From: an uncultured Phycisphaerales bacterium
GTDB lineage: Bacteria; Planctomycetota; Phycisphaerae; Tepidisphaerales; Tepidisphaeraceae
DNA length: 64,000 nucleotides
NCBI GenBank assembly: GCA_963758525.1
Contig: CAVWVQ010000003.1
Coordinates: forward strand, 128,001-192,000
Direction: 5' to 3'
In this document: positions 1 to 64,000 of the stretch, piece by piece
Position numbering within the stretch: the first letter of the stretch is position 1
Layout of the letters: every line of letters starts with the position of its first letter
Program-made: the position numbers and the translations under genes
The notes under the pieces: generated by a model
The model's database searches: none
What the model saw: only the letters and a program-made list of their open reading frames with translations
Told to the model about the DNA's origin: nothing

Positions 1-312
1 AAGGTTGCGGTGATGGGATGCGTGGTGAATGGGCCGGGCGAATGCGAAGGGGCCGACATCGCGATTTTTGCCGGCGATCGTCGTGGAATTATCTACGTTC
101 AAGGGGAAAAGGTCGCGAATGTGCCGGAAGAATTGATTCTTTCGCGGCTCCTCGAGGAGTGCAAGAAATTCCAATCGCTGGTCGAACGTGGCGAAGCGCG
201 GCTCGGGGAGAAGAAAGTGGATATTCTCCCGCCTGATCCGATCGGCGATCTCGGCAGCGGCTGGGAGAAGATCGAGAAGGAAAAGGGGATGTCGCTGCCG
301 GTAGTGAAATGA
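1..312 (+). CDS. ispG: 4-hydroxy-3-methylbut-2-en-1-yl diphosphate synthase, C-terminal part (5'-truncated by window)
   Basis: Frame 1 reads KVAVMGCVVNGPGECEGADIA, the IspG Fe-S motif. Confidence 0.9.
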   Translation, partial: KVAVMGCVVNGPGECEGADIAIFAGDRRGIIYVQGEKVANVPEELILSRLLEECKKFQSLVERGEARLGEKKVDILPPDPIGDLGSGWEKIEKEKGMSLPVVK

Positions 313-318
313 GGGGGC

Positions 319-353
319 AGGCACAGAGGCACGAAGGCACGCAGGCACGAAGG
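319..353. repeat. 8-bp tandem repeat (AGGCACGA)x4
   Basis: aggcacag aggcacga aggcacgc aggcacga; same unit recurs near 30.2, 32.1, 43.3, 45.5 and 60.4 kb. Confidence 0.85.
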
Positions 354-395
354 GAAGGATCATGGGGAGAGCTGAGAGTTTCGCGCTGGAACGAT

Positions 396-1055
396 ATGAC
401 GTCAGTTGCAAAAGAGATACGAGAGTCTGTTCGGTCAGAGGATGACATCGGCCACGTTGTCCTTCAAAATATCGCATGGGAAACTTACGAACTATTGCTC
501 CGGGATCTGGAGGAGCAGCATTACCGTCTGACATATGACGGGGGAACTCTCGAAATCATGTCTCCATCACGTTTGCGCGAACGAGCCGGTCGACTGCTGG
601 GTCGTTTGATCTACGCGTACAGCGAAGCGCGCGACATTCCGATTGCCAGTTTCGGAAGCGCCACATGGCGTCGGCGCGACCTCTTCAAGGGACTGGAAGC
701 CGACGAGTGCTATTACGTAGCCAGCGAGGCGAGTATTCGCGGCCGGGATGAAATCGACATCAATGTCGACCCGCCGCCCGACCTTGCGATTGAAGTCGAT
801 ATCACGCCGAGCGCACTGGAAAAGCAACGCATCTATGCCGCCCTGGGAGTTGCGGAATTGTGGCGATGGGAAGACGAGACGCTGTGGGTCATGGCGCTCC
901 AAGCGGATCGGCAGTATGTTCGATCGCAGACGAGCCTGAATTTCCCCGAGCTGCCGCTGGCGGAGATCGCCCGATTCATGGCGATTCGCCACGACAGCAG
1001 CGAAACCGCCTGGATCAAGCTCTTTCGCGAGTGGCTCGTCACGACCGGAGCGTGA
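396..1055 (+). CDS. Uma2 (DUF820) family endonuclease
   Basis: RLTYDGGTLEIMSP, GLEADECYY, PPPDLAIEVDIT, YAALGVAELWRW; ATG 396 preferred because 309-395 is repeat-derived. Confidence 0.85.
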   Translation: MTSVAKEIRESVRSEDDIGHVVLQNIAWETYELLLRDLEEQHYRLTYDGGTLEIMSPSRLRERAGRLLGRLIYAYSEARDIPIASFGSATWRRRDLFKGLEADECYYVASEASIRGRDEIDINVDPPPDLAIEVDITPSALEKQRIYAALGVAELWRWEDETLWVMALQADRQYVRSQTSLNFPELPLAEIARFMAIRHDSSETAWIKLFREWLVTTGA

Positions 1056-1058
1056 AGC

Positions 1059-2474
1059 ATGTTTGAGCGAGTTACGGATCGGTGTCGGCACGTTATCGCC
1101 ATGGCGACCGCGGAGGCAGCCAGGCGCCAGCAGACCCAGGTCACGCCGGTGCATCTGCTGCACGGCATCCTGACGGAAGGACACAGCGGGTCGGCAAAAC
1201 TCCTCAACAGCTCAGGAGTGACGCTGGCCGAGTGGAATCAACGGATCGCCAAGGATTCTCCCGACCCCGCGCTCGGTTCTCTGGTTTTAAAACCGCCGCA
1301 GAGCGAGGCGGCGAAGAATGCGATTCTCTTTGCCATCGACTCGGCGCGCGAGCGGGGCCGGCACTGGATCGGGACGGAGGATCTGCTTCTGGGGCTGCTG
1401 CACGACCCGGCATCGGACGCGGTCCATGCGCTGGACACGCTTCACGTCGACATCAATGCCCTGCGCGATCAGACGCTGGAGTTGCTGGCGAGCAGGGGCG
1501 ATCCGAAATCGATCCGCGTCGGCATCATCGGCGTCAGCGGATACGGCGGCGGGGAGGCGCTGCGGCTCTGCGCCAATCATCCGCGCTTTCAAGTGGCTTA
1601 TGTCGCGGGCGAAGGAAGCGCGGGACAGAAACTCATCGAGCGGTTTCCCGGCATCGGGCCGCTCGGGCAACTCACGATCGAAAAGTGGAATCCGGCAAGT
1701 TTGCCGGCGCTGGACATCCTCTTCGCGTCATTGCCGACGGGCGAGTCAAAGGCCGCTCTGGCACAGGTGCCCGCGGAGACGAAAATCATCGACATCGGCG
1801 GGGATCATCGCTTCACCGAAGGCTGGACCTACGGGCTGGCGGATGTCTGGCCCGACAAAATCCGCGCGGCAACGCGCGTCGCCAATCCGGGCTGCTATTC
1901 CTCTGCCACGCTGGCGGCGTTAGCACCACTGATCGCGGACGGCCTGGTCAGCCCGACCGGCATCATCATCGACGCCAAGTCCGGCGTCAGCGGCGCGGGC
2001 CGGGGCGGCGGCGCCACGCTCGGATTTGCGGATGTGAATGAAGACGTTTCCGCGTACGGCCTGCTGAAGCATGCGCAGGTGCCGGAGATGATCCATGCGC
2101 TGACGACCCTTGCGAAAAGCGAAGCCTCGCTTCTCTTCACGCCGCATCTGATGCCGATGACGCGTGGCATTCTCGCGACGTGTTACGCGAAGGGAACTGC
2201 AACGACTGAGCAATGTTTCGCGTCGGCCCGGAAGTTCTACGAAGGCCGCCCTTTCGTCCGCGTGGTCGAGAAGCCGCCGCATACGAAGTGGGCGACAGGC
2301 TCGAATCTCGTGTATGTGTCGTACGCCGCCGATCCGAAGAGCGGGACGGTGATCGCGCTGGGTGCGATCGACAACCTCGGAAAAGGCGCCGCGGGGCAGG
2401 CAGTTCAGAACGCGAATTTAATGATGGATTTGCCGGAAATGACTGGGTTGGAAGGCACGCCGCTTTGGCCGTGA
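1059..2474 (+). CDS. argC: N-acetyl-gamma-glutamyl-phosphate reductase with N-terminal Clp repeat (Clp_N) domain
   Basis: aa 1-145 Clp_N-like (MFERVTDR, IGTEDLLLGLL); then IRVGIIGVSGYGG, ANPGCY, DAKSGVSGAGR, IDNLGKGAAGQAVQNAN. Confidence 0.9.
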   Translation: MFERVTDRCRHVIAMATAEAARRQQTQVTPVHLLHGILTEGHSGSAKLLNSSGVTLAEWNQRIAKDSPDPALGSLVLKPPQSEAAKNAILFAIDSARERGRHWIGTEDLLLGLLHDPASDAVHALDTLHVDINALRDQTLELLASRGDPKSIRVGIIGVSGYGGGEALRLCANHPRFQVAYVAGEGSAGQKLIERFPGIGPLGQLTIEKWNPASLPALDILFASLPTGESKAALAQVPAETKIIDIGGDHRFTEGWTYGLADVWPDKIRAATRVANPGCYSSATLAALAPLIADGLVSPTGIIIDAKSGVSGAGRGGGATLGFADVNEDVSAYGLLKHAQVPEMIHALTTLAKSEASLLFTPHLMPMTRGILATCYAKGTATTEQCFASARKFYEGRPFVRVVEKPPHTKWATGSNLVYVSYAADPKSGTVIALGAIDNLGKGAAGQAVQNANLMMDLPEMTGLEGTPLWP

Positions 2475-2495
2475 TTGACGCGGGATTGACGCAGC

Positions 2496-2789
2496 TTGGG
2501 AGCGTTATTTGTCAAAATCCGGCAGCTTGTCCTCGGCGGCCGGTATTTGATTGGCCAACACGCTGCCGAGCGTTTGGAGCAGCGCGGAATTCTTGAATGG
2601 CAAATCGTAGACGGGATCGAGAGCGGAACGTTGATTGCGGAGGAGCCCAACGACGTTCCCAATCCATCAGTGGAAGTTCATCAACTGCTGGCAGATGCGA
2701 CTCCCGTCAAGGCCGTGTGGTCGCTTCTGATTTCGATGGACGTCAGCAAACTGGTGACGGTACACTTCTTTGACGAGCAACAACGATGA
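2496..2789 (+). CDS. DUF4258-like protein (putative RelE-fold toxin)
   Basis: YLIGQHAAERLEQRGI ... KLVTVHFFD pattern; ATGA overlap with the next gene. Confidence 0.6.
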   Translation: MGALFVKIRQLVLGGRYLIGQHAAERLEQRGILEWQIVDGIESGTLIAEEPNDVPNPSVEVHQLLADATPVKAVWSLLISMDVSKLVTVHFFDEQQR

Positions 2790-3013
2790 ACACTCAAGGT
2801 AAGCGAGTTCGACGCACGCGGTTGGTTCGCACCGACCAATTCGTTGTCGCGGTGGAGGTCGAAGCAGTGATCCCGGACGGCGATCCGAGCGAAGCGTGCT
2901 TCGAGCCTGAAACGGTCGAGCTTCTGCGACAGGTGGAGGCTCGCGCAAAACAGGGCGACATTAACTGGCTGCGCCAGCATGGAAAGGTTTACACCGCTCT
3001 GGGGGCGGCTTGA
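2786..3013 (+). CDS. small hypothetical protein, putative antitoxin partner of the DUF4258 gene
   Basis: 75 aa, translationally coupled to the upstream gene. Confidence 0.55.
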   Translation: MNTQGKRVRRTRLVRTDQFVVAVEVEAVIPDGDPSEACFEPETVELLRQVEARAKQGDINWLRQHGKVYTALGAA

Positions 3014-3106
3014 ATCGCAACCGCTCGCGCCTATTTGAACTCGATGCGTTCCGCGAAGAACCGAAGCTCGCGTCGTATCGCCGCGTTTCCCCGGGGGTCG
3101 CGGCCG

Positions 3107-3793
3107 CTACCCGTGCTTCGCAGATTCGCCCACCATCACCGGCGCAGCGTCGCCTTGAGATCGCCGTCCCTGCAACACGTGAATGATCGGCGGGATCAGC
3201 GAGATGAAGATGATCGCCAGCACGACCACCTGGAAGTGAGCGTTCACCCACGGAATTCGGCCAAAGCAATAACCGCAGAGGGTGACGCCGACGACCCAGA
3301 AAATTCCGCCGCTGATGCTGAAGAGAATGAAACGCGAGAATGGCATGCGCCCGATGCCGGCGACGAAGGGGGCGAACGTGCGAATGATCGGAACAAAACG
3401 GGCGAGAATGATCGTCTTGCGCCCGTGACGATTGTAGAAACTCTGGGCTTCGAGCAGATGCTTCTTGTTCAGGAGCCAGGAAGATTCGCGGCTGAAAACA
3501 TTGGGACCCAGGCGATAACCCATCAGATAGTTGACCAGATCCCCGCAGTTCGCGGCGACGCACAGAAGCGGGATGAGCACCGGCAGCGAGATGGCCGAAC
3601 TCTTGTAGGCGAGCGCGCCGAGCGCGAAGAGGAGCGAGTCGCCCGGCAGAAATGGTGTCACCACCAGCCCGGTTTCACAAAACACGATGGCAAAGAGGAG
3701 CAAATACAGCTTCGGCCCCATATCCGTCGCCGCCTGATCCAGGTGATGATCCAGATGCAGGAAGTAGTCCACCGCGGTATGCAGCAAATCCAT
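3107..3793 (-). CDS. dedA: DedA family membrane protein
   Basis: FCETGLVVTPFLPGDSLLF, ARFVPIIRTFAPFVAG. Confidence 0.92.
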   Translation of the reverse strand: MDLLHTAVDYFLHLDHHLDQAATDMGPKLYLLLFAIVFCETGLVVTPFLPGDSLLFALGALAYKSSAISLPVLIPLLCVAANCGDLVNYLMGYRLGPNVFSRESSWLLNKKHLLEAQSFYNRHGRKTIILARFVPIIRTFAPFVAGIGRMPFSRFILFSISGGIFWVVGVTLCGYCFGRIPWVNAHFQVVVLAIIFISLIPPIIHVLQGRRSQGDAAPVMVGESAKHG

Positions 3794-4069
3794 TAGAACG
3801 GCTCCTTGGTCTTTCCACTATCGACCAGTCGAACGATAAACTAAGCACCGCGCTTCCGCGAGGGCCGCTCCCTTTCACGCGATGCGATTGAGCGGTCCGA
3901 TACAATCGGATGCGTGGCGTGGCATCTTGATTACCCGAAACCCGCTTCTACAATCGGCTGAGAACTCGATCCAGATGCACGACGGGCAGGATAATGTCGT
4001 ATAATTGAGGGTGCCGGGTTTGTCTGACTTGTAATCGAGAGGTCGGCCCAAACCGCTGGCTACCAGGAG

Positions 4070-6597
<2,528 letters not shown>

Positions 6598-6625
6598 GCC
6601 GATGGGTCATTTAACCTTCAGCATG

Positions 6626-6655
6626 AGCCGCCCGGACCGCAAGGTCCGGGCGGCT
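6626..6655 (+). terminator. 13-bp stem with GCAA loop after clpC (terminator or stabiliser)
   Basis: agccgcccggacc-gcaa-ggtccgggcggct; weak U-tract. Confidence 0.6.
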
Positions 6656-6904
6656 TACATTGGTACGCGTTCGAATCGCTCTGATCCGCTCCGCAACGAT
6701 GGGGGAACTTGGAAAAAGTTGCAAAAATTCTTGGTGCCAAAAGCCCCCAAAATAACATGTAACTCTAGTAACTTATTGCAGTTGGAGCATTTGACTCGGA
6801 GGTCGAACGTTCTAATGATCCCTTAGCAGGAGGCCGATAAGTTCCTTGTGCGGGAACCTGATCGGAACATCCAGCGCGACTCGTCCACGGAATGCTTGGA
6901 CGCT

Positions 6905-9061
6905 ATGTCGAAAAGAACATCCGCCATCTGGGTAGTCTTTACCGTGGCAGCGATGCTGTCGCTCGCTTCGGCAGCAACCATCAACGAGCTGCGGCCCACG
7001 ACAGCCCCGACGTCCGAGCCGGCGCCCTCCCCTGTAGGCCAAGCTATTTCAACCGCTGTTCCCGCTGCAATTCAGGAAAATCCTTATACCTTTGTCCATG
7101 GCCGCCAAGGCTTTTGGCGTGTGGCAAAAACGCCGGAAGGTGTGTGGTGGTTTGTCAGCCCCGACGACCGACGCGAATTTCTGAACCTCGTGGATTCGGT
7201 GCAGCCCATTCTGCATGGACGCGATACGGCGGGTCCCGATTATGTTTCCACCGATTACGACGCCACCGCGCCAAACACGATGGACCGCTGGGCGCAGGCG
7301 AGCGTGAGCCGGGTGCTGAACATCGGGTTCAAGGGCGTCGGCGCCTGGTCGGCGCCCTCGCTGCACAACTGCAACATTCCAATGACCCAGGACCTGAACA
7401 TCTCGTCCTGGGCTCGCAGCAGCAACGCCCTGCTCTTCAGTCCGGAATGGAGCAAGGCGGCTGAGGACGCAGTTAAAACGCAGGCCGCCCCGCTGCGGGA
7501 GAATCGGAATCTGGTTGGCTATTACCTCGACAATGAAGTGGACTGGGAGGATGAAACCGGAAGTCCCGCCACCTACTTCAACAATCTGCACCTTGATGAC
7601 CCGAATCGAAAAGAGGTGCTTGGCGTCATTGAGTCTGTCTGGCAAAGCGTGACGGCATTCAACGGCGACTGGGGCCTGAGCCTGAAAGATTGGACCGGTC
7701 TTTCCAGCCTTCAGACGCTCCCCCGCAGCAGCGGCAGTGCCTACGACCGCCTCAGCAGCGCGTGGCTCTCTCACCTGGCGGACAGCTACTTCCGGATCAC
7801 GACGACGCTGCTCAAAAAATACGACCCCAATCATCTCGTGCTCGGCGTCCGCTACCGCGGGTCCGTGCCCGCCGAGGTGGCGCGGGCGTCTCGTCCATAC
7901 ACCGATGCCCAATCGCTGAATTATTACGTCTCCGACGCCAAGGCCGACGCGGACCTCTTCCGCATGATTGCCGACGAGTCAAAGCAGCCGCTGATCATCA
8001 GCGAATACTCGTTCCACTCCCTCGATAACCGCAGCGGCGATCGCAACCTGATCGGCTTCGATGCACAAGTGCCCGACCAGGAAGCTCGCGGCGAAGCGTA
8101 TCGGCAGATGACGACACGGTTGGCGCGAGTTCCCTATGTCATCGGCGCCGACTGGTTTCAGTGGGCGGACGAGCCGTCCAGCGGTCGGGACGCGGACGGC
8201 GAAGACGTGAACTTTGGCGTGGTTGACGTGGACGATCACGCCTACGAGCCGCTCGCCCGCGCAGTGCGCGAAACAACGCCGCAGCTTGATGATCTGCATG
8301 GCCGCAGCCCCTCGGACGATGACGCGGATGTGTGGCGCGAGAGTTTTCTCACTGACCGCCCTGTTGGGAAAATTCCATTCCTGACGCAGCCAATCAAGCT
8401 CGATGGTCGTCTCAACGACTGGCCCGCGGAATGCCGTATCCACGGGATGCGGACCGACAAGGTCGTCGGAAGCGAGCGCAATCATCTCCCGCCGCCCGAC
8501 GTCTACCTCGGATGGACCGTGGATGGCGTGTATCTTGGATTCACCGTCTACGATAACGACATCGAGGCCGCGCCTGCCGCCGGCTGGTGGTGGGCGCGCG
8601 ACAGCGTCGAGTTCTGGCTCGCGACCCGTCCGCCGCGCAGCGATCAGCGCGATTACGACGAGTTCGACCACCACTTCTTCTATGTTCCGATTGATTATCC
8701 GACCCTGAGCGGCGCCTCGGGTGTCGTCGGTCAATGGCATTCCCCCGGCGACGCGATTGCCGATCACCTCATCCCCGACCCTGACATTCGCCAGGCGAGC
8801 CGCATTCTTTCGGATCGATATACCGTCGAGATGTTCATCCCCGCCAAGGCGCTGCACGGCTATGACCCCAAGCACCAGCCGATGATGGCGTTCAATTTCC
8901 ACGCCCGCGACTACCAGCACGCGGCTGAGTACTTCTGGTCGGCGCCCAAGCAGGTGCAAACACAGGCCCATCCGAATTCGTGGGGGCTGATCAGTCTGAT
9001 GCCTCCAGGACCGGTTGCTCCGGTTTTAGCGGGGCTGCAGCCGCAAGCGCTCGCGAAATAA
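6905..9061 (+). CDS. secreted clan GH-A (GH50/beta-agarase-like) glycoside hydrolase with C-terminal CBM9/DOMON-like domain
   Basis: Signal peptide; GVWWFVSPD, GYYLDNE (acid/base), IISEYSF (nucleophile), WFQWADEP..GR..DGEDVNFG; C-terminal LDGRLNDW...DSVEFW...YTVEMFIP. Confidence 0.7.
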   Translation: MSKRTSAIWVVFTVAAMLSLASAATINELRPTTAPTSEPAPSPVGQAISTAVPAAIQENPYTFVHGRQGFWRVAKTPEGVWWFVSPDDRREFLNLVDSVQPILHGRDTAGPDYVSTDYDATAPNTMDRWAQASVSRVLNIGFKGVGAWSAPSLHNCNIPMTQDLNISSWARSSNALLFSPEWSKAAEDAVKTQAAPLRENRNLVGYYLDNEVDWEDETGSPATYFNNLHLDDPNRKEVLGVIESVWQSVTAFNGDWGLSLKDWTGLSSLQTLPRSSGSAYDRLSSAWLSHLADSYFRITTTLLKKYDPNHLVLGVRYRGSVPAEVARASRPYTDAQSLNYYVSDAKADADLFRMIADESKQPLIISEYSFHSLDNRSGDRNLIGFDAQVPDQEARGEAYRQMTTRLARVPYVIGADWFQWADEPSSGRDADGEDVNFGVVDVDDHAYEPLARAVRETTPQLDDLHGRSPSDDDADVWRESFLTDRPVGKIPFLTQPIKLDGRLNDWPAECRIHGMRTDKVVGSERNHLPPPDVYLGWTVDGVYLGFTVYDNDIEAAPAAGWWWARDSVEFWLATRPPRSDQRDYDEFDHHFFYVPIDYPTLSGASGVVGQWHSPGDAIADHLIPDPDIRQASRILSDRYTVEMFIPAKALHGYDPKHQPMMAFNFHARDYQHAAEYFWSAPKQVQTQAHPNSWGLISLMPPGPVAPVLAGLQPQALAK

Positions 9062-9172
9062 TTGGGAATGCACAGGTTGATGCCTTCGTGCAGCCGCCGA
9101 GCTGTCCGCGGTGTCTTCCAGCGTTCAGCAAATGGCGCGAGCACGGTCGGCGGTTACACGATGGAACAGGCG

Positions 9173-9208
9173 CAAAAAGAGGCCCGGAAAACGTTGTTTC
9201 CCGGGCCT
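9173..9208 (-). terminator. intrinsic terminator on the minus strand
   Basis: Minus strand aggcccggg-aaacaacgttt-tccgggcct followed by cttttt. Confidence 0.7.
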
Positions 9209-9318
9209 GCTTCAGTGTGTCTCTGCTGTGGTAGCTGAATAACCCTCGGGTCATCCACGGCTACCGAGCTGCTCAAGCAGCTGCGTGCACCGCAGGAATC
9301 GCACCATGCGGTTGCTGC

Positions 9319-9354
9319 TTAAAGCAGCCCACACGTACAGTCACAATTGGTCAC
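9319..9354 (-). CDS. candidate 11-aa peptide MTNCDCTCGLL
   Basis: Extended Shine-Dalgarno GGAGGTGATC; GGAGG lies 6 nt before GTG; TAA at 9321-9319. Confidence 0.35.
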   Translation of the reverse strand: MTNCDCTCGLL

Positions 9355-9749
9355 GGATCACCTCCATTTCACGCGGGCAACGATCGCGGCTGTTACCTGC
9401 CGTCAAAAAGTGCCCGAAGCCTTGCCCAGCCGTCGCGAAATTCGCCGCCAGGCTCTTTCTCCCGGCAACGCCTTGCCGGGAACATCACCGACTTCCAGAT
9501 CCGCATCTGAGGTCGGCAGAACGCTGATATAATATGTGCGCAAAGGTGCAAAAAGCGAGCAAAATATTGGGGCGATTGGCAGGATTTTTTTGAGCTGCGT
9601 TCAAACTGGATCCGCGAAGGGCAAGCTTCCACAGGCGAGGTTGAAACTTCGGACCTCTTCCCTACCCCAAACGGAAAAGGCCTACTGCTATTAGGCTGAT
9701 ATCAGTTGAAGCTTCCCCCGGTACTCCCGGGGAAGCTACAATACTCCGC

Positions 9750-9974
9750 ATGCCCAACGCACAGCAGACCCTGGATCGCGACTATCTGGAGATGCGATGG
9801 CGATGCCTCTCGCTCGCTGCCGATCTCGATCGCGTGCAGCGCGCAGAGAGCGGCAAATCCGTGCTCGCATCCGATCCTCGTGTCCAGCGGCTTCGCCAGG
9901 CGATCGCGATTCTCCTTCGCGACGAGCCCGGCCGTGCCGAGGCAGTTCAAAACATTTTCAGTGATCAATCGTAA
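9750..9974 (+). CDS. small hypothetical protein
   Basis: 74 aa helical ORF (LDRDYLEMRWRCLSLAADLDRVQR) with typical codon usage, upstream of the TatD-like gene. Confidence 0.7.
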   Translation: MPNAQQTLDRDYLEMRWRCLSLAADLDRVQRAESGKSVLASDPRVQRLRQAIAILLRDEPGRAEAVQNIFSDQS

Positions 9975-10060
9975 GAACCGGTTTTCAGTGTTCTGCGTCA
10001 AGTTCTCCGTTGGGATCATCCGAATGAAAACTGAAATCGAAAACTGAGAACCGAAGACGA

Positions 10061-10898
10061 ATGAACCTCATCGATCCTCACATTCACTGCGTCAGCCGAA
10101 CGACCGACGACTATCAGTTCATGGCCCGTTGCGGTGTCGTCGCGGTGTCCGAACCGGCGTTTTGGGCCGGGTACGATCGCTCGACCGCGTCCAGCTTTGC
10201 AGACTACTTCCGTCACCTGATGAGCGTCGAGCCCCTGCGTGCCGCTCGTTACGGCATCGACCACTACTGCTGGCTTTGCATCAACGCCAAGGAGGCTGAG
10301 AACGTCTCTCTCGCGCGAAGTGATCCAACTGATCCCCCCGCTGCTCGATCATCCGCGCGTTCTCGGCGTCGGCGAAATCGGATTGAACAAGAACACGCGG
10401 AATGAGATCACCATCTTCGAAGAACAGGTCGATCTTGCCGCCCGGCACGATCAGATGATTCTGATTCACACGCCGCACTTGAACGACAAGCACAAAGGCA
10501 CGTCGATCATCACCAGCATTTTGAAGAACGATCGCCGTATCCGGCCGCAGCGCGTGCTGATCGATCACTGCGAAGAGCACACCATCCGCATGGCCAGGGA
10601 GGCCGGCTTCTGGGCCGGGCTGACGGTTTATCCCGTAACCAAGGTCACGCCTCAACGAGCTGTGGACATCCTGGAAATGTTCGGTCCAAACATGATCTGC
10701 GTAAACAGCGCCAGCGATTGGGGTGAATCCGGCCCGCATCATCTGGTCGATACCTGCCTGGAGTTCCGTCGCCGAGGTCACAGCGAAGCAGAAGCGCTCG
10801 ACATCTTCCACGACAATCCGTGCCGGTTCTTCGGCCAATCGCCGAAGTGGAAAGTCGCTCCCCGTGGCACACATGGCACGGGCTTGCGACCTGTGTAA
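10061..10898 (+). CDS. TatD-family (EboB-like) metallohydrolase, frameshift at ~10315
   Basis: IDPHIH, VGEIGL, IHTPH, IDHCEE, NSASDWG split across two overlapping frames. Confidence 0.85.
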
Positions 10899-10992
10899 GC
10901 TGCGTCAAGAGTTGAATAAATCAAGTTTCACTTTTGCAGGCCGCGATTGTTTTCCCACCAAGTCGCCAACACGGGCAGGATGCCCGTGCCAC
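10874..10992. repeat. REP-like inverted pair
   Basis: tggcacgggcttgcgacctgtg (10874-10895) and cacgggcaggatgcccgtgcca (10970-10991). Confidence 0.65.
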
Positions 10993-11063
10993 TAAGATCC
11001 GCTTGAGAGAGGAGGCAGCGTTGCGTGCCGTGTTGCGCGAGGATTCGCTTCCGGCCGACAATG

Positions 11064-11618
11064 CTATGCCTTAGCGGGGAAGAACTCAGCGACTTTGCAG
11101 CGGAAATCAGGGATGACGTCGCAGGTGATTTCGTCCTGCTCGTGAAGGAAGACCGCGCCCTGCGGGCTGCGCACCATCACGGTTCGCGTGACCGGATCGA
11201 CAACCCATATCAAGACGAAGCCGTTCTGCAGATAGTCTTCAACCTTGGCAGAGATCTCCGAGGCGAGATCGTTCGGAGAGAGAACCTCAATAGCCAAGTC
11301 GGGCGGAATTCGGAAGTAACCCGATTTCGAATCGATGCCAGTCATGCGACTGGTGCGCATCACTGAAGCGTCCGGCTTGCGAAATTTTGCGGGATCCTCT
11401 GCAAAACATTGATAGCCCATGCTGGCGGGATAAACGCGGGCAATTCCAGTTTTGGCCGCCGCGACGCGAAGCAGGGAGCCGACGATCAACTCGATCTCAC
11501 TGGAATCAATGCTCACCGGCTTCTCCAGGATTTCTCCGTCGACGAAATCCACCCCCGGCTCATCCTGCAGATGAGCAAGATCGCTGACCGAAACCGGAAT
11601 GGTTTGAATGCTTGCCAT
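11064..11618 (-). CDS. Uma2 (DUF820) family endonuclease
   Basis: FVDGEILEK, RKPDAS, PPDLAIEVLSP, YLQNGFVLIWVVDP. Confidence 0.88.
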   Translation of the reverse strand: MASIQTIPVSVSDLAHLQDEPGVDFVDGEILEKPVSIDSSEIELIVGSLLRVAAAKTGIARVYPASMGYQCFAEDPAKFRKPDASVMRTSRMTGIDSKSGYFRIPPDLAIEVLSPNDLASEISAKVEDYLQNGFVLIWVVDPVTRTVMVRSPQGAVFLHEQDEITCDVIPDFRCKVAEFFPAKA

Positions 11619-11655
11619 AGCAGATCAAGATGGATTCTAGCAGAACTGGGAGTAT

Positions 11656-12483
11656 CTATCTTCCTTTTTCCAACAGTTCCCTCCATGCGCCTGGGCTTAC
11701 CTGCGCATAGTAGCGACCGTCCGCACAAGTCACCTTCATCGGACATCCGTAGACCGGCTCAAGCACCTGGGCGCGTAACACTTCGGACAAGCTTCCGGCC
11801 GCCGCGGCGGCTCCATCACTCAGCAGCAAGACCTGCGTTGTGGCCGGCGGCAGTTCTTCGAGATGATGGGTGATCATCAAAATCGTCGGGCGATCCGGGC
11901 CGCTGGTCAGCATCGCTTCGATGGACGCCAGAACCTGCTCGCGCGCTCGCAGATCAAGGCCATTGGTCGGCTCATCGAGCATCAGCAGTCTTGGCTTTTG
12001 CACCATTGCCCGGGCGATGAGCGCGCGCATCCGCTCCCCGGTGCTGAGCGTCGCGTAACGATGATTTCCTACCGCGTGCAAGCCAACCAAGTTGAGCATT
12101 CGGCCCGACTCCGTTCGCATTTCTTCGGTGATGGGATCGTAGAGTCCGAGCGTTCCGAAATAGCCGGTCAACACAACGTCAACCGCCGTGAGATCGCCGT
12201 CCATCTCGACGGCGCTGTTGGGCTGCACCAGTCGGATGCCGCGGCGCAGTTCGTGGAGATCGACTTCTCCGAAATGCTCGCCGAGCACTCGCACGTCGCC
12301 GCGCGTGGGCCAGAGATGACCGGCGATGACGCGCGTGAGCGTGCTCTTGCCGCTGCCATTGGGACCGAGGATCGCGGCACACGCCCCCGCCGGTACGGTC
12401 CAGGTGATGTCGCGCAGGATCCAGCGCTGGTCACGGATGACGCCGACGCCGGATAATGCAATTGCCGGTTGATTGCCTATCAT
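11656..12483 (-). CDS. ABC transporter ATP-binding protein (ModF/YlmA-like)
   Basis: Walker A GPNGSGKST, signature LSTGE, Walker B LMLDEP, ITHH. Confidence 0.9.
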   Translation of the reverse strand: MIGNQPAIALSGVGVIRDQRWILRDITWTVPAGACAAILGPNGSGKSTLTRVIAGHLWPTRGDVRVLGEHFGEVDLHELRRGIRLVQPNSAVEMDGDLTAVDVVLTGYFGTLGLYDPITEEMRTESGRMLNLVGLHAVGNHRYATLSTGERMRALIARAMVQKPRLLMLDEPTNGLDLRAREQVLASIEAMLTSGPDRPTILMITHHLEELPPATTQVLLLSDGAAAAAGSLSEVLRAQVLEPVYGCPMKVTCADGRYYAQVSPGAWRELLEKGR

Positions 12484-12511
12484 GTCGCGTCCAAACTACG
12501 AGGTCCGCAGC

Positions 12512-14228
12512 ATGGTCGCAACCGCAACTTCCAACCGATTGGTTCCCGAGAATCTGAATTGCTCTGAGTTTTCCCGGCTCGAGCCGCTTTATATCGCGCT
12601 GCTCGAGCGGAGGCTTCATACGCTCGAAGAACTCGTCGCCTGGCTGGAGGATTTCTCCGCGCTCACGGCAGTCGTCGACGAATACGGCAGCCGGCGCTAC
12701 ATCGACAAAAGCTGCCACACCGACGACGCCGCCATGGAGCAGGCCTATCTGCATTTCGTCGAGCAGATCGAACCGAAAATCAAGCCGCTCTATTTCCAAC
12801 TGCAGAAGAAATTCCTCGAATCACCCGCACGGGCGCAACTGACAGAAGAGAAGTTTGCGATTCTGGGGCCAAATGGTCGGCCGACGTGGAGATTTTCCGC
12901 GAGGAGAACGTGCCGCTGGATACGCAGGTGACAAAGCTGAGCAACGAATACGACAAGCTTTGCGGCGCGCGGGTGGTTCACTTTCGCGGCAGCGACTACA
13001 CGCCGCAGCAGATGGGCCGGTTTTCCGAGGAGACCGACCGCGCCACTCGCCAGGAGGCATGGGAAGCCAACACCAGCCGTCGCGTGCAGGACCGCGGCGC
13101 GGTCGATGCGATCTTCGATCAGCTTCTCGCGTTGCGGAAACAGATCGCGCAGAACGCCGGCTTCCCCGATTATCGCGCGTACACCTGGCGGCAATACAAG
13201 CGGTTTGATTACACGCCCGAGCAATGCCTGGCGTTTGCCGACAGCATTGCCCAGACATGCGTTCCGCTGGCCTCAAAGCTGGCGCGGGAACGAGCCGATG
13301 CGCTGCGCGTGCCGGCGCTGCGCCCTGGGATCTGGACGTCGATATCAAGGGACGTCCGCCGCTGCGTCCGTTCGAGGAGAATCGCGTCGATCTGTTTGTG
13401 GATAAAACGCGTGAGATTTTCAATCGTCTTTCGCCGCAGCTCGCGGGCGAATTTGACGAGCTGTCGGCTCACCAGAATCTCGATCTGGCCAGCCGGAAGG
13501 GAAAGCAGCCGGGCGGCTACCAAATGTCGCTGGAGCAGAGCCGCCAGCCATTTGTGTTCATGAACGCGGCGGGTTTGCAGCGCGATGTCGAAACCTTGCT
13601 GCATGAAGGCGGTCACGCATTTCATTTTCTGGCGGCGTGCCGGCACGAGCCGCTGGTTTTTCTGCGCAGGCGCCGATGGAGTTCTGCGAAGTGGCGAGCA
13701 TGTCGATGGAGTTGCTCGGCAGCGAGCACTTCGACGTGTTCTACAGCAATCCGGCCGACAGCGCCCGCGCCCGCCGGAAGCTTCTGGAAGGGATTGTCGG
13801 CATTCTTCCCTGGATCGCGATCATCGATTCGTTCCAGCACTGGCTCTACACCACGCCTGATCCGTCCGGACCGGCGCGAACCGACGAATGGCTTCGGTTG
13901 ATGGATCGCTTCTGGCCGGACGTGGACTGGAGCGGATACGAGCCGGCACGCGCATGCCACTGGCAACGCCAGTTACACCTGTTCCATGCGCCGTTTTACT
14001 ACGTGGAATATGGAATCGCGCAGCTCGGCGCGCTGCAGCTGTGGCTCAAGGCGCGAGCAAGACCCCCGCGCCGCGCTCGGTGGTTACCGGGCGGCTCTGG
14101 ACCTGGGAGGGACCAGGACGCTGCCCGAGCTTTTTGCCGCGGCGGGAATTGTTTTCGATTTCTCGGGGAAGACGCTGCGCCCGCTGATATCGGCCCTGAC
14201 GGACGAACTTGAGATGCTCCCAGCGTAA
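12512..14228 (+). CDS. pepF: M3 family oligoendopeptidase F (four apparent indels at ~12869, ~13324, ~13668, ~14053)
   Basis: RFDYTPEQC, RKGKQPGGY, LLHEGGHAFH (HExxH), EFCEVASMSME, PFYYVEYGIAQLGALQ across consecutive frames. Confidence 0.85.
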
Positions 14229-14233
14229 ACAAT

Positions 14234-14260
14234 ACGCTCCGCTGCGCGTCGCGGCTAACC
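14234..14260. repeat. REP-like 27-mer, left copy
   Basis: acgctccgctgcgcgtcgcggctaacc; exact reverse complement at 14727-14753. Confidence 0.85.
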
Positions 14261-14271
14261 TGGAAATCGGA

Positions 14272-14703
14272 TCAGGACCACTCCTCTATGAGCGAGCGGA
14301 CGAGCCTTTCGATCTCGGTCAGCGCCTGATCGGCCGTGGCTTGATCGAGATCGTGAACGTGCCAGTATTCGATCCGGTCGGACCATGCCGGGAACCGCGC
14401 CGCCATCATTGGCCGGTGCTCGGCTTCCTTCAGCGCGATGATCTTTGCGCTCAGATGCAAATCGTTCTCTGACAAATCGCGCGGCAGGCGAGGCGGCATC
14501 GACACCGCCACCCCCAGCTTCTGCAGCGCGATTGCCGTCGCCGGTGACATCGGGCCGATGTTGAAGATTCCCCGAGCAAGATCCAGGGCGCGAGAGTCCG
14601 CGCGCCAATCCAGGTTCCGCTCGGCGGCGAGGTGATTGAACAGCTCCTCGGCAAATCTGCTGCGGTAATAGTTCCCGGTGCAAAGAAACAGCAATTGCGG
14701 CAT
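14272..14703 (-). CDS. low-molecular-weight phosphatase (LMWPc/ArsC-like)
   Basis: P-loop LFLCTGNYYRS; AGGAGG upstream of ATG 14703. Confidence 0.85.
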   Translation of the reverse strand: MPQLLFLCTGNYYRSRFAEELFNHLAAERNLDWRADSRALDLARGIFNIGPMSPATAIALQKLGVAVSMPPRLPRDLSENDLHLSAKIIALKEAEHRPMMAARFPAWSDRIEYWHVHDLDQATADQALTEIERLVRSLIEEWS

Positions 14704-14726
14704 GCTCAGCACCTCCTTCCTTACCC

Positions 14727-14753
14727 GGTTAGCCGCGACGCGCAGCGGAGCGT
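14727..14753. repeat. REP-like 27-mer, right copy
   Basis: ggttagccgcgacgcgcagcggagcgt. Confidence 0.85.
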
Positions 14754-14796
14754 GTCGGAACGCGCGCTCGCGCGCGTTGCGCCCCGGCCGGCACCC

Positions 14797-15297
14797 CTAC
14801 TCGAACGCCCTTCGCAGGCACGCCGCGACGATGCGATCCTGTCCGAAGCCGAACTGTTCCGGGGCGGGAAGCCGTGACGGAGCAAACCAGCAAAACTCCT
14901 CGGCTTCTCCTCCCGCCCTCGGCTCTCCCGTCAACGGGACGACGAAGTTCAACGTTAACGCGTGCTGCCTGGGGTCCACGCTGCCGATTCCCCTCGCGGT
15001 GGTGAAATACTGACATACGTAAGCAGGCTGGGGGTCTGCCTCGAGCGTAAACGCGATCCGGGCGCCCAGTGTCTCGCGAAGCTGCCGGGTGATCGCCTCG
15101 GCAATCGACTCATTGCGCCACAATCGCCCGCCAACGACGCACCATCGCCGCCCCTGATGGGGTGTGTCGCGGGAAATCAGCCCCACGCGTTCAACTTTGC
15201 CCGACGAATCCACCATGACCGGCACCACGTCCACGCATGCGATGGGCATCGTGTCCTGAGCGCGTTTCCAGTCTGCAGCTTCCAGCCATCCCGACAT
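14797..15297 (-). CDS. NUDIX-fold protein (DUF4916-like)
   Basis: MPIACVDVVPV, GGRLWRNESIAEAITRQLRETLG, DPRQHA. Confidence 0.75.
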   Translation of the reverse strand: MSGWLEAADWKRAQDTMPIACVDVVPVMVDSSGKVERVGLISRDTPHQGRRWCVVGGRLWRNESIAEAITRQLRETLGARIAFTLEADPQPAYVCQYFTTARGIGSVDPRQHALTLNFVVPLTGEPRAGGEAEEFCWFAPSRLPAPEQFGFGQDRIVAACLRRAFE

Positions 15298-15388
15298 CCG
15301 AGTCACCTTTCGTTTGTTTCGCTGAAGCGTGTGCCGTCAACGTCCCGCATTCCGATGTATACTCTCATCGGCTCATCAATGGGAGTGA

Positions 15389-15889
15389 GTGACCGCGAAC
15401 CAACAAAGGATTTCCGTGAAACGAGCCCTTCCGACGTTACTCGCACTGGTCTGGTCGCTGTGGCTGGGCGGACTGGTCGTGATGTTTATCTCGGTTCACT
15501 CACTCTTCATCACCTTCGCCAGCGACCATTCAATTGCGGGACTGGCGGCCAGCGGAATATTCTGGCGATTTAACCGATATCAACTCGTGCTCGCGGCGAT
15601 CGCGCTGATCGGCAGCTTCGCCTGGCGGATCGCTTCGGGACGCAGCGCGGTCACCGGGTTGTTCTTCTGCTTTGGGCTGGCGTCGTTCGCGGCCATTGTT
15701 GTGGCGGGAATCATCACGCCGCATCTCGAAGCCATGCGGATCGCCCGCGAAACGCATACCCTGCGATTCGTCCGACTGCATGGAATCTCCATGCTGCTCT
15801 ATCTCTCGGAAGTGATTTGCCTTCTCATCGGCGGATTGATGCTGCCCTATCTGATCCGCCGGATTGCTCAGGACGAACCGCGCGGTTGA
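15389..15889 (+). CDS. DUF4149-like four-TM membrane protein
   Basis: SLWLGG, AASGIFWRF, FVRLHGISMLL; four hydrophobic segments. Confidence 0.65.
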   Translation: MTANQQRISVKRALPTLLALVWSLWLGGLVVMFISVHSLFITFASDHSIAGLAASGIFWRFNRYQLVLAAIALIGSFAWRIASGRSAVTGLFFCFGLASFAAIVVAGIITPHLEAMRIARETHTLRFVRLHGISMLLYLSEVICLLIGGLMLPYLIRRIAQDEPRG

Positions 15890-16721
15890 GCAGCCTGGCA
15901 GAGCAGCAGGAAATCCGCCGGCGAAAGCTCCTCCGGGCGGCGCCGGCCGTCGAATCCGGTCGTCTCCAGAATCACTTCGGCATTCTCACCGGCCTCGGTC
16001 AGCGCCTTGCGCAACGTCTTGCGGCGGTACGAAAAAACCGCGTGAATTAATTTTCCAAATCCCGCGGCATCTTTCCCCAGTTGATCGTGCCGCCGGACGC
16101 GTACCAGTGCGCTCTCGATGCTCGGGGCTGGCCAGAAGACCTGCGGCCCCAGCGTCCGCAGCAATTCCACCGACGATAACAGTTGGGCCATCACCGACAG
16201 CGGGCCGTATGCGTCATCGCCAGCGCCGCGCGCAGGCGCATCGCAACTTCCTTCTGCACGGTGAACGCCAGCAATTCCACTCCAGCAAGGAGCAGTTCGA
16301 TGATGAGCGGCGACGCGATGTTGTACGGCAGATTCGCGACAAGCCGAGCCTGCCGCCCCTCATCGCGGACCGATCGGATCTTCCCCGCCAGCTCGGCATT
16401 GATCTGATGCTTGCCAGCAAGCGCGTCGCCTTCAATCAGCGTGAAGTTTTCCCGAGTCCCGAGTCTGTCGCGCAGCAGCCTGGCAAGATCGCGATCGATC
16501 TCGACCGCGGCAACCTGTGCACCGCGATCGAGAAGCTCCTCGGTTAGCGTTCCGGTCCCCGGACCTACCTCAACGACAAAGTCCCCTGCCGCGATTTCTC
16601 CCGCATCCGCCACGAGTCGCACAATGTTGCGGTCGATCATGAAGTTCTGGCCAAACCGATGGCGAGGCTGCATGCCGGCGGCGGCAAGGAGCGCTTCGAT
16701 GTCGTGCTTGGTTTGTGACAT
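15868..16721 (-). CDS. rsmA: 16S rRNA m6,2A dimethyltransferase (frameshift at ~16223)
   Basis: FGQNFMID, VEVGPGTGTLT, VANLPYNIAS, VQKEVA, FWPAPSIES, FSYRRKTLR. Confidence 0.92.
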
Positions 16722-16725
16722 GAGG

Positions 16726-16890
16726 AGGGTTCAGGGTTCAGGGTTCAGGGTTCAGGGTTCAGGGTTCAGGCATTTGAACTTTTTCATTTTTCATTTGCCA
16801 TTTTTCATTTGCCATTTTTCATTTGCCATTTTTCATTCTGCGTTGCCCACCAGACGAAGAAATGAAAAATGAAAAGTGGAAAATGAAAAA
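16726..16890. repeat. (AGGGTTC)x6 followed by a TTTTCAT/TTGCCAT 7-mer array and its reverse complement
   Basis: Six exact copies at 16726-16767; 16781-16837 can pair with aaatgaaaaatgaaaagtggaaaatgaaaaa at 16860-16890. Confidence 0.85.
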
Positions 16891-16989
16891 GATAAAACTT
16901 GGAGGGCCAGTCCCTCTCCTCGACGGTGAGGTTACGCGGCGGAAGGACATTCGGCGAATTCAAAGTCAATCGCTACAATCCTTCCCATT

Positions 16990-17478
16990 ATGAAATCCTA
17001 CGAAGTCATTCGGCAAGCGGTGGAAGAGCCGGGCGTGAAAACGGTGGCGGCGGCGCTGAAGGTCTCGTCGGCGCTGGTTTATAAATGGTGCGAGCCGCCG
17101 GCGGAGAAGGAGGATCCGGATCAGAGCGGCGCGAAGAATCCGCTGGATCGGGTGCGCGAGATGTACCAGCTCACCAAGGACATTCGGCTGATCCGCTGGC
17201 TCTGCAATGATGCAGGCGGGTTCTTCGTGGCAAGCCCCAAGCCGGAAACGACCAAGAGCCTGGATGAGTCGATCTTCACGGAAACGCGCGGCATGGTGCG
17301 CGACTTCAGCGAGCTTCTGGAAACCGTGACGGAGTCGATGGAAAACGAACCGGGGATCGACGTCGAGGAAGCCGATGACATCCGCCAAAAGTGGGAGGAT
17401 CTCAAGGCGTGCGTCGAAAAGTTCGTGCTCAGCTGCGAAAAAGGGCATTATCTGCCGCCGGGCGGGGGAAAGAAGTAG
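16990..17478 (+). CDS. HTH protein resembling the phage CII-type regulator family
   Basis: N-terminal HTH-like VKTVAAALKVSSALVYKWCE, then NPLDRV and an acidic helical C-terminus. Confidence 0.5.
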   Translation: MKSYEVIRQAVEEPGVKTVAAALKVSSALVYKWCEPPAEKEDPDQSGAKNPLDRVREMYQLTKDIRLIRWLCNDAGGFFVASPKPETTKSLDESIFTETRGMVRDFSELLETVTESMENEPGIDVEEADDIRQKWEDLKACVEKFVLSCEKGHYLPPGGGKK

Positions 17479-17493
17479 ATATCAGATCGACCG

Positions 17494-17510
17494 GTTGAGC
17501 GCCGACGCAC
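17494..17510. repeat. 17-bp direct repeat, left copy
   Basis: gttgagcgccgacgcac, identical to 18247-18263. Confidence 0.85.
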
Positions 17511-17516
17511 GAGACG

Positions 17517-17589
17517 GGAGAACTGAACGTGACGCAGGGAGAACTAAACGTGGAGAACTAAACGTGACCAACGTGGAGAACTAAACGTG
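17517..17589. repeat. four copies of GGAGAACT(A/G)AACGTG
   Basis: Copies start at 17517, 17538, 17552 and 17575. Confidence 0.85.
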
Positions 17590-17620
17590 ACGCAAACCTT
17601 AACCTTAATAATTTCACCGG

Positions 17621-17928
17621 CTAGCATGCCTTCCTTTGACCGATGACCGTTGCCAGAGCCTGTGCGATCAGTTCCGAGCGACCCAGGCCATTTTCCTTGG
17701 CAACCTTGTCCGCCGCCCTGAGCAGACCGCGCTCCAGCACGATGTTTACGCGCTCAGTTTTTGAGGTCTTTCGCGCACGCTCGGGCCGATGCCTGCGGGA
17801 TTTTTCCCACACGCCCGTTCGGCCATGCTCAACGGCCGGATCTTGCCAAGAACCGATCCATTGAGGTCTTTGGTCGCCCGCCGCAATTCGGCGGTCGTCA
17901 TTTCCGTCCAGGGCTTCTTGGGCTTCAT
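17621..17928 (-). CDS. ribbon-helix-helix antitoxin-like protein (frameshift at ~17811)
   Basis: MKPKKPWTEMTTAELRRATK...ERA[L]WEKSRR...ERVNIVLERGLLRAADKVAKENGLGRSELIAQAL. Confidence 0.7.
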
Positions 17929-18071
17929 TTGTTTCTTCTCCGGTAGATTCGTTTGTCCTTTTCCGTCAACGGCTGCGCATGGATCACAAACAGCGTGCCG
18001 TCGGCGTCGATAACAAACGCAACCCGAACTTCAATGCAACTGTCAACATCGCGGGCGGTTGCGGAATGCAT
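17925..18071 (-). pseudogene. C-terminal remnant of a BrnT-like toxin
   Basis: Not in the ORF track: MHSATARDVDSCIEVRVAFVIDADGTLFVIHAQPLTEKDKRIYRRRNK; ATGA overlap with the antitoxin; N-terminal half absent. Confidence 0.55.
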
Positions 18072-18247
18072 GAGACGCGCACCAGGGGGTTGTCTCGTCT
18101 CATTTGGTTGCGTTGAGAAGACAACGGATGGTAATCCGTTGGCTTTCGGGGCTCAATCCATGCGACGTGCGACCACCCGCCGTTTGCGCCATTCGGTCGC
18201 ATTGAAGCCGGTAGCTCTTACAACTGACGACCTGACGACCGCGGGTG

Positions 18248-18276
18248 TTGAGCGCCGACGCACAAAGCAGTATGAT
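18248..18276 (+). promoter_or_regulatory. sigma70-type promoter for the small basic protein gene
   Basis: TTGAGC-17 nt-TATGAT. Confidence 0.7.
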
Positions 18277-18347
18277 CTCCGCCCCACGTAGCGCCCGGAA
18301 GCGGAAGCAGACTCCCGTTACGTTCGAGGACTTCAACGAGGTAAACA

Positions 18348-18701
18348 ATGTCTCTGGATCCGAGCCTGAAGAGCGCCAACGCACTGATTCGCCACCGCAA
18401 CGTTTTGACGCGCGATGAGCGTCTGACGACTCTCAAAGACCAGGAAAAGTGGCGCGACGGAATGAGCGTTTTCGGGCTTCCCAAAGTGGCCCATCGCAAG
18501 CAGGCGCTGGCCAAGGCCGAGAAGGCGGAGGCCACGGAAGAGGGTGCAACGCCCGCGGCAGCGGGCGCGGCGCCGGCCGCTGGCGCCAAGGGTGCAGCTC
18601 CTGCCAAGGGCTCAGCACCGGCAGCGAAAGGCGCAGCCCCCGCCGCCAAGGGCGCCGCTCCGGCCGCCAAGGCGGCCGCGCCGGCAGCGAAGAAAAAATA
18701 A
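18348..18701 (+). CDS. PVC-superphylum signature small basic protein with Ala/Lys/Pro tail
   Basis: MSLDPSLKS...RHRNVLTRDERL...W....SVFGLPKV; tail of PAAKGAA-like repeats. Confidence 0.85.
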   Translation: MSLDPSLKSANALIRHRNVLTRDERLTTLKDQEKWRDGMSVFGLPKVAHRKQALAKAEKAEATEEGATPAAAGAAPAAGAKGAAPAKGSAPAAKGAAPAAKGAAPAAKAAAPAAKKK

Positions 18702-18709
18702 CTTGGGCG

Positions 18710-19827
18710 ATGTCTTCCCCCTCCAGATTCATTTCCGGGCGATCGCTGAGCGTGGATGCTTCGGGCATCCGCAAGGTGTTCGACCTGGCAGCGAAGATGA
18801 AAGACCCGATCAATTTTTCGATCGGGCTTCCTGACTTCGATGTGCCGGACGTGGCGAAGCAGGCGGCAATCGGCGCGATCCAATCGGGGCACAATCGTTA
18901 CACCCAGACACAAGGGATCGCGCCGCTGCGCGAGCGGCTGCGGAGGGATCTGAGCGCGGAAATCGGCCGAGACGTTGGCGAGGTGCTCATCACCAGCGGT
19001 GTGAGCGGCGGATTGTTTCTCGCGATGCTTGCGACGATTGATCCGGGCGACGAGGCGATCTTCCTCGACCCCTACTTCGTCATGTACAAGCACCTGCTGT
19101 CGCTGGTCGGCGGCAAGTCTGTGATTGTCGACAGCTATCCGGATTTTCGCTTTCGCGCCGATCGGGTGGAGAAGGTGATCACGCCACGGACGAAGCTGCT
19201 GATTCTCAATTCCCCCAGCAATCCAACCGGCGTGGTCATGAGCCGGGAGGAAGTGGCTGATGCCGTTGAACTGGCGCAAGCACGATCTGCTGATCGTCTC
19301 CGACGAGATTTACGAACCGTTTCTTTACGATCAGAACGGCGCACTGGCCTCACCGGCGCGATCGTACGAAAACACCTTGCTGCTGCGCGGGTTTTCGAAA
19401 AGCCACGCGATGACAGGCTGGCGGCTGGGCTATGCCGCGGGTCCCGAGCCGGTGATCTCCGCGATGACGAAGCTTCAGCAGTACACGTTCGTGTGCGCGC
19501 ACAGCGCCATTGCAATATGCGGCGCTGGCGGCGCTGGACGTGCCGATGAACAGCGCCGTGGCGGCGTACCGTCTCAAACGTGATCTGGTCGTGGAGAAGT
19601 TGAGCCGAAAGTTCGAAATCGTGCAGCCGGGGGGCGCATTCTACATTTTCCCAAAAGTCCCCGGCGGGATCACCGCCAGTGACTTTGTGACCCGCGCGAT
19701 CGAAAACAATGTGCTGATCATCCCCGGCAACGTCTTCTCCGAGCGCGATACGCACTTCCGAATCAGTTACGCCACGACAGACGAGAGGCTATCGCGCGGC
19801 TGCGACATCCTCTGCTCGATCGCATAA
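18710..19827 (+). CDS. class I/II PLP-dependent aminotransferase (frameshifts at ~19276, ~19502)
   Basis: INFSIGLPDFD, LNSPSNPTG, VSDEIY, GFSKSHAMTGWRLGY, PGGAFYIF, FRISYA. Confidence 0.9.
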
Positions 19828-19834
19828 TAACCCT

Positions 19835-22477
19835 CTACCGATCATCGATGTCATCGGGGATCTGATCCAGATCACGATATGACCTGGGCCTGGGCAATGG
19901 CTCGGGAAGTATCGGCTCATCGTGAATCAAATGGCGATCCGTCGATCCGGTGCGCTGCACCGGCGGCAGCGGGAGCGGCAGTTGTCTCGTCGCCGGAGGC
20001 GTTGGAAGCGGTTCGCGAGCGACTTGAGCCTGCGGCTCCTCGCGCTCCTCTGACGCCAAGGGACCGCTGCGACGGCGGCCTCTTCCGCCGCGACGGCGTC
20101 GGCGCTGCGCGGCGCTCCATCTTCCCCGATCTCAATGGGCTCGCCCCCAGCAGGCGCAATTTCAGCGTCGATTTCCGCCGCGGATTCCTCCGATGCGGCA
20201 ATTTCCTCGCGGGGCTCATCGGGGAAGTCATCTTCGTCACGGACGGGAGTCATTTCATCGGCATCCATCGCGTCGTCCGGCGCGGAGCGGATTTCATCGC
20301 GATCGAATTCTCGCTGCGGGGGACGCCGCTCGTCGGTGCGCGGAGCATTCAGGCGCGGCACATCCCGGCGCGGCTCGTTGAGCCGCGGGCCATCCTGGCG
20401 GGAATCATCGGTGCGCGGGCCCGGCGCCTGGCCCTGTGCATTCTGGCCGCCGCGTCCGCGACCCCGACGACCGCGGCGACGGCGCCGGCGACGCGGCCCT
20501 CCATCGTCAGCCTGGTCAGTGTCGCCCAGAGGCGCTTCGGCGCGATTGCCGAGCGAATCCTCGGCCGCCTCGGAACCTGCCTCGGTGTCCAGCGCGGGAG
20601 CGAACGGCTCGCGCTGCGGTACGTCGTCGGTCGGCTCATCTAGCTCGACACCGGCGCCGGCTTCGATTTCAACATCTTCAACCGCATCATCATGATCTTC
20701 GCGTTCACCGCGATCGTCGCGCTCGCTGCGCTGCTCAAAGTCGTCCTCTTCATGATCCAGATCGAACGCCTCGTCGCGCGGCGCCGCGGCGCGAGGCGGC
20801 GGCAACTGTGGACGGCCAGGCGGACCGCCGCGCGGCCGACGATCGTCCAAACGCCCCTGCTGCTGCGGGCGCTGGTTGCCGGGCGGGCGCTGCTGCGGGC
20901 GAATGCCGAGCTGTGTTGTGTGCGGCGGCGGGCTCAGAACCGCGGACAGCTCTTCGATAATGACCAGCCCATCGCGGCTGTCGAATGGATCCAGGCGCAT
21001 CTCGTCGAGCCCCAGCGCCGGATCAGAGCGGATGATCACGCGCTTGCGGGTGTTAGCTTCCATGTCCGCAATCTGGATGCGCTTGCGATTCTGCAGATAA
21101 AACGCCACATCGGTGCAAATCGCCAGCTCGACGCGCACCACGCGCTGATCGGTCAGCGCAATTGCAAGGCGGCGCATTACGTCGAGACTCATGCTCTCGG
21201 GCGTCTTCACCAGCCCGGCGCCTTTGCAATGCGGGCAGTCGAAATAAATCGAGCGTTTCAACGACGGCCGCATGCGCTGGCGGGTCATTTCGATGATGCC
21301 GAACTCGCTCATCGGCAACACTTTCGTCTTGGCGCGATCGTTCTTGAAATTGTCATTCAGCCGTTTCCACAACTCACGGCGATGGCGCTCGAAGCGCAAG
21401 TCGATGAAGTCGCAGATGATCACCCCGCCGAGGTCGCGCAGCCGAAGCTGGCGGGGAATCTCGTCGGCGGCTTCCATGTCGGTCTTGAAGGCCGTGGTTT
21501 CAGCGTCGCTGTGATCGCGAAACTTGCCGCTGTTGACGTCGATCGCGACAACCGCTTCCGTGGAGTCGATCACCAGCGACCCCCCGCTGCGCAGCGGAAC
21601 GTGCCGGCTGTACATCAGCTCGATATCGCGCTCAATGCCGTAGCGGTGAAAAAGCGGGACCGTTTCCTCGTAGAGATCGACCTTGTTCTTCGCGCGGATT
21701 GGCGAGCTTGATGACTTCCTTGACGCGTTTGGCGACCTCCTTGTTGTCGACGACGATCGCGTCGATCTCGGTGCTGAAGAAATCGCGGACGGTGCGCGCG
21801 ACCAGATCGCCCTCGGTGTAAAGCTCCATCGGACCGGGGCCGGAGGCGCGCTTTTTGTCGAGCGTCAGCCACAGGCGCGTGAGGTAGGTCAAGTCGCGCT
21901 GGATGTCGGTTTTGCTCTTGCCGATGCCGGCGGTGCGGATGATGAATCCGACGTCCTTCGGCGGCTTGAGCGAGTCGAGGATCTGCCGGAGCCGGCGGCG
22001 CTCTTCGTCGTCTTCGATCTTCCGCGACACGCCCATCTTTCCCAGGCCCGGCATCATCACGAGGATGCGACCGGGGATGGAGAGATAAGTGGTCAGCGTC
22101 GGTCCCTTGGTGCCGATTCCTTCCTTGATGATCTGCACGACGATTTCGTCGCCGCGGCGCAGGCATCGCTGGATCGGGGGGCGATCGCGGCGCACCATCT
22201 TCCGGCCCACGGTTTCGCGCACATCTTCACCGTCGCGGCCGAAATAGGTCGGCATCAGGTCGGAGATGTGGAGAAATCCGTTGCGCCCCAGCCCAAAGTC
22301 GACAAACGCCGCCTGGATCGACGGCTCGACGTTGGTGACGCGCCCCTTATAGATGTTTCCGACATGACTCGTGGCGCTCGTCCGCTCCATGTAGAGCTCT
22401 TCGAGCACGCCGTCTTCCAGGAGAGCGATTCGGCATTCCTCGCCCTCGGAGACGTTGATCAACATTTCCTTTTTCAT
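19835..22477 (-). CDS. rne: Rne/Rng family ribonuclease with long disordered C-terminus (frameshifts at ~21693, ~20106)
   Basis: GNIYKGRVTNVEPSIQAAFVDFG, KGPTLTT, AIDVNSG, RLRDLGGVIICDFID, CPHCKG; Arg-rich and acidic tail. Confidence 0.9.
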
Positions 22478-22485
22478 CCGTAGTG

Positions 22486-22706
22486 AGGGTTCAGGGTTCG
22501 GGGTTCAGGGTTCAGGATTCAGAAAGGAAGGCACATGTGTGCTCGTCTCACTGAACCTTGAACCTTGAACCCCGATACCCTCGCCCTTGTTCTCCAAAAT
22601 TAAGTGCCTGTGGAACTAATTACCTCTTGGGAATCGGAGTGCACGATCGAGTCAGGGACAGGACGGCACTTGCTTCCTGAACCCTGAACCCTGACACCCC
22701 GAACCC
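22486..22706. repeat. AGGGTTC arrays with inverted GAACCCT arrays
   Basis: Forward 22486-22522; reverse 22551-22581 and 22677-22706. Confidence 0.8.
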
Positions 22707-24446
22707 TTAGAATGCTTCTGGAACGATTTTCCTGGTCTCCTCGCGGAGAAAATGCATTACCTGGCGCTCGCTGTCGAAGCTCATGACCCGCCGCGCCACT
22801 TCGCGCGCGTGCTCCATGCTCGTCGAGCGAATGACTTTCTTGACCTCCGGGATATCCGGGCCGTTCATGCTGAACGTGTTCAAACCCAGCCCCAGCAGCA
22901 GGAGAGTGTACATGGGGTCGCCGGCCATTTCACCACAGACGCTCACACTAATCGAGTTTCTGGTGCCGGCGCGAATCACATCCCGTAGCAGCAGGAGCAC
23001 CGCCGGATGTGCCGGGCAAAAGAGCCCGGCAACTTTTTCGTTGGTCCGGTCGACTGCAAGAGTATATTGAATCAGATCGTTGGTGCCGATGGAAAAGAAG
23101 TTCACCTCGCGGGCAAATTGATTGCACATCAGCGCCGCCGAGGGCACCTCCACCATCATTCCAACCGGGATCTCCTTGCGGAACTGAACGGATTCATCCT
23201 CCAGCTCTTCCTCGACATCCCGCAGCACCATTTTAGCCTGCCGAAGCTCCATGAGCGTGCAGATCATGGGAAACATGATCCGAACGTCGCCGTGCATGCT
23301 GGCCCGGAGGATCGCCCGCAGTTGCCGCTTGAACATGGGAATGTCATGCAGGCACATGCGGATGGAGCGGTCGCCGAGAAATGGATTGCGCTCGGGGTTT
23401 ACCGCCTGGTCCTGCGTGTATTTATCGGCCCCCAGGTCCAGGGTGCGGATCACCAGCGGGCGGCCGCCCAGGCGGTGGAGCGCGTCGGCGTACGCCTGAT
23501 AATGCTCCTCTTCGCTGGGCTCGTGATCGGAGGCGAGATATAGAAATTCGGTGCGATAGAGGCCGATTCCCTGTGCCCCGTGGCGCAGCGCGTCATCGAT
23601 GTCACCGGCAAACTCGATATTTGCCTGCAGGCTGACGCTGTGACCGTCCTGGGTTTCGGCGGGCAGATCGGCCAGACCGGCCAGTTCATCCCCCATCGCG
23701 GTAAACTTGCGGCCCGCTTCGACGTGCTCGGCCAGTTGCTCCGCATCGGGATCGACGATCACCACCCCGCGGGTGCCGTCGATGATGACGATGTCCCCGG
23801 CACTGACTTCCGCCGTGATATTTCCAAGACCGACGACTGCCGGTATTCCCATTGCCCGGGCGACGATCGCAGTATGGCTGGTGCGCCCCCCCGCGTCGGT
23901 GGCGAAGCCCTTCACGTGCGTGCGGTCGAGGGCGGCGGTCTGTGACGGGAGCAGATCGTGCGCAATCAGGATCACGTCATGCGTCAGATGAAGCAAATCC
24001 CCCTGCCGTTCGCCAATGAGCTGGCGGAGAATGCGCTTTTCGATGTCGCGGACGTCCTTGACGCGCTCCGCCATGTAAACGTCCGTCATCTTCTCGAACG
24101 TGTTGGCGTAGAGGTGCATGACCGTGCTCACCGCGTACTCGGAGGTGCTCTTGTTCGAGGCAATCTCCTGACGCATTTGAGACACCGTCGATTTGTCCCG
24201 CAGAATGGCAACGTGGAAATCGAGGATGTTGCCCACTTCGGGCGCGTGGGCGGCCTTGATCGAATCGCGCAGGGCCATCAGATCGGCCATGCAGCGGGCG
24301 AGGGCGTCGTCGAGGCGGCGCAATTCCTCGGGAACCTGGTCCTCGGCGATATGTCGCTCGGGAATGACAAGATCCTCGGCGTGCAGCACCAGCGCCGTGC
24401 TGATCGCAACACCGGGAGAAACTCCTATGCCCTTCTTGATCTCCAT
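22707..24446 (-). CDS. ptsI: phosphoenolpyruvate-protein phosphotransferase (PTS enzyme I)
   Basis: GGRTSHTAIVAR, GIGLYRTEFLY, NPFLGDRSIR, FFSIGTNDLIQY, VCGEMAG. Confidence 0.95.
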   Translation of the reverse strand: MEIKKGIGVSPGVAISTALVLHAEDLVIPERHIAEDQVPEELRRLDDALARCMADLMALRDSIKAAHAPEVGNILDFHVAILRDKSTVSQMRQEIASNKSTSEYAVSTVMHLYANTFEKMTDVYMAERVKDVRDIEKRILRQLIGERQGDLLHLTHDVILIAHDLLPSQTAALDRTHVKGFATDAGGRTSHTAIVARAMGIPAVVGLGNITAEVSAGDIVIIDGTRGVVIVDPDAEQLAEHVEAGRKFTAMGDELAGLADLPAETQDGHSVSLQANIEFAGDIDDALRHGAQGIGLYRTEFLYLASDHEPSEEEHYQAYADALHRLGGRPLVIRTLDLGADKYTQDQAVNPERNPFLGDRSIRMCLHDIPMFKRQLRAILRASMHGDVRIMFPMICTLMELRQAKMVLRDVEEELEDESVQFRKEIPVGMMVEVPSAALMCNQFAREVNFFSIGTNDLIQYTLAVDRTNEKVAGLFCPAHPAVLLLLRDVIRAGTRNSISVSVCGEMAGDPMYTLLLLGLGLNTFSMNGPDIPEVKKVIRSTSMEHAREVARRVMSFDSERQVMHFLREETRKIVPEAF

Positions 24447-24461
24447 GATTTTCAGGCTGGG

Positions 24462-24546
24462 AGGGTCGAGGGTTCAGGGTTCAGGGTTCAGTGAGAGGGA
24501 CTTTCCCTTCTTTCCTGAACCCTGAACCCTGACACCCTGAACCCTG
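24462..24546. repeat. AGGGTTC array plus inverted array (hairpin)
   Basis: Forward 24462-24491, reverse 24514-24546. Confidence 0.8.
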
Positions 24547-24554
24547 GTCAGCGC

Positions 24555-24836
24555 CTATTCTTCGCCGAACTTGGTTTCGAACAGTTCGGCAAGCTTTTCC
24601 ACGGCAGTGGCAGCGTCCTCGCCGTCGGCGAGAATCCGCAGCGGCGTCCCGATCACCGCTTCCAGCGTGATCATCTGCATGACGCTCTTTCCGTCCACTT
24701 CAAGCGGATCGTCCCCGCCGCGCACGACGGTGACCTGAGAGGTAAATCCGTTGGCCACGTCCACGAACTGCATCGCCGGGCGCGCATGCAGGCCGCGTTC
24801 GTTGGAGACGACGACTTCTCGTGAAACCATGCCCAT
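24555..24836 (-). CDS. ptsH: phosphocarrier protein HPr
   Basis: NERGLHARPA, VDGKSVMQMI; start at 24836 or 24830. Confidence 0.92.
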   Translation of the reverse strand: MGMVSREVVVSNERGLHARPAMQFVDVANGFTSQVTVVRGGDDPLEVDGKSVMQMITLEAVIGTPLRILADGEDAATAVEKLAELFETKFGEE

Positions 24837-24908
24837 ACATGAGTGACCCAGGCGTTCAAACCGGCGATGACAGGCGCGGTGCGCGCGCACCGCTGCGGCC
24901 CGGAACGG

Positions 24909-25376
24909 CTACTTGCCCTGATTGGCCTCGTCGACGAGTTCAATGATCGCCTCGCGCGTCGCGGCCTGGCGAAGGAAGCGCCGAAACATGTCTTCCTGCA
25001 GGTTGCTGAAAACGATGTTCATCGCCTGCAGGTGTTGTTGCGGCTGGTTCTCGGGAGACAGCAGGAGGACGATGCTGTAGACCGGCTGATGATCCAGCGC
25101 GGCAAAGTCGATCCCTGCCGAACTGCGCCCGATCGTCCCGGCCATCTGCTTGACCTTGGCATGTTTGACGTGCGGAACCGCAACGCCTTTGCCAAAACCG
25201 GTCGAGCCGTTCTGCTCGCGCTTCACCAGCGACGCGACCACTTCATCGACCGCGTTCTTGGGCAGCGCGCCGCTTTCCGCCAGGGCGGCGCACAACTCGC
25301 GAATCGCGCCGTCGCGATCCGTGGCTTTCAATTCCGGGGCAATTGCCTCGGTGACAATAAAATCTCGCAGCTTCAT
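24909..25376 (-). CDS. PTS EIIA (fructose/nitrogen-type)
   Basis: KREQNGSTGFGKGVAVPH, GIDFAALD, HLQAM. Confidence 0.9.
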   Translation of the reverse strand: MKLRDFIVTEAIAPELKATDRDGAIRELCAALAESGALPKNAVDEVVASLVKREQNGSTGFGKGVAVPHVKHAKVKQMAGTIGRSSAGIDFAALDHQPVYSIVLLLSPENQPQQHLQAMNIVFSNLQEDMFRRFLRQAATREAIIELVDEANQGK

Positions 25377-25464
25377 GTTCTTCAACTCCAGTCCCAAGCC
25401 AACACCACCCGCGCCCGGCCGGCGTACGGCCGCACCGATGTCTCGGCCGCCGACGCACGACCGG

Positions 25465-25770
25465 CTAATCGTTGGGGTGCTTGCGGTTTCGGTACTTCTT
25501 TTTGTGCTCGGTCAGTTGCCGTTCCAGCTTATGCACGCACCCGTCGATGCACGCATACGCGTCGCCGATCTCGTGATGCGCGATAAACATGTTTTTGTGT
25601 TCCGCGTTCACGATCATCTCAACGCGGGTGATGTCCTTCCCGGCGTCGAACACCACCTCGATTTCCTGTATCAGATCGTAATATTTCTCCAGTTTGTGCG
25701 CCTTCTGCTCCGCGTAGCTTTTCAGCGGCGGGGTCACGTCCATGTGCCGCGAAGATACAATGACTAACAC
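25465..25770 (-). CDS. hpf: ribosome hibernation promoting factor (RaiA/HPF)
   Basis: SRHMDVTPPLKSYAEQK...DAYACIDGCVHKLERQL. Confidence 0.9.
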   Translation of the reverse strand: MLVIVSSRHMDVTPPLKSYAEQKAHKLEKYYDLIQEIEVVFDAGKDITRVEMIVNAEHKNMFIAHHEIGDAYACIDGCVHKLERQLTEHKKKYRNRKHPND

Positions 25771-25806
25771 CGGCTTCTCCTTTCGCCCAAAAGCACGCCT
25801 TTGGGC

Positions 25807-26769
25807 CTAGCCTGCGGCTCGCACCGCTCGGCCCTGCGGATCGTCCGCCACCGGCCCGGAACCCTCCAGGGGCGCGGCGATCTCCTTGACTGGCATCTCT
25901 CTCACCGGCGGAGCGATGACTCCGCCGCTGATCAACAGCCGCATCGCCTCCTCCACCGACATCGGCAGTTCGACCACCGAATCCCGCGGCACCACCAGCA
26001 CGTAGCCGCTGAACGCCGTCGGAGACGAAGGAACGAACACCGTCACCATTTCCTGTCCAACCGCGTCGCGCAGCGCGCCCAGCCCCGAACCGGTCAGCAA
26101 CCCCACCGACCAGATTCCCTTGGCGTGCGGTTGCACCGCCACCACCCGGCTCCCCGTGAACTGCGAGGAATGCTCGGTCAGCAGCCAGTCGGTCACTTGC
26201 TTGACGGATGGATAAATGGCCCGCACCAGCGGAATCCGCATCACCGCCAGTTCCGCGACGCGCCACAACTGGCGTCCAATGAGATTGCCGACGAATACTC
26301 CAACGATGTAAACAAGGAGCACCGCAAGCCCGACGCCCAGAACGCGCGTCCCCAGGTATTGCTCGTCCCAGACTGCATGAATGTGAGCCGGCGGCTCGCG
26401 CGGAATGATCCACCAGCCGCCCAGCGTCAGCCACGTCCAGCGCAGTCCCCAGACGATGTGCTGCCCGAGTGCTTCCCAAAGAAAATTCCATGCCCAGACC
26501 AGCAGCCAGAGAGTGATCAGCGTCGGCAACACCGCGGCGAGCCCGCGCAGAAAGAAGCGACGGAAGTCGTCGAAGAATCCAATTCGAGTTTTTGGCGCAG
26601 TCCGTCCAGAACTGGCATCACCTAATGTCACCGGGCACCGTGAATTACCTGTAACTGGAGGTGTCAGGCGCGAGTTGCAGATTGCTCGGTCCCCAGGCCA
26701 TCTCCGGTCCGGTCTGACCCGGCGACAAACCTGTCTGCAACTCCCCACTTTTACTCGCTCGGTTGACAA
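25807..26769 (-). CDS. DUF502 membrane protein (true start probably further downstream)
   Basis: FLRGLAAVLPTLIT, RIPLVRAIYPSVKQ, VFVPSSPTAFSGY, MSVEEAMRLLISGG. Confidence 0.85.
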   Translation of the reverse strand: MSTERVKVGSCRQVCRRVRPDRRWPGDRAICNSRLTPPVTGNSRCPVTLGDASSGRTAPKTRIGFFDDFRRFFLRGLAAVLPTLITLWLLVWAWNFLWEALGQHIVWGLRWTWLTLGGWWIIPREPPAHIHAVWDEQYLGTRVLGVGLAVLLVYIVGVFVGNLIGRQLWRVAELAVMRIPLVRAIYPSVKQVTDWLLTEHSSQFTGSRVVAVQPHAKGIWSVGLLTGSGLGALRDAVGQEMVTVFVPSSPTAFSGYVLVVPRDSVVELPMSVEEAMRLLISGGVIAPPVREMPVKEIAAPLEGSGPVADDPQGRAVRAAG

Positions 26770-26834
26770 AGATCAACGCTTGCTTTTATGCGCGGGAAAT
26801 CGCGGATTCCAGAGAGGAGCAGCAGCAACTGCTG

Positions 26835-28133
26835 TTAGCGATGCGCCAGTCCGACGTTGCAGAAAGGAAAGTACCTGGACTTGCTCCGCGCTTCGTCTGC
26901 AGCCTCGTCACGCTTGCGCGTCGCGAGCCAAAAGCCGACCAGAAGCAAGTCGCCCGCCACCACTCCAGCCGTGATCTTCCATGCGCGCGAATGCGTGGAC
27001 GGCTCGTGCCTGATGGTTTGCATGGCGCTCTCGTCGATAAAGGCGCCCATCGAGTCACCAAAGGTTGCCAGCGCATCCACATGGAACAGATTCACCAGCG
27101 CCGCGCGGGCTGGTACAGCCTGCTCGGCAATGATCCCGTCGACTGCGTTCATCACCGCCGTCGGCGAGGGAATTCGTGCCATGGCTCGTTCGAACTGTTG
27201 CTGCGGCGATGCAGCGAAAGCCGGCATGGCACCGGCCGGTTCGACCGGCGGACTCAATTCTGAAATTACCAACGGAAGAATGGAGAAGGACGCGCTTGCA
27301 AACGGCTTCACAACGCCAGCTACGCTCGAAAGCGCCGACTGTGTCAACGCGGAAGTGGGTTTGTCTCCGGCAAATGCGAGCGAGTTGGTGGAAGATTGAC
27401 GGGCCGTCACCGAGCCGGAACCCGATGAAGCGCCTTCGACGATGGTGGAAGCCAACAGATGGCCTTCGGCCGGCCTGACGTGCTGTGATCCGGATGCGCT
27501 TGGCGCTGGGGAACTGCCGGTGGGATTACCCGTCGAACTGCCTGTTGTAAGCCCAGCCGGAGCCGAACCATCACCTGCTGCGCCGTCCGTTCCCGTCGAG
27601 TCGGTTCTCTCCTCGCCGTCCCCGGCATGCAACTCTCCGGGCTGCGCGTGCCCGCCAACGCCTTGGCCGCGGGTCGTGGTGTTTCCAGCGGCACCATTTG
27701 CGGACAACGCCGGCTGCGCATTTGCGGTCACTGAGGCTGACGAATCGGTATCGGTAGTGGAGCCGGTTGCGAGCGTCGGGGGGGAAGCCGGATTTGCGAT
27801 CGAACTATTCGGAGCGGCCGTGCAGGCCGGAGCCTCGGCAGTGCCGTCGGCGTCGGTCCCGCAGATGAAGTTTAACGTGACCGTCGTCGAAGTTGCCAGC
27901 ACCGGCCCTCCGCCAGCGTTCACTGGTGGAGCGACCATCTGGCTCCAATTAATCGGCGCAAAACTGTTTTCAATCCTGGCGAATCCCCACGGATGTAACC
28001 CCGGCGCCACGAAGCTCGCTGCCGTTGCCATTGGCATCGGAGCCGGCGCAAACTCCACCACGGCGGCAGAAAGCAGCCGACGAGACTCCAAGCCTTCGGT
28101 AACGAGAAATGTTCGATTGAACGATGCGCCCAT
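26835..28133 (-). CDS. planctomycete LExRxLL-motif protein with Ser/Thr/Gly-rich body and C-terminal TM segment
   Basis: EGLESRRLLSA near the N-terminus; AWKITAGVVAGDLLLVGFWL near the C-terminus. Confidence 0.65.
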   Translation of the reverse strand: MGASFNRTFLVTEGLESRRLLSAAVVEFAPAPMPMATAASFVAPGLHPWGFARIENSFAPINWSQMVAPPVNAGGGPVLATSTTVTLNFICGTDADGTAEAPACTAAPNSSIANPASPPTLATGSTTDTDSSASVTANAQPALSANGAAGNTTTRGQGVGGHAQPGELHAGDGEERTDSTGTDGAAGDGSAPAGLTTGSSTGNPTGSSPAPSASGSQHVRPAEGHLLASTIVEGASSGSGSVTARQSSTNSLAFAGDKPTSALTQSALSSVAGVVKPFASASFSILPLVISELSPPVEPAGAMPAFAASPQQQFERAMARIPSPTAVMNAVDGIIAEQAVPARAALVNLFHVDALATFGDSMGAFIDESAMQTIRHEPSTHSRAWKITAGVVAGDLLLVGFWLATRKRDEAADEARSKSRYFPFCNVGLAHR

Positions 28134-28198
28134 CCTCTTTCCCTGTTCAGATTGCGCCGCAATCATACCACACGAAAAGCTCGATCACGTCGGGGGAA

Positions 28199-28207
28199 AT
28201 TATACCA
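28199..28207 (-). promoter_or_regulatory. extended -10 element
   Basis: Minus strand TGGTATAAT; a second TGGTATGAT at 28170-28162. Confidence 0.4.
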
Positions 28208-28328
28208 CCGACGTCCGAGAATAAAAACTGCGTGGGGCCTCGCGCCGCCGGGGCGCACCGTCAGCGCGAAGGCTCCCACGCCACGTCTGAAACACCTTTT
28301 TCCTGCACGAGCCCGGTGCGTGCGGCGT

Positions 28329-28892
28329 TCACCGCATTACAAACGCCTGTGCCGGTTGATTTTCGCCGCGAATCGATACGTGCTGTCCGACTCGCGACTC
28401 AATCATCTGCTCGTAAATCTTGCGCTGCGACTCGCTCAAGATACTTTTGGTCTCGGCGACCGCGTTGCCGAACGCCGCTTCACGACGGCTGTTCAGCAGG
28501 CCAACCTTGCCGACGCACTCGGTCGTGAGCTGAGTGTATTTGACCTTCTGTTCATCGGTCAGCATCGCGAACACCGCATCGTCCCGCTGCTTCTGCAATT
28601 GCTGAGCCTGCTCCTGACATTCGTGGGCAGTATCGCGAACGCCTTCCCAAATCCGCTGCATCCGATCACGCTGCTCGGCAGAGAGTCCCAGTTCCTGAGA
28701 CAACGTCGAGCCGCCCGCGGTTAGTCCCGATGAACCACCCGCGCCGAGACCGGTCGAACCGTCTGAACCTCCGGAAGACACCATCGCATCCAGATTCATG
28801 ACCCGCTTGCCCAACGTACCCGCCACCACTCCGGCGCCCAGCGCCAGCACCGCCACCGCCAGCAAAGCGATTGTTGCCTGAGGAACTCTCAT
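28329..28892 (-). CDS. membrane-anchored Spy/CpxP-like helical protein
   Basis: N-terminal TM, then LGLSAEQ, MLTDEQ and ILSESQ (LTxxQ-like) motifs; ATGA overlap with the anti-sigma gene. Confidence 0.6.
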   Translation of the reverse strand: MRVPQATIALLAVAVLALGAGVVAGTLGKRVMNLDAMVSSGGSDGSTGLGAGGSSGLTAGGSTLSQELGLSAEQRDRMQRIWEGVRDTAHECQEQAQQLQKQRDDAVFAMLTDEQKVKYTQLTTECVGKVGLLNSRREAAFGNAVAETKSILSESQRKIYEQMIESRVGQHVSIRGENQPAQAFVMR

Positions 28893-29425
28893 CGCCCTAC
28901 CTGCCCTTTCAGGTTGTCCAACATCCAACTGGTCATGTTCGCATGAGCGTCCGCCAGCGCGCTCTGATCAGGATTCGCCTCGGGGCCTGCATAAGGCAGC
29001 GGATCCGCCCTAAGAGTCATCGCATACCTCTCCCAGGGGGCCTCCGGCCCGATCGGCTGCGTTGCCACGTGAGTCCGCGGAGCAGGCGTCTCCATCAGCC
29101 ACGCTGACGCGATGATCAGCACGGAAGCCGCCAGACCGCTGAGCACCACCGCGGTTCGCCAGAAGCTTCGGTCAATCTGAAACGCGGATCGGTTTGCCTC
29201 GCGATCGACAGCCGCATGGAGCCTGGCGATCTCGTCTTGTGAAACATCTTCCGTCGCGGAATGCCGCTCGCCGCCCAGCAGCAGCGTCATCCGCCGCATT
29301 TGCTCGAGCGCCTCGGCACATGCGGCGCATCCCTGCACATGCTCGGCAACCCTTGAGCGCTCCTCGGCGTCCAATTCGCCGTCGTGGTACGCATCCAGTC
29401 GAAATTCAGTTCCGCAACCGTACAT
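28889..29425 (-). CDS. zinc-finger (zf-HC2) anti-sigma factor
   Basis: LDAYHDGEL...HVQGCAAC plus one TM helix. Confidence 0.85.
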   Translation of the reverse strand: MYGCGTEFRLDAYHDGELDAEERSRVAEHVQGCAACAEALEQMRRMTLLLGGERHSATEDVSQDEIARLHAAVDREANRSAFQIDRSFWRTAVVLSGLAASVLIIASAWLMETPAPRTHVATQPIGPEAPWERYAMTLRADPLPYAGPEANPDQSALADAHANMTSWMLDNLKGQVGR

Positions 29426-29534
29426 CAGTTTCCGAGCCTTACGACCTGCGCGAGCACGCGCTTCCAAAACCCGTTTACCGGCTGCCGTTTGAGCAGCGCC
29501 CGACTTGCACATAGGCGTACTCGCGCATGTGCAA

Positions 29535-30098
29535 TCAAGACAAATAACCTGCCAGTTTCTCTCTCAGTTCGCCGCGTGCCCGATGCAACCGCGATTCCAC
29601 AGTTCCCTGCGGCACGCCAAGCGCCTCAGCCATCTCCGCGTAGCTCAGGCCATGAATCTCTCGCATCAGAATCACCTGCCGATGGTCTTCGCCGAGTGTC
29701 TGAAGCATTTCCTGCAGATCGATCCGTCGATCGACGCTCGAGCTCGTTGAGATCGTCCCCGACCTCCCGTCCGGCTTCTGCCAGTTTCCCGACATTCCCT
29801 CGGGGCTCTCCAACGTCGTCATGGCACGATCCCGTCGCGACCGATTCCACGCTTTGGCTGCCTGACGAACCAAAATCCGCGACAGCCACGTCCGCACCGA
29901 AGATCGGCCGTCGAACCGGCTCAAACCTTTGAACGCCCCGACAAACGTCTCCTGAACCACGTCTTCGGCGTCCGACCGCGTCTTCGAGAGCGAGCGGGCC
30001 AGCCGCGTGAGTTCCGGCCCATACCGGTCAACCAGCTCGTGAAACGCCTTCGCGTCCCCGCCGGCTGAGGCCTGCACCAGATCCCAATCGCTCTGCAA
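29535..30098 (-). CDS. ECF RNA polymerase sigma factor
   Basis: DAEDVVQETF, SVRTWLSRI, LSYAEMAEALGVPQGTVESRLHRAR. Confidence 0.93.
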   Translation of the reverse strand: MQSDWDLVQASAGGDAKAFHELVDRYGPELTRLARSLSKTRSDAEDVVQETFVGAFKGLSRFDGRSSVRTWLSRILVRQAAKAWNRSRRDRAMTTLESPEGMSGNWQKPDGRSGTISTSSSVDRRIDLQEMLQTLGEDHRQVILMREIHGLSYAEMAEALGVPQGTVESRLHRARGELREKLAGYLS

Positions 30099-31021
30099 TG
30101 CACGGCTCTCCGCCCAGTTTGGCTCTTGCCTGCGGGCTCTGAAGGGATAGTTACGACTTAGGCCGGTTTTCTTCCCAAGAAAAAAAGTATTGAGGACACA
30201 GGCACGAAGGGAAGACTGGTTTCAATCAGGTTTTGCCATTTCATGGTTGCCAAATCCGCCTTACGTCCTTAGTACGACCTTGAAGCACCCGTCGGTCCTC
30301 AAAGCTTACGTTACTTTCGCGATTTAGGGGGAACACGCGAGCGCACATCCTAAGGCGGTCCAAGGTTATCAGACCCTCCGGAGGAAATGCCCCACGGCTC
30401 CGGTATTGGAACCGCAGTCCGCGAGTTATGATCACAGGCATTGAAGCCAAGCGTTTATATCGAGACGACAATTATCAGCTATCTCACCGCTTGGCCAAGC
30501 CGCGATGTCGTTCGCCTCGGACCCGGCTCGTCGCACTCTGGATAAAGTCTGTTGAACTTTCTATGGGGATTGTTCTTGCGGCTTGGTCACGGCAACCGCC
30601 AGCAGGCGCCGATACAGCGCGGCGACGATGATTACCCGCGGCGATTACGCCAGTAGCTCGGATGCCGCAGCGGGTTAAACGCCAAACTTTAGGCCACTGA
30701 TCGAGCGCATTAACGACTTCGTCGGCGACTTCAGGTCCGAAGAGCCGGAGTACAACTCCCCCGTGCCTGACTCAACATGCACAAGCACGAGATCAACATT
30801 TGGTGCGCAATATGTCTGCCAATCCATCTTCCCATCCTGCGCTGGCTTGGGAGCGTCGTAGAGCGATAGGCAGCCACCACTGGCGACGTCATCGCCCAAC
30901 TGCTTGTAGAGATAACCGCAGAGGTTGGCGATTTAGGGGCGTGGCGGTGGGATGAGCGGCAGATTTATTTTTTTCGCGACGCGAGTTCGTCGCGGGGGCG
31001 GGGTTGAGGTATGACGGTCAC

Positions 31022-31906
31022 ATGAAAGAGCGTATTCAAAAGTCGTTGGCCAACGCCGGTGTGGCTTCGCGGCGGAGTTGCGAGCAGTTGGTGCTGGAGG
31101 GGCGCGTTGCGGTCAATGGGCGAATCCTTGCGGAATTGCCGGTGCTGATCGATCCGGAGCGGGATCAGGTCGAAGTGGATGGGGAAACCGTCCGGCTCGC
31201 CCAGCGGCGCAGCGCCCGGCGGGTGTACCTGCTGCTGAATAAGCCCAAAGGGGTGTACAGCACGAATGTTGCGCAGGGAGTGCAGACACGGGCGGTGGAT
31301 TTGCTGCCGCGGGGATTGCCCGAGCGGGTGTATCCGGTGGGACGGCTCGACGCGGAATCAAAAGGGTTGCTGCTGCTGACCAATGATGGGGAGCTGACGC
31401 ATCGGCTCACGCATCCGAAATTTGGCGTGCCGCGGACCTATCGTGCGATCGTGGATGGGGAAGTGCGGCCGGGCGCTCTCAGTCAGTTGGAGAAGGGAGT
31501 CTGGCTCGCGGACGCACACGGCGGCAAAGGTAAGAAGACCGGCCGGAGCCAGGTGCGCGTCGTCAAACGGGGGGACGACCAGAGCGTGCTGGAGATCACG
31601 ATGCGCGAAGGGGTGAATCCGCAGGTCCGGCGGATGCTCGCGAAGCTGGGTCACAAGGTGCGGGATCTGACGCGGATTCGGCTTGGCCCGCTCACGCTCG
31701 AAGGGCTGGCGGCGGGGAAGATCAGGCCGCTGACGCCCAGGGAAGTCAGCGAGTTGAAGCGGTTGGCGCAGCGGGGAGACGGGGGGAGGGAAGTTCTCCT
31801 GCAAATCCGAATGACGGAACCGGAAAACAGAGTAGAGTCCGAGAGTCGAAGGCAGTGTCGGGAAACCCGAATGACGAAACTCGAAACCAGAATCGAACCC
31901 GAATGA
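31022..31906 (+). CDS. rluB: pseudouridine synthase (RsuA/RluB family)
   Basis: S4 domain ERIQKSLANAGVASRR, LLNKPKG, PVGRLDAESKGLLLLTNDG; last ~35 codons run into a repeat. Confidence 0.85.
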   Translation: MKERIQKSLANAGVASRRSCEQLVLEGRVAVNGRILAELPVLIDPERDQVEVDGETVRLAQRRSARRVYLLLNKPKGVYSTNVAQGVQTRAVDLLPRGLPERVYPVGRLDAESKGLLLLTNDGELTHRLTHPKFGVPRTYRAIVDGEVRPGALSQLEKGVWLADAHGGKGKKTGRSQVRVVKRGDDQSVLEITMREGVNPQVRRMLAKLGHKVRDLTRIRLGPLTLEGLAAGKIRPLTPREVSELKRLAQRGDGGREVLLQIRMTEPENRVESESRRQCRETRMTKLETRIEPE

Positions 31907-31920
31907 CGAAATCCGAAACC
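31803..31920. repeat. three CGAATGACG(A/G)AA-containing repeats at the rluB 3' end
   Basis: ccgaatgacggaacc, ccgaatgacgaaact, ccgaatgacgaaatc. Confidence 0.65.
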
Positions 31921-32231
31921 CCAAGCAAAGGCAAATACGGGGTGACACGTGCAAAGCGCGGGCGGGGTAATCGGTGATTCGTGGAGCATCCGATGTCACT
32001 CGTCGCCCCCGGTCTTCACTCTTTGGGGCCCGCGAAGGGCAAGCCACTCGCTGCGTTGGCAGGCGGAGGCGGAGGCTTTTTACTCGATAGTCGGATTCAT
32101 CGCTCAGTTTGGCGGTCTTGGGTTCTTGCTTCCTCCCCTTCGTGCCTCCGTGCCTTTCTCCCCCGTGCCTTTCTCCCCCGTGCCTTTCTCCCTCTTCTGC
32201 ATTTCACCTCGACCGGGTAGGCTTACGAGTT

Positions 32232-32591
32232 ATGGAAGGCGTAACCACCGCAATCATCGCGTTTGTTTTTGTGTGTGTCATCTATCCCCATCTGGTGAAG
32301 AATCGTCCGCAGTTTTATGGCGGGTTTGCCGCGATACTGCTGGTGATCCTCATTGAAAGCAGCGCCAAGATCTTCGCGGCAAATCCTGACAAGCCGCCCG
32401 GGGTGGTATTTGCCATCAGCGGGCTGCTGCAGGTGGCTTCGATCCTGCTGATCTATATGTCCTGCGGCGGTCTGAGCGTCATCGATCTGCTGGGAGACGT
32501 GGGGAAAACGATCGAAGTCGTGCGGCGCGGCGGCGAAAAGGAAACGATCATCGTCCCTCTGCGCGGAGAGCAGCCGCGGGAGCGCGATTGA
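32232..32591 (+). CDS. small three-TM hypothetical membrane protein
   Basis: Three hydrophobic segments; C-terminus EVVRRGGEKETIIVPLRGE. Confidence 0.7.
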   Translation: MEGVTTAIIAFVFVCVIYPHLVKNRPQFYGGFAAILLVILIESSAKIFAANPDKPPGVVFAISGLLQVASILLIYMSCGGLSVIDLLGDVGKTIEVVRRGGEKETIIVPLRGEQPRERD

Positions 32592-32665
32592 ACGGGTTGC
32601 GGGTCCAACTGTTCACGCAGTCGTCGGGTGACTAGAATTTCCCACATGGATTCGAGGAGCAGCGC

Positions 32666-34351
32666 ATGGCAGTGAGCGGGATGCTTGCCGACGTCAATGG
32701 CGGCGGCTACATCAGCATCTACAAGATCATACCGGTGCTCCTGGTGCTGCTGGTCTGGGCTCGGCTGCTGACGTGGGTGGATAAGGACGCTCCCACGCTG
32801 AACTTGCCGCGAGAGAAGCTCAATCTTCCGCTCTTCGGCGGACTGCTTCTGGGATTTGCGGCATTCTTCGCGCTGCCGAATTTTTTTCTGGCGTTCGCGG
32901 TGCTGCTTCTGTGCGTTGGCGCCGAGGCGGGGATCTACCTCAACATCCGCAAGAAGGTCTCGGATTTTGACGACATCAAGAGGCAGTTCAAGGAATGGCT
33001 TGAATCCTTTCGCGGGAAGAAGCTCGATACCAAGCTGGAAGTGGCAGAAGGTCAGGTCGCGATTCTTTCCAAGGCGGGCCCGCCGATTCTGCCGCCCGAT
33101 CCGAAGCTGCCCGAGCGGGCGATTTACGATGCCATGCAGACGGCGCTGGTCGAGCCGTTGACCAAGCTTGCCGAGCAGATCGACCTGGCGCCCGAAGCAG
33201 AGGGTCTGGCGGCCAAGTACATCGTGGACGGCGTTGTCTATCGTGGCGCGGTCCTCCAACCGGCGCTGGGCGCGTCGCTCATCTCGCATCTGAAGGAAGC
33301 CGCCGGCCTGGTGGTCACCGAGGTGCGCAAGCCGCAGACCGGGTCGTTCAAAGTGACCCTCAATGGCAAGAAACGCGAGCTCAAGGCGCAGACCGCTGGA
33401 ACGCGCGCCGGCGAATACATGCGATTGTTCGTCGATCCCAAGAAAAAGGCCGACATCAATCTCGGGAACATGGGCCTCAGCGAGCGTCAGCTCGGCTACA
33501 TCAACGAACTGCTCGCCGACAAGAAGGGGATTGTCATCATCAGCGCGCCCAAGGGGCACGGGCTCACGACCGCGTTTTACTCGATGGTTCGCGGTCACGA
33601 TGTCTTCATCGAGCTGATTCACACCATCGAGCGTGATTCGGACGACGGCGTTGACGGCGCGACGATGAACCGCATCGCTCCGACGGCTCCGCCGGAGGAA
33701 GAGGCAAAGAAGCTGGATTGGATCGTGAGTCAGGAGCCGGACGTGATCGCGATCGCGCCGGTCGAATCGCAGGAGGCGGCGCGCGGGCTAATTGAGTTCG
33801 CCAAAACCGGCAAGCGTGTCTACATCGCAATGCGCGCCTCCAGCACGTTTGAGGCGCTGGATCAATGGCGCAAGCTGGTTGGCGATAATACGCTGGCAAT
33901 GCAGGAGCTTCGGCTGGTGATCAACGGCCGAATCCTTCGCAAGCTCTGCGAGGCATGCAAGGTGGGATACGCCCCCGATGCCCCCACGTTGCGAAAGCTG
34001 GGCATCAATCCCGAGCGCGTCACGGCGCTGTTCCAGGCGCGGACGACTCCAATGAAGGACCAGAAGGGCGAAGTGGTTCCCTGCATGTTCTGCAATGAAC
34101 TTCGTTTCAAGGGTCGCGTCGGAGTGTATGAGACGCTCATGATCGACGACGAAGTTCGTCAAGCGATAGCGGCCGGCAAGTCGCCCAGCACGGCGTTCCG
34201 GAAGCAGCGCGGCAAATACCTTCAGGAAGAGGCCCTTGCCCTGGTGGAAAAAGGACAGACCAGCGTTCAGGAAGTTCTGCGAGTGCTCAAGGCGGCCCCC
34301 GCGCCTCCGATCGGCACGACTCGCACTCCGGCGCGGAAAGCGGAGGCATAG
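32666..34351 (+). CDS. membrane-anchored GspE/PilB-like protein with degenerate ATPase motifs
   Basis: Three N-terminal TMs; YIVDGV; Walker A position APKGHGLTT; SQEPDVIAIA; CEAC...CMFC; FKGRVGVYE. Confidence 0.75.
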   Translation: MAVSGMLADVNGGGYISIYKIIPVLLVLLVWARLLTWVDKDAPTLNLPREKLNLPLFGGLLLGFAAFFALPNFFLAFAVLLLCVGAEAGIYLNIRKKVSDFDDIKRQFKEWLESFRGKKLDTKLEVAEGQVAILSKAGPPILPPDPKLPERAIYDAMQTALVEPLTKLAEQIDLAPEAEGLAAKYIVDGVVYRGAVLQPALGASLISHLKEAAGLVVTEVRKPQTGSFKVTLNGKKRELKAQTAGTRAGEYMRLFVDPKKKADINLGNMGLSERQLGYINELLADKKGIVIISAPKGHGLTTAFYSMVRGHDVFIELIHTIERDSDDGVDGATMNRIAPTAPPEEEAKKLDWIVSQEPDVIAIAPVESQEAARGLIEFAKTGKRVYIAMRASSTFEALDQWRKLVGDNTLAMQELRLVINGRILRKLCEACKVGYAPDAPTLRKLGINPERVTALFQARTTPMKDQKGEVVPCMFCNELRFKGRVGVYETLMIDDEVRQAIAAGKSPSTAFRKQRGKYLQEEALALVEKGQTSVQEVLRVLKAAPAPPIGTTRTPARKAEA

Positions 34352-34354
34352 CCA

Positions 34355-36304
34355 ATGATTCTGCTGATCATCATCGGCATTGTGGTCCTCGCGATCGCCT
34401 TCGTGCATTACCAGCAGGGATTGTTCAGCGCCACGCTGTCGGCCATTCTCGCGATCATCTGCGCCGCGTTTGCCGTCAGTTTTCACGAGACGCTTATCGA
34501 ATCGTTGCTGGGTGGCGCCGCCGCCAACATCGCGCATGGGATGATCCTGATGCTTCTTTTCGCCGGGAGCTACTCCATCCTGCGGGGGATCTTCGACAAG
34601 TGCATACCAGGCCAGACCCGCTTGCCCTTTCTGGTCGACAAGATCGGCGGGGCGGTGATGGGACTGGTCGCCGGGTCGTATGCGGCGGGCATCGTGCTGA
34701 TCGCGGCGCAGGAGCTTCCGTTCGGGCCCACTATCATGGGCTACGCCCGCTATGACACCGAATCGGATCGGACGGTGGTACTTCCGCAGCCGAATCACGC
34801 GATGAGCAAGACGGAACAAATCTTCGACGAGCTCAAGTCTGAGTCGCCTGGCGTCTTCGACGACAGCACGAAGCACACGCTTTATTTCGACGATCTGGTG
34901 GTCAATACGGTGGCCTATCTAAGCAACGGCGGCTCGCTCGCCGGGAGCCAGCCGCTGACCGCGATTCACCCCGATCTCCTGCAGGAAGTCATGGGCCAGC
35001 GCCTCGGCATCGAGCCGGGCGCCAAGCGCGTGGCGATGAATCTTCCCGCCAAGAAGCTTCAGGATGTCAAGGTTATTGGGCTATTTTCGCTGTCGTCGAT
35101 TCCGCAGGCGGACGCGGAGATTGACAAGTGGCGCCCATCGTTCACCAATGCAGTCAAAACACCGCGTAAGCCCGCGGCCGACAGCATCATGCTCGTGGTG
35201 CGAACCGTCTTTTCGCATACCGCCGCCGACCCCGACGGGTTGGTGCGCCTCAGTACCGGCGCCGTCCGTCTCGTCGCGCCGACCGATGCTGATGCGACGC
35301 ACTTTGCCGACTATTACCCGCTCGGCACGCTGCAGGGCGCCAGCATGCTGTATCTCAACAAGCTGGACGATCCGATCTTTGTCAATGTGCGCGAAGGCGA
35401 TGATCAGGCCGCGGATTTCGTCTTCATGGTGAAGAAGGAGGGGTTCGTCGACGCGAAGAAAAAAGTGGCCGCCGGCTCGTTTCTGGAAGTAAAGCGGCTT
35501 GCGCGCGTGGATCTGACGGGCCAGACGATCAAGAGCGAGTTCACGACTTCGCCCATCGTGGCGGTTCTGCGAAAGCCGCTGGTGGTGCCGGACGTTCCAC
35601 CGCCGCCGGCGGTCGCGGTGGCGCCGCCAGAACCTGTCGCGCCGGCGCCCACGCCGGCTCCGGTGCCAACTCCCACTCCCAGTCCAACTCCGACCCCCGC
35701 TCCCGCGCCGGCGCCGAACACCGGTCTGCATTCTCCGCAGGAGGCGATCAAGCCGGCAAGCAACGGCATCCTCGACATCACCGGCGCAACTTCGTCATCG
35801 TCCCTCCCGATTCCGATTGCCTGCGGTGACGACACCACGAAATTGTCGATCGTCCTACCGGGCGGCGATGCGATTTTGAAGAACGGGAAGTTCCTCTCCC
35901 TGAATCTCGATGTGCAGGAAACGCAGGAGAAGCTTTCCACCGGATCGCGGCTGACCAAGGATCTGCTGGCCAAGGACGGGGAAGGGCTGATTATCGTGAC
36001 TGGAACGGCAATCGACGGGAAATGGGATTGGGCGGAAAAAGCCGACCAGCTCAACATCGTCGATTCGGCCGGCAAGCAGTATCCCGCCAACGGATTGTGG
36101 GCCGACGTCGATCAGGACGGGCACAAGCGGTTCTTTGCCCGCTACTCCACCAATTACCCCGTCAGCGCCCTGACCGCCGGCCCCGGCAAGCCGGGAAAAG
36201 TCTGGCTCTGTTTCTCCATTCCCGCCGGCACCGAAGTCAATCAGGTCGTCCTCGGCAGCCAGGTGCTGGGCAATTTCCCGCCAGTCAAGGCTGAGGGGCA
36301 GTAG
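34355..36304 (+). CDS. CvpA-family membrane domain plus large periplasmic region with Pro/Thr linker
   Basis: QQGLFSATLS, VDKIGGAVMGLVAG; (PT/PA)n linker around aa 415-455. Confidence 0.65.
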   Translation: MILLIIIGIVVLAIAFVHYQQGLFSATLSAILAIICAAFAVSFHETLIESLLGGAAANIAHGMILMLLFAGSYSILRGIFDKCIPGQTRLPFLVDKIGGAVMGLVAGSYAAGIVLIAAQELPFGPTIMGYARYDTESDRTVVLPQPNHAMSKTEQIFDELKSESPGVFDDSTKHTLYFDDLVVNTVAYLSNGGSLAGSQPLTAIHPDLLQEVMGQRLGIEPGAKRVAMNLPAKKLQDVKVIGLFSLSSIPQADAEIDKWRPSFTNAVKTPRKPAADSIMLVVRTVFSHTAADPDGLVRLSTGAVRLVAPTDADATHFADYYPLGTLQGASMLYLNKLDDPIFVNVREGDDQAADFVFMVKKEGFVDAKKKVAAGSFLEVKRLARVDLTGQTIKSEFTTSPIVAVLRKPLVVPDVPPPPAVAVAPPEPVAPAPTPAPVPTPTPSPTPTPAPAPAPNTGLHSPQEAIKPASNGILDITGATSSSSLPIPIACGDDTTKLSIVLPGGDAILKNGKFLSLNLDVQETQEKLSTGSRLTKDLLAKDGEGLIIVTGTAIDGKWDWAEKADQLNIVDSAGKQYPANGLWADVDQDGHKRFFARYSTNYPVSALTAGPGKPGKVWLCFSIPAGTEVNQVVLGSQVLGNFPPVKAEGQ

Positions 36305-36464
36305 AGGGAAGAACCCAATCGCAAGTCTGCCCACGCTGCGCAGGCCGCGGAAGGCGCGCCGAGCAGCATTTTCATGACGGTGCATGCTGAGATGAATTTC
36401 GGACCGTTCCTGCCGTTGATGGTCGCCTGAGCCTTCGATCCCGACCGGCGGCGGGAGAGCAAAG

Positions 36465-36520
36465 AATTGCAAATTACAAATTGAGGATTGCAAATTGCAA
36501 AATGAGATTGCAATTTGCAA
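36465..36520. repeat. ATTGCAA 7-mer array
   Basis: aattgcaaattacaaattgaggattgcaaattgcaaaatgagattgcaatttgcaa. Confidence 0.7.
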
Positions 36521-36575
36521 ACTTCGGGCAGGGGAATCGTATTGGGCGCATCGTTGCCGCGGAGGGCCGCTATGT

Positions 36576-36684
36576 GGGTTAGCCGCGGCGCGCAGCGGAG
36601 CGTGTATTCATGGGGATTGCGCAAGCGCTGACATCGCGTTGTTCTCGTTCGAATACGCGCTCCGCTGCGCGTCGCGGCTAACCC
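36576..36684. repeat. REP doublet with 34-bp inverted arms
   Basis: 36576-36609 vs 36651-36684, two G:T differences; same family as 14234 and 14727. Confidence 0.85.
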
Positions 36685-36713
36685 GCGGCGTTCAGTGTTG
36701 ACTATTCAAGTGT

Positions 36714-39263
36714 TTATTTTGGTGCCGGGGCGGTCGCCGTCGTCGGTTTGGGCGTCGGCGGCGGAGGCGGCGCGCTGAGCAGCACGATGTTGCGCATGAT
36801 CGCCGTCGCCGTGGGCGGCGCGTAGCCGACGATGCCGTCGGTGGGCTGACCGACGAGTCCGCCGCTGATGTCGTCCTTGCTGAAGTAGGCGGCGACGCGG
36901 CCCTTCTCCGGAATTCCGATCACGCGGCCCCAGTGGATATTCCCGACGACGGTATGTGCAAATGTGCGATACTCAACGGTCCTGATCGGCGCGGCCGCGA
37001 GCGTGTACAGCGGGCTGTCGGGCGGGAGAATATTGGCAAGCGCGTTCGGATCAGGAAACAGCTTTTTCAGCAGCATTTCGGCAGAAGCCGAGAATTCGCT
37101 GGAGCCGCCGCCGGCATCAATGACGAGCGTGCCGCCGTTGGTAATGAACTTGCGCAGCTCGCGAGTCTGTTCGTCGGTGAGCTGAAACTGAGCCGTCCCG
37201 GTGAGATGGGCGATCTTGTAACTCGCCGCGGCCGCCAGGCGTTTGGCTTCTTCAGCGGCAAGCTCGGCTTCGATCTCGGCGATCTTCGGCTTGAGCAGCG
37301 CGTCGAGCTTCGCCTGGTCACCTTCGGTGGCAAGCACCTGATCCGGCGGCACCCGCTTGAATGCGCGTTTGCGAATTTCTTCCGGCGACGGACGCGGCGC
37401 CGCGGCCGGCGGGGGAGCGGGGTTGAGCTCCCCCTTGCCCAGCGGAATCGTCTTCACCTCCACGTCGAGCTGGAACTCGTTGTGAAGGATGGCCGCCAGT
37501 CGCGGCCAGCCCCCCGGCTCGGGGTCCCAGTTGCCGTCATACTGCAGGCGGGCGACGCGCATCGACCGATTGCTCCTGATCGCGGGATTCAGTGTCACCA
37601 GGTTGCTCTGCCCGCGGTACAGAAGGTTTTTCTTGTCGACGGAATAGAGGAAGATATTCGCGCCCCATGCAAAGGCTTCCGGCTTGGGAATGTTCGGGGG
37701 ATTTTGCCAGACCTTACCGGCGTCCCCGCCTTCCAGCAGGATCATCAGCTCGCGGATGCCGTTGCTGAGCGCCACGGCCTTGATTCTGCCGCGCGTCAGG
37801 TGCCCCTGCTCGGTGAGGATTGGGCTGTTGCCTTCGAGTTCGCGGAATGGATAGCCGAAGAGTTTTGTTCCCAGCTCCTGAAAGCTTTTGCTGAACGCGG
37901 GGCTGTTGTAATCGGCATTGGCCAGGATGATGCCGCCCTCGGTCACGAAGGTTTTGAGTTTGATCTCCTCCGCGTCGGGCAAGTGCAGCGCCTGGTCGCC
38001 GGCGAGATAGAGGATCGGGGCATCGCGGAGTTCTTCGGGCGATACTTTCAGATTGACCAGTTGCCAGTTGAGATTGCCTTCAATCTGTTCGCCGGTCCAT
38101 TGGGTGAGGTTGGCCACATCGCGGGGACGCTCGTTCCAGTCCGAGTCCACCGGCTTGCCCGTCCGATCGATGATCTGGTAGTGAAGCTTATTCATCATGA
38201 CCGGCGCGCGGCCGCGCGAGAGAAAGAGCACGGCAAAGCAGGTGTTGGTCAGATCGGTTCCGGGGTACTGCGCGTCCCAATGGCCGTCGGACTTCTGGCC
38301 GGCAATGAGGTGATCCGCGCCTGCCTGAAACCAGTCGGTGGTTCCGAAATATTTCGTTCCGCTGGCGACACCGATCCGTTCCACGCCGTACCACGCATAA
38401 TTGGTATCCACTTCGGCGAAGTGTTTGGTCATCCAGCCCAGGCCATTCTCGATATTGCTGTTGAAAATGTTTCCCCGATGCTCTCCAAGGTCGCCGGAGG
38501 TGTTGTCCTGGGTGAGAAAAAGGGTTGCGATGCCGGCGGCGGTCATGGAAGGCGTGGGATTCGGCTGATCGTCGGTGTGGGTCGGAGTCGTGTTATAGGC
38601 CCAACCGCCATCACTGAACTGATCCTTGCGCCAGACCTGATCGAAGATGCGCCAGTAGCGAACGTCGATCTTCGCTCCCGACTCCTGTAGCGCCCACAGA
38701 CCGAGGATGCCGTACTGACTGACACTGTGGTCCACGCGACTTCCCCTGCCGTTCCCATAGTCCCACAAGCCGCGGCTGTCGCCTTCGGTGTTGACGCCCG
38801 CCAGAATGCGCTCGGCATCGATGGTCATGTATTTCTGCAGTTCCGCCCTGTCCTTCGGATTGGCAGCCAGAAGATGCCACACGAGCGCGCGCAAACCCAG
38901 CGAATAGATGCCGATCACGTCAGCTTTCTTGAGGAATTGAATCGAAGCGGCGACGCGTTTGTCCTGTGGCGATTCGCCCGCCGCGAGCAGGGCGTAGGTG
39001 CAGAGCGAGGAGAATCCGCCAAACGAATCCCCCTGCATATCGCCCCAGTTGTGATACGTCCCCACGCGTGTCTCGCTGGTCTCCCAATGGCCGCTCGGTT
39101 TCTGCTGCGAGTAGATGTAGGCGACGCCTTTGCTGATCGCCTTGTCGATATCTGTCGCAGTGGCGCCGCGAGCCGGCGCAGCGAGCAATGGCGCCAAAAG
39201 CGACATCAGCGTGGCAAGACGCTTCTGATGGATGTGCACGAGCCGCCTCTTGTTGATCGTCAC
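36714..39263 (-). CDS. secreted protein: prenyltransferase/squalene-cyclase-like repeats plus two DUF4159-like domains
   Basis: QQKPSGHW, QFSDGGWAY, QKSDGHW repeats; APILYLAG..LKTFVTEGGIILA; AHLTGT..LRKFITNGGTLVIDA; start uncertain. Confidence 0.7.
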   Translation of the reverse strand: MTINKRRLVHIHQKRLATLMSLLAPLLAAPARGATATDIDKAISKGVAYIYSQQKPSGHWETSETRVGTYHNWGDMQGDSFGGFSSLCTYALLAAGESPQDKRVAASIQFLKKADVIGIYSLGLRALVWHLLAANPKDRAELQKYMTIDAERILAGVNTEGDSRGLWDYGNGRGSRVDHSVSQYGILGLWALQESGAKIDVRYWRIFDQVWRKDQFSDGGWAYNTTPTHTDDQPNPTPSMTAAGIATLFLTQDNTSGDLGEHRGNIFNSNIENGLGWMTKHFAEVDTNYAWYGVERIGVASGTKYFGTTDWFQAGADHLIAGQKSDGHWDAQYPGTDLTNTCFAVLFLSRGRAPVMMNKLHYQIIDRTGKPVDSDWNERPRDVANLTQWTGEQIEGNLNWQLVNLKVSPEELRDAPILYLAGDQALHLPDAEEIKLKTFVTEGGIILANADYNSPAFSKSFQELGTKLFGYPFRELEGNSPILTEQGHLTRGRIKAVALSNGIRELMILLEGGDAGKVWQNPPNIPKPEAFAWGANIFLYSVDKKNLLYRGQSNLVTLNPAIRSNRSMRVARLQYDGNWDPEPGGWPRLAAILHNEFQLDVEVKTIPLGKGELNPAPPPAAAPRPSPEEIRKRAFKRVPPDQVLATEGDQAKLDALLKPKIAEIEAELAAEEAKRLAAAASYKIAHLTGTAQFQLTDEQTRELRKFITNGGTLVIDAGGGSSEFSASAEMLLKKLFPDPNALANILPPDSPLYTLAAAPIRTVEYRTFAHTVVGNIHWGRVIGIPEKGRVAAYFSKDDISGGLVGQPTDGIVGYAPPTATAIMRNIVLLSAPPPPPTPKPTTATAPAPK

Positions 39264-39397
39264 CGGATCCTATCCGCGCTCAACGGTGATTCCGGGGAAG
39301 CGAGTTCAATTATCCATGATGCGCAGCGCAGTCTTGGAAACAAGTCAGAGGGAATTTGCCTGAGGCGGGGCGTGCCCGATCTTCCGGGAGCGTGTAA

Positions 39398-40189
39398 CTA
39401 CGGATTGCTGCAACTCTTTCCCCCTCCCCTGGTACTCCGGGGGAGGGCCGGGGTGGGGGCTTGCTCGCGATCGCGCGGACTCGTTATCAAAAGCTCGTCA
39501 AAGCGCGCGATGCGCGGCACCGGCAACTCAGAGGAGATGGGAGCATTGCCTGGACGAACCGCCAGAGCGACGGCAAACCCGGATTGCCTTGCGGCGGTGA
39601 GTTCTTCGGCGACGTCAGAAAGAAAAAGAATGCGCGACGGAGCCAGTTGAAGCTCGACGGCGATCCTGGCGTAGCTGTCGGCAGATCGCTTCGGACCGAT
39701 CGTCGTGTCGAAGAAATGCGACAACAGAGGCGTTAAGTCCCCGGCGTCGGTATGGCGGAAGAAAACCCGTTGCGCGGCGATGCTGCCCGAGGAATAGATT
39801 GCCAGCGTCTTGCCTGATGCGTGCCATTGCCGCAGCGCGGGCGCCACGTCGGGAAACAGTTCGGACCGCAGACGACCAAGGCGATATCCCTCCTCCCAGA
39901 TGAGCCCCTGAAGCTGTTTCAGCCCTGTTCGCTTGGCGTCCGCCTCCATCAGACGAATGACCTCCGCCATTATCTGTTGCGGCGAATCTTCGATCGATCG
40001 CGCCGTGGATTGAGCGTCGGCAATGATCTGACGACGCGCCGCGATCACCGCCTCCTCATTCCAATGCGCCGCAAGAAAACCCGGCAACTGCTCGCGCGCA
40101 TATGGGAAGAGGACTTGGTAGACAAACGCAATCGGCGCAACGGTGCCCTCAATATCGAGCAGGACAGCGTCAACTGGGAATTGCTGCAT
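39398..40189 (-). CDS. mtnC: acireductone synthase (enolase-phosphatase E1)
   Basis: LLDIEGT, LFPYAR, LKQLQGLIWEEGY, IYSSGSIAAQ, FLSDVAEELTAA. Confidence 0.93.
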   Translation of the reverse strand: MQQFPVDAVLLDIEGTVAPIAFVYQVLFPYAREQLPGFLAAHWNEEAVIAARRQIIADAQSTARSIEDSPQQIMAEVIRLMEADAKRTGLKQLQGLIWEEGYRLGRLRSELFPDVAPALRQWHASGKTLAIYSSGSIAAQRVFFRHTDAGDLTPLLSHFFDTTIGPKRSADSYARIAVELQLAPSRILFLSDVAEELTAARQSGFAVALAVRPGNAPISSELPVPRIARFDELLITSPRDREQAPTPALPRSTRGGGKSCSNP

Positions 40190-40269
40190 CGATTCCGCCT
40201 TCGCGCCGACTTCACCGTATGGAGTGATCTAGATTCCCCATCTTGCGTCTTTAGCGCGGCATTGTGTTG

Positions 40270-40385
40270 CCCCTCTCCCGGTACTCCGGGGGAGGGTTGG
40301 GGTGAGGGTGATTTAGAGCATTGACGCCGTTCGACGGTCAGAATCACCCTCACCCCTGCCCTCTCCCGGAGTACCGGGAGAGGGG
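40270..40385. repeat. CCCTCTCCC...GGGAGAGGG-type REP doublet with 44-bp arms
   Basis: 40270-40313 vs 40342-40385; single arms also at 39420-39459 and 9711-9736. Confidence 0.85.
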
Positions 40386-40432
40386 TGACTCGTTCGAGGC
40401 TATAAGCCGGCCGTAAATCCGGACCAGAGCCG

Positions 40433-41011
40433 CTAGAGCTTCAGTGCCTCGATCCTCGCACCAGCAGGGATATACTTCGGTCCCCAGCAGACCGGCTGAA
40501 ACTTTTCGTGCAGGACGCCGGGAACATACTGCGGGGCCCAGCCGGCGGGGTCCTTAAACAATCGGATCGCCCGGATCGTCCGATCCTCGCAAAGGTCAAA
40601 CCAGTGCTGCGTCCCGGCAGGAACATTGATCAAATCACCAGCCGACAGCTCGATGGAAAAGACAGGGCCGCTGCCTGGATGAATGTGGAACACCCCGCGG
40701 CCCTTCACGATGAAACGAACTTCGTCCTCGGCGTGCGTGTGTTCCTTGTTGAAACGATTGAGCATCGACTGCAGGTTCGGCGTATGGGGCGTCACGTTGA
40801 TGACATCGGCGACAACATAACCGCCGTTGGTTTTGAGCGTTTCGATTTGAGCAGCGTAGCCGGCGAGAATTTGCTCGTCAGTCGGTTCGGCCGGGAGCGC
40901 GGCTTGCGCCGACCACCGCTCATAGGTGATTCCGAAGGGAGCGAGAAACTCCGCGATCTCCGTCGCGTGATCGATCCGCTTGCGATGCTCGGGAATAAGA
41001 ATATGAGCCAT
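40433..41011 (-). CDS. mtnD: acireductone dioxygenase
   Basis: EHTHAEDEVRF, GDLINVPAGTQHWF, AIRLFKDPAGW. Confidence 0.93.
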   Translation of the reverse strand: MAHILIPEHRKRIDHATEIAEFLAPFGITYERWSAQAALPAEPTDEQILAGYAAQIETLKTNGGYVVADVINVTPHTPNLQSMLNRFNKEHTHAEDEVRFIVKGRGVFHIHPGSGPVFSIELSAGDLINVPAGTQHWFDLCEDRTIRAIRLFKDPAGWAPQYVPGVLHEKFQPVCWGPKYIPAGARIEALKL

Positions 41012-41028
41012 GGTTTTGCTTTTGCAGT

Positions 41029-41697
41029 CTATGGTGCCTGGGCGCCTTTGAGCATCCGCGTCCTGCCGATCACTTCGAAGAGGAATTCAAAGATTTCGAC
41101 GTGCCGGCGCGCCTCTGCAAGATCGCGGCCCCATGTGTAAAGGCCGTGCTTTCGGAGGAGAAAGCCGTATTTGAGCGCCGGATCATCGGCGTCAAACCGC
41201 CGTTCGAGCTGGCGCACCAAAGTGCTGATGTCCTGCGTGTTGTCGATAATTTCCAGTCGCTCGCGATGCTCGTGCGTCTTGATGCCGCTGAGCCCTTTGA
41301 GCATTTCATATCCTTCGATGAAGACGGCGCCGTCGGCGTGATGCAAATCAGAGAGCGTGGTCGCCCACACGGAGTGCGTGTGCAGAACCGCCCCGACGGA
41401 CGGTTGTCGCGCGGCCGCCACGTGCAGCATCGCCTCGGCAGAGGGCCTGGCGCCACCCTCTTGCGGGTCGGTGTGCTGGCCCTTCTCGTCGAGAATCACA
41501 AAATCGGAACTGGTCAGCCCGCTCTTGTCCATCCCGCTGGCGGTCACCAGCAGCCGAAAGGGTGTTCGCGACAGAACGACCGAATAGTTGCTGCTGGTGC
41601 CCAGCGACCAGCCGCGCTGATGAAACTCCGCCCCGACAGCGCACAGCGCCTCGGCGGCCTGAGCGGAGCGTCCATTGCGCGTGGCAACTGCAGTCAT
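41029..41697 (-). CDS. mtnB: methylthioribulose-1-phosphate dehydratase
   Basis: GWSLGTSSNYS, TASGMDK, PSAEAMLH, LHTHSVW, GYEMLKG, HGLYTWG. Confidence 0.93.
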   Translation of the reverse strand: MTAVATRNGRSAQAAEALCAVGAEFHQRGWSLGTSSNYSVVLSRTPFRLLVTASGMDKSGLTSSDFVILDEKGQHTDPQEGGARPSAEAMLHVAAARQPSVGAVLHTHSVWATTLSDLHHADGAVFIEGYEMLKGLSGIKTHEHRERLEIIDNTQDISTLVRQLERRFDADDPALKYGFLLRKHGLYTWGRDLAEARRHVEIFEFLFEVIGRTRMLKGAQAP

Positions 41698-41811
41698 GTC
41701 CTGTTCTTCGGACCGAACGCATTCGTTCTGCAGTGAGAAGTCGAGCTCCGATAAATCGCGGCCCGCAGCAGCTGCGAAACAAAAATCCGCGTCGTCGTAT
41801 ATACTCGAATC

Positions 41812-42162
41812 ATGGACACTCAGTTCACGGTTGAGCGGATCGAGCGCGTGACCGCCATCACCTTTGTGACCGAATCACTGATGAATCAATCGGAATTGGA
41901 GCGTATCGGCCAGGCGATCGAGAGCCAGGTGGACGACGGCGCGCGATCCATGGTTCTCGATTTTTCCAACGTGAAGTTTCTCTCCAGCCTCGGGATTCGC
42001 ATGATCCTGTCGCTGCAGCAGAAGCTGAAGAAAGCCGGCGGCAAGGGTCTGTGCGTCTGCGGCATTTCCCCGTCACTGGCCGATTTGCTGAAGATCACCC
42101 GGCTCGACAAGGTGCTCAAGGTCGGCAAGTCACGAGCCGAGGCGATCAAGCTGGCGCAGTGA
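41812..42162 (+). CDS. STAS domain anti-sigma antagonist
   Basis: VLDFSNVKFLSSLGI, LLKITRLDKVL. Confidence 0.85.
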   Translation: MDTQFTVERIERVTAITFVTESLMNQSELERIGQAIESQVDDGARSMVLDFSNVKFLSSLGIRMILSLQQKLKKAGGKGLCVCGISPSLADLLKITRLDKVLKVGKSRAEAIKLAQ

Positions 42163-42230
42163 TGGCTTCTGATTGCAATGTGGCTTCTGATTGCAATGGT
42201 GCCCGCTGACTTTGCGGAGTACCATCTCCG

Positions 42231-42692
42231 ATGGAGGCACACCTTATGCGCAGCATCTTCACGCTCGGCGGGCTCCTGATCACCGTTGCGGTCATCATGT
42301 ACGCGTTCACGAAGTACGAGATTCCCGTCGCCCAGCGCGGCCAGGACGCACGCAAGGATGCCGAGCAGATTTCCGGCCGCGACGGGGACGGAACGCCGGT
42401 GGCCGATACCATGTCTCTCGAAGGCCACTCCACCAACGGCAAGCTGGACTCAATTCATGTAAAGGACATCGCCGTCGGCGGGGCGATGCAGCGCTATTAC
42501 GGGTTGCAGAAGGACGATCAAATCGTTGAGATCGGCGAGATAGCCGTGAAAGATTACAACGACGCTGACCTGGCGATTTCACTGGTGCAACAGGCGTATC
42601 AGGAGAAAAAGCCACTCGTCGTATTGCGCGACGGTCAGCGAACGGTGCTGGCGGGAAATGCCGCTGGCACGCCCGGCGTCACCGTCCCGTGA
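42231..42692 (+). CDS. membrane-anchored PDZ-like protein
   Basis: N-terminal TM, then GLQKDDQIVEIG...LVVLRDGQ. Confidence 0.6.
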   Translation: MEAHLMRSIFTLGGLLITVAVIMYAFTKYEIPVAQRGQDARKDAEQISGRDGDGTPVADTMSLEGHSTNGKLDSIHVKDIAVGGAMQRYYGLQKDDQIVEIGEIAVKDYNDADLAISLVQQAYQEKKPLVVLRDGQRTVLAGNAAGTPGVTVP

Positions 42693-42934
42693 GGAAGCGT
42701 GAGAAGATTCTTTGACATGCAGCAGTCGACTATCCAGGTGCAGCCCGGAGCTCAGCGGCTGCGCTCGTGGGATAGCACTGCGTCGGACGCCGATTCTGCT
42801 GGCTACCGGGCGCCGGTTGGTGTATGATCCTTTTGGTAAGTTCGACGACTGAGCTCTCATCGGCGTGTCGCCACGTCATTTGACGCCGCCCTCCTCCCTC
42901 GCCCTTCCTACCGCCGATTTGCAGGTGATCCACG

Positions 42935-43240
42935 ATGAGCATTTATCGCCTTTACGTTCAAAACGGCAATAACGCCGGCTTCTGGATTCAACATCGGAGC
43001 TGGCAGAACAAGTGCGCACAGGTGGAAAGCATCGCCGGGATTCGGAAAGGTCCGCTGCCGGGCAGCGCGCCCACGCATGATGGCTCGGGCGTCCTCGTGC
43101 GATTTTTCGACGTGCGCAGCGGGCGTCCGGTTGGCGCAAGCGCTTTGGCCGATCGACCCGAAGACCGGGGCTACGTGTCGATTGCCGACCCGCCCTGGTA
43201 CACCCGCCCGGTTCAGCAAGAAGTCGCCGCAGAAGGGTAA
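42935..43240 (+). CDS. hypothetical protein
   Basis: 101 aa, ATG start, fills the gap before the convergent trpF. Confidence 0.5.
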   Translation: MSIYRLYVQNGNNAGFWIQHRSWQNKCAQVESIAGIRKGPLPGSAPTHDGSGVLVRFFDVRSGRPVGASALADRPEDRGYVSIADPPWYTRPVQQEVAAEG

Positions 43241-43264
43241 ACCATTTTTCCCTCCGTCCTTCCT

Positions 43265-43975
43265 TCACTTCGTGCCTTGGTGCCTTGGTGCCTTGGTGCC
43301 TTCCCCATCCCCTTCCCGCACGGCCGCGACGAAAGCTTCGATCTTCTCCGGCGACTTCTGCCGGCGCAATTCTTCCACTCCGCTGCTGACATCCACCGCG
43401 TACGGCCGCAGAGCGCGGACGATGCCGCCGACGCTTTGCGGCGTGAGCCCGCCGGCGGCGATCAGCGGCGGCAGGCCGTCGAAGAGCCTTGCGGATTGTG
43501 CTTTCAGCACGGTCTCCCAGTCATTCGCCAGCCCGGTGCCGCCGGGCTCCGGAGTGTTGCCGGTCTCCAATAGGAGACCGCGCAGGTTATCCAGTTCGCG
43601 AGTCGGGATTTCTCGTTTCCACATGGCCAGCGCATCCGCGAAGGTCGATTTTTCGACCTTCACCGCCTTGAGGACGACCAAGGGCTTCACACGCGCGACC
43701 AGTTCCGGGACTTCTTGGCCATGCAGTTGCACGGTGCCGATTCCCAGTGTTCGCGCAGTGTCGAGAATTCCATCGACCGATGCGTCAACAAACAGCGCAA
43801 CTGCCGTCACAAAGGGAGGAAGAACGCGCAAGATCGCCCGCGCCTGATCGATGGAGACGCTGCGCGGCGATGGCGAATGGAATACCATGCCGATCGCATC
43901 GGCGCCGCACTGAACGGCCCAGGCGGCGTCTTCAGGTCGGCAGATGCCGCAAATTTTGATCCGGGTGCGTCGCAT
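43265..43975 (-). CDS. trpF: phosphoribosylanthranilate isomerase
   Basis: RIKICGI, SPRSVS, VQLHGQE, GGTG, AGGLTP, VDVSSGVE. Confidence 0.95.
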   Translation of the reverse strand: MRRTRIKICGICRPEDAAWAVQCGADAIGMVFHSPSPRSVSIDQARAILRVLPPFVTAVALFVDASVDGILDTARTLGIGTVQLHGQEVPELVARVKPLVVLKAVKVEKSTFADALAMWKREIPTRELDNLRGLLLETGNTPEPGGTGLANDWETVLKAQSARLFDGLPPLIAAGGLTPQSVGGIVRALRPYAVDVSSGVEELRRQKSPEKIEAFVAAVREGDGEGTKAPRHQGTK

Positions 43976-44022
43976 GAGGCCGTCCGCTAAGATAACGCCA
44001 TCTTTAGCGGAGAGGCAATCCT

Positions 44023-45522
44023 ATGGCGGCGAAGAGCTATCTGGCGTTTGATCTGGGTGCCGAAAGCGGCAGGGCGGTATTGGGAACGCTCGAGAACGGA
44101 AAGCTCTCGCTCGAAGTCAAACATCGCTTTGCCAATCCGATTGGTCGCCTGGGGGGCCATCTCTACTGGAATTTGCTTTCTCAATGGGAGGAACTCAAGA
44201 CCGGTTTGCGGAATGTTGCGGGCGTGAAACTCGACGGCATCGGCGTCGACACCTGGGGCGTGGATTTCGCCCTGCTCGGCGCGGACGGGTCGGTTCTCGG
44301 TAATCCGTTTCACTACCGCGATACGCGGACTGACGGCGCAATGGAACGCGCGTTTGCGATCGTGCCGCGCGAAAAAATCTTCGACGCCACCGGCGTGCAG
44401 TTCATGCAGATCAATTCGCTCTATCAACTCCTGGCGACCGATCCCACCCTCCTGGCCGCGGGGAAGACGCTGCTGTTCATTCCAGATCTGTTCAACTATC
44501 TCTTTACCGGCGTGGCAAAGAGCGAATTTTCGATCGCGTCGACGAGCCAGATGTACGACCCTCGCAAAAAGAAGTGGGCAACCGAGTTGCTGGAGAAGCT
44601 TGGCATCCCCAGCCACTTGCTCGCGGAAATTGTCCCGTCGGGAACGGTTTTGGGTCCGTTGCTGAAGGAAATTGCCGCCGAGTGCGGAACGCAGGGAACG
44701 CCGCCGGTGATCGCGCCGGCGTGCCACGACACCGCCAGCGCGGTCGCGGCAGTTCCCGCGGAGGGAAGGGATTGGTGTTACATCAGCTCCGGCACCTGGT
44801 CGTTGATGGGCGTCGAGCTCGACGAGCCGGTGATCAACGAAAAAACGCTGCGATACAACTACACCAACGAAGGGGGCGTTGGGGGAACAATCCGCTTTCT
44901 CCGCAACATCATGGGCCTCTGGCTGGTGCAGGAATGCCGGCGGCATTGGGTCAAGGAGGGCTATGACCACAGCTACGGCGAATTAACCGAGATGGCATCG
45001 CGCGCGAAGGGCCATCTGGCGCTGCTGGATCTGAGCTATCCGCCGCTGGCGTTTCCCGACGACATGCCGAAAAAGATCGAGCGCTATTGCCGCGAGACGC
45101 ACCAGACCGTTCCGCAATCCCGCGGCGAGATCATTCGCGTCTGTCTCGACGGTCTGGCCCTGAGCTACCGCCGGACGCTCGAAGGTCTCGAGGACGTGCT
45201 GGGCCGGAAGATCGCGACGATTCACATGGTCGGCGGCGGCGTGCAGAACCAGTTGCTCAATCAGATGACTGCCGACGCATGCAACCGCCCGGTCGTCGCC
45301 GGCCCTGTTGAAGCAACCGCGATCGGCAACGTCCTCGTGCAGGCGATCGCCACCGGCGACGTAAAGTCGCTGGCCGAAGCGCGGGGAATCGTGCGCGAGA
45401 GCTTCGAAGTGAAACGCTTCGAGCCGCGCGAGTCTGCAACATGGGATCGAGCCTATGCCAGACACATGGAGATCGTCGCCCGGCACGAAGAAGAGAGGCG
45501 CCAGCCCCAGGGAAATTACTAA
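44023..45522 (+). CDS. rhaB: rhamnulokinase / FGGY-family sugar kinase
   Basis: AFDLGAESGR, GVDTWGVDF, HYRDTRT, HDTASAV, ISSGTWSLMG, GPVEATAIGN. Confidence 0.85.
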   Translation: MAAKSYLAFDLGAESGRAVLGTLENGKLSLEVKHRFANPIGRLGGHLYWNLLSQWEELKTGLRNVAGVKLDGIGVDTWGVDFALLGADGSVLGNPFHYRDTRTDGAMERAFAIVPREKIFDATGVQFMQINSLYQLLATDPTLLAAGKTLLFIPDLFNYLFTGVAKSEFSIASTSQMYDPRKKKWATELLEKLGIPSHLLAEIVPSGTVLGPLLKEIAAECGTQGTPPVIAPACHDTASAVAAVPAEGRDWCYISSGTWSLMGVELDEPVINEKTLRYNYTNEGGVGGTIRFLRNIMGLWLVQECRRHWVKEGYDHSYGELTEMASRAKGHLALLDLSYPPLAFPDDMPKKIERYCRETHQTVPQSRGEIIRVCLDGLALSYRRTLEGLEDVLGRKIATIHMVGGGVQNQLLNQMTADACNRPVVAGPVEATAIGNVLVQAIATGDVKSLAEARGIVRESFEVKRFEPRESATWDRAYARHMEIVARHEEERRQPQGNY

Positions 45523-45523
45523 G

Positions 45524-45824
45524 GAAGGCACGAGGCACGGAGGGTGAGGAAGTAAGAAGGGGGAACAAAGGCACGAAGGCACGGAGGCACGAAGGCACGA
45601 AGGCACGAGGCACGGAGGGTGAGGAAGTAAGAGACGGGAAGTAGGAAAAGACCGATGAACAGAAGCACTCCTCACAAAATCCCCTTCCTTCCCTTCGTGC
45701 CTTCGTGCCTCCGTGCCTTCGTGCCTTCGCGCCTTCTTTTGTGTCCCCCTTCCTTCCCTTCGTGCCTTCGTGCCTCCGTGCCTTCGTGCCTTCTTCTCTG
45801 CCCCCCTTCCCTCCCTCCGTGCCT
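45524..45824. repeat. composite AGGCACGA array with inverted array
   Basis: Forward 45524-45632 (includes a 34-bp exact duplication, 45524-45557 and 45599-45632); reverse TCGTGCCT arrays ~45692-45824. Confidence 0.85.
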
Positions 45825-45835
45825 TTCTCATTCCC

Positions 45836-46784
45836 ATGAAAATTGATTGCCACGTCCACATCTCCGCCTGCACGCCCGGCCATGGATCGATGTCGCAGCG
45901 GCTGCTCAAAAGCCTTCCGTTTCGCTTCATGCGCTGGCGGCTCGGGATCGAGGGGAACGACGAGAAATCTGAACGCCGGCTCGAATCGCTGCTTGCCCAG
46001 ACCATCGATCAGACACGCGAGCTCGACGCGGCGGTGGTGCTTGCGTTCGATGCGGTGCACGATCGCGACGGCCGGCTCGATGAAGCTAACACGCATCTGT
46101 ACGTCACCAACGACTATGTCATCGAACTGGCTCAGCGCCATCCGAAGATGCTTTTTGGCGCGTCGGTGCATCCGTATCGCAAGGACGCGGTGACGGAAAT
46201 CGAACGCTGCGTCGCGGCGGGCGCGGTCCTGCTCAAATGGCTGCCGATCGTGCAGAATTTCAACCCGGCAGATGAACGCTGCTTCCCGTTCTACGACGCG
46301 TTGGCACATCACCAATTGCCGCTCTTGAGTCACACTGGCGGCGAGAAGACGCTGCCGCGGCTCGACGAATCGGTAGCCGACCCGATGCTGCTCGTCCCGG
46401 CACTCGAGCGCGGAGTGACGGTGATTGCCGCGCATTGCGGCACACGCTCCTGGTGGGGCGAGCCGGATTATCTCCCTCAATTCATCCGCCTCGCGCGAGC
46501 ACGAGCACCTGTACGGCGACACCGCCGCGCTCAATGTGCCGTCGCGGTGGTACGCATGGGAGACATTGCTGAAGGATGCGGTCGTGCGGAACAAGCTCGT
46601 TCACGGCAGCGATTGGCCGATCATCTCACTGCCCCGGACGAACACGCTCGGGCTCGGCAAGTCGATCACGATGATGCGGGAGAAGAACTGGATGCGGCGC
46701 GACGTTTTAATCAAGCAGCAATTGGGCCTCGATGACGCATATTGGAATCGTGCCGCGAACGTGCTGCGGCTGCCGAACGCTTGA
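45836..46784 (+). CDS. amidohydrolase_2 family protein (frameshift at ~46495)
   Basis: IDCHVH, SVHPYR, LSHTGGE, IAAHCG, YGDTAAL, VHGSDWP. Confidence 0.85.
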
Positions 46785-47158
46785 AGGATGCGATCCGCGT
46801 CGCTTCAATAAATACGTTGCGCCCGACCGCAATTCGCATCAGCCCGCTTCTTCGGGGCGTGCCCGAAAATCCGGAAGCTCAGTATCCGCCCTACCGCGGC
46901 CAAGAACTAGCATCAGGTTGTTGCAATTCGTCAATTTGCCGTCTTACTGCACGGCGGATGTCAGCAACATCCGCGCCCTGATAGGGAGAACCCGAGAACC
47001 ATTACTGGCGCGAGGGGACCAGAGGCGTTCTCCACCAACAAAAGTTACACCTTCGTGAGGCGTGGCACTCAATTCCCGCTTTTCCGCTCCGGGAGAGAGA
47101 GCTGGGTGAGGAAACGACCCATTCCGCCGGCCTATCATCCTTCTACGGCAACGCGATC

Positions 47159-47186
47159 TTGACGGGGCGGCCGGTCCCGCGAGAAT
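47159..47186 (+). promoter_or_regulatory. possible sigma70 promoter for the leader ORF-secA unit
   Basis: TTGACG-16 nt-GAGAAT. Confidence 0.35.
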
Positions 47187-47207
47187 AATCGCACGTCTGG
47201 CGTGCAA

Positions 47208-47510
47208 ATGACCTCGAACAGTCGACGAATCATGGCGGTGATGGTGGTGACGGCGGCGCTGTGCGCCGATCAGGTCGTGGTCGCTGCGCCAACATCCCCC
47301 CAGCCGACTGAATTTGGCAGCATCGCGCAACGCCTGGTCGGGAGACTGGCGGAAAACTTCCGCAATGTCATCCCGGCGACGCGCTGCTGGGCCGCGCGCA
47401 GGACGGTGGGTCAGATCGCACTGCCGGATTCGATCGGCGCGGCCCAAACCTTGACTGCCCGTCGACAGACGTCTCCCTTCCAGTTTCGGCTGCCTCCGCC
47501 GACGCTCTGA
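47208..47510 (+). CDS. secA leader ORF, candidate secretion-monitoring arrest peptide
   Basis: Signal-like N-terminus (RRIMAVMVVTAAL), C-terminus SPFQFRLPPPTL, 104 nt upstream of secA. Confidence 0.65.
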   Translation: MTSNSRRIMAVMVVTAALCADQVVVAAPTSPQPTEFGSIAQRLVGRLAENFRNVIPATRCWAARRTVGQIALPDSIGAAQTLTARRQTSPFQFRLPPPTL

Positions 47511-47614
47511 CTCCCAATCCCGGGGCCGACCGGCTCTCTGAGCCGGAGCTGCGCCGCCCCTGTCGGTTCTGATTTCCCGTCTTTCTATTGGCATTTTGGT
47601 ATTGGAGTCGCGTC

Positions 47615-51574
<3,960 letters not shown>

Positions 51575-51678
51575 GGCGCGGCATCCTCAGCGCGTGCCTC
51601 GCACTCGATCGCACTCGCCAGCGCGAACTGCATTTTTGAGCATACCGCCTGCCGGCATTGAATGATTGAGGAGCGATC

Positions 51679-51924
51679 ATGATGGCTTTTACAAAACAAG
51701 AAAAGGAAATCGTGGACCGGTTCCAGCAGTTGCCGCCGGAGCGGCAGCGGCATGTCATGCTCCTCATGTTTCGGACTGACACCGACCGTTGGCGGCGATA
51801 TCAGCAGGACGGCGAACAGCAGCTACGCAGGCTGGCAGCCGAACGCGGACAGGATTGGGACAAGCTGGATGACGAACAACGGCAGGACCTGGTGAGCGAT
51901 CTGCTTCATGAGGATCGTCCATGA
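51679..51924 (+). CDS. putative antitoxin
   Basis: 81 aa; ATGA overlap with the PIN gene. Confidence 0.6.
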   Translation: MMAFTKQEKEIVDRFQQLPPERQRHVMLLMFRTDTDRWRRYQQDGEQQLRRLAAERGQDWDKLDDEQRQDLVSDLLHEDRP

Positions 51925-52352
51925 AGCTCGTGGTCGTATTCGACACGAGCGTTCTGTTCTCTGCGATCGGCTGGAGCGGGAAACCAAGCCAATGCGTTTA
52001 GTTGGCCCGCGACGGCCGTATCGAAGGCGTGACTTGCACGGAAATTCTGGATGAATTGGCTGACAAGCTTTCCATCAAACTCGCGTTCAGCAACCAGCAG
52101 CTCATTGAGGTCATAGGTTCACTGCAGATCTTCCTGAAACCGGTTGCAATCACCGGACAAATGACCGGTCTTTGCGCTGATCCGAAGGACGACATGGTTC
52201 TGGAATGTGCGCTGGTTGCGGGAGCGACCCATGTGGTGAGCAGCGACAAGAAGCATCTGTTGACTCTTCAGCAATTTCGTGGAATCGGTATCGTCTCCCC
52301 CGCGCAACTTATTGGACTAGTTACCGCGTTCGCGCCGCCAGCAGGCACGTGA
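51921..52352 (+). pseudogene. PIN-family toxin with in-frame TAG at codon 27
   Basis: MKLVVVFDTSVLFSA...SQCV*LARDG...DPKDDMVLECA...VVSSDKKHLL; TAG at 51999-52001. Confidence 0.75.
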
Positions 52353-52417
52353 ATCAGACCTTGTCTTCAGCGGCACGTCCGAAACTCCGATAACGAGCGT
52401 AGCTGTCCCTGGCTCGC

Positions 52418-53580
52418 ATGCTTGCGCTCAATCACCGTCAATTTTTTCCGATTGGCATCGACATCAGTTTCGATGTCGTGCGCATGGTGCAGCTCTGCCG
52501 CCATCCGCGCGGCGGACTGACGATTGGCGCGCGCTGCGCCGGCCGATCGTGGCGGCTGACAGCGCTTCCGCACGCGTTCGCGCGGCGGCGGAGGCGATTG
52601 CCGGCGTGCTGTCGATGGGTGAGTTCCATGGCCGCCGATCCGTCGTCTCGCTTCCCTCGGAAATGATTCATACGCGGACGGCGCGCCTGGCTGCCGTTCC
52701 CGCGAGCGACGCGGCGATCCCCGATGCACTTCGCGATGCTTTCGACATCGATCTCGCTTCGGCGACGGTCCGGCTGATCCATGCCGGCAGCGTGCGGCAT
52801 TCGCTGCCCGAAGGAGAGGAAGTGATCGCGCTGGCCGTGCGCAACGACGATCTCAACGAGTTCACCCAGCAGATTCACGACCGGGGTGTGCGTCCGATAT
52901 CGATGGAGATCCGCGCCCTCGCGCTGCACCGCGCGGCGCTGCGCTGCAGCGATGACGCCCCCGCGACGGCGCTGCTCGAGGTGGGCGGCGACTGGGCGCG
53001 GCTTCTGATCGCCCGGGACAGAAACGTCAGTTTTCTCAGGAGCATTCCCGTCAGCACCGCGGAGCTCACCAGTTCCCTGGCCAAGATGCTGTCGATCAGC
53101 CTTGATGAAGCCGGTGAGCTTCGCCGGCGAACGCTCAGCAGCAGCGCAAGCGTTCCGGAAGATCGCAATGATCCGGTGCGGCGGGCCGTCGCTGACGCCG
53201 GGCGGGCGCAGATGGAACTGCTTGCCTCGGAGGTTGCGCGATGTCTGCGCTATAACGCCGTCACGTTCCGCGGACGCCAGCCTGCGTCGCTGCTGCTGTG
53301 CGGGCCTGAGGCTCACGATCCGCAGCTCCATTCGCTGCTTTCCGCGCGCACCGGACTGGCGGTGACGCTGATGGACCCGTTTCGAAACATCGACACGACC
53401 GTGATGCGCGCCGCGGATCGCACCGGCAACCGCTCGGAATGGGGAGTTGCGCTGGGTTTGGCGCTGAAGAAGGTCGATCGCCACAGCAGTGCCGCCGCGC
53501 CATCCGCGGGCGTGCCCTTGGCCGAAACTCACGCCGCGGACGGGCCCGAGCCCCGGACAACGGAGGCTTCCGTTGCCTGA
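52418..53580 (+). CDS. pilM: PilM-like actin-fold protein (frameshift at ~52531)
   Basis: PIGIDIS..VRMVQL, ALLEVGG, LASEVARCLRY, WGVALGLALK. Confidence 0.7.
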
Positions 53581-54163
53581 CCTGGAATTCATTCCCGCGT
53601 GGTATCCGAAGCTGCAGCGCCAGGAACGCACCTTCTGCGGTTACATCGTCCTGACGCTCGCCGTCGTCGGCTATATCTGCTGGTGCTGCAATTTCACGCA
53701 CGTCCAATTGGCGTCCGCCGCGGCGGAGGCTTGGGCGCTGGACGCACAATTGAAGGCGGAAGACGCGACCACCCTGGACCCGGCCAAAGCCGCGGCGCAG
53801 GTCAGTCAACTGCTCAATGCGGCCCAGGGCATCGCAGAAATCCGCGGCCGAACCCCGCTTTCCCGCGATGTGGCTTCGATCACGGAAACCGTTCCGCCTG
53901 GAGTGCTGCTCACCGAGCTCACAGTGGAACCTTCAGATGCATCGGCTTCGTCCACGCAACCAGCGAAAGACGAACTTCTTGTCCATCTTCGCGGCCGGGC
54001 GCCGCGGGTTGCGGATGTCGCCAACTGCCAGGCGGCGATCAGCCGGCTGCGCTGCGTCACGCAATTGCGGCTCTCCGCCGCCCGCGATCTGCCGGGGCCT
54101 GGGAATGTGTCGCGCGAATTTGAAATGACCTTCGTGCTTGGCGCAGCCGGGGGAGGCAAATGA
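53573..54163 (+). CDS. PilN-like protein
   Basis: GGAGG then TTG at 53573; DLEFIP (INLLP-like) N-terminus, TM, VPPGVLLTELTV, VHLRGRA, EFEMTF. Confidence 0.65.
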   Translation: MPDLEFIPAWYPKLQRQERTFCGYIVLTLAVVGYICWCCNFTHVQLASAAAEAWALDAQLKAEDATTLDPAKAAAQVSQLLNAAQGIAEIRGRTPLSRDVASITETVPPGVLLTELTVEPSDASASSTQPAKDELLVHLRGRAPRVADVANCQAAISRLRCVTQLRLSAARDLPGPGNVSREFEMTFVLGAAGGGK

Positions 54164-54711
54164 AGATGGTGCAACTGGTTCGCCACCTTCAGCGTTTAAA
54201 CCGGGCGCAGAAGCTCCTGGGCGCCGCGGCACTGCTGGCGGCGGTTTCGATGTGCACGTTCGACCTGCGAACGTCGGCGCGTCAGGCCGCTTTTCTCGAC
54301 GCTCACGCAACTGATACCCGCGCCGACTGGGAAACAAGGCGATCCCGCAGCGCTGCCGCGCGCACAGCGCTCGATGAAGCTTCGCGCATTCATTCCACAA
54401 TCCGAAACATGGCTCCCGACATCAGTCAGGATCTGCTTGCCTCGGAGCTGACCGCTCTGGCTCGCAGCACCGGCGTCCGACGGCTCTCGGTTCAAAACTC
54501 ACTGGCAGGCAGCTTTCATTCGCTGAGCGACTGCCCGGTTGTCCTCGATTTCCAGGGCGATCTTCCCACGGTCATGCGATTCCTGCGCGACGCCGAGGCC
54601 GGCCCGCGTCCAGCGCGGCTGCAGAGCGTCAAGATGAAGGCGATCGACGCCAGGCAATCGCAGTTCGAGGTGCAGGCATCGCTCGATTTTTATGGATCGG
54701 TCGCGCCGTGA
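54160..54711 (+). CDS. PilO-like protein
   Basis: TM plus coiled coil, ELTALARSTGV, PVVLDFQGDLPTVMRFLRDAE. Confidence 0.7.
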   Translation: MKMVQLVRHLQRLNRAQKLLGAAALLAAVSMCTFDLRTSARQAAFLDAHATDTRADWETRRSRSAAARTALDEASRIHSTIRNMAPDISQDLLASELTALARSTGVRRLSVQNSLAGSFHSLSDCPVVLDFQGDLPTVMRFLRDAEAGPRPARLQSVKMKAIDARQSQFEVQASLDFYGSVAP

Positions 54712-56248
54712 AGGGCAGGACAAGTCGATCGACGCGCGGACCGATGAATGCTGGACAGTTGTCTTCCGGAGGGAAGATGAAAGCGAGTTGGGTGTGGGCC
54801 GTACCAAGTTGGTCTTCGCCGGTTCGCTCGCCTCGCTGGCGAGCGGCGTCTTCGCGCTGACCTGGGCGGCGCTCCATTCGGACGGCACAGTCGCGGCTTC
54901 GCACGCGCAACTGGCCGGCGCGCTCTGCTGCCTGGTTTCGGCGATCTGCGGAGTCGCGATGATGGCGATCCTGCGCCGGGACTGCGATCGGCTCACCACG
55001 CGCCTCCGCCAGACCGACGCGCCCCTGCACAGCGCCGCCCTATCGATCCCGCAAGGGGGCTTCTCGTTTCTCCAGCGCGCTCTCTGTGAACTGGCCGAGT
55101 CCGCCGAGAGGGCCGTCAATGACGCCGCATTTCGCACCAAAGAGCTGGAAGTGCAGCTCAAAGTCGCCACCGCGGAGCGGCAACATGCCGAAGCGATTAT
55201 TTACAGCATTTCCGATGCGGTGCTGGTCACGGATGCGTTCGACGAGCTTGTGCTGGCCAACGAGTCGGCGGCGCGAACGTTCGGCTTCGAGCTGCGCGGC
55301 TGCTCTCGCAAGCCGCTCGACCAGGTGCTGCATGATCCGGCGATCATTGGCATGATCCGCCACGCGCGCCAGAGCAACAGCGGCGCTCTGCGCCGCGTGA
55401 TCGAGCACTCGCTCCGCACCAGCGCCGGCGAGCGCACGTTCAAGGTGACGCTGTCGTCCATCGCCGGCCCCAGGACGCTGGACGGAACCGACGGGGCGGC
55501 GGCGCCCGCCGGCGTCGTCGCCGTTCTCCACGACATGACCCGCGAGAAGGAAGTCGCGGAGATGAAAAACGATTTCGTCTCGATGGTCAGCCACGAGCTG
55601 CGCACGCCGCTGGCGAGCATCAAGGCGTATGTGGAAATGCTCATCGATGGAGAAGCCCGCGACGCCAAGGCGCAGCGCGAGTTCTATGAGGTGATCCAGA
55701 ACGAATCCAACCGTCTGGGTCGGCTGATCGACAACATCCTGAGCATCGCCCGCATCGAGTCGGGCCTGGTGCGGGTGACGCGCCAGCCGCAGAGCCTGAC
55801 GGTCATCCTGAAAGACGCGATTGAAGTGATTGCGCCCCAGGCCAGGCAGAAACAGATCACGCTCACCGAAAAGCTCACGCCGGTTTTTTATCAGACGTCC
55901 GCCGACCGCGACATGCTCCATCAGGCGGTTCTGAATCTCCTGTCCAACGCCGTGAAATACACGCCCGTCAACGGGTCGATTTCCGCCGAGGTGGACGTGG
56001 ATGAGGCTGCCCGGAAGGTGATCGTCCGGATAATCGACACCGGAGTGGGGATTCCGCCGAAGGACGTGCCGTTTGTGTTCGATAAGTTCTTCAGGGCCGA
56101 AGCCAACAACGGGATGGCTTCGGGCACCGGGCTTGGGCTCTCGCTGGTCAGGCACATCATCGAAACCGTGCATCACGGCCGAATGCTGCTGGAGAGCCAG
56201 GTGGGCAAAGGCAGCATGTTTGGCTTCGAGCTGGATTTGTGTGAATAG
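54692..56248 (+). CDS. two-TM PAS sensor histidine kinase (start may be ~100 nt downstream)
   Basis: PAS SISDAVLVTD; SHELRTPL; NLLSNAVKY; DTGVGIP; GTGLGLS. Confidence 0.92.
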   Translation: MDRSRREGQDKSIDARTDECWTVVFRREDESELGVGRTKLVFAGSLASLASGVFALTWAALHSDGTVAASHAQLAGALCCLVSAICGVAMMAILRRDCDRLTTRLRQTDAPLHSAALSIPQGGFSFLQRALCELAESAERAVNDAAFRTKELEVQLKVATAERQHAEAIIYSISDAVLVTDAFDELVLANESAARTFGFELRGCSRKPLDQVLHDPAIIGMIRHARQSNSGALRRVIEHSLRTSAGERTFKVTLSSIAGPRTLDGTDGAAAPAGVVAVLHDMTREKEVAEMKNDFVSMVSHELRTPLASIKAYVEMLIDGEARDAKAQREFYEVIQNESNRLGRLIDNILSIARIESGLVRVTRQPQSLTVILKDAIEVIAPQARQKQITLTEKLTPVFYQTSADRDMLHQAVLNLLSNAVKYTPVNGSISAEVDVDEAARKVIVRIIDTGVGIPPKDVPFVFDKFFRAEANNGMASGTGLGLSLVRHIIETVHHGRMLLESQVGKGSMFGFELDLCE

Positions 56249-56268
56249 CAACTGTTTGCGGAGATACG

Positions 56269-56673
56269 ATGACGGACAAGACGATTCTGGTTGCCGACGA
56301 CGAAACGCATATTCTCAATGTGGTTGCCCTCAAGCTGCGCAATGCGGGCTTCAACGTGCTGACGGCTCAGGACGGGCAGGAGGCCCTTGAAATTGCGCTG
56401 GCCGAGCATCCCGACATGGTCATCACCGACTATCAGATGCCGCTGCTGTCGGGCCTGGAGTTGAGCCGGCGTCTGCGTGGCGAGCCGACGACCGCCGCGA
56501 TCCCGGTGATCATGCTGACCGCCCGCGGCTACCACCTCGAAGAGCACGACACGCGGGAGAGCGGAATCCTGCGCATGCTGAGCAAGCCGTTCAGCCCGCG
56601 ACACCTGCTGGCGACCGTGAACGAAGTGCTCGGCGGAGTTTTGGCGGGCTCGATTGCCAGCGGAGACCAATGA
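56269..56673 (+). CDS. single-domain response regulator
   Basis: ILVADDE, ITDYQMP, MLTAR, SKPF. Confidence 0.93.
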   Translation: MTDKTILVADDETHILNVVALKLRNAGFNVLTAQDGQEALEIALAEHPDMVITDYQMPLLSGLELSRRLRGEPTTAAIPVIMLTARGYHLEEHDTRESGILRMLSKPFSPRHLLATVNEVLGGVLAGSIASGDQ

Positions 56674-58331
56674 GGATGACGCCGCCCGATGACACCCGGA
56701 AAATGGCCTTTGCGCCCGCGGGCTTCGCCGCGCTGGCGGAACGTCTGCGCGCGTGCGGTTTGTTCCTGATCGCGATGCGGTCCGACGGAACGATCGCCGC
56801 ATATGATTCCTCTGCCAGCCCGCTGTTCACGAAATATTTTCTTCCCCTCTTCGAGAGCGATGCGGAGATCAACGGGTCGGCCGCTGAATCGGCCGGCGAG
56901 GTCTCCGTTGTTCCGTCGCCCGCGGCGCCGGGGATTCTGCTCGGCTCGATCCCCTGGCTCGAGCGGCGTCAGCGCATCGGTTTGCTGCTGATCGCAGGGA
57001 TCGACCCGGCGTTCCATCTCGACGACAACGCGCGACGGCTCTGTGCCGCCCTGGGAATTGATGCCGCCACGATCGCGAGCCTCGCCCTCTCGCTGTCGCG
57101 GCACGACACCGCCTCCATCACCGCTCATGCCCGCCTGCTCGTAGGCATGGCAGCGGACCAGCAGCGCATTGCCGCCGCCGACCGCGAACTGCGATCGCTC
57201 TCCGAGCAGCTTTCGGGAAGCTATGAAGAACTGAGCCTCGTGTATCAGGTCAGCGGCGGCATGCGGCTCGACCGACCCGCGGCCGATTTCTTTCAGCAAC
57301 TGTGCCTCGACCTGATGCCGGTGCTGCAGGTCCGCGGCCTGGGGTTCGCTTTGCACCGCGACGTTCCGATCAAACTTGCCCCCGCCGTCTACGGCGAGAT
57401 CGAGCTTGCCGCCGATGACCTCCGCACTCTCGGCGACATCCTGATGACGCGCCTGCGCGGACGGGTGCTCCCGTTTCTGCTGAGCGATTTGAAGAACGAC
57501 CCGGAATTGCGATGGCTCGAACATTCAGCCCGCTCGCTGCTGGCGGTTCCATTGGGACCGCAGGAGCGGCCTCTGGGCTGCCTCTACGCGCTCGATAAAA
57601 AGACCGGCGACTTCGACTCCTCCGACGCCAAGCTCGTGCGATCGCTCGCGGATGAATCGTCGATCTATTTGGAAAACGCGCGGCTCTTCGACGATCTCCA
57701 CGGCCTGCTCATGGGCCTGCTCCACAGCCTTACCAGCGCGGTCGACGCAAAGGACACCTACACCTGCGGCCACAGCCAGCGCGTCGCGCTGCTGAGCCGG
57801 CATCTGGCGCGAGCCGCCGGCCTGAGTGATGAAGATGTCGAGCAAATCTACGTCGCGGCATTGCTGCACGACGTTGGGAAAATTGGCGTCCCTGAAGGCG
57901 TGCTGCAAAAGGCCGGCAAGCTGACCGACGAGGAATTCGCGCAGATGAAGCGGCATCCGCTGATCGGCTCGCGCATCCTGCAGGACGTGCGCCAGCTTCG
58001 CCATGTTCTCCCGGGCGTGCTGCATCATCACGAGCGGTTCGACGGCCGCGGCTATCCCGACGGATTGGCCGACGACCACATTCCGCTCATGGGCCGGATC
58101 ATCTGCCTTGCCGATTCGTTTGACGCGATGACCTCCGACCGGACCTACCGCAAAGGGATGCCCGTTGAAGTTGCATTGGCGGAAATCAGGAAGTGCTCGG
58201 GCACGCACTTTGACCCGAAGCTCGCCGAGGCGTTTCTGCAAACCAGCGGCGAAGATTACCGCGAACTGCTCCGCGACCACGGCGACAAATCGCGGGCGCT
58301 GCTGCAGCGCCGCGAAGGGAAGGCCGCGTGA
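56670..58331 (+). CDS. GAF + HD-GYP cyclic di-GMP phosphodiesterase
   Basis: DAKDTYTCGHSQRV, LLHDVGKIG, HHHERFDGRGYPDGL, ADSFDAMTSDRTYR. Confidence 0.92.
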   Translation: MRMTPPDDTRKMAFAPAGFAALAERLRACGLFLIAMRSDGTIAAYDSSASPLFTKYFLPLFESDAEINGSAAESAGEVSVVPSPAAPGILLGSIPWLERRQRIGLLLIAGIDPAFHLDDNARRLCAALGIDAATIASLALSLSRHDTASITAHARLLVGMAADQQRIAAADRELRSLSEQLSGSYEELSLVYQVSGGMRLDRPAADFFQQLCLDLMPVLQVRGLGFALHRDVPIKLAPAVYGEIELAADDLRTLGDILMTRLRGRVLPFLLSDLKNDPELRWLEHSARSLLAVPLGPQERPLGCLYALDKKTGDFDSSDAKLVRSLADESSIYLENARLFDDLHGLLMGLLHSLTSAVDAKDTYTCGHSQRVALLSRHLARAAGLSDEDVEQIYVAALLHDVGKIGVPEGVLQKAGKLTDEEFAQMKRHPLIGSRILQDVRQLRHVLPGVLHHHERFDGRGYPDGLADDHIPLMGRIICLADSFDAMTSDRTYRKGMPVEVALAEIRKCSGTHFDPKLAEAFLQTSGEDYRELLRDHGDKSRALLQRREGKAA

Positions 58332-58648
58332 AGTTCGAGGAATACAACAATCTCTCGGTCCTCCGACCCGAGGGAGATCTCGCCGGTCCTGAGGCCGACG
58401 CATTGCGCCGGGTCGCCGACGCGCAGGTGAGCCGCGGCGCAGCGGATCTGGTCATCGATTTCGAGGCCGTTCCCTTTGTCAGCGGAGCCGGGCTGGAAGC
58501 GTTGCTGTCCGTGAAGCGCCGGTGCGAATCCCGATCGGGGCGATTGCGGCTGGCGCGCCTGACCGACAATTGCCGCAAGATTCTGGAACTGACCCGGCTC
58601 GACGACACGTTCGATTGTCACGGCAGTCTTCCCGAGGCGATGAAGTGA
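58328..58648 (+). CDS. STAS domain protein
   Basis: LVIDFEAVPFVSGAGLEAL, ILELTRLD. Confidence 0.85.
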   Translation: MKFEEYNNLSVLRPEGDLAGPEADALRRVADAQVSRGAADLVIDFEAVPFVSGAGLEALLSVKRRCESRSGRLRLARLTDNCRKILELTRLDDTFDCHGSLPEAMK

Positions 58649-58655
58649 CGGGGAA

Positions 58656-60348
58656 ATGAGCACGACCGCTGAAATCAAACCTCTGGGGAAGCAGCTCCTC
58701 GAACGTGGAATCATCCAGTCGAGCCAGTTGGAAGCCGCGCTGCTGGAACAACGCAACAGCGGCTTTGCGCGTCTGCTCGGCGAAATCCTGCTGGAGCAGC
58801 ACGCCTGTTCTGATGAACAAGTCGCACTGGCCGTTGCCGAGTCGCACGGCGTTCCTTTTGCCCACGTCAGCCCGCGGCTGGCCGATCCGCTGGCGGTGGC
58901 ACTGCTGCCCAAGGATTTTCTCGAACATAACGTGATCCTCCCGCTGTTTCTGGTGGAAGGGATGCTGACGGTCGCGATCGCCGAGCCGGCAAACATGTAT
59001 CTTGCCGAGGAAATCGAACGGCGCACCGGATACCGCGTTCAGCTCGTGGCGTCTCCCGCGCGATATTCGCGCCACGCTCGACGCCTACCTCGCGGGCGAA
59101 AAAATGTTCGTGGTCGACGAAGTGCTCGAAGCCGGCGCCGGCGATTTTTCACTGCCGTCGCCCGCGCGCATGCCCCCCGCGGATGATCCGGCGCTGGACG
59201 CGCCCGTCGTGAAGCTGACCAATGCTGTTCTCTTCAACGCGGTCCGCGAAGGGGCGAGCGACGTGCACATCGAGCCGGGTGAAGCAGAGTTGCGCGTGCG
59301 CTATCGCGTGGACGGACGCCTCTTCGAGCGCATGCGTCCGCCCTTTCGGATGCGCGACGCGTTGACCGCCCGCCTCAAGCTGCTGGCCGGACTCGATGTC
59401 GCCCAGCGGCGCCTGCCGCAGGACGGCTCGATTCGCATGACCGCCAACGGCCAATCCGTCGCGCTGCGCATCAGCACCGTGCCAGGCCGGTACGGCGAAA
59501 CCGTCGTCGTTCATCTCTCCGAGGAAGAGCGCGGCACGCTGCGCCTCGAGAAGCTCGGCTTTGCATACGAAACGCTCAAGCAATGGAAGAAACTGATCTC
59601 CCGCCCCAGCGGACTGATCCTCGTCTGCGGCCCCTCCGGCAGCGGCAAGCGCGACACGCTCTGCGCCGCCCTTACCGAGCGCAGCAGCGCCGAGCTGAAT
59701 ATCTGCAGCGTCGAAGAGCCGATCGAGCGCACGCTGCCGGGCGTCAATCAGTTCCCTGTCGACGACCGCAGCGGCTTCACCTTCGCGTCAGCCGTGCGTT
59801 CGCTGCTCCGCCAGGAGCCGGATATTCTGATGATTTCCTGGCTGCGCGACTCCGACACCGCCAAGCTCGCCGCCCAGGCGGCCCTCACCGGCCGGCTCGT
59901 TTTCGCCGCGCTTCATGCGAACGACGCCCCCGCCGCGATCGCGCGGATGACCTATCTGGGAGTCGAGCCCTATGCCATCGGGGCCACGATCGCCGGCGTG
60001 CTCGCCCAGCGCCAAGTCAGAAAGCTCTGTTCTCATTGCAAGGAAATCTGCGAACCGACCGCGGCGCAAAGGCGGCAGATTGAGCCATTCGTCGGCTCCG
60101 TCGAGAAGCTCTTTCGCGCCAAAGGCTGCGACAAGTGCCACAACCTCGGCTACGCCGGCCGGCTCGGCATTCACGAGCTGCTGATCTGTGACGACGCTTT
60201 GTCCGAGCGCATCAGCCAGGGCGCGCCGCTCACCGAGCTGCGCGAATTGGCCGCAAAGACGAACATGAAGCCCCTGCGTGTCGACGGCCTGGAAAAGGTC
60301 AAATCCGGGCTAACGACGCTGGACGAGGTGTATCGGGTAACGGGGTAA
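58656..60348 (+). CDS. MshEN-domain GspE/PilB-family ATPase with atypical Walker motifs (frameshift at ~59060)
   Basis: LGKQLLERGII...ALLEQ, LGEILL; ASDVHIEP, RYRVDG, RRLPQDG, GPSGSGKRDT, LLRQEPDILMISWLRD, CSHC..CDKC. Confidence 0.85.
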
Positions 60349-60358
60349 GGCTAGAGAG

Positions 60359-60543
60359 AGGCACGAAGGCACGAAGGCACAAAGGCACGAAGGGGATGAC
60401 GCTGCGCGACAAGAAGGGGAAGTCTTTATCCTGCGTCCTCTTTGTGCTTTCGTCCCTTCCTCCAGCCTTCGCCTCCGTCCTTCGTGCCTTCCCCGAGCCT
60501 TTCTTCCCCTCCGTGCCTTCGTGCCTACGTGCCTTCGTGCCTT
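60359..60543. repeat. AGGCACGA array plus inverted array
   Basis: Forward 60359-60393, reverse ~60480-60543. Confidence 0.8.
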
Positions 60544-60553
60544 CCCTGGTACC

Positions 60554-60581
60554 TTGTCAACTCCGCACGGTTTGCTATCTT
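60554..60581 (+). promoter_or_regulatory. sigma70-type promoter for the tRNA
   Basis: TTGTCA-16 nt-TATCTT with extended TG, 12 nt before the tRNA. Confidence 0.55.
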
Positions 60582-60593
60582 CAACAGGACGTT

Positions 60594-60666
60594 GGCAGCG
60601 TAGCTCAGTTGGTAGAGCGCGGGATTCATAAGCCCAAGGTCACAGGTTCGACTCCTGTCGCTGCTA
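60594..60666 (+). tRNA. tRNA with CAT anticodon, probably elongator tRNA-Met; CCA not encoded
   Basis: Acceptor ggcagcg/cgctgct, D-arm gctc-agttggta-gagc, loop ttCATaa (60627-60629), T-arm acagg-ttcgact-cctgt. Confidence 0.92.
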
Positions 60667-60722
60667 TTCCGGCAAAGGCCCGACTCCGCGAGATTTCACG
60701 GTGTGGGAACCCAGACGGCATT

Positions 60723-60818
60723 ATGCCCTCCCCTTTCCCTGGCATGGATCCCTACCTCGGAGGCTCCTGCTGGGTTGCTTCCTCCACGAGTTCCCAATGC
60801 GTGACGGCGATTCGGTAG
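60723..60818 (+). pseudogene. DUF4058-family N-terminal remnant
   Basis: MPSPFPGMDPYL, then decays (FLHEF in a shifted frame). Confidence 0.6.
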
Positions 60819-61016
60819 ATCCGCGACGACGCGAAGCGACTGACAGGCCGCCTCGGCGAAGTTGCACCACATCCGATCGGTGATGCAGGATAAGCAAGAT
60901 CGAGAATTTAATGCCTTCGTTGGATTAGGTGCGTCACCCGATGCATAGCGTATTCGAGTTCGATGCGCCCGTTATCCGCCGTGGGGCAGCGGTTCCGCTT
61001 TGCGTCGTCGCGGATC
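60818..61016. mobile_element. 199-bp MITE/REPIN-like element with 21-bp terminal inverted repeats
   Basis: gatccgcgacgacgcgaagcg vs cgctttgcgtcgtcgcggatc (one mismatch). Confidence 0.5.
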
Positions 61017-61137
61017 GCTCGTTGCCGCGGACGGCCGGAAATCGCCGCACGCGGAGATGAAACCGTTCACCGATGCATGGTGAACATGACGAAAGCCTCA
61101 ACTCATATCGAACCGGGAAATAGCTTTGGATGCGCCG

Positions 61138-61890
61138 CTACGCCCATTCGGTCTTGACCACGACGCACCCGGCCATGAGGTCGTGCAGGCACTGGTTGTT
61201 GGGGGTGAAGACCATCATCACGTACCCGATCATGAGGATGAGCTGCGAGATGATTTTTCCGAAGTGCCGGCCGGTGGCTCGGCCGAAGGAGATTTGATTT
61301 CCGGAGAGATCGGTCACTTTCAGACCCAGCAGACGTTTGCCAATGGTCGATTGCTGCGAGCCGCTCTCGAGCATGCAGCAGTAGATCCACGCGACGGTGA
61401 TGAAGATGAGGCGGATGAAATTGCCGACGGTGTGCGCGTTGGACCGGACCGCGTCATGGCCGACATACCAGACGAAGGCGGTGGTCATTGCAAATCCGAT
61501 GGCGAGGATGATCAGGCCGTCGATGAAGCTCGCCATGAATCGCATCCAGAAGCCGGCATAGGTGAGCTGGGTTCGGCCGAACGCCGTGTAGTCGTTGGCA
61601 GATGTTTGCGTAACGCCGGCGGCGAGGGTTGCCAAAAGGGGTTGCGGCGCCGGGATGGATGCAATCTGGGGCGGTTGCGTTAATGATGCCGGGGACGCGT
61701 CGAACAAATCATTGACCGACGATGCCGGCACCCAGTCGGCGGCACCTTCGGTCCAGATCAGATCGTCGGGCTTCAGTTCATGGTCGGCGGCAAGTTTTTG
61801 CAGCACCGGCCAATCGAACGGACCTTCCTGCTGCCCGTCGCGGGCAACATACCATCCCTGACTCACGGAAGTCGCCTGGTTGGTTGTCAT
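61138..61890 (-). CDS. GYF_2 (DUF4339) + RDD domain membrane protein
   Basis: WYVARDGQQEGPF...IWTEGAADW; YAGFWMRFMASFID, TIGKRLLGLKV, LHDLMAG. Confidence 0.9.
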   Translation of the reverse strand: MTTNQATSVSQGWYVARDGQQEGPFDWPVLQKLAADHELKPDDLIWTEGAADWVPASSVNDLFDASPASLTQPPQIASIPAPQPLLATLAAGVTQTSANDYTAFGRTQLTYAGFWMRFMASFIDGLIILAIGFAMTTAFVWYVGHDAVRSNAHTVGNFIRLIFITVAWIYCCMLESGSQQSTIGKRLLGLKVTDLSGNQISFGRATGRHFGKIISQLILMIGYVMMVFTPNNQCLHDLMAGCVVVKTEWA

Positions 61891-62255
61891 TCTCGATCTC
61901 CGCCTCGAGTTATTACGCCAGAACGAATGGCCGTTAGCAGCGCGTGGTTAAAGTCGCGCGGCCTCCGCTTGGGAGACATTAACCATGGGCTGCGAGGTCC
62001 GAATATTTTGATCGCGTCAGAACCAGCCTGTGACGTTTCCATCGGCTGTCGCCAACTGCTGCTGAACCTGCTGAATAAATGCGTTGTCAGGAGTCACTCA
62101 CGCGTTCCGCGTGAAATCACCTGTTTGTCGCCCGAATTCAAGCACGCCCGCTGCCGAGTCTGCCCGATATATGAGCGGGCGCTTCCCTGGTTACGCTGCC
62201 ATGAAATCGTTGGCGCGTGGGAAGTCGCCAGTTTCGGGGCCACCAGCGGGATCCA

Positions 62256-63491
62256 ATGTCGGACTCATTCTCGTTTTTGAGTTGTGCCCCTGAAGCTTCC
62301 CGCGCTGAGTGGAGCTTTCTCACCCGATGCATCGCGATGCAGTTGGGAGGCGCGACCACCGCGGCAGCGGTCCCGCCCGACGCGAAGGGTCTGAACTGGA
62401 ATACGATCCTCCGACTGGCCGAGGCGCATCGTGTCGTGCCGCTGCTGTCGGCGGCGGTGCTGGCGAATCAGGCGAAGGGCGTCTCGCCGAAGGCCGCCGC
62501 TGATCTGAAGGGTCGCTTTCGCTACTACTCACAACGCGGAATGTCGTTCGTCATGGAGCTTCGCAATGTGCTGGGTTCGCTCCGCCAGGCAGGAATCCCG
62601 TGCATTCCCCTCAAGGGGCCGGTGCTGACGGTCGGCAGTTATCGGAAGCTGGGGCTTCGTGATTTTGATGACTTGGATCTGCTGGTGGCGCCCGCGGACG
62701 TCACGCGCGCGGTCGCGGCGCTGGCGAACATTGGATATGCGGGCTGGGACATTCCAGCGCAATGGGTCGCGACGCACCTCCGCACCGAATCCGAACACAA
62801 CCTGGTGTGCGACCAGCGGAAGGTCACCGTCGATCTGCATTGGGCCATCGGCCGCAGATACTTCACGATGCCGATGGATTTTGAATCGCTCTGGAACCGC
62901 TCGGCGCACACGAAGCTGATCGGATCGGCGGTGCCGGACCTCTGTGCCGAGGATACGGTTCTCTTCCTCTGCTACCACGGCGGCAAACATCTCTTCTCGC
63001 GGCTGACGTGGGTATGCGATGTCGCGGCCACCATCACGGCTCATCCGAATCTGGACTGGGATGCGCTGCTGGCGATGGCCGCCGGGATGAACGCGCGACG
63101 ATTGCTGCTTCTGGGGCTGCGCCTGGCCCGGGAGATGCTGGGATCTGAACTCCCCGTCCGAATCCGAGCGATGATTGAAGCGGAATCGGCCCTGGAGCCG
63201 CTGGTGGCGATGGTGTTGCGAGGCATCTTCGACGAAACAAATTCCAAGCCCGCGTTGCAGCAACAAATCGAGGCTTCGCTCTTTCATCTGCGAGCCCGCG
63301 AGCGGATGTCCGACCGGCTGCGATATCTGTTTTGGGCCGCCGCCCCAAACGCCCGCGACTGGCGCGACTCGCGTCTCCCGCAGTCGCTCAGCTTTCTGCT
63401 GGTGCTGACCCGACCACTTCGCCTGCTCAGGAAGAATACGTCCCCTGATCACGCCTCCTCCGTTCCCTCCACGATGAGTCTGCCGGGCTAG
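62256..63491 (+). CDS. NTP_transf_5-type nucleotidyltransferase
   Basis: IPLKGPVL, RDFDDLDLLV, VDLHW, HGGKH..RLTWVCDV. Confidence 0.8.
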   Translation: MSDSFSFLSCAPEASRAEWSFLTRCIAMQLGGATTAAAVPPDAKGLNWNTILRLAEAHRVVPLLSAAVLANQAKGVSPKAAADLKGRFRYYSQRGMSFVMELRNVLGSLRQAGIPCIPLKGPVLTVGSYRKLGLRDFDDLDLLVAPADVTRAVAALANIGYAGWDIPAQWVATHLRTESEHNLVCDQRKVTVDLHWAIGRRYFTMPMDFESLWNRSAHTKLIGSAVPDLCAEDTVLFLCYHGGKHLFSRLTWVCDVAATITAHPNLDWDALLAMAAGMNARRLLLLGLRLAREMLGSELPVRIRAMIEAESALEPLVAMVLRGIFDETNSKPALQQQIEASLFHLRARERMSDRLRYLFWAAAPNARDWRDSRLPQSLSFLLVLTRPLRLLRKNTSPDHASSVPSTMSLPG

Positions 63492-63502
63492 CTGTATGCG
63501 GG

Positions 63503-64000
63503 TTATGTTGGAATTGATCGCAATCGCTTCTCACCCGCCCTGCGCAATCGAGCGGTCGCAGGGTCGTTGCTGTCCGGCTTTTGCATCCCGGTGGGCTTGC
63601 CAGATGGCACCTCTCGAACCGGGAAATACCGCTTTAATTGCAAGAACCACTTCTCGTAGCAATGGAAGCTGATGAACGCCGCGGCGACGCTGATCAGCGC
63701 TGCTATGCAGGAATAGAGGATGGTTGTCGGCGTAGGACCCAGGTGAGGCAGGCGTGTGCCGATGGATTCATAAATGACTCTATTGAGCAACTGATGGAAC
63801 ACATAGATCCCGTAACTGTATCGGCCGAGAGTGACGAACGGCGACCTCGCAAGCAGGGGCATCACGAAGGATCGTGCATTCATCAGCGCGCCTTCGGCAA
63901 CGAGCCAGCACGAGAACAGCGCCACGAGGGTGCATTCCATCACGGAAGCAACTTTATTCTGAAACAGCACGCCGTGCATGACTCGCTGGCAGACCAGAAA
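63503..64000 (-). CDS. acyltransferase-3 (OafA-like) family, 3' part only
   Basis: LGRYSYGIYVFH, SFHCYEKWFLQLKRYF. Confidence 0.8.
   Translation of the reverse strand, partial: FLVCQRVMHGVLFQNKVASVMECTLVALFSCWLVAEGALMNARSFVMPLLARSPFVTLGRYSYGIYVFHQLLNRVIYESIGTRLPHLGPTPTTILYSCIAALISVAAAFISFHCYEKWFLQLKRYFPVREVPSGKPTGMQKPDSNDPATARLRRAGEKRLRSIPT

Follow-up and report, generated by a model that had tools for sequence, protein, structure and literature searches.

The locus at 1059-2474 of the window (the whole stretch of 64,000 nucleotides analysed here, from an uncultured Phycisphaerales bacterium of the Tepidisphaeraceae) raises the question of why an enzyme of arginine biosynthesis carries a ClpC-type domain at its N-terminus, and what this domain may bind. 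The first-pass annotation had described one uninterrupted open reading frame joining a double Clp repeat to a complete N-acetyl-gamma-glutamyl-phosphate reductase (ArgC), with one of two phospho-arginine (pArg) pockets apparently kept. The gene and its surroundings contain the following features.

1..312, + strand: 3' end of ispG, which usually precedes argC in Tepidisphaeraceae
309..1055, + strand: Uma2-family gene, ending 3 nt before the ATG of the fusion; start codon uncertain
1059..2474, + strand: Clp_N-ArgC fusion gene, 471 aa (ORF, Pfam, NCBIfam)
1059..1493, + strand: ClpC-derived N-terminal domain with two Clp repeats, residues 1-145
1074..1082, + strand: T6-D7-R8, helix-1 half of the kept pArg1 pocket (B. 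subtilis T7, R9)
1146..1151, + strand: P30-V31, one degenerate half of the pArg2 pocket (T30, E31 in ClpC)
1302..1310, + strand: S82-E83-A84, the other degenerate half of the pArg2 pocket (T82, R84 in ClpC)
1374..1379, + strand: T106-E107, second half of the kept pArg1 pocket (B. subtilis T105, E106)
1494..1511, + strand: six-residue linker without an in-frame ATG
1512..2471, + strand: complete ArgC, with the NPGCY motif and C279 at 1893-1895
3107..3793, - strand: dedA-family gene, conserved between argC and clpC
4070..6597, + strand: clpC, the likely domain donor, both pArg pockets intact, frameshift near 4963

The fusion gene and its junction

The frame at 1059-2474 (+) was found to be a single stop-free ORF of 471 aa in which profile searches recognise both domains, as the annotation had described. 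Pfam matched Clp_N twice (PF02861, E 1.8e-14) together with both semialdehyde dehydrogenase domains, and NCBIfam assigned residues 152-471 to ArgC over the full length of the profile (TIGR01850, positions 1-345, 297 bits against a cut-off of 233.6). The nucleotide-binding glycine loop G155-G165 and the motif N276-P277-G278-C279 are invariant in the homologue alignment, with P277-C279 invariant across 103 ArgC sequences; we take the cysteine of NPGC to be the catalytic residue. The ArgC half is complete, its motifs are intact, and reductase activity is predicted. The fused gene is the sole argC of the genome, and argB and argJ were found elsewhere in it. Compared with known ArgC proteins (TIGR01850; structures 1vkn and 2i3a), the fusion is alike in its full-length match, invariant NPGC and single copy, but carries an extra N-terminal module of 151 aa, for which no listed solved ArgC chain is long enough. 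Tepidisphaeraceae ArgCs, fused and unfused alike, are short proteins of about 320 aa, whose alignment to the 345-position model has a gap following DIGGDHR (window 1512-2471).

Residues 1-146 aligned with the ClpC N-domains of B. subtilis and M. tuberculosis (E about 1e-15), and the fused domain is 37% identical to the ClpC N-domain of its own genome. Structure prediction agreed with this assignment, since the AlphaFold N-domain superposes on solved ClpC N-domains with an rmsd of 1.4-3.4 A; the model is of good quality in the N-domain but modest as a whole (mean pLDDT 75, pTM 0.55), and it is uninformative on domain packing. The fusion thus resembles ClpC (5hbn; S. aureus and M. tuberculosis ClpC/ClpC1) in fold, double Clp repeat and pArg1 residues, but it has no AAA+ motor or M-domain, has lost pArg2 and is attached to a metabolic enzyme. 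By Pfam, the unfoldase features of ClpC (two AAA+ modules, M-domain, ClpP-docking loop) are absent from the protein. Pfam also revealed no HTH or other DNA-binding domain in it, and hence we did not file it as a ClpC2.

Fused genes can arise when an indel in an error-prone long-read assembly merges two neighbours, and this assembly carries one frameshift each in clpC (near 4963), ispG (C3 near 127,880), mcsB (C3 near 548,830) and clpB (C3 near 4,885,820); moreover, another genome, G137, holds both parts as separate genes. However, the junction, for which the annotation had proposed a check of coverage, is crossed by a short-read contig spanning 1478-1678 with 1 mismatch and 0 gaps (depth 2.8, possibly from the same sampling campaign, and reaching only 16 nt into the N-domain proper). 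In addition, P0003-P0006, from other assemblies, carry the same fusion, and P0003 matches the window's protein in length and junction at 82% identity. An assembly artefact was therefore rejected and can for practical purposes be dismissed. We likewise rejected an internal start for a free ArgC: the junction lacks an ATG, as previously noted, and the in-frame TTG (L142) has GGAG directly adjacent to it.

The genuine clpC that had been placed 1.6 kb downstream is present with both pockets, but the frameshift breaks it in this assembly; compared with the window's clpC, a related contig carries one additional base at 4963. The four frameshifts are most likely long-read indel errors, and broken genes in this genome should therefore be read with caution. 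Promoter and terminator scans gave results at chance level, and a search for RNA data sets containing the gene listed none. Directly after the fusion, at 2496-3013, lies a DUF4258 gene overlapping a 75-aa gene, which was not found in the relatives' loci searched; this pair presumably resembles a toxin-antitoxin pair.

Distribution and origin of the fused domain

A search for the architecture Clp_N plus semialdehyde dehydrogenase yielded at least 22 further protein clusters with both domains (13 among the best 120 matches, 8 by both Pfam labels, and the partial P0215). Two fragmentary proteins, P0130 and P0131, still contain a recognisable part of the domain, and P0137 possibly retains its last helix only. 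The fusion is rare. Among 141 Tepidisphaeraceae genomes, 138 of which gave any match, this genome is the only one with a match spanning both domains in the best 150 of 271 matches. A search of 1.84 billion representatives returned one partial fusion (P0215) among the best 150 matches, no fusion occurred among 80 metagenome loci (8 of 64 parts of the collection), and none of 80 genome matches extended into the N-domain (10 of 64 parts). G004 counts as one row in the 141-genome tally, in the mcsB tally below and in the ArgC trees.

An unrooted ArgC tree was built from 60 of the 224 rows, namely 25 fused ones, the unfused sequences closest to them and a random selection of others. On this tree the fused state requires 9 changes, at least 7 of them forced by well-supported branches. 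A single fused clade was rejected (AU p 1.3e-126; 25 fused against 35 unfused rows). Gains are indistinguishable from losses on a tree without a root, and there seem to be cases of each. In the N-domain tree, the branches radiate from ClpC like a star, and three old groups have support: A (5 rows, the window's protein among them), B (8) and C (2). By itself, this tree is compatible with a single origin. The N-domains of group A have 26 derived residues in common, and the closest ArgC relatives, P0007-P0012, are unfused and nested among group A ArgCs, indicating that the domain was probably lost again there.

Identity of the fused domains to ClpC runs from 69-79% in the young ones down to 29-53%, and since the ClpC N-domain itself is nearly constant, this range points to copies of different ages. 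Across about 120 Tepidisphaeraceae genomes, every full match to the ClpC N-domain (window 4076-4510) except one shows 95-100% identity, far above ArgC.

The order ispG - argC - dedA (opposite strand) - clpC is conserved in Tepidisphaeraceae. In 36 of 116 genomes with both genes, argC precedes clpC on the same strand by less than 10 kb, which amounts to 36 of the 46 genomes where both share a contig (this genome and G004 are not counted). Because argC is so often close upstream of clpC, local tandem duplication likely makes the junction: a duplication that spans the interval from the argC start to the N-domain linker of the downstream clpC would join the N-domain to argC, and if the spare copy were then lost, no argC other than the fused one would remain. 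Four genomes (G030, G146, G148, G149) have stand-alone copies of the N-domain immediately upstream of clpC, several young fusions retain the first part of the ClpC linker, P0128 carries two N-domains, and the linkers between Clp domain and ArgC range from about 6 to about 45 aa. In G137, a separate Clp N-domain gene sits between ispG and argC, 41 nt before the argC start (L281:3917-4354); this arrangement amounts to the fusion in split form. Gene order, and not the logic of a ligand, may be what links the domain to arginine metabolism.

If duplications next to clpC recurrently yield such fusions, the domain could be a tolerated passenger that need only fold and decays or is deleted in time. 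The ready mutational route, the rarity of the fusion and its repeated absence from close relatives agree with this idea. So does the rate of change in clade A, where N-domains of P0001-P0003 are 63% identical against 91% for ArgC, about four times faster divergence. Another genome, G010, encodes an ArgC with a 54-aa extension like the last helix of the Clp domain, following an out-of-frame MFER start (L198:3660-3860), possibly a deletion relic of a former fusion. On the other hand, N-domains of group A, at 45-63% identity, are still in frame where ArgC identity has fallen to 74-77%, although argC synonymous divergence already reaches 0.92 at 87.5% protein identity (window against L071). Moreover, in clade B1 (P0016-P0020) the domain is as conserved as ArgC (92% vs 91%). 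These comparisons suggest that the fused N-domain is under purifying selection, relaxed relative to ClpC, and together with the pocket residues described below they make a passenger unlikely.

Retention of one phospho-arginine pocket

Phospho-arginine is a degradation tag in Firmicutes and Actinobacteria. For the pocket residues we used B. subtilis numbering and take T105 to belong to pArg1 and T31, T81 and R83 to pArg2, as given in the first-pass annotation and in keeping with repeat symmetry. The other residues it had named are borne out by PMC12583610 (S. aureus ClpC, with B. subtilis structure 5hbn), which places T7, R9 and E106 in pArg1 and E32 in pArg2, and also states that pArg1 outweighs pArg2 for activation of ClpC by pArg. 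Alignment confirmed the contrast drawn between the pockets: the fused domain keeps T6, R8, T106 and E107 of site 1 and has lost site 2 (P30, V31, S82, A84), while the neighbouring ClpC has both pockets intact.

The same asymmetry was found in most of the diverged fused domains. Site 1 is intact in 18 of 21 fused domains covering both ends (six partial sequences left out), and of the 14 complete fused domains less than 55% identical to ClpC, 12 have an intact site 1 and none an intact site 2. Across groups A (5) and B (7 complete), only 10 of 145 positions retain the ClpC residue in every member, and the polar ones (4 of 67) are T6, R8, T106 and E107. As a control, we examined 171 other Clp double domains below 55% identity, taken from one biased search with rows that are not independent, and found site 1 intact in 66 and site 2 in 58; below 40% identity, site 1 was intact in only 7 of 58. 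The most conserved polar residues of the control are H108, H32, E19, E31 and E95. Since the control domains show little bias toward site 1, the pocket asymmetry of the fusions is not generic, and a general structural bias was rejected as its cause. The surface pocket residues of the fused domains stay while residues conserved elsewhere, such as H108, have changed, which argues against a passenger. In favour of one, clade C (P0091, P0127) has lost both pockets. The split Clp_N gene of G137 keeps site 1 (TRSE) and has lost site 2 (DMTE), so that the pocket-1 signal comes from two independent lineages plus this split form.

Some Clp N-domain copies in Tepidisphaeraceae have the opposite state, with site 2 kept and site 1 lost. 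A divergent stand-alone Clp N-domain gene present in many of these genomes (here C1:76286-76741, L007) keeps the TE of site 2 and lacks site 1.

A retained pocket 1 need not mean that pArg is the ligand. According to PMC12583610, T7 and R9 of pocket 1 touch E426/E435 of the neighbouring M-domain in resting ClpC, and according to PMC13345244, E237 of mycobacterial ClpC2 sits in the pArg site; by analogy, a pocket that accepts glutamate side chains may serve the fusion in the same way. Likewise, the T7/D104/E110 surface of ClpB supports aggregate binding according to PMC3646808 and PMC10149685, and a similar surface on the fused domain might do so too. Pocket 1 could then dock on an acidic surface (ClpC M-domain, adaptor, its own ArgC or aggregates) independently of pArg, and this would tether ArgC to ClpC for turnover or loosen the ClpC resting state. 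K86, another anchor of the resting state, is unchanged in clade A, as such docking would predict, but it is not kept in clade B. Docking alone also sits poorly with the joint retention of all four pArg residues including E107, and the aspartate position of the ClpB triad is R or Q in P0001 and P0003. We therefore regard docking without pArg as unlikely.

The ClpB N-domain itself offers a partial parallel, with one pArg site partly conserved, the other lost and the T7/E110 surface supporting aggregate binding, as these sources describe it. The fused domain differs in keeping R8 and in deriving from ClpC; ClpB of this genome has K at the R8 position (TKTE).

Possible roles of the fused domain and their meaning

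The search for mcsB that the annotation had proposed was positive. In this genome mcsA, identified by sequence and position, precedes mcsB at C3:547531-549100, far from clpC, and in this assembly a frameshift interrupts mcsB downstream of its kinase domain. A match to mcsB was obtained in all 46 Tepidisphaeraceae genomes tested. Neither CtsR nor ArgR gave a match in this 91%-complete genome; with an mcsA-mcsB pair and no CtsR match, the pArg system is apparently under another regulator. We found no published description of pArg in Planctomycetes, in a literature search that covered subscription journals thinly.

The closest precedents are mycobacterial. PMC9604228 gives 1.4 uM for pArg binding by a mycobacterial ClpC1 N-domain. 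PMC13345244 describes one conserved pocket in ClpC2, at the N-terminus of helix 1, which binds pArg at 5-12 uM and rejects pSer and pThr; pArg-casein acts on ClpC2 more strongly than free pArg, pArg disrupts ClpC2 oligomers, and sequestering of pArg substrates is proposed. From its helix-1 position and the 97-residue spacing of its two threonines, we infer that this pocket is site 1. The review PMC10864484 describes ClpC2 and ClpC3 as competitors of ClpC1 for substrates. ClpC2/ClpC3 represent a ClpC N-domain copy without ATPase, and the fusion shares the one-pocket state of ClpC2. The two differ in their partners: in ClpC2 the Clp domain is C-terminal to a DNA-binding repressor module and the protein is actinobacterial, whereas the partner here is an enzyme. 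In addition, the function of ClpC2 is shown by experiment, and that of the fusion is a prediction.

Taken together, the retention of pocket 1 alone, the presence of mcsAB and the ClpC2 precedent suggest a reader of pArg-tagged proteins. We tentatively favour, at slightly less than an even chance, a ClpC2/ClpC3-like reader tethered to ArgC whose chemistry is largely unchanged. Its N-domain would bind pArg marks set by McsB on proteins, as mycobacterial ClpC2 does. ArgC is a tetramer, and such an oligomer would display several pArg1 pockets. The fusion may be an optional device that reads or buffers pArg-tagged proteins, either competing with ClpC or co-localising with its clients, and ArgC chemistry is probably little changed. 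What speaks against the reader is that the domain is dispensable: one of the 141 genomes is fused among the matches listed, and the closest ArgCs are unfused.

The domain could also be an allosteric sensor, in which pArg, either on proteins or released in free form when tagged proteins are degraded, switches the activity or oligomer state of ArgC and links arginine synthesis to damage stress. The effect of pArg on ClpC2 oligomers through the same kind of pocket makes such a switch conceivable, and the recurrence of argC as fusion partner, the G137 split form beside argC and the missing ArgR match agree with it. However, gene order can account for the recurrence, the linkers vary widely in length, and the nearest ArgC relatives manage without the domain. 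When seven fused groups were compared with 199 unfused ArgCs, no convincing fusion-specific ArgC residue emerged; the single weak candidate, V362, occurs in 3 of 7 fused groups and is rare in the unfused ones. Allosteric control of ArgC is thus possible but not probable. The earlier suggestion of pArg sensing or coupling to Clp proteolysis consequently stands in part: pArg1 is selectively kept and mcsAB is present, but control of ArgC finds no backing in the variable linkers or the ArgC residues.

A further suggestion, that the domain senses free arginine or N-acetylglutamyl-phosphate for feedback or substrate capture, follows from pathway logic only, in that ArgC works on an acyl-phosphate and the genome also has argB and argJ. 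PMC12583610 states that unphosphorylated arginine does not activate ClpC, and the rejection of pSer and pThr by the ClpC2 pocket also speaks against this suggestion. The acidic E107 would also disfavour an anionic acyl-phosphate and fit a guanidinium ligand. This suggestion is accordingly disfavoured and appears very improbable.

ArgC is one of several partners of this domain. In Tepidisphaeraceae, the Clp N-domain is also fused to cytochrome P450, HAAS plus GNAT, HAAS plus cupin, a probable membrane protein (L194, L291, L285, L286, L287, L289, L290 and L283 for these four kinds) and HTH_17; both pockets are kept in the GNAT fusions and in 2 of 3 cupin fusions. Fusions to FolB, NUDIX, HIT, alpha/beta hydrolase, TIR and LuxR occur in the wider collection. 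The HTH_17 fusions, from three genomes (L187, L189, L296), resemble the ClpC2 layout of a DNA-binding module plus a Clp domain, and could be pArg-responsive regulators outside Actinobacteria. Many tandem Clp N-domains were also seen (P0182-P0307, P0335), with up to 11 matched stretches in 1762 aa.

The boldest version of these ideas is that ArgC is under the direct control of the pArg tag, through a recycled ClpC pocket gained several times independently that tunes arginine synthesis to the McsB-tagged load, as one of a set of pArg-reader fusions (P450, GNAT, cupin, HTH, FolB, NUDIX, HIT). We consider it improbable, though worth stating; if true, the Clp N-domain would be a general modular pArg reader, as SH2 is for phosphotyrosine.

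Databases name the fused proteins plain ArgC or Clp N-domain protein. The annotation's author did not recognise the architecture, and we likewise found no published description of a Clp_N-ArgC fusion, with subscription journals thinly covered. Both parts are known separately, and their fusion appears new. The non-protease pArg reader that we found described in the literature is ClpC2. The rarity and dispensability of the fusion limit its importance. Nevertheless, it points to a pArg system throughout Tepidisphaeraceae, with mcsB in every genome tested and a near-invariant ClpC N-domain, and it suggests that other proteins have repeatedly acquired the reader domain. It also provides a natural series, from young fusions with two pockets, such as P0028, through older ones with pocket 1 only, such as P0001 and P0014, to one lineage with none, alongside the split form and unfused enzymes of 87% identity. 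If the domain controls ArgC, protein quality control would be directly linked to arginine synthesis in these bacteria; if it is only a tethered reader, the fusion would still show how a pArg-binding module spreads.

Follow-up and report, generated by a model that had tools for sequence, protein, structure and literature searches.

In E. coli, secA is preceded by secM, whose product carries a signal peptide as well as an arrest motif at its C-terminus. The ribosome stalled on SecM unfolds a stem that hides secA's Shine-Dalgarno (SD) sequence, and for that system the regulation is proven. Arrest-dependent induction of a downstream export gene has also been described for uDF_RQH_Enterobacterales-secDF2, VemP, MifM and CliM, with an SD-masking stem demonstrated for uDF_RQH and MifM.

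Closest to the locus studied here is the family uA_LPPP, defined as ORFs upstream of secA with LPPP or xPPP in their last 15 residues (Fujiwara, Tsuji, Yoshida, Takada and Chiba 2024, Nat Commun 15:2711, PMC10987492). Its 50 sequences come from Phycisphaerales, UBA1161 and WQYP01 (PMC10987492); UBA1161 corresponds to Tepidisphaerales (PMC11131199). For one homologue of 115 amino acids, toeprinting with foreign ribosomes placed the second proline in the P site, and the substitutions L110A and P111A weakened the arrest. The arrest index of the homologue in vivo was 22.4 in B. subtilis and 1.59, corresponding to no stall, in E. coli (PMC10987492). Stem-mediated induction of a downstream gene was tested in that paper solely for uDF_RQH, and the portions of it covered here report no test of a stem, a promoter or secA induction for uA_LPPP; its Supplementary Figures, including Fig. 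S7 on uA_LPPP, may bear on this point. A literature search for a published secA-induction test of uA_LPPP yielded none, returning only PMC10987492, its preprint and listings judged unrelated by title and abstract. The string LPPP does not occur in the covered portions of a 2026 review and of the LudP preprint.

The window analysed here is a stretch of 64,000 nucleotides from an uncultured Phycisphaerales bacterium (assembly GCA_963758525.1, contig CAVWVQ010000003.1, positions 128,001 to 192,000). An upstream ORF (uORF) lies directly before secA, and the following features were assigned.

47159..47186, plus strand: sigma-70-like promoter, TTGACG, 16 nt, GAGAAT (1 found against 0.1 expected)
47208..47510, plus strand: uA_LPPP upstream ORF of 100 amino acids, ATG 47208 to TGA 47510, C-terminal end SPFQFRLPPPTL
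47208..47285, plus strand: predicted Sec signal peptide, residues 1-26 (heuristic), with a basic start, a hydrophobic core, ALCAD(R/Q) and a likely A-x-A cleavage site before AP
47322..47375, plus strand: conserved basic amphipathic segment, residues about 39-56, from conservation and hydrophobic moment
47472..47501, plus strand: conserved C-terminal motif SPFQFRLPPP, L95-P98 of 100 residues, stall position by homology
47615..51574, plus strand: secA, with PF07517, PF21090, PF07516, PF01043 and PF02810 above cut-off

A reading of this DNA made earlier from the sequence alone (the sequence-only reading) had described a leader ORF of about 100 residues with a hydrophobic head, 104 nt before secA, and these coordinates bear it out. 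The uORF belongs to the published uA_LPPP family. It is small (<300 aa), has no known function and sits immediately before secA on the same strand, and L95-P98 falls within its last 15 residues. Its host belongs to Tepidisphaerales, that is UBA1161, and a heuristic predicts an N-terminal signal or transmembrane segment. Between the end of the hydrophobic core and the Leu there are 76 residues, where the family definition asks for more than 30 between signal and motif. The same arrangement, with an N-terminal localisation signal and a length of about 100-150 amino acids, characterises the published members. Because it falls within the uA_LPPP definition the uORF is not new, as the sequence-only reading had suspected in warning that LPPP-ending leaders might already be described. 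That reading was also correct in holding the peptide unrelated in sequence to SecM: the SecM motif FxxxxWIxxxxGIRAGP is absent, the arrest motifs differ (GIRAGP against LPPP), and no Pfam family was found at E≤0.1. NCBIfam likewise gave no family at a meaningful score or E-value, and the exact protein had no match in the protein collection searched. Assignment to the RQH, ApdA or ApdP (RAPP-like) peptides was rejected, as the tail reads R-L-P-P-P. The uDF_RQH_Enterobacterales, VemP, MifM and CliM systems differ from the uORF in motif, target gene and phylum.

For comparison among relatives, 110 secA loci were collected and 24 duplicates removed, leaving 86 distinct Tepidisphaerales loci, the window's own included; one of them (L008) comes from an unpublished genome (G004) and is nowhere the sole basis of a claim. 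We scored an ORF of at least 40 codons, upstream of secA, with xPPP within its last 15 residues. A hydrophobic-headed ORF ending in xPPP was present before secA in 86 of 86 loci, with LPPP in 82, at a distance of 54-287 nt from secA. The same test applied to 1520 coding-like genes of the window's genome gave 52 with xPPP and 9 with LPPP upstream. Thus the conserved C-terminal LPPP looked for by the sequence-only reading is there, and the covarying pairs it proposed to look for beside it were not found family-wide. The peptides are 85-120 residues long with a median identity of 34% to that of the window, and share three blocks: the signal-like head with ALCAD(R/Q) and A-x-A/AP, the basic amphipathic segment at 39-56, and SPFxFRLPPP. 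The tail was found in 15 of 17 further loci from the same taxonomic family (two of the 15 apparently frameshifted); of the other two, one carries it ahead of an extended C-terminus and one is interrupted by N. Among 23 genomes from other families of Phycisphaerae, four had a hydrophobic xPPP-ending ORF and two a comparable ORF with a PP variant at its end; 17 had none. Two secA-upstream ORFs from another family (L112 and L114, the frame of L114 being less certain) end in LSPP or LAPP and are possible variants of LPPP. By title, the majority of the 80 closest named secA records are from Tepidisphaeraceae or Tepidisphaerales, which would place the host there. The uORF is a real, conserved and probably regulatory ORF.

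The only UBA1161 entry in the secA table of PMC10987492 has a PF-x-Y-x-LPPP tail resembling that of the window. As that table, in the form covered here, has a single member from UBA1161 and neither RLPPP nor FRLPPP occurs in it, whereas FRLPPP occurs in 62 of our 86 loci, the Tepidisphaerales form is barely sampled in print, yet lies inside the definition.

At the C-terminus of the peptide PPP is invariant among the 86 loci and the preceding residues are L in 95%, R in 84% and F in 77%; two or three residues follow PPP before the stop in 81 loci. By homology to the toeprinted uA_LPPP peptide, the stall is placed with Pro97 (47496-47498) in the P site. The distance from the end of the hydrophobic core to the Leu is at least 64 residues in all 86 loci. 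In the amphipathic segment A40 (80%), R46 (81%), L47 (86%) and R52 (70%) are conserved, and the hydrophobic moment is 0.55-0.66 against 0.42 or less elsewhere. This segment would sit just beyond the exit tunnel when the ribosome stalls. The window's head scores, heuristically, two basic residues, an 11-mer hydropathy of 2.67 and an A-x-A site; among relatives a hydrophobic 11-mer of at least 1.8 and at least one K or R were each found in 84 of 86. Within the head C19 (76%), D21 (86%) and A26 (84%) are conserved. The A-L-C-A-D-(R/Q) core (47256-47273 and relatives) is odd for a plain signal peptide, and may slow or gate export. A lipoprotein reading of the Cys was dropped, because the lipobox rule does not allow for a Leu directly before the Cys.

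An in-frame GTG at 47202 would add two residues to the uORF. No SD-like motif stands in front of it, and GGAG precedes the uORF in two of the 86 loci. Transcription from the promoter at 47159-47186 is predicted to start about 15 nt before the uORF ATG. With the incomplete locus L027 left out, 63 of 85 loci had a promoter site matching at least 9 of 12 positions no more than 90 nt from the uORF start, compared with 2/82 and 0/85 in control windows. No internal secA promoter was found between the uORF tail and secA in the 86 loci. With a promoter before the uORF and none between its tail and secA, the uORF is therefore predicted to be the first gene of the secA transcript, the two being co-transcribed from 47159 behind a short leader without an SD. 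No intrinsic terminator was found on the plus strand of the window's spacer, and a terminator in the spacer was discarded as a general feature (5 of 86 loci against 3.6 expected). One weak Rfam match in 46700-47800 (E 0.17, far below the gathering score) was also discarded. Short tandem repeats of 6-7 nt stand immediately ahead of the secA start, within the spacer, in L083, L092, L107 and L109, and in L010.

In the window's genome, folding predicts a stem over the secA start with the following arms.

47497..47518, plus strand: predicted 5′ arm, comprising the Pro97-Pro98, Thr and Leu codons, the stop, then CUCC(C)AAU
47601..47620, plus strand: predicted 3′ arm, comprising the secA SD GGAG (47604-47607), spacer and codons 1-2

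The sequence-only reading had counted about 18 bp between the 3′ end of the ORF and the secA initiation region, and all 18 listed pairs are Watson-Crick. It had also suggested that the PPP codons can pair over the secA ribosome-binding site. The Pro97-Pro98 codons do pair in this region, solely with GGCG 47617-47620 in secA codons 1-2; the SD itself pairs with the untranslated bases 47511-47515 directly after the uORF stop. Folding of this region, which that reading had proposed as a check, was done on 47480-47640 and gave the stem in the minimum-free-energy structure, the fold as a whole being no better than shuffles (z = -0.45; 58 of 200 shuffles as stable). The stem dominated in seven of nine unmasked folding windows, among them the two that cover the ORF wholly or for the most part, with segment probabilities of about 0.8-0.98, its outer 4 bp falling to 0.39 in one. 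In the other two (starting at 47400 and 47430) it was displaced by a helix from 47436-47452, a segment that pairs locally once the whole ORF is in the folding window. A segment lying 36-60 nt before the Leu codon matches the tail in pairing strength with this start region (-25.5 against -24.1 kcal/mol for the tail), and synonymous recoding of the tail left the stem equally strong in 25 of 60 trials.

On a modelled transcript (47193-47640), opening the start region 47600-47624 was predicted to cost 17.2 kcal/mol without a ribosome. With a ribosome on Pro97 the modelled cost was 12.2 kcal/mol (footprint to +15) or 14.4 kcal/mol (to +12), and for the SD alone it changed from 8.1 to 4.0 or 5.8 kcal/mol respectively. 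When 13 ribosome positions were scanned, the cost was lowest at codons 97-100 and at codon 75. With a folding window starting 60 nt before the Leu codon, the ribosome effect in this genome was just 0.6 kcal/mol. The partner of the SD lies at +16 to +20 from the first base of the P-site codon, at the edge of the footprint, and the SD stays paired with everything up to +12 removed. The earlier proposal that a stall at LPPP exposes the secA SD thus survives as a modelled drop of 3-5 kcal/mol in start-opening cost in this genome, without the direct part given to the PPP codons, which do not pair with the SD. The window locus is among the stronger predicted stems of Tepidisphaerales.

The register of the stem is not conserved across the relatives, and no family-wide covariation was found. 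When tails were swapped between loci, native tail-start duplexes were 0.8 kcal/mol stronger than swapped ones (z -3.3); the tail paired as specifically with the region -50 to -20 (z -3.1). No native-over-swap effect was seen for three upstream segments and the secA segment +40 to +70, nor in covariation of the PPP codons alone with the start region (z -0.4). Thirteen of 86 loci beat all 12 swaps, with 6.6 expected, and in 52 of 86 the native tail came out above synonymous recodings (p 0.023, kin not being independent). Expected tail-to-start pairs numbered 5.05 for native tails, 4.79 for swapped and 4.89 for shuffled ones (p 0.76 and 0.90), and the family median fold z was -0.24 against shuffles. 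A switch of at least 5 kcal/mol was predicted in 13/86 loci and 7.5% of swaps, one of at least 2 kcal/mol in 35/86 loci and 33% of swaps (paired test p 0.16), and one below 1 kcal/mol in 42/86 loci; with a wider folding window the median ribosome effect across loci was 0.13 kcal/mol. In one genus of 11 loci, a 7-bp helix over the SD was kept in five, with one G-C to U-A double change, and was mismatched or broken in six. For the signals in which native tails exceed the controls, the p-values overstate the support because kin are not independent, and the swap test is uncalibrated on a proven system such as secM-secA.

A fair reading is that pairing is common and mostly arises because Pro codons are rich in C and the start region is rich in G, while a minority of loci have a tuned helix. 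In relatives the C-rich tail appears to supply a pairing partner loosely rather than as a fixed covarying helix. The sequence-only reading had let the pairing supply the mechanism. That claim is partly supported: a switch is predicted in the window's genome, but the SD is not paired by the PPP codons, no covariation was found family-wide, and swapped or shuffled tails pair about as well. With the stem out of register in relatives and exchanged partners pairing about equally, a stem switch in this genome is therefore plausible by precedent only.

The Pro codons are themselves unusual. Of the 172 codons for the first two prolines of the motif, 55 are CCU; in the secA genes of these loci the first codon of a PP pair is CCU in 9 of 117 cases (p 5e-7), and the share of CCU in PPP runs of the window's genome is 14%. 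The third Pro codon is CCC in 35 of 86 loci. The anti-SD word CCUCC occurs in 49 of 86 tails, with an odds ratio of 2.3 (p 0.08) for its association with GAGG or GGAG SDs. An enrichment of CTT at the Leu codon was unsupported (p 0.15 against Leu-before-Pro in secA). The CCU enrichment fits an anti-SD word and equally fits slow decoding combined with avoidance of C runs, which these data do not separate; CCC and CCU codons have been reported to be slower (PMC12856214). The spacer is skewed towards C over G in 77 of 86 loci, with a median of 0.18 against 0.00 in 259 crudely called gene gaps of the window's genome. From 40 nt before the stop to 10 nt beyond it the skew is 0.38-0.65, except for the last 10 nt. 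A possible, though doubtful, extension is that the arrest codons are doubly coded, CCU-enriched Pro codons and a G-poor spacer making the stall site the default partner of the secA start, or the same C-rich tract serving as a Rho site. If true, the former would be a switch that needs no conserved covarying hairpin, and the latter a secretion monitor acting on transcription.

Taken together, we consider it probable that the uORF is a uA_LPPP secretion monitor exerting SecM-like control of secA initiation, with the stall placed by homology, the stem by prediction and the coupling to export by precedent. The predicted course is that a ribosome translating the uORF halts at LPPP and stays there until the signal peptide is pulled by export; while halted, it would open the predicted stem over the secA start site. 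By the precedent of SecM, VemP, MifM and uDF_RQH, translocation would release the arrest and more SecA would be made when export is slow. The arrest-peptide part of this reading is well supported by order-wide conservation, the signal-like N-terminus, the promoter it is predicted to share with secA and the published stalling of a family member. In TnaC-type attenuation a stalled ribosome covers a Rho loading site, and the stall could act on transcription here in the same manner, the C-rich, G-poor tail and spacer being the loading site. The C-over-G skew of the spacer and the rho gene in the window's genome favour this alternative, as does the lack of a predicted stem switch in about half of the loci. 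We nevertheless regard it as unlikely: the skew before the stop is in good part forced by Pro codons and was compared with a crude background set, the spacer is structured as well as short, intrinsic terminators are not in excess, and the tested Sec/YidC monitors named in the papers covered here act on translation initiation.

The arrest of SecM keeps its mRNA at the translocon, so that SecA is made there. A real stall could mainly do the same here, with new SecA made in place and the stem incidental, any run of Pro codons pairing with a G-rich start. The equal pairing of swapped and shuffled tails and the unconserved register agree with this, as do several loci with an almost open predicted start region and no switch; the native-over-swap duplex signal, the excess of loci beating all swaps, the advantage over synonymous recodings (small signals, whose p-values overstate the support, as above) and the position-dependent opening predicted in the window's genome speak against it, and we think it quite unlikely. 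That the leader senses EF-P activity or Pro-tRNA supply instead of export is improbable. Such a sensor would account for an invariant PPP with CCU-enriched codons, slow according to PMC12856214, and for efp as the immediate upstream neighbour of secA in 6 of 23 class-level genomes, none of which has the peptide; but the signal-like head and spacer length are conserved, efp lies about 4 Mb from secA in the window's genome, and in B. subtilis the homologue was found to stall in vivo, with both the Leu and the prolines required (PMC10987492). A chance frame in GC-rich DNA might explain the missing Pfam or NCBIfam family and the absence of the exact protein from the collection, but is refuted by conservation of frame, length and three blocks in all 86 loci, at a median identity of 34%, and its probability is negligible.

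As the uA_LPPP family and its stall were published in 2024, the discovery is modest. The near-universal Tepidisphaerales form extends the tunnel motif to SPFxFRLPPP and brings a conserved signal whose core is Cys-Ala-Asp, together with a conserved helix. Smaller additions are the conserved promoter, the CCU enrichment of the Pro codons and the occurrence of efp beside secA in some peptide-less lineages. The longer motif, the signal and the helix should help structural studies of a polyproline arrest that is still observed in B. subtilis in vivo.

Some features of the neighbourhood were also recorded. In the six Phycisphaerae genomes outside the window's family mentioned above (L117, L120, L122, L123, L131 and L133), efp lies 18-277 nt upstream of secA, and was confirmed by Pfam in four. 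A gene relieving polyproline stalls and a polyproline stalling peptide take the same slot in different lineages, which may be coincidence. At 1319 residues the window's SecA is unusually long and contains stretches inserted relative to the Pfam models, and in most relatives the open frame spans 1200-1500 codons. Upstream, an amidohydrolase-like gene (45836-46781) is split over two overlapping frames (ORFs ending at 46735 and 46784) with a shift near 46490-46500, which is probably an assembly error. On the 3′ side of secA (51679-52352), a PIN-domain gene (PF13470, E 1e-10) together with a small gene resembles a bacterial toxin-antitoxin pair.
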